DNA of 13,972 nucleotides, taken from NCBI RefSeq assembly GCF_001945605.1, contig NZ_MPKA01000078.1, positions 1 through 13,972 on the forward strand, read 5' to 3'. Position numbers and translations under genes: made by a program. The stretch comes from Dubosiella newyorkensis (GTDB taxonomy: Bacteria > Bacillota_I > Bacilli_A > Erysipelotrichales > Erysipelotrichaceae). The notes beneath the pieces are model-generated. The model did not search any database and had not been told where the DNA came from. It worked only from the letters and a program-made list of their open reading frames with translations. Of this stretch, positions 1-13,972 are shown one piece after another (position 1 is the stretch's first letter; each line of letters starts with the position of its first letter).

Positions 1-161
1 TTCAGATATTTATCGACCGTTCTGCGATCGACATCGAGTTCACGGGCAATCTTGGATTTGTTCAATTTCAAAACACCCTCCTTCATAAGCGGCATAAGCT
101 TGTTCAAATCTGTCAAAGAATCAACACGCAACGAGTTGTTGATTGATAAAGTAATGATCAT
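1..161 (-). CDS. Transposase N-terminal HTH region. Only the 5' part is present; the gene runs off the left window edge. IS21-family IstA-like by its HTH pattern.
   Basis: Not in the ORF track because it is open at the edge. Hand translation of the minus strand from the ATG at 161-159 gives MIITLSINNSLRVDSLTDLNKLMPLMKEGVLKLNKSKIARELDVDRRTVDKYL... A GGGAGGA Shine-Dalgarno (rc of 166-172) lies 4 nt upstream. The ...IARELxVDRRTVxKYL helix-turn-helix resembles IS21 IstA N-termini. The family call is from memory only. Confidence 0.5.
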   Translation of the reverse strand, partial: MIITLSINNSLRVDSLTDLNKLMPLMKEGVLKLNKSKIARELDVDRRTVDKYL

Positions 162-209
162 AAAATCCTCCCTGCAAATAAGAGAATTTTACAATCTTTT
201 TTTAGAAAT

Positions 210-248
210 TGTACATATTTATCTCATCGTTTATGTACATATTTATCT
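210..248. repeat. Two perfect 15-nt direct repeats, TGTACATATTTATCT, at 210-224 and 234-248 (24-nt phase). Probably subterminal transposase-binding repeats of the IS21-like element.
   Basis: Read directly from the sequence. Both copies lie 10-50 nt inside the inferred IS terminus. Confidence 0.75.
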
Positions 249-259
249 TAACGTCTACA

Positions 260-504
260 CCCGACAAATATTCTCTGCAGACCTGTTCCTTTAATTCAAG
301 AGAATATGAACGGTTATGCGGTCTGTTTATAAAAATATCGGGTCCATTGTTCTTATAGAGTCTGCCCCATTGACGAATAGTACTCGTGTCTCTTACCGAC
401 ATTCCCAAAGCGGCGGCGATTTCAGAAGTGGATTTTAATCCGCCCAAGTATTGTTCTGCGGCCCATACTTTCTGTGCTGCTGTGTATTTTGGCTTTCTTC
501 CCAT
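260..504 (-). pseudogene. IS3-family (IS150-group-like) OrfA, N-terminal 82 codons only, truncated by the IS21-like insertion.
   Basis: ORF track 202..504 reads MGRKPKYTAAQKVWAAEQYLGGLKSTSEIAAALGMS...NRPHNRSYSLELKEQVCREYLSG, which matches the remembered MGRKPKY...(A/S)EQK...YLxG...PHNxSYSxEFKEQVVxEYLxG pattern of IS150-group OrfA proteins. The last 18 residues (VDVKINMYINDEINMYNF) are AT-rich IS-end sequence, not transposase. Confidence 0.7.
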
Positions 505-574
505 GTAAAAAGTTCCCTTTCAGTAGGAGAACCCGTTTGGTTATTTCGGGTGTCTACTAAAAGGGAACTTATCA
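260..574 (-). mobile_element. IS3-family element fragment: left inverted-repeat end, 5' leader and truncated orfA.
   Basis: orfA starts at 504. The terminal motif AGTAGACACCCGAAATAA (rc of 541-558) recurs inverted at 13773-13790. The outer boundary lies somewhere between 558 and 574 and is not resolved. Confidence 0.55.
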
Positions 575-596
575 AAAGAGAGGGACTTGTTTTTGT

Positions 597-1486
597 TTAG
601 AGATTCTTTTTCAATTCTTCGATCTCTTCGAGCGAAAACTCCGTACAGGCTGCGATTTGCGAAAGAGGAATCTTGTTTTTCAGCATTTTCAAAGCCATTT
701 CTTTTTTTAGCTCGTCTTCAACTTTGTTTTTAACTTCATCTTTGACTTCATCTCTCACTTCGTCTCTCACTTCGTTTCTGACCTCGGCCCTAACTTCAGC
801 CATCATTTGATCATGACGACGATCTAGCATTTCTTGCCAAACTGAATCTGAAAATATCTGCATCTTGTCTTTCTCCTTTCCAAATTTGATCCTACTTATT
901 TTTGACTGGATAGGCGCAAGAAGGATCTGATCTACATCGCTTTGCCTAAAATCATGGATCAGCTTTCCAAGCTCGCTATTCGTGTCCTCATACGCTCCAT
1001 TGATACAAACGATCTTCAAATGGGTATCGACGACCTCTTCTGTTTCTAGTATACAACGAGCCAAAGTATATTTGGGCAATCCTTTCCCAAAAAGATCGTT
1101 TTCCGTATAGAAAATGACCGTCACATCTGGCATCGTATCATATCCTTTTCCTTTTTTTAGCGCTTCCACAAAGGCCATCGCCGCATAAAATTCCATTCTT
1201 GGAAACAACGCGACGATCCGGCTCTCTCTTTGCATTTCTAAAATCAAGATCTTGTTTCCATACAAAGACGAATACAAATCAAACACGCTATCATGTCCTT
1301 GAAGACTATTGATCACACGATATTCTACTTTCGCATCCATACATACTAAACTAGGATCCTCTAAAAGGATCTGAACACATATTGAGCCAGTTCAGGATCA
1401 TCTTCGAACATCAGCTGGAACAATCCAGAATCCATAACACGAAGACGTTCTATAATATAAGAAATCTCATCATAATTGGTTCTCAT
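597..1486 (-). pseudogene. Rpn/YhgA-like PD-(D/E)XK nuclease ('putative transposase', TIGR01784-like), interrupted by a 1-nt frameshift near 1373-1376.
   Basis: ORF track 597..1340 (247 aa) carries the D...E-x-Q core (VFDLYSSLYGNKILILEMQRES) and the typical C-terminal tail (IPLSQIAACTEFSLEEIEELKK). A second frame, 1486..1361, encodes MRTNYDEISYIIERLRVMDSGLFQLMFEDDPELAQYVFRSF*. Without the stop this would run on into ...QILLEDPSLVCMDAKVEYRV of the main frame. GAGGAAGGA lies upstream of the ATG at 1486. Confidence 0.6.
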
Positions 1487-1565
1487 TCATTTTTTTCCTT
1501 CCTCTTATATTCAATACGACAAAAGAAGAAAAAATGAGACCACACAACCAAAAAAAAGACAAAAG

Positions 1566-3329
1566 CTAAGCCTCTGTCTTCTCTTGAATATAAGAATCAA
1601 TATTCTTTTCGATGATCTCGAAATTCACGCTGCCACTCGATAGAAGCGCGTCATTGAACTCGACCTCGTCGAAATCATCCTTCAAAGCATCCTTCGCCTT
1701 GTCTCGAAGCGAATCCACTAAATAATAGCCATAATAATACGACAAGAACACGCCTGGATTATCCGCTAATTGATTATAGATTCCCTTGATCCCTTCTTCA
1801 TCGAACATCGGGAACGCCTCCATGAACTGATTGAGATCCATCCCCTCGTAATTGATCGCGATATCCATCAAAACTACATAGTAGTTGCTCAACAAATCGT
1901 TGTATCCACTCGCGCTCAGCGCGTCCTTGTTCAGATCCAAGAATTTCAAAGCCTGCGTTTCCGCATATGTCGCATATCCTTCGCTAAACCCTAGATTCGA
2001 CAAGAAATATTGAATCGTATATTGAAAATGCTCCTTGTTGTATTGGGCTTGATACATATGACCCGGAATTCCTTCGTGCGCTAACGTTTGATACAACGAA
2101 ATCGAACTTGGATCATCGCCATAATCCCGCTTGTTGTAGCGGATCTGATACTTCGTCGAAGAATCGATCGCCGGATGCATAAAGTAAGCCACCACCCCAT
2201 TTTGCGATTGCTCATCCGCCAAAGGCTGAAGATCATACTCCATCTCCTTAAGCTTAGGAAACGATTTCGCATAATTCTTCTGCAAAAACGGCAAGATCTC
2301 ATCCACGCTCTTAAAGTCTGTCGACAACATCATTCCCTCGATCACGACCTGCGGTCTTTCCTCCACCATCGCGCTCAGCTGCACCGAAATCTTCGAAACC
2401 TCGCTCTCCAAATTCGACTTGATCGTATCGATCGAATCGTTCGAACCCGTATACGAACGAGCCAACAATTCATAAAATTCCTTACCATGCTCAAAATTGG
2501 CCAGCCCCTGCAAAGGCAGCGCCTTTGAAGAAAGCGTCTCTAAGCTTGAGCGCATCGTCTCGAACGAAGGAAAGAACGAAGCCTCCAACGCACCCTTCAC
2601 ATCCGCGATATACTTGGCCTCCTTGTCTTGATCAAGACCAAGCTGCTCGATCTCGCTGACCAATTCGCCACTCACCGCACTATCATCCTTCGTATCCAAG
2701 ACCGAATCGATATTCTCCATGACCCCGTCATAATCAAAACGCAAAAGGTTTCGCTTCGCCTGCTCGTTCGAATACTCGATCGCCAGCTTTGTATAACGAG
2801 GCACATCATTGATCAACGTGATCAAATCTTGAATATCCGCCTCTTCCCGGACCTCGTACTCCGAAAAATAATTCACAAGCTCTTGCGGAACACCATTCAC
2901 CGTGCTCCAAATATTGTCGATATACAAAAACTCTTCCGAATCTTGACGCTTAGAAAGATCAAACTGAAACTCCAGCTGATCATAAATATCCCGCTCCAAA
3001 TCCGACAGCTTTTCCCGATCAAATTCCTCCAGACGCTTTTTTAAACGCGCCTCTAGCTCTTCATCTTTTTCATCTGGCAAGATCGAGCCTAACGTGACAT
3101 CCACCTTTTTAGGATCGATCCCAAAATCCGCAGGATGTTCAAAATAATGATGCATCGTCGTATAGTCGCTTTCCGCCAGCTCGACGACCACATCATTCAA
3201 ATAACTCTCGAACGCATGATCCTTTTCAACCACTTCCTCATCCTTTGTTACAGGCGAAGAAGGCGTTTGCGAAACACAACCACTCAACAAAAGAGTGCAC
3301 GCTAAAAATAAAATACAAGTACGCTTCAT
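1566..3329 (-). CDS. DUF885-family lipoprotein (putative metallopeptidase-like fold).
   Basis: 587-aa ORF. The N-terminus MKRTCILFLACTLLLSGC is a signal peptide with an LSGC lipobox. HEGIPGHMYQ followed by SEGYATYAE matches the DUF885 HE..PGH signature. An AAGAGGA SD lies 8 nt upstream of the ATG. Confidence 0.8.
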   Translation of the reverse strand: MKRTCILFLACTLLLSGCVSQTPSSPVTKDEEVVEKDHAFESYLNDVVVELAESDYTTMHHYFEHPADFGIDPKKVDVTLGSILPDEKDEELEARLKKRLEEFDREKLSDLERDIYDQLEFQFDLSKRQDSEEFLYIDNIWSTVNGVPQELVNYFSEYEVREEADIQDLITLINDVPRYTKLAIEYSNEQAKRNLLRFDYDGVMENIDSVLDTKDDSAVSGELVSEIEQLGLDQDKEAKYIADVKGALEASFFPSFETMRSSLETLSSKALPLQGLANFEHGKEFYELLARSYTGSNDSIDTIKSNLESEVSKISVQLSAMVEERPQVVIEGMMLSTDFKSVDEILPFLQKNYAKSFPKLKEMEYDLQPLADEQSQNGVVAYFMHPAIDSSTKYQIRYNKRDYGDDPSSISLYQTLAHEGIPGHMYQAQYNKEHFQYTIQYFLSNLGFSEGYATYAETQALKFLDLNKDALSASGYNDLLSNYYVVLMDIAINYEGMDLNQFMEAFPMFDEEGIKGIYNQLADNPGVFLSYYYGYYLVDSLRDKAKDALKDDFDEVEFNDALLSSGSVNFEIIEKNIDSYIQEKTEA

Positions 3330-3372
3330 AGTTAGATCCTCTTAATTTTCTACACTCCATTATACCGAAAGA

Positions 3373-3401
3373 TTGACAATTTTGGACCATTTTACTACCA
3401 T
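3373..3401 (+). promoter_or_regulatory. Sigma-A-type promoter for larC: TTGACA, 17-nt spacer, TACCAT.
   Basis: TTGACA at 3373-3378, an exact 17-nt spacer, then TACCAT at 3396-3401. This sits 22 nt upstream of the larC ATG and its AGGGGGG SD. The -35 element accounts for the spurious TTG start at 3373 in the ORF track. Confidence 0.55.
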
Positions 3402-3423
3402 TTTTTGTAGGGGGGTACACACC

Positions 3424-4677
3424 ATGAAAACACTCTATATCGAATGCAAGATGGGAGCCGCCGGCGACATGCTCACCGCTGCCCTCTTCGATCTGCTTCC
3501 CAACAAAAAAGACATCCTAGAAAAAATGAACCAAATCGGACTCAAAGACGTCCACACCCACATCGATCCAGCCCAAAGCTGCGGCATCCACGGCTACAAA
3601 GCCACCGTCCATATCCATGGAGAAGTGGAAGGAGAACGTGACCACGAGCATACCCATGATCATACGCACGAGCACACACAAAAACATTTCCATGAACACA
3701 CCCATACTCACGAACATGCGCATAGCCATCATCACACCCACCATACATTCCACGACATCGAACACATCCTCTCTCATTTGAACATATCGGACTTTGTGAA
3801 AGAAAACGCGCTCGAAATCTATAATCTCATCGCCCAAGCCGAATCCAAAGCCCACAACACCACCATCGACAACATCCACTTCCATGAAGTCGGAACGATG
3901 GACGCGATCGCCGACATTGTCAACGTCTGCCTCTTGATGGAAGAACTAGCCCCAGACGAAGTGATCGCCTCGCCCGTCTGCACAGGATCAGGCACCGTGA
4001 AATGCGCCCATGGCATCCTGCCCGTTCCCGCGCCAGCCACAGCCTACCTTCTAGAAGGCATTCCAATGTATGCAGGAACGATCCAAAGCGAACTCTGCAC
4101 CCCAACTGGCGCAGCCATCCTCAAACATTTCGTTTCCCGCTATGAAGAAATGCCAATCCTGCGCGTTGAAAAGATCGGCTATGGCATGGGCACCAAACAA
4201 TTTGAACAAGCCAACTGCATCCGCGCCTTTTTAGCCCAAGAAGAAGGAAAAGATCGCATCTATGAGCTCAACGCCAACATCGACGATATGAGCGGCGAAG
4301 AACTCGGCTACGCCATGAAACAAATCATGCGCGCAGGCGCTAGAGACCTCTTCTACACCGCCATCCAAATGAAAAAGAATCGACCCGGCATTTTGTTGTC
4401 GGCCATCTGCGACGAAGCGCACAAAGAAGAAGTGATCCAATCGATCTTCCACCATACATCGACGATCGGCATCCGCGAAAAGAAATGCGACCGCCATATT
4501 CTTAAGCGCGAAATCGAAACGATCCAAACACCATTAGGCAAAGTCCGCAAGAAAAAAGTCCATGGCTATGCTGTCAACAAAGAAAAATGGGAATACGAAG
4601 ACTTAGCCAAGATCGCTAAAAAAAATGATCTCTCCATATGGGAAGTCAAAAAACGAATCGAAAAACAAAACAACTAG
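3424..4677 (+). CDS. larC: LarC, the nickel-pincer nucleotide cofactor nickel-insertion protein (DUF111 family), with a His-rich insert.
   Basis: Start trimmed to the ATG at 3424. The N-terminus MKTLYIECKMGAAGDMLTAALFDLL matches the LarC consensus (MK.LY.D...G.SGDM..GAL.DL). The His-rich stretch is HEHTHDHTHEHTQKHFHEHTHTHEHAHSHHHTHH. HFHEVGTMDAIADIV and the C-terminal domain look typical. It is a single uninterrupted ORF of 417 aa. Confidence 0.85.
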   Translation: MKTLYIECKMGAAGDMLTAALFDLLPNKKDILEKMNQIGLKDVHTHIDPAQSCGIHGYKATVHIHGEVEGERDHEHTHDHTHEHTQKHFHEHTHTHEHAHSHHHTHHTFHDIEHILSHLNISDFVKENALEIYNLIAQAESKAHNTTIDNIHFHEVGTMDAIADIVNVCLLMEELAPDEVIASPVCTGSGTVKCAHGILPVPAPATAYLLEGIPMYAGTIQSELCTPTGAAILKHFVSRYEEMPILRVEKIGYGMGTKQFEQANCIRAFLAQEEGKDRIYELNANIDDMSGEELGYAMKQIMRAGARDLFYTAIQMKKNRPGILLSAICDEAHKEEVIQSIFHHTSTIGIREKKCDRHILKREIETIQTPLGKVRKKKVHGYAVNKEKWEYEDLAKIAKKNDLSIWEVKKRIEKQNN

Positions 4678-6284
4678 AAGAGAGCACTCCACTCTCTTCT
4701 TATTTTTTGCGCCAGCTCGATCTGGTCTGTGATCAAACCATCCACTCCCAAACGAACCATCCGCTCGATGTGTGGCTGGGTGCTTGGCGTCCACGCAAAA
4801 ATCTTCTTGCCCTCTTCATGGATGGAATGCACAAGCTCTGGCGTGATCGTGCTCTCCTCCACACTAAACGCGTCCACATACGGAATCGAAGCCACATCCC
4901 CATACGCGAACGTGAACAAAGCCAACGTCTCGATCTTCTTATCCAGCTTTTTGACCATTTCCAATTCCTTCGTATTGAACGAAGTCACCATGCACTCGTC
5001 CTCAAAATCATAGTCACGAATCATCTTGACCAACGAACGAACCAGTCCCTCATTGTTTCCTTTCGGCTTGATTTCAAGGATCAAAAACAAACGCTTCTTT
5101 TTCGCAAGCTCGAGCGTTTCCTTTAATGTCGCCACCTTTTCCTTTCCTAGACGGATCTCTTCGATCTCTTTGGATGTCATCTCCTTGATTTTTCTCGAAT
5201 CGCCTCCAAGCCTTTTAAAACTCGAATCATGCGAAACGACAAGCACGCCATCTTTGCTTTGGCGCACATCCAGCTCGATCGCATCCGCCCCCAATACATT
5301 CGCCCCCTCAAAAGCGGCCAACGTATTTTCTGTATGATGCAAAGAATCGCCCCGATGCGCGATGATCTCGATCGGACGCCAAGAAAAGAGCGATTGGGTA
5401 TGGATTCCATATCCAACAACACACCCTAAAAAGAACACGCAATACATCAGCTTTTGAGATCCGTTCTCTTTCTTGCACAAAACAACTACCCGATCGTTTT
5501 CCCATTTTTGATACCAATACGAAAGGAGCGCGTAATTGAGAGGCACGATCAAAGAAGAGAAAAAAGCAGCTAGACAAATAAACCCAAACCAATCAAGACG
5601 AAGGGGCAACATTCTAAAAAAAATATCCAGACAAAGTGAATATAAAAGCTGTACTCCAAAAAGCGAGCCGCCCAAAACCAAAAGACGATGCCTAGTGAGC
5701 CTCCAGCTCTCTTGAAGCGCCCGAAAAAAAGAAACCTCCTTCAAAAAGAAAAAGTGAAACACAAAAACCGTCTTTAAAAACAATCCTACGATCAAAACGA
5801 TTCCCAAAACAAGAAGGAGCTTGGCCCACCAGATCGTTTGAAGCGTCTCTAGCCAATACGGAGGGATCCGCACCTTCGTGATCACTTCCGAAATCAAGCC
5901 AAGATGAAAAAATGGCACGACCAGCAGCACCCAGAAAACGATCCCTATATTTTTGAATGAAAAGAGTCTTTTGATCTTCTTGAACACGAACGAAAAGATC
6001 GAGTTCAAGTTGATCGAACGATACTCTCCATTCCAAATGCCAAGAAGCGCGATGATGTTGACAAGAGCGTAGGCGCTCACAAGAAGCGCGAACCCGCTCA
6101 AACTCACGACCGCGATCGGCGAAGACAAAAAAGAAAGCAAATTTTTATTGGTGATATAGGCAAAGTCCGCCAAACGCAAGATCCCTAAAAAAAGGAATTG
6201 AAACAAAGGAATCATGATCAGACGGCTCGCGAACCCATACACGCTTTCGAAGGCGAGCGAAGCCCATACTTTACGCATTTTCAT
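4674..6284 (-). CDS. Membrane-anchored glycerophosphodiester phosphodiesterase: N-terminal multi-pass GPDPase_memb-like domain plus a C-terminal GDPD domain.
   Basis: ORF track 4674..6323. Start trimmed to the ATG at 6284 (MKMRKVW...), because the track start is a TTG. About 300 aa contain many hydrophobic helices. They are followed by IIAHRGDSLHHTENTLAAFEGANVLGADAIELDVRQSKDGVLVVSHD, which is the GDPD HR...E.D...HD signature. Confidence 0.8.
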   Translation of the reverse strand: MKMRKVWASLAFESVYGFASRLIMIPLFQFLFLGILRLADFAYITNKNLLSFLSSPIAVVSLSGFALLVSAYALVNIIALLGIWNGEYRSINLNSIFSFVFKKIKRLFSFKNIGIVFWVLLVVPFFHLGLISEVITKVRIPPYWLETLQTIWWAKLLLVLGIVLIVGLFLKTVFVFHFFFLKEVSFFRALQESWRLTRHRLLVLGGSLFGVQLLYSLCLDIFFRMLPLRLDWFGFICLAAFFSSLIVPLNYALLSYWYQKWENDRVVVLCKKENGSQKLMYCVFFLGCVVGYGIHTQSLFSWRPIEIIAHRGDSLHHTENTLAAFEGANVLGADAIELDVRQSKDGVLVVSHDSSFKRLGGDSRKIKEMTSKEIEEIRLGKEKVATLKETLELAKKKRLFLILEIKPKGNNEGLVRSLVKMIRDYDFEDECMVTSFNTKELEMVKKLDKKIETLALFTFAYGDVASIPYVDAFSVEESTITPELVHSIHEEGKKIFAWTPSTQPHIERMVRLGVDGLITDQIELAQKIRREWSALF

Positions 6285-6341
6285 AGCCTTATCATGACGC
6301 TTCTTACTGAAAGAAACAACCAAAGCGCCTATTGTAAAAGT

Positions 6342-6953
6342 ATGAAAACAAACAAAGAACTTTTTTTATTCGATTTTGATGGCTTGCTGGTCAATACGGA
6401 AGAAATCTATGCGCAAGGATGGATCCACGCTCTTAAACAAGAAGGGAAAACGATCTCTAAAAACCAGCTTTCAAAATGGTGCGGCCAAAGCTCGTCCGCC
6501 ACACGACAAGACTTTGAACAATTGTTTCCCGAACCAGGATTTTATGAAAAAATCTACCAAAAACGAGAAGAATTCATCTACTGCTCGTTAGAAAATGGAA
6601 ACCTCCATCTTCTTCCTTATGCCAAAGAGGCGCTGAGCGCCATCCAGAAGGCGCATAAAAAAAGCCGGCTCGTGACCGGCTCGAAAAGAAAGCGCGTGTT
6701 GGACATTCTTAGGCATTTTCAGATCGAACGATTTTTTGACCAAATCATCTGCGACGATGATATTCATTCCTCCAAGCCCGATCCAGAAGGATATCTTCTT
6801 GGGCTGAAAGGCTTTATGCGATCGGAAGCGATCGCTTTTGAAGATTCGACCACTGGTTTGCTGGCGGCCAAAAGAGCGGGAATCGAAGCGCTCCAGATCC
6901 CAAGTCCAGACTATGTAACTCTCGAGTGCGTGCTAGAATATCTTAAAAAATAA
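6342..6953 (+). CDS. HAD-IA family phosphatase (beta-phosphoglucomutase-like hydrolase).
   Basis: Start trimmed to the ATG at 6342. MKTNKELFLFDFDGLLVNTEE contains motif I (DxDG). LVTGS is motif II. FEDSTTGLLAAKRAGI is motif IV. The SD is weak. Confidence 0.8.
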   Translation: MKTNKELFLFDFDGLLVNTEEIYAQGWIHALKQEGKTISKNQLSKWCGQSSSATRQDFEQLFPEPGFYEKIYQKREEFIYCSLENGNLHLLPYAKEALSAIQKAHKKSRLVTGSKRKRVLDILRHFQIERFFDQIICDDDIHSSKPDPEGYLLGLKGFMRSEAIAFEDSTTGLLAAKRAGIEALQIPSPDYVTLECVLEYLKK

Positions 6954-7524
6954 GCGAATCGGCCCATTGGATCTTTCCATTCTCGATCTGCTGGATAGGC
7001 GCGAGCGAAAAGAGAGGATAGTGTTTATCTACGATATAGGTATGACCGGCTTGGAACACCTTTTCGATGAGCGCGGCTACGCCTACGATTTCTCCACCAG
7101 CTTCTAGGATCAAACGCTCCGCGCCCTTGAACGCTTCGCCATTGGCTAAAAAGTCGTCCAAAAACAAGATCTTGTCGTGTGGCGACAAATATTTACGTTC
7201 CACGCACAACGTATACGCTTTTTGTTTCGTGTAAGAAAAAACTTGGGTATAGAGCGGATCTTCCATCGTGTTTGGCTCGCTCTTTTTCATAAAGAGAAGC
7301 GGAACGCGCAGTTTGGTGGCAAGCGCGTAGGCTGGCGCGATCCCGCCCGATTCGATCGTCACGATCTTCGTGATCGGCAGATCCTTCACTTGCTCATAGA
7401 AAGTGGTGGCGATCTGCTCCATCAAAACGGGATCAATTTGATGGTTGAGAAAGGCGTCTACTTTGATCAGATCCGTGCCTAAGCAAGTACCTTCAGCTTC
7501 GATTTTCTTTTTCAGTTTCTCCAT
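6943..7524 (-). CDS. xpt: Xanthine phosphoribosyltransferase.
   Basis: 193 aa. The N-terminus (LGTDLIKVDAFLNHQIDPVLM), the IESGGIAPA segment and the PRPP loop (ILFLDDFLANGEA) are collinear with Bacillus/streptococcal Xpt as I remember it. Confidence 0.85.
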   Translation of the reverse strand: MEKLKKKIEAEGTCLGTDLIKVDAFLNHQIDPVLMEQIATTFYEQVKDLPITKIVTIESGGIAPAYALATKLRVPLLFMKKSEPNTMEDPLYTQVFSYTKQKAYTLCVERKYLSPHDKILFLDDFLANGEAFKGAERLILEAGGEIVGVAALIEKVFQAGHTYIVDKHYPLFSLAPIQQIENGKIQWADSLIF

Positions 7525-8665
7525 CTACCATTTCTCCTTTGATTTTTTCGACGATCGTTTTTCCGACCCGGTGGTTCAAGATCTCTTTCACTTCGACGCG
7601 CAGCTGCGGCAAGTCGACCGTGATCGTCGTCCCATCGCTTGGAATGTGGCCATAGCTTCCGAGCACATAGCCGCTAAATGTATCGTAGTCGTCGACTGGA
7701 AGCTCGATTTTCAATTCTTCTTGCACGTCTTTCAGGTCGGCGAAGCCATAGATCTCCCATTTGTTTTCGCCCAATGAAACGATATCTTCTGGCTCGATCT
7801 CGTCTTCCGGCTCGTACATTTCTCCTAAAAGCGTTTCGATGATATCGTGCAACGTCACGATGCCAGTCATGCCACCATACTCGTCTAAAATGATGGCGAA
7901 GTAGGTTTTTTGCGACTTCATCTCATTGAAGACATCGTCGACCTTGCCGTTTTCTGAAATAAAGAGCGGATGATCGACCGCGTGGGCGAGCACGCACTCT
8001 TTGCTCGTGTCGTCTAGACGGAAATAATCGCGCGTGTCGAGCACGCCGATCACATCGTCATCGTCCTTGCCTGTGATCGGATAAAACGTATGCCGATTTT
8101 CATGAATGATCTTCTTCCACTCTTCTGCGCTTTCGTCCATGGAAAGCGAAATCACTTGCGAGCGGTGCGTGCAGATTTCCTCGATGCTCGTATCATCGAG
8201 ATCGAAGACGTTTTCAATGATTTCTTTTTGAGGTTCGTCGATCGTTTCGCTCTCGCTGGCCGCGTGGATCATTTCCCGGATCGCTTCTTCCGACAGATCG
8301 GCTTGTTTTGGGGCCGGATCGATCGGAACAAAGAACGTGAAGATCGAGAAGACTTGCGAGATCCTTAAAAAGAAAGGAAAGAGCGTCTCGATCTGTTCAG
8401 GATGCGTATGGGCATAATGGCGCGGAAGGAGCGTGCCAAAAATAAACGAACTATATAAATAGAGGACGAACACGATCCATGGCGCGAGCCGATCCGATTC
8501 GAAAGCGAACCATAGACCGCCTAAGATCGAAGCTAAATTCAAAAATAAGATTGTTTTACGGACATGTTTTCCTGTCGTGTCCGAATGCTCCTCGAGCACG
8601 ATCTGCCCGATCGTGAACAAGGCGTTCAAGGCAATACAAGCCAAAGAAAGCACGCTATAGATCAT
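7493..8665 (-). CDS. CNNM/CorC-HlyC family transporter: DUF21 membrane domain, CBS pair and CorC_HlyC domain.
   Basis: ORF track 7493..8818. Start trimmed to the ATG at 8665, which has AAGGAGA 7 nt upstream. The N-terminus is hydrophobic. A CBS-pair region follows (THRSQVISL...FYPITGKDDDDVIGVLDTRD...AIILDEYGGMTGIVTLHDIIETLLGE). The transporter-associated C-terminal domain includes YDTFSGYVLGSYGHIP. Confidence 0.8.
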   Translation of the reverse strand: MIYSVLSLACIALNALFTIGQIVLEEHSDTTGKHVRKTILFLNLASILGGLWFAFESDRLAPWIVFVLYLYSSFIFGTLLPRHYAHTHPEQIETLFPFFLRISQVFSIFTFFVPIDPAPKQADLSEEAIREMIHAASESETIDEPQKEIIENVFDLDDTSIEEICTHRSQVISLSMDESAEEWKKIIHENRHTFYPITGKDDDDVIGVLDTRDYFRLDDTSKECVLAHAVDHPLFISENGKVDDVFNEMKSQKTYFAIILDEYGGMTGIVTLHDIIETLLGEMYEPEDEIEPEDIVSLGENKWEIYGFADLKDVQEELKIELPVDDYDTFSGYVLGSYGHIPSDGTTITVDLPQLRVEVKEILNHRVGKTIVEKIKGEMVDGETEKENRS

Positions 8666-8754
8666 AGTCGTGTCTCCTTGGGCCAACTGTCGTCTGAATT
8701 CATAGATTCTCCTTTTCTTACTTGTATTCTTAATCATACACAAAAAGAACAATA

Positions 8755-8781
8755 TTGAAAATATAAATATGTGCTTATAAT
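8755..8781 (+). promoter_or_regulatory. Candidate promoter for the alpha-galactosidase gene: TTGAAA, 15-nt spacer, TATAAT.
   Basis: TTGAAA at 8755-8760 and TATAAT at 8776-8781. The 15-nt spacer is short, so confidence is modest. AAGGAGAG lies just before the ATG at 8808. Confidence 0.4.
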
Positions 8782-8807
8782 AGGAGTATATAAAAGAAGG
8801 AGAGACT

Positions 8808-11033
8808 ATGCCGATCATTTATCATTCTTCATCGCGAACCTTTCATCTTTACAACGCTAGGATGAGCTATATTCTCAAAGTTTTAAAAAATGGGCACATC
8901 GCCCAGCTGTATTGTGGAAAAAAGATCCATGACCGAGAGGATTTTGACGCGCTTCTCGAACTCGAGCCTAAGCCAATGTCTGTGTGCGCCTACAAAGAAG
9001 ATCCCGCTTTTTCACTCGAACATATCAAGCGGGAATTTCCAAGCGCCTTAAGCGGCGATATGCGGATGCCTTCGATCGATGTGCGTCAAGAAAATGGCAG
9101 CCGGATCTTGAATTTTGTCTACCAGGATCATGCGATCTTTTCAGGAAAGCCTGCTTTAGAAGGGCTTCCTGCCACCTATGTGGAACGGGAAGAGGAGGCG
9201 AGCACGCTCCATATTCATTTGTATGATGAAGTGTGCCATCTCAAAGCGATCCTTCAATATTCGATCTTTGAAGAGCGGAACGTTCTTTCAAGAAGCGTAC
9301 GCCTTGAAAACGAGGGAGAGCAAACGCTCGTTTTGGAGCGCTTGGCTTCGCTCAATTTAGATTTGCCAGATTCTGATTATGATTTTGTGGATCTGAAAGG
9401 CGCATGGGCTCGCGAGAGACACATTCAAGTGCAGCCATTGCATCCAGGGATTCAATCGATCTATTCGATCCGCGGTCATTCTTCAAACAACTTCAATCCA
9501 TTTCTTGGCTTGAAGCGCAAGAACGCCACAGAAGCGGCTGGAGAGATGCTTGGCTTTACGCTCGTATATTCGGGAAATTTTTTAGCCCAAGTGGATGTGG
9601 ATGTGTATGATACCGCTCGCATCAGCATTGGAATGCATCCTTTCACTTTTTCGTGGCCGCTTCTTCCTTCCAATCATTTTCAAAGTCCGGAGGCGCTTTT
9701 TGTCTATTCCGATCAAGGAATGAATGGCATGTCGCAGACGTTCCACAAGCTGTTTCGAGAACGTCTTTGTAGAGGGCCATGGAAATCAAAGGCGCGTCCG
9801 ATCTTGATGAACAACTGGGAAGGAACGTATTTTGATTTTGACGAGGACAAGATCTTGAAGATGGCAAAAGAAGCCAAAGCGCTTGGGGTCGAATTGTTCG
9901 TGCTGGACGATGGATGGTTCGAAGGGAGAAATTCGGACACGTCTTCGCTTGGCGATTGGTGGCCAGATCGAACAAAGCTGCCTGAGGGAATCGATGGGCT
10001 TGGAAAGAAAATCGAATCGATGGGGCTTCGTTTTGGTTTATGGATCGAGCCGGAAATGGTCAATGAAAAGTCGGAATTGTATGAAAAACATCCAGATTGG
10101 GTGCTTGGCGCGCCTGAGCGTTCTATGTCGCAGGGGCGTCATCAATATGTGCTTGATTTTTCGAATCTAGAGGTGGTGGACTATATTTTTGGCTTGTTGG
10201 TCAAGGTGCTCGATGAGGCGCCGATCTCGTATGTGAAATGGGATATGAATCGTTCTATGTCGGAAGTGTATTCGTTGGCGTCTTGTTCTGAAGAGCAAGG
10301 CACGATCTATCATCGATATATTCTTGGCGTGTATCGTTTGTATTCGATGTTGATCGAGCGTTATCCGCATATTTTGTTTGAATCGTGCGCGTCAGGAGGA
10401 GCGCGCTTTGATCCGGGAATGTTGTATTACGCGCCGCAAACATGGACGAGCGACGATACGGATGCGGCCGAGCGCATCAAGATCCAATATGGAACGAGCG
10501 TGCTTTATCCGCTTTGTTCGATGGGCTCGCATGTTTCGGCGATCCCGAACCATCAGCTCAATCGGAACACGCCATTACAGACGCGCGCTGAGGTCGCGTA
10601 TTTTGGAACGTTTGGTTATGAGCTCGATCCGTTAAAACTAGACGAGGAAGAAAAAAAAGCGATCAAAAAGCAGATCGAGTTTATGAAGAAATATCGGGAA
10701 TTGATTCAGTTTGGCACGTTTTATCGTTTGGTGTCGCCTTTTGAGAAAAACGAGTGCGCTTGGATGGTCGTCTCTGACGATCGAAACACGGCGATTGTCG
10801 CCTATTATCGGATCTTGCAGGAGGTGAACGCGAAATATCGGCGCTTGTATCTGCAAGGACTCGATCCAAACAAGGTGTACCGGATCGAGGGCAAAGATCG
10901 TCTTTATTATGGGGATGAGCTCATGTATGCGGGACTTGTGAATACGGATGCTTCTTGCGGAGAGCAGAATTTGAAGGCGCAAGAGGGAGATTTCTTGTCT
11001 CGGCTCTATATTTTGCATGGAAAGGATCTATGA
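8808..11033 (+). CDS. Alpha-galactosidase, glycoside hydrolase family 36 (AgaA/RafA/MelA type).
   Basis: 741 aa with a strong SD. GH36 hallmarks are present: NNWEGTYFDFDE, FVLDDGWF, GLWIEPEMV, YVKWDMNR, FESCASGGARFD and QTWTSDDTDAAERIKIQYG. Confidence 0.9.
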   Translation: MPIIYHSSSRTFHLYNARMSYILKVLKNGHIAQLYCGKKIHDREDFDALLELEPKPMSVCAYKEDPAFSLEHIKREFPSALSGDMRMPSIDVRQENGSRILNFVYQDHAIFSGKPALEGLPATYVEREEEASTLHIHLYDEVCHLKAILQYSIFEERNVLSRSVRLENEGEQTLVLERLASLNLDLPDSDYDFVDLKGAWARERHIQVQPLHPGIQSIYSIRGHSSNNFNPFLGLKRKNATEAAGEMLGFTLVYSGNFLAQVDVDVYDTARISIGMHPFTFSWPLLPSNHFQSPEALFVYSDQGMNGMSQTFHKLFRERLCRGPWKSKARPILMNNWEGTYFDFDEDKILKMAKEAKALGVELFVLDDGWFEGRNSDTSSLGDWWPDRTKLPEGIDGLGKKIESMGLRFGLWIEPEMVNEKSELYEKHPDWVLGAPERSMSQGRHQYVLDFSNLEVVDYIFGLLVKVLDEAPISYVKWDMNRSMSEVYSLASCSEEQGTIYHRYILGVYRLYSMLIERYPHILFESCASGGARFDPGMLYYAPQTWTSDDTDAAERIKIQYGTSVLYPLCSMGSHVSAIPNHQLNRNTPLQTRAEVAYFGTFGYELDPLKLDEEEKKAIKKQIEFMKKYRELIQFGTFYRLVSPFEKNECAWMVVSDDRNTAIVAYYRILQEVNAKYRRLYLQGLDPNKVYRIEGKDRLYYGDELMYAGLVNTDASCGEQNLKAQEGDFLSRLYILHGKDL

Positions 11034-11042
11034 AAAAAAACG

Positions 11043-11567
11043 TTGTATTTGGTTGTCGTGAAGGATGATGACTTGCTTTCTCCATATTGGGCATATCGGC
11101 CGATCGTATTGGATGAGGCGGCTAGAGCGATCGACAACTGTCTGCAAGGCTTGAGCCTGCAGAAAAAGGATGAATTGGTGATCGAGATCGCTAGCGATGT
11201 GATCGTCAAATCGGAGCAGAAGGTGTATGCCAAGGCGATTCATACGTATTATCGAAATCGTTTGAGCGAAGAGGCGCGGAAATTGCGGCATACTCGAAAT
11301 TCTTCGTTTTTCTTGTTCATAGTGGGCGTGATCGTTTTGGTGGGGATCTAGATCTTGCAGGTTTTCGATCTGCATCCTGTCGGGAAAGAAGTGATGGATA
11401 TTACCGCTTGGGTGTTTATTTGGCAGGCGACGTCTCAATTTTGGCTCGATCGCCATTCGATCGTGATCAAGGAAAGCAAGATGCGAAAACTATCTAAGTG
11501 CGATGTTCGTTTCGTTCCTCTAGATGCAAAGACTCGAAAGATCGTGGAGAAGGAAAGACAAGAATAA
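11043..11567 (+). pseudogene. Small two-TM membrane protein gene of unknown family, interrupted by an in-frame TAG at 11349-11351. The start codon is also uncertain.
   Basis: Track ORFs 11043..11351 and 11355..11567 are in the same frame and are separated only by a TAG. The stop falls inside a predicted TM helix (SSFFLFIVGVIVLVGI*ILQVF). Codon usage resembles the neighbouring genes. The track start is a TTG with no SD at a usable distance. Confidence 0.5.
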
Positions 11568-11582
11568 GATAAAAAGAAAAAA

Positions 11583-11619
11583 AGAGATGGAGGAAGCAAA
11601 GCTTCTGACATCTCTTTTT
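11583..11619. terminator. Bidirectional intrinsic terminator shared by the convergent membrane-protein ORF and the CBS-pair gene.
   Basis: The stem AGAGATG (11583-11589) pairs with CATCTCT (11609-11615), and an inner GAAGC/GCTTC helix is possible. An A-rich run lies upstream and TTTTT downstream, so a U-tract is available on both strands. Confidence 0.7.
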
Positions 11620-11624
11620 AGTAT

Positions 11625-12101
11625 TTAGCGAACGTGAAGGAAAGGGTTGATCGTCTCTTTTGTTTCTTGATTGTAAAAGTAGTTGTCCTTGTGCAAGGAC
11701 GCTTCTTTCATCAAGTAGGAAATGATCGTTTTTCGAGTGACGATCCCGATAAAGATATTTCGATCATCAACGACGGGCACATAGTTTTGTTCGAGAGATT
11801 GCTGGAACAGCTCGTTCATCGATACGCTTGAAGATACGGCGGGCATAAAATCTTTGCGCACGATTTCACTGATTTCTAGCTCGAGCACATCCTCATGACA
11901 AAGATCAGGATGATCGGCGATATAGTATAAAAAATCCCCTTCTGTGATAGATCCTAAATAATGGCCTTGAAAGTCAATGACTGGAGTTGCTGTATAGCCA
12001 GCGTCCCGAAACAAACTCAAGGCTTCCGCAAATGACAAATTCCCATAAAGATACTGCGTATTTTTTTTGTTTTGTAAAAAAAAGAAAATATTTTGTTGCA
12101 T
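11625..12101 (-). CDS. Stand-alone CBS-pair protein (YkuL/CbpB-like).
   Basis: 158 aa. There are two CBS motifs, FRDAGYTATPVIDFQGHYLGSIT and LEQNYVPVVDDRNIFIGIVTRKTIISYL. These resemble the Bacillus YkuL pattern (TKTGYTAIPVLD...). Any functional link to c-di-AMP is inference only. Confidence 0.75.
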   Translation of the reverse strand: MQQNIFFFLQNKKNTQYLYGNLSFAEALSLFRDAGYTATPVIDFQGHYLGSITEGDFLYYIADHPDLCHEDVLELEISEIVRKDFMPAVSSSVSMNELFQQSLEQNYVPVVDDRNIFIGIVTRKTIISYLMKEASLHKDNYFYNQETKETINPFLHVR

Positions 12102-12173
12102 GAACCATCACTTTCTAGTAAGAACGTTCGGATCTTGTGCCAAAAATCCTAAGATCTTTTCTTTTACAATTTC

Positions 12174-12202
12174 ATTATAGAGAAGCACGCGTAGATTTTA
12201 AA
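12174..12202 (-). promoter_or_regulatory. Candidate proximal promoter of the CBS-pair gene: TTTAAA, 17-nt spacer, TATAAT.
   Basis: On the minus strand, TATAAT is the rc of 12174-12179 and TTTAAA sits at 12197-12202, with a 17-nt spacer. A second candidate with an extended -10 (TGCTATAAT, rc of 12273-12281) lies further upstream. Confidence 0.35.
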
Positions 12203-12339
12203 CGAATTGACTGACTTTACCGGCGTAAAAGGAAAGGCTGGTCAATGCGAGCTCTCTCTATCGTTCGTGCTCATTATAGCAAGATTGTTCTATAAAATTT
12301 ATTAAGTTTTCGTTAAGAATGCGCTTACATGTTTTCATG

Positions 12340-12372
12340 AAAACAAAAGAAAAGAGCGATCGAGATCGCTCT
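12340..12372 (-). terminator. Intrinsic terminator, functional on the minus strand only.
   Basis: The stem AGAGCGAT (12353-12360) pairs with ATCGCTCT (12365-12372) around a CGAG loop. On the minus strand it is followed by TTTCTTTTGTTTT (rc of 12340-12352). There is no U-run on the plus strand. Confidence 0.65.
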
Positions 12373-12670
12373 AGCCTTGCGTAGATCTTGTTGATTTGTG
12401 CGCTTGTGGCCAGCTTGTTTTCCAAGACCGAAAAAACAAGCATTCAAACGAGGATTCCGGCGAAATGTATCCGCAAGAGACACCAACATTTCGAATTCTC
12501 ATTATTCATAAGAAGTGAATCTTGTTGACGTATGAATAGAAGATCGCATTCTTAGCCGTATTTAATCGTGCGAACTCACAGCCTTCTAAAAAACCCCCGT
12601 TTGAAAGAAAACTGCCTGAATGAAAAATGTAGATGAATACGTTCGCTTGTATTTGGAATCTTTCTCTAAT

Positions 12671-12698
12671 GATTAATAAAATTGTTAATTTATTAATC
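12671..12698. promoter_or_regulatory. Perfect 10-bp inverted repeat, GATTAATAAA-N8-TTTATTAATC. It is either an operator or a 5' stem-loop.
   Basis: Read directly from the sequence. It lies immediately downstream of the predicted transcription start of the minus-strand consensus promoter. Confidence 0.5.
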
Positions 12699-12706
12699 CA
12701 TGAGCT

Positions 12707-12735
12707 ATTATAAGAGGATTGATAGGGCTTGTCAA
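12707..12735 (-). promoter_or_regulatory. Perfect sigma-A consensus promoter on the minus strand: TTGACA, 17-nt spacer, TATAAT.
   Basis: The rc of 12730-12735 is TTGACA and the rc of 12707-12712 is TATAAT, with an exact 17-nt spacer. No gene start lies downstream of it for about 600 nt. Confidence 0.65.
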
Positions 12736-12744
12736 TGGCTTTTT

Positions 12745-12775
12745 TTGCGACGTGCAATTCTTCGTCTGCTATACT
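12745..12775 (+). promoter_or_regulatory. Candidate promoter of the ArsR-fusion gene, with an extended -10 (TGCTATACT).
   Basis: TG at 12767-12768 and TATACT at 12770-12775. A weak -35, TTGCGA, sits at 12745-12750 with a long 19-nt spacer. The GGGGTGA SD and the ATG at 12794 follow. Confidence 0.4.
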
Positions 12776-12793
12776 TAAAAAAGGGGTGAGTGC

Positions 12794-13777
12794 ATGGCGA
12801 TCTATCAGCCTGAAATCGTATATTTGCATGTGGATGAAGATAGCTTGCCTTTTTTTCAAGCGATGGCCAGCAAAGTACGGATTGAGATCATTCAAATGCT
12901 CAAAAAGAAGGAGATGTCGATCAAAGAAATGAGCGAAGAACTCCATCTTTCGAGCGCGATCGTCACAAAACATATCCAGACGCTCGAAGAGGCGGGTATC
13001 GTTTCTTCGCGTTCGATCAGTGGTAAGCGGGGCCTCAAAAAAATGTGCAGCTTGCAGATCAACGAGGCCCAAATCATTTTTGATAATAATTATGGCGAGA
13101 AAAAGCGTTCTTTCATTCAAGTCGATATTCCGATCAGCGCCTATGATCGGTGCGAAGTGTTCGCGCCTTGCGGCATGGCGGAAGCCGATAAATTGTTTGG
13201 ACGGATCGATGATCCGCGGTATTTTAAAGCGTCCAATCGCAATCGCGTCTCTTTGTTGTGGTTTTCTGCAGGGTATTTAGAATATCCGATCCCGCTTTTT
13301 GATGTGGATCTAAGCGAGATCAAGGAGATCGAGATTTCGATGGAGGTCTGCAGCGAGTATCCGGGCTTCAATAGCCGTCATTTGTCCGATCTGACTTTTT
13401 CGATCAATGGGATCGAAGTTGGTTCGTGGACGAGTCCGGGCGATTTTGGCGACCGGAAAGGAAAATATACGCCGGCTTGGTGGTCGTTAGGGACCGAATA
13501 TGGTTTGAAGAAGACGCTTGTCTTGAAAGAAGAGGGTGTCTATATCGATCATGAAAAGATTTCGGATGTCGCGCTTTCAACTTTGATCAAGGCCCAAAAG
13601 GATCCGGAAATCTTGCGTTTTAAGATCGAAAGCAACAAGGACGCAAAGCATCCTGGAGGATTGAATATTTTTGGCCGCCAATTTGGAGATTATGATCAAG
13701 ATATCGAGGTCCGCTTTATGCGAAAAGAAAAGCAGAAGGAACATGAAAATCGGTATGATCAGCCCCCTGTCAAGTAG
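12794..13777 (+). CDS. ArsR-family winged-HTH regulator fused to a C-terminal domain of about 220 aa with unknown function.
   Basis: 327 aa. The N-terminus (FQAMASKVRIEIIQMLKKKEMSIKEMSEELHLSSAIVTKHIQTLEEAGIV) is a classic ArsR/SmtB wHTH. The remainder (..CEVFAPCG...WFSAGYLEYP...EVCSEYPGF...PGGLNIFGRQFGDY..) matches no domain I can name. Confidence 0.8.
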   Translation: MAIYQPEIVYLHVDEDSLPFFQAMASKVRIEIIQMLKKKEMSIKEMSEELHLSSAIVTKHIQTLEEAGIVSSRSISGKRGLKKMCSLQINEAQIIFDNNYGEKKRSFIQVDIPISAYDRCEVFAPCGMAEADKLFGRIDDPRYFKASNRNRVSLLWFSAGYLEYPIPLFDVDLSEIKEIEISMEVCSEYPGFNSRHLSDLTFSINGIEVGSWTSPGDFGDRKGKYTPAWWSLGTEYGLKKTLVLKEEGVYIDHEKISDVALSTLIKAQKDPEILRFKIESNKDAKHPGGLNIFGRQFGDYDQDIEVRFMRKEKQKEHENRYDQPPVK

Positions 13778-13791
13778 ACACGGGAAATAAT

Positions 13792-13972
13792 TTACTGGAG
13801 ATCCGCCTCTTTAATAGCACTTGCTATTAAAGAGGCCTTTTTTTCATCTATACCTTCCCAGTATTTTTTGATTCGTTTATTCTCTTTGATTGGATACAGT
13901 ACCGGTTCATCGGTTGCTTTTGCAGCTTCTCTTACTTCAGATGCAGTAAGACCGTGAAAACGTTCCTGCGGA
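13792..13972 (-). CDS. Transposase C-terminal fragment (rve/DDE-type, probably IS3-family OrfB). The gene enters from beyond the right window edge.
   Basis: Not in the ORF track because it is open at the edge. Hand translation of the minus strand gives ...PQERFHGLTASEVREAAKATDEPVLYPIKENKRIKKYWEGIDEKKASLIASAIKEADLQ*, with the stop as the rc of 13792-13794. R.HGLT..EVR resembles the end of the integrase-core domain. The family assignment is tentative. Confidence 0.45.
   Translation of the reverse strand, partial: PQERFHGLTASEVREAAKATDEPVLYPIKENKRIKKYWEGIDEKKASLIASAIKEADLQ
13805..13844 (+). terminator. Strong intrinsic terminator on the plus strand.
   Basis: A 14-bp perfect stem, GCCTCTTTAATAGC (13805-13818) with GCTATTAAAGAGGC (13823-13836), closes an ACTT loop. 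C plus T7 (13838-13844) follows. Confidence 0.75.

Follow-up and report, generated by a model that had tools for sequence, protein, structure and literature searches.

A candidate regulator-controlled noncoding RNA gene at the position of a GH2-MFS_2 operon in Dubosiella newyorkensis

An intergenic region of Dubosiella newyorkensis contains a promoter-to-terminator unit that is real in sequence terms and that has, in our estimate, an even chance of being a stand-alone, regulator-controlled noncoding RNA gene. The unit lies on the minus strand of the window, by which we mean the whole 13,972-nt stretch of contig NZ_MPKA01000078.1 that was analyzed, and its predicted noncoding transcript of ~360 nt, delimited by a promoter and a terminator, extends from the start site to the end of a U tract (12340 to 12700). 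Related species carry the same regulator, promoter, and repeats in front of a sugar-utilization-type operon of a GH2 glycosidase and an MFS_2 symporter, and D. newyorkensis has a species-specific sequence in its place.

Anatomy of the promoter-to-terminator unit

The gap from 12102 to 12793 is bounded by the start of a CBS-pair gene on the minus strand (12101) and by the ATG of an ArsR-type regulator gene on the plus strand (12794), and these flanking gene starts bear out the 692 nt given for it in an earlier note on this DNA. The minus strand of the gap has a -35 hexamer TTGACA (12730 to 12735) and a -10 hexamer TATAAT (12707 to 12712), with transcription predicted to start at ~12700. Judged by the sigma-70/sigma-A pattern (TTGACA, TATAAT, and a spacer of 17 ± 1 nt), this predicted promoter scores 12 of 12 matches with a 17-nt spacer, and it is the sole perfect promoter match within 11500 to 13972 (TTGACA-17-TATAAT, 12735 to 12707); it was rightly called a textbook promoter in the earlier note. 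Seven lineages have the -35 hexamer unchanged at the homologous position, and Dubosiella muris has TTGACA-16-TATAAT in the same place.

The other end of the unit is an intrinsic terminator, the stem-loop AGAGCGAUCUCGAUCGCUCU (12353 to 12372, minus strand), which has eight pairs (four of them GC) and a 4-nt loop, is invariant in 31 assemblies, and forms with a pairing probability of 0.97 in the Boltzmann ensemble. Directly 3' of the stem (12372 to 12353), the minus strand reads TTTCTTTTGT, including the U tract UUUCUUUUGUUUU (12340 to 12352), and the plus strand has the stem without a T run after it. The combination of a GC-rich stem-loop and a following UUUCUUUUGU is found on the minus strand only, in agreement with the claim that the terminator works on one strand. 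With its own promoter, its own terminator, and no translated ORF, the unit has the predicted makeup of a stand-alone sRNA gene.

The CBS-pair gene follows on the same strand, with the terminator between the 12735 promoter and the gene, and the earlier note offered as an alternative that the unit is a long attenuator-type leader, in which conditional terminator read-through from 12735 expresses CBS. The unit shares with riboswitch, T-box, and attenuator leaders a structured 5' region that is followed by an intrinsic terminator and a downstream gene on the same strand, and a 10-nt segment (12545 to 12554) is complementary to 12314 to 12323, which lies beyond the terminator. However, no riboswitch or T-box match and no aptamer was found, and the terminator is 250 nt away from the CBS ATG, an interval that has two promoters of its own outside the unit. 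One is the CBS gene's promoter TTTAAA-17-TATAAT (12174 to 12202, minus strand), in which D. newyorkensis, M10-2, D. muris, and OPF54 all carry an unchanged TATAATGAAA; the other is a second CBS-side element, TTGCTATAAT, with an extended -10 (12277 to 12285, minus strand), the aligned counterpart of which in three related species is TTTGATACAAT. Over the 200 nt preceding CBS, homology extends to the sequence upstream of CBS in three related species, and this interval occurs in these relatives without the unit. The interval is also polymorphic, unlike the unit, and the promoter and operator of the unit belong to the cassette of the regulator and GH2 rather than to CBS. Because the CBS promoters are its own and are conserved across species, the leader reading fails, and we regard it as very unlikely.

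The regulator, its probable operator, and the operon of related species

The gene divergent from the unit (12794 to 13777, plus strand) encodes a 327-amino-acid ArsR/SmtB-type winged-helix regulator (Pfam HTH_5/HTH_20) with a C-terminal beta-sandwich domain of ~230 amino acids. In the AF2 model (pLDDT of 91), the C-terminal domain resembles CBM/lectin-type beta-sandwiches, and this CBM-like fold is only a hint that the ligand of the regulator may be of a sugar type. Among strains, the gene has 24 synonymous versus 10 nonsynonymous variable codons, a pattern that indicates an intact regulator under purifying selection.

Homologs of this regulator in seven lineages, including D. muris, are always divergent from an operon encoding a GH2 glycosidase and an MFS_2 symporter, which has the same TTGACA promoter followed by ATTAAY-N2-ATTARC repeats. 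The loci of D. muris, Ileibacterium valens, Faecalibaculum rodentium, and other Erysipelotrichaceae are thus similar to that of D. newyorkensis in the regulator family (57 to 71% identity), the divergent layout, the invariant TTGACA, and the position of the repeats 8 to 9 nt after the -10 hexamer. They differ in what the promoter serves: in the relatives, it leads through a 50- to 75-nt leader with a Shine-Dalgarno sequence into GH2, whereas in D. newyorkensis it leads through 335 gene-free nucleotides to a terminator. The promoter was described as an orphan in the earlier note, but it is not one by origin, being a homolog of the regulated promoter of the GH2-MFS operon. L011 was considered as a GH2-less variant and rejected, as its "454-aa" gene is a GH2 gene cut by the contig end. 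No account of this regulator family together with GH2 operons was found in a literature search.

In D. newyorkensis, the candidate operator (12671 to 12698) consists of ATTAAT (12697 to 12692), aa, ATTAAC (12689 to 12684), aatttt, and ATTAAT (12677 to 12672), a conserved repeat pattern; nowhere else in the gap is the nucleotide sequence similar to that of relatives. Each locus that has a close homolog of the regulator contains a single ATTAAYNNATTARC motif, always 8 to 9 nt past the -10 hexamer, and the motif has no match in 84 other loci. A repeat site that is conserved among orthologs and overlaps the promoter and start is in keeping with an operator of the ArsR/SmtB type. Since ATTAAY-N2-ATTARC repeats are conserved after the -10 hexamer of the relatives, the first hairpin of the unit (12671 to 12698) is probably the DNA operator of the divergent regulator and not, as the earlier note had it, an RNA helix; the ATTAAT/ATTAAC repeats are conserved as sequence, and those of D. 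muris yield no 10-bp hairpin. The regulator would bind to this site and is presumably the repressor of the promoter at 12735 to 12707.

Origin of the transcript body

In place of the operon, D. newyorkensis has ~335 nt of species-specific noncoding sequence and the terminator, and the transcript body (12373 to 12670, minus strand) is hairpin-rich and shows no coding signal. A pseudogene remnant was considered as its source and rejected, as tblastn searches of the gap with GH2, MFS_2, and neighboring proteins from seven lineages, D. muris included, returned only noise (E > 0.04). Local nucleotide alignments of the body with the operons of the relatives were no better than those of shuffled sequences, and a resemblance, noticed by eye, of the post-operator sequence to the Shine-Dalgarno/ATG region of D. 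muris GH2 comes to ~10/21 matches and is not significant. The locus is clearly rearranged, and another decaying gene is present in it.

The earlier note proposed looking for conservation in relatives, and the body proved to have no homolog in 124 fetched related-species loci or by way of ORF translation; it is known only as variants at least 97.8% identical. Because the body lacks a homolog outside the species, covariation cannot test whether it is a structured RNA. BLAST searches of plasmid and phage collections with the body also gave no match.

Within-species constraint

The sample for the polymorphism analysis comprises 31 D. newyorkensis assemblies, which represent 16 haplotypes of one species and are not independent. 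Among these assemblies, the stretch from 12340 to 12698 has 4 segregating sites in 359 nt and a nucleotide diversity (pi) of 0.0013, the lowest of any 359-nt stretch in 4.6 kb; a few coding stretches are equally invariant. Compared with this 1.1% (4/359), a pseudogene ~1 kb away, at 11040 to 11567, has 43 segregating sites in 582 (7.4%; pi of ~0.03; Fisher P = 4e-6), all other intergenic DNA has 33 in 606 (P = 4e-4), and the regulator gene has 44 in 984 (P = 0.002). Variation sets in again at both ends of the predicted transcript, at 12335/12331 on one side and at 12705, between the -10 hexamer and the predicted start, on the other. When the window is compared with a strain of 97.8% identity, the longest run free of differences, 12331 to 12705, likewise corresponds to the predicted transcript. 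No other noncoding stretch of the locus is as poor in polymorphism as the unit, and the conserved block matches the predicted transcript in extent. In the 16 haplotypes of this one species, the pattern indicates purifying selection on the transcribed region, and owing to this unusually strong within-species conservation, the unit is a credible new regulatory RNA gene, though not a proven one.

These data bear on the possibility that the unit is a functionless relic, in which GH2-MFS was deleted or decayed and the regulated promoter fires into leftover DNA that ends at a terminator, the transcript being noise. Such a history would agree with the presence of GH2-MFS at this position in every related lineage, with a body that has neither a homolog nor a recognizable function, and with a rearranged locus that holds another decaying gene. 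Neutral DNA should, however, vary like the pseudogene, from which the unit departs in both the share of segregating sites and pi, and the conserved block ends where the transcript ends. In addition, no remnant of the coding sequence of GH2 or MFS is found, and regulator, promoter, and operator have all been kept, so that we consider a relic unlikely.

Known RNA families and coding potential

The covariance models of Rfam 15, including those of tmRNA, RNase P, 6S, SRP, T-box, riboswitches, SR1, and RatA, gave no match at the gathering score in the whole window. The best subthreshold scores in 12000 to 12900 were those of PhrS (19.2 bits versus a gathering score of 37) and RatA (21.2 versus 49), relaxed thresholds and searches of the relatives' loci gave no match, and ARAGORN predicted no tRNA or tmRNA gene in 12000 to 12900. 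The earlier note saw no T-box, purine-riboswitch, tmRNA 3'-end, or RNase P signature, and the region matches no known RNA family in the Rfam and ARAGORN searches; the note's description of the region as ORF-poor and without Shine-Dalgarno sequences also stands. None of the minus-strand ORFs of the gap is preceded by a Shine-Dalgarno sequence, and the reading frames of the 54- and 61-amino-acid ORFs are shifted in 9 of 30 assemblies by two different homopolymer indels, which lie at 12436 in 2 assemblies and at 12335 in 7.

Translation of a small protein, either the 21-amino-acid MNNENSKCWCLLRIHFAGILV (12509 to 12444) or the product of the 54-amino-acid ORF (12489 to 12325; a hypothetical protein at NCBI), was weighed against these observations. 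The 54-amino-acid ORF has been called in ~200 contigs, with RefSeq accessions, and the single substitution in the 21-amino-acid ORF (12456) is synonymous. Apart from the frameshifts and the missing Shine-Dalgarno sequences, a database search with the 54-amino-acid ORF among 1.84 billion representatives returned same-species matches only, no Pfam match was obtained, and the conservation spans the full 360 nt and not one ORF. A small-protein gene is thus highly improbable, and the unit is noncoding. Nor does it resemble a type I toxin-antitoxin system, as its ORFs lack Shine-Dalgarno sequences and are frameshifted among strains and RatA is far below threshold. The 54-amino-acid ORF shares a 90% cluster with 465-amino-acid LuxR-type membrane proteins and was considered as a truncated gene; BLASTP detects no similarity, and the clustering is therefore an artifact. 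A concatenated six-frame query against a 5.8-billion-sequence collection returned nothing, and the positive control P0136 was likewise missed by this search, which is therefore uninformative.

Hairpins and folding

The hairpin richness claimed in the earlier note is well founded. The 396-nt region has five perfect inverted repeats (at least 8 bp, loops of 3 to 25 nt) versus a mean of 0.19 in dinucleotide shuffles, a count that none of 1,000 shuffles reaches and that is the maximum of the window for any 396-nt stretch. The four helices named earlier all exist as perfect inverted repeats, of 10 bp (12671 to 12680/12689 to 12698), 9 bp (12413 to 12421/12433 to 12441), and 8 bp each (12503 to 12510/12531 to 12538 and 12461 to 12468/12486 to 12493), but only two of them are favored in the Boltzmann ensemble, namely, 12698 to 12689/12680 to 12671 (P of 0.99) and 12441 to 12434/12420 to 12413 (P of 0.79). 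For the remaining two there are competing pairings, among them a 12-bp long-range helix (12604 to 12593/12455 to 12444).

The fold z-score is -3.7 for the minus strand and -3.2 for the plus strand, and the strand can therefore not be told from folding energy. Each of the strong stems is a perfect palindrome, symmetric between the strands and able to fold equally well on both, as would be expected of DNA-level elements, and one of them is built of the operator repeats. The palindromes could accordingly be protein-binding or recombination sites, or the remnant of a MITE/PATE-like element homogenized by gene conversion, and an IS element adjoins the regulator in some strains. Against this, spacers of 11 to 20 nt are unusual for transcription factor sites, the conserved block has a promoter at one end and a terminator at the other, plasmids and phages yielded no match, and neither a second copy of the body nor convincing terminal repeats were found in the window. 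The contigs of ~29 assemblies run unbroken through the unit, yet many break at the neighboring IS, which argues for a single-copy unit. A DNA-level element is, on balance, distinctly unlikely.

Proposed mechanism

For the noncoding RNA gene, we infer its expression, inducibility, regulator binding, RNA structure, and target as follows. The ancestral cassette, as retained in D. muris, Ileibacterium, Faecalibaculum, and others, would have had the ArsR-type regulator divergent from a strong TTGACA promoter that drives GH2 and MFS_2, with the ATTAAY repeats at approximately +2 to +30 as the operator of that promoter. D. newyorkensis would have kept the promoter, operator, and regulator, with the operon replaced by ~335 nt of hairpin-rich noncoding sequence and a terminator. 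When no sugar-type ligand is present, the regulator may occupy the ATTAAT/ATTAAC repeats, which follow closely on the -10 hexamer, and block the promoter, and the bound regulator probably also blocks its own overlapping plus-strand promoter. When the ligand is present, the regulator would leave the operator, and a discrete ~360-nt RNA would be made and terminated at 12340 to 12372. As purifying selection appears to extend across the whole transcript, the RNA product itself would be functional, and it is most likely a trans-acting riboregulator tied to carbohydrate use.

A target was sought within the window. Predicted RNA-RNA duplexes with the translation starts of 11 window genes are diffuse and loop-rich, with no convincing complementarity; an outlier at the gene at 597 to 1340 was rejected because its pairing is rich in G-U and involves a sequence that forms a hairpin of its own, and no complementary match of more than 13 nt was found outside the gap. 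A literature search found no transcript maps of D. newyorkensis. We tentatively propose, as a possibility that is less likely than not, that the output of a carbohydrate-sensing repressor has been switched from an enzyme and transporter operon to a de novo lineage-specific RNA of ~360 nt, which would be a selected, ligand-inducible riboregulator or protein-sequestering RNA controlling other sugar utilization genes, with the adjacent GH36 alpha-galactosidase locus as a possible target.

Comparison with known systems and significance

Stand-alone sRNAs under the control of transcription factors are known in Firmicutes, such as SR1 of Bacillus subtilis, which is repressed by CcpN/CcpA, and the CcpA-repressed RsaI of Staphylococcus aureus. 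The unit would be analogous to these sRNAs in being independent, with a strong sigma-A-type promoter, a repressor site over the promoter or start, an intrinsic terminator, and a link to carbohydrate status, whereas it differs in its length (~360 nt versus at most ~200 nt for SR1), its restriction to a single species, and the absence of a sequence or structure match to these or any other Rfam families. The birth of sRNAs from decayed genes or captured promoters is a concept from the origins of enterobacterial sRNAs; here, too, a preexisting regulated promoter now drives noncoding sequence at the position of a lost operon, but the body has no demonstrable GH2-MFS ancestry. Young sRNAs are usually described as fast-evolving, in contrast to the strong within-species constraint on the D. 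newyorkensis unit.

If the RNA is not real, the region is an ordinary scar of operon loss. If it is real, it would show cleanly, in a natural case, how a new regulatory RNA gene is born, and should the switched-output reading also be true, this birth of a regulatory RNA by promoter capture would be dated and well bounded. The sister species D. muris still has the donor state, in which GH2-MFS is driven through the same regulator, promoter, and operator; the derived state is fixed and constrained in D. newyorkensis, and the origin and function of the unit are therefore directly testable. D. newyorkensis is a common, much-studied commensal of the mouse gut, so strains and metatranscriptomes are available. 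The analysis also provides a candidate operator (ATTAAY-N2-ATTARC) and a candidate target operon for an uncharacterized, widespread family of ArsR-type regulators whose C-terminal domain is carbohydrate-binding-like.

Promoter-terminator unit upstream of the CBS-pair gene

The 692-nt intergenic gap at 12102-12793 separates the minus-strand CBS-pair gene (11625-12101) from the plus-strand gene (12794-13777) of a 327-aa ArsR/HTH_5 regulator, identified by exact protein look-up as OLU45951/BO225_07575 of Dubosiella newyorkensis, a species of Erysipelotrichaceae from the mouse gut. Its minus strand carries a TTGACA-17-TATAAT promoter (12735-12707), matching at 12 of 12 positions in the promoter scan, and, ~335 nt downstream, a terminator-like hairpin (12372-12353) followed by UUUCUUUUGU; the opposite strand has no T run, making the terminator strand specific. 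The gap, promoter, and one-strand terminator described in the earlier note are all borne out. The heptamer GCGAUCU occurs twice on this strand, once across the terminator's 5' arm and loop (12363-12369) and once in the body, 170 nt upstream (12541-12547); pairing of this second copy with the terminator 3' arm could give an anti-terminator-like alternative, and a single 7-mer repeat could also be due to chance. A perfect 16-bp palindrome, TGTTTTCATGAAAACA (12330-12345), lies directly 3' of the U tract; a SNP at 12331 is common, and 7 of 30 assemblies have an A-run indel at 12335. Apart from one additional base at its center, the palindrome resembles a CodY-box core.

The cmscan search proposed earlier gave no Rfam match at the gathering score and nothing credible at lower scores, and ARAGORN found no tRNA or tmRNA; the unit belongs to no described RNA family. 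A target search limited to the window was uninformative.

The unit had alternatively been read as an attenuator-type leader of the CBS-pair gene. The 200 nt upstream of this gene (~12095-12290) can be aligned with the corresponding regions of Firmicutes bacterium M10-2, Dubosiella muris, and Erysipelotrichaceae bacterium OPF54. Within the alignment are an invariant TATAATGAAA (12180-12171), which belongs to a TTTAAA-17-TATAAT site (12202-12174), and another conserved element, TTGCTATAAT (12285-12277). Both elements are downstream of the terminator, and a long CBS leader is therefore quite improbable. Past TATAATGAAA, a conserved block (12110-12180, minus strand) reads GGGACTTTTGGTCTGGCACCC in relatives (fetched loci L013 5890-5945, L012, and L014) and AGGATTTTTGGCACAAGATCC in the window; it may form a small conserved leader hairpin, and its loci gave no Rfam match.

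Inherited promoter and candidate operator

Homologues of the regulator (57 to 71% identity) are present in D. muris, Ileibacterium, Faecalibaculum, and other relatives. A GH2 glycosidase gene is divergent from the regulator gene in all seven fetched lineages and is followed, wherever the contigs reach far enough, by an MFS_2 symporter of the glycoside-pentoside-hexuronide type; compared with them, Dubosiella newyorkensis is the sole exception to this layout. The GH2-strand promoter of every relative has an invariant TTGACA and a -10 of TATAAT, TAGAAT, or TATCAT, with ATTAAY-N2-ATTARC 8 to 9 nt past the -10 and a third copy at a variable position. The repeats are ATTAAT-aa-ATTAAC-aatttt-ATTAAT in the window and, with identical spacing, ATTAAC-ta-ATTAAC-aaatag-ATTAAC in D. 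muris. The pattern ATTAAYNNATTARC occurs exactly once in each locus with a close regulator homologue, always at this distance past the -10, and was not found in 84 other loci. The promoter, which had been called an orphan, is thus one whose homologues, with the repeats, precede GH2 in all seven lineages, and the promoter and candidate operator of the unit belong to the GH2-MFS regulatory cassette that this comparison defines.

Because ATTAAT is its own reverse complement, the repeats form a 10-bp palindrome in D. newyorkensis, but not in D. muris. What is conserved in the element is therefore its sequence, as in a protein-binding site, and not a helix, and the hairpin at 12671-12698, previously listed as the first RNA helix, is better described as inherited operator-like repeats. 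We infer that the ATTAAY repeats are a candidate operator of the regulator. They lie at about +2 to +30, and a repressor bound at that position would block the promoter; they also overlap the -35 of the regulator gene's own candidate promoter on the plus strand (12682-12711).

The regulator gene is maintained, as its variable codons among strains include 24 synonymous and 10 nonsynonymous ones. An AF2 model of high confidence (pLDDT 91) predicts a winged helix and a C-terminal beta-sandwich, which among solved structures comes closest to carbohydrate-binding modules, lectins, and Cry-toxin domain III; this predicted fold would fit a response to sugar, without proving it. The family, which is widespread and uncharacterized (homologues P0002 to P0120 from Erysipelotrichaceae, Paenibacillus, Lactobacillaceae, Rhizobiales, and others), combines the ArsR-type winged helix with a beta-sandwich of ~230 aa that has no Pfam model, and its invariant residues include C126, G127, D139, W156, E184, E188, and D217. 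An IS element (HTH_21 plus rve integrase) has inserted right at the regulator gene's 3' end, and the window stops within it (13756-13972); strains lacking the element have an alpha-amylase/GH13 gene at this place and a regulator of 320 aa, not 327 aa.

Noncoding body and predicted fold

After the operator, GH2 follows in the relatives behind a 50- to 75-nt leader with a Shine-Dalgarno sequence; in D. newyorkensis, the terminator is reached after 298 nt (12670-12373). This body showed no trace of GH2, MFS_2, or neighboring genes by tblastn, no nucleotide similarity to the relatives' operons above that of shuffles, and no match in plasmid and phage collections. In the comparison with these relatives, the operator stretch was the only portion of the gap with nucleotide similarity, so the conservation named in the earlier note as a check does not extend to the body. 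A small-protein gene is the least probable reading: every minus-strand ORF lacks a Shine-Dalgarno sequence, the 54- and 61-aa ORFs are thrown out of frame by homopolymer indels, in 2 assemblies at 12436 and in 7 at 12335, and a search of 1.84 billion representative proteins with the RefSeq-annotated 54-aa ORF matched only variants from the same species. On these grounds, the body, correctly described as ORF poor, is predicted to be noncoding and, as far as the searched collections show, confined to one species. Clustering of the protein collection at 90% identity places the 54-aa product (12325-12489, minus strand) under a 465-aa LuxR-type membrane protein; the two share no similarity, and this clustering artifact could mislead automated annotation.

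Within 396 nt, the unit region contains five perfect inverted repeats with stems of 8 bp or more (0.19 expected), a count reached by none of 1,000 shuffles and the maximum across the whole window. Folding z-scores are -3.7 on the minus strand and -3.2 on the plus strand, and therefore folding energy does not pick the strand. All four helices proposed earlier are perfect inverted repeats, but the ensemble strongly favors only the first, the 12441/12413 helix, and the terminator; the other two face competitors such as a 12-bp long-range helix (12604-12593/12455-12444). The few variants within the transcript are compatible with the predicted structure: 12671 C>U turns a G-C pair of the first helix into G-U, the 12436 deletion shortens a loop, and the singleton 12569 A>U is uninformative, since the predicted pair that it breaks is weak. 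The sequences are too uniform to yield covariation.

Constraint within the species

The plus-strand region 11040-11567 is a homologue (37% identity, E = 4e-41) of the 185-aa gene located next after the regulator gene in D. muris. All strains share an in-frame stop at 11349-11351 in this region, and several have additional frameshifts or stops, so that it is probably a pseudogene; the ORFs called there (102 and 70 aa; 97 to 111 aa in other strains) are fragments of one gene of ~175 aa, and the antisense 142-aa ORF (11028-11456) is probably spurious. No other part of the locus is as polymorphic as this pseudogene, whose 43 segregating sites in 582 nt serve as a local neutral benchmark. In most Erysipelotrichaceae, a CNNM/CorC-type transporter gene follows the CBS-pair gene on the same strand, directly adjacent in several genera (L012 to L036); in D. 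newyorkensis (7493-12101), an opposite-strand GH36 alpha-galactosidase gene and the pseudogene lie between them. The listed CNNM ORF and the start of GH36 share 11 nt (8808-8818); the CNNM gene therefore probably begins further inside this ORF.

The locus has the same arrangement in all 31 D. newyorkensis assemblies that contain it, which represent 16 haplotypes of one species (the most divergent 97.8% identical), include nonindependent metagenome assemblies, and were compared without an outgroup. The predicted transcript (12340-12698) has 4 segregating sites in 359 nt (pi = 0.0013), namely, two singleton substitutions, one homopolymer indel, and one operator change. The corresponding values are 9 of 238 (pi = 0.018) for the CBS-upstream DNA (12102-12339), 44 of 984 (pi = 0.0135) for the regulator gene, and 6 of 477 (pi = 0.005) for the CBS gene. 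The unit differs from the pseudogene with a Fisher P value of 4e-6 across the 31 nonindependent assemblies and from all other intergenic DNA with a P value of 4e-4. Its pi is the lowest of any 359-nt stretch in 4.6 kb, and it is matched in its small number of variable sites only by a few stretches within the CBS and GH36 coding sequences. Polymorphism reappears just past the U tract, at 12335/12331, and on the promoter side at 12705, which lies between the -10 and the start; 12331-12705 is also the longest difference-free run within 5.5 kb against the 97.8% strain. The promoter and terminator by themselves predict a transcript whose extent is that of the conserved block, and this agreement is our main argument for selection on a transcribed product.

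A functionless scar of operon loss would account for the origin of the unit but leaves this constraint unexplained, and we regard it as unlikely. Still less likely is a DNA-level element or repeat, which would fit the perfect palindromes but is at odds with the boundaries and the apparent single-copy state. A multicopy repeat homogenized by conversion could mimic the low diversity; against such a repeat, the assemblies pass unbroken through the unit, and it is at the IS element next to the regulator gene that many of them are interrupted.

The reading with the most support, to which we give roughly even chances, is that of a stand-alone noncoding RNA gene with a functional product; the promoter and operator homology is much firmer. 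Of the earlier reading, the promoter-terminator unit outside known RNA families stands and the first hairpin as an RNA helix probably does not. The unit is a credible species-restricted candidate regulatory RNA, whose transcription would be gated by the ArsR-type regulator. It may be likened to the transcription factor-gated sRNA genes of Firmicutes, such as that of the sugar-responsive sRNA SR1 of Bacillus subtilis. A captured regulated promoter with a lineage-specific RNA in the place of a former operon would match proposed routes of sRNA birth.
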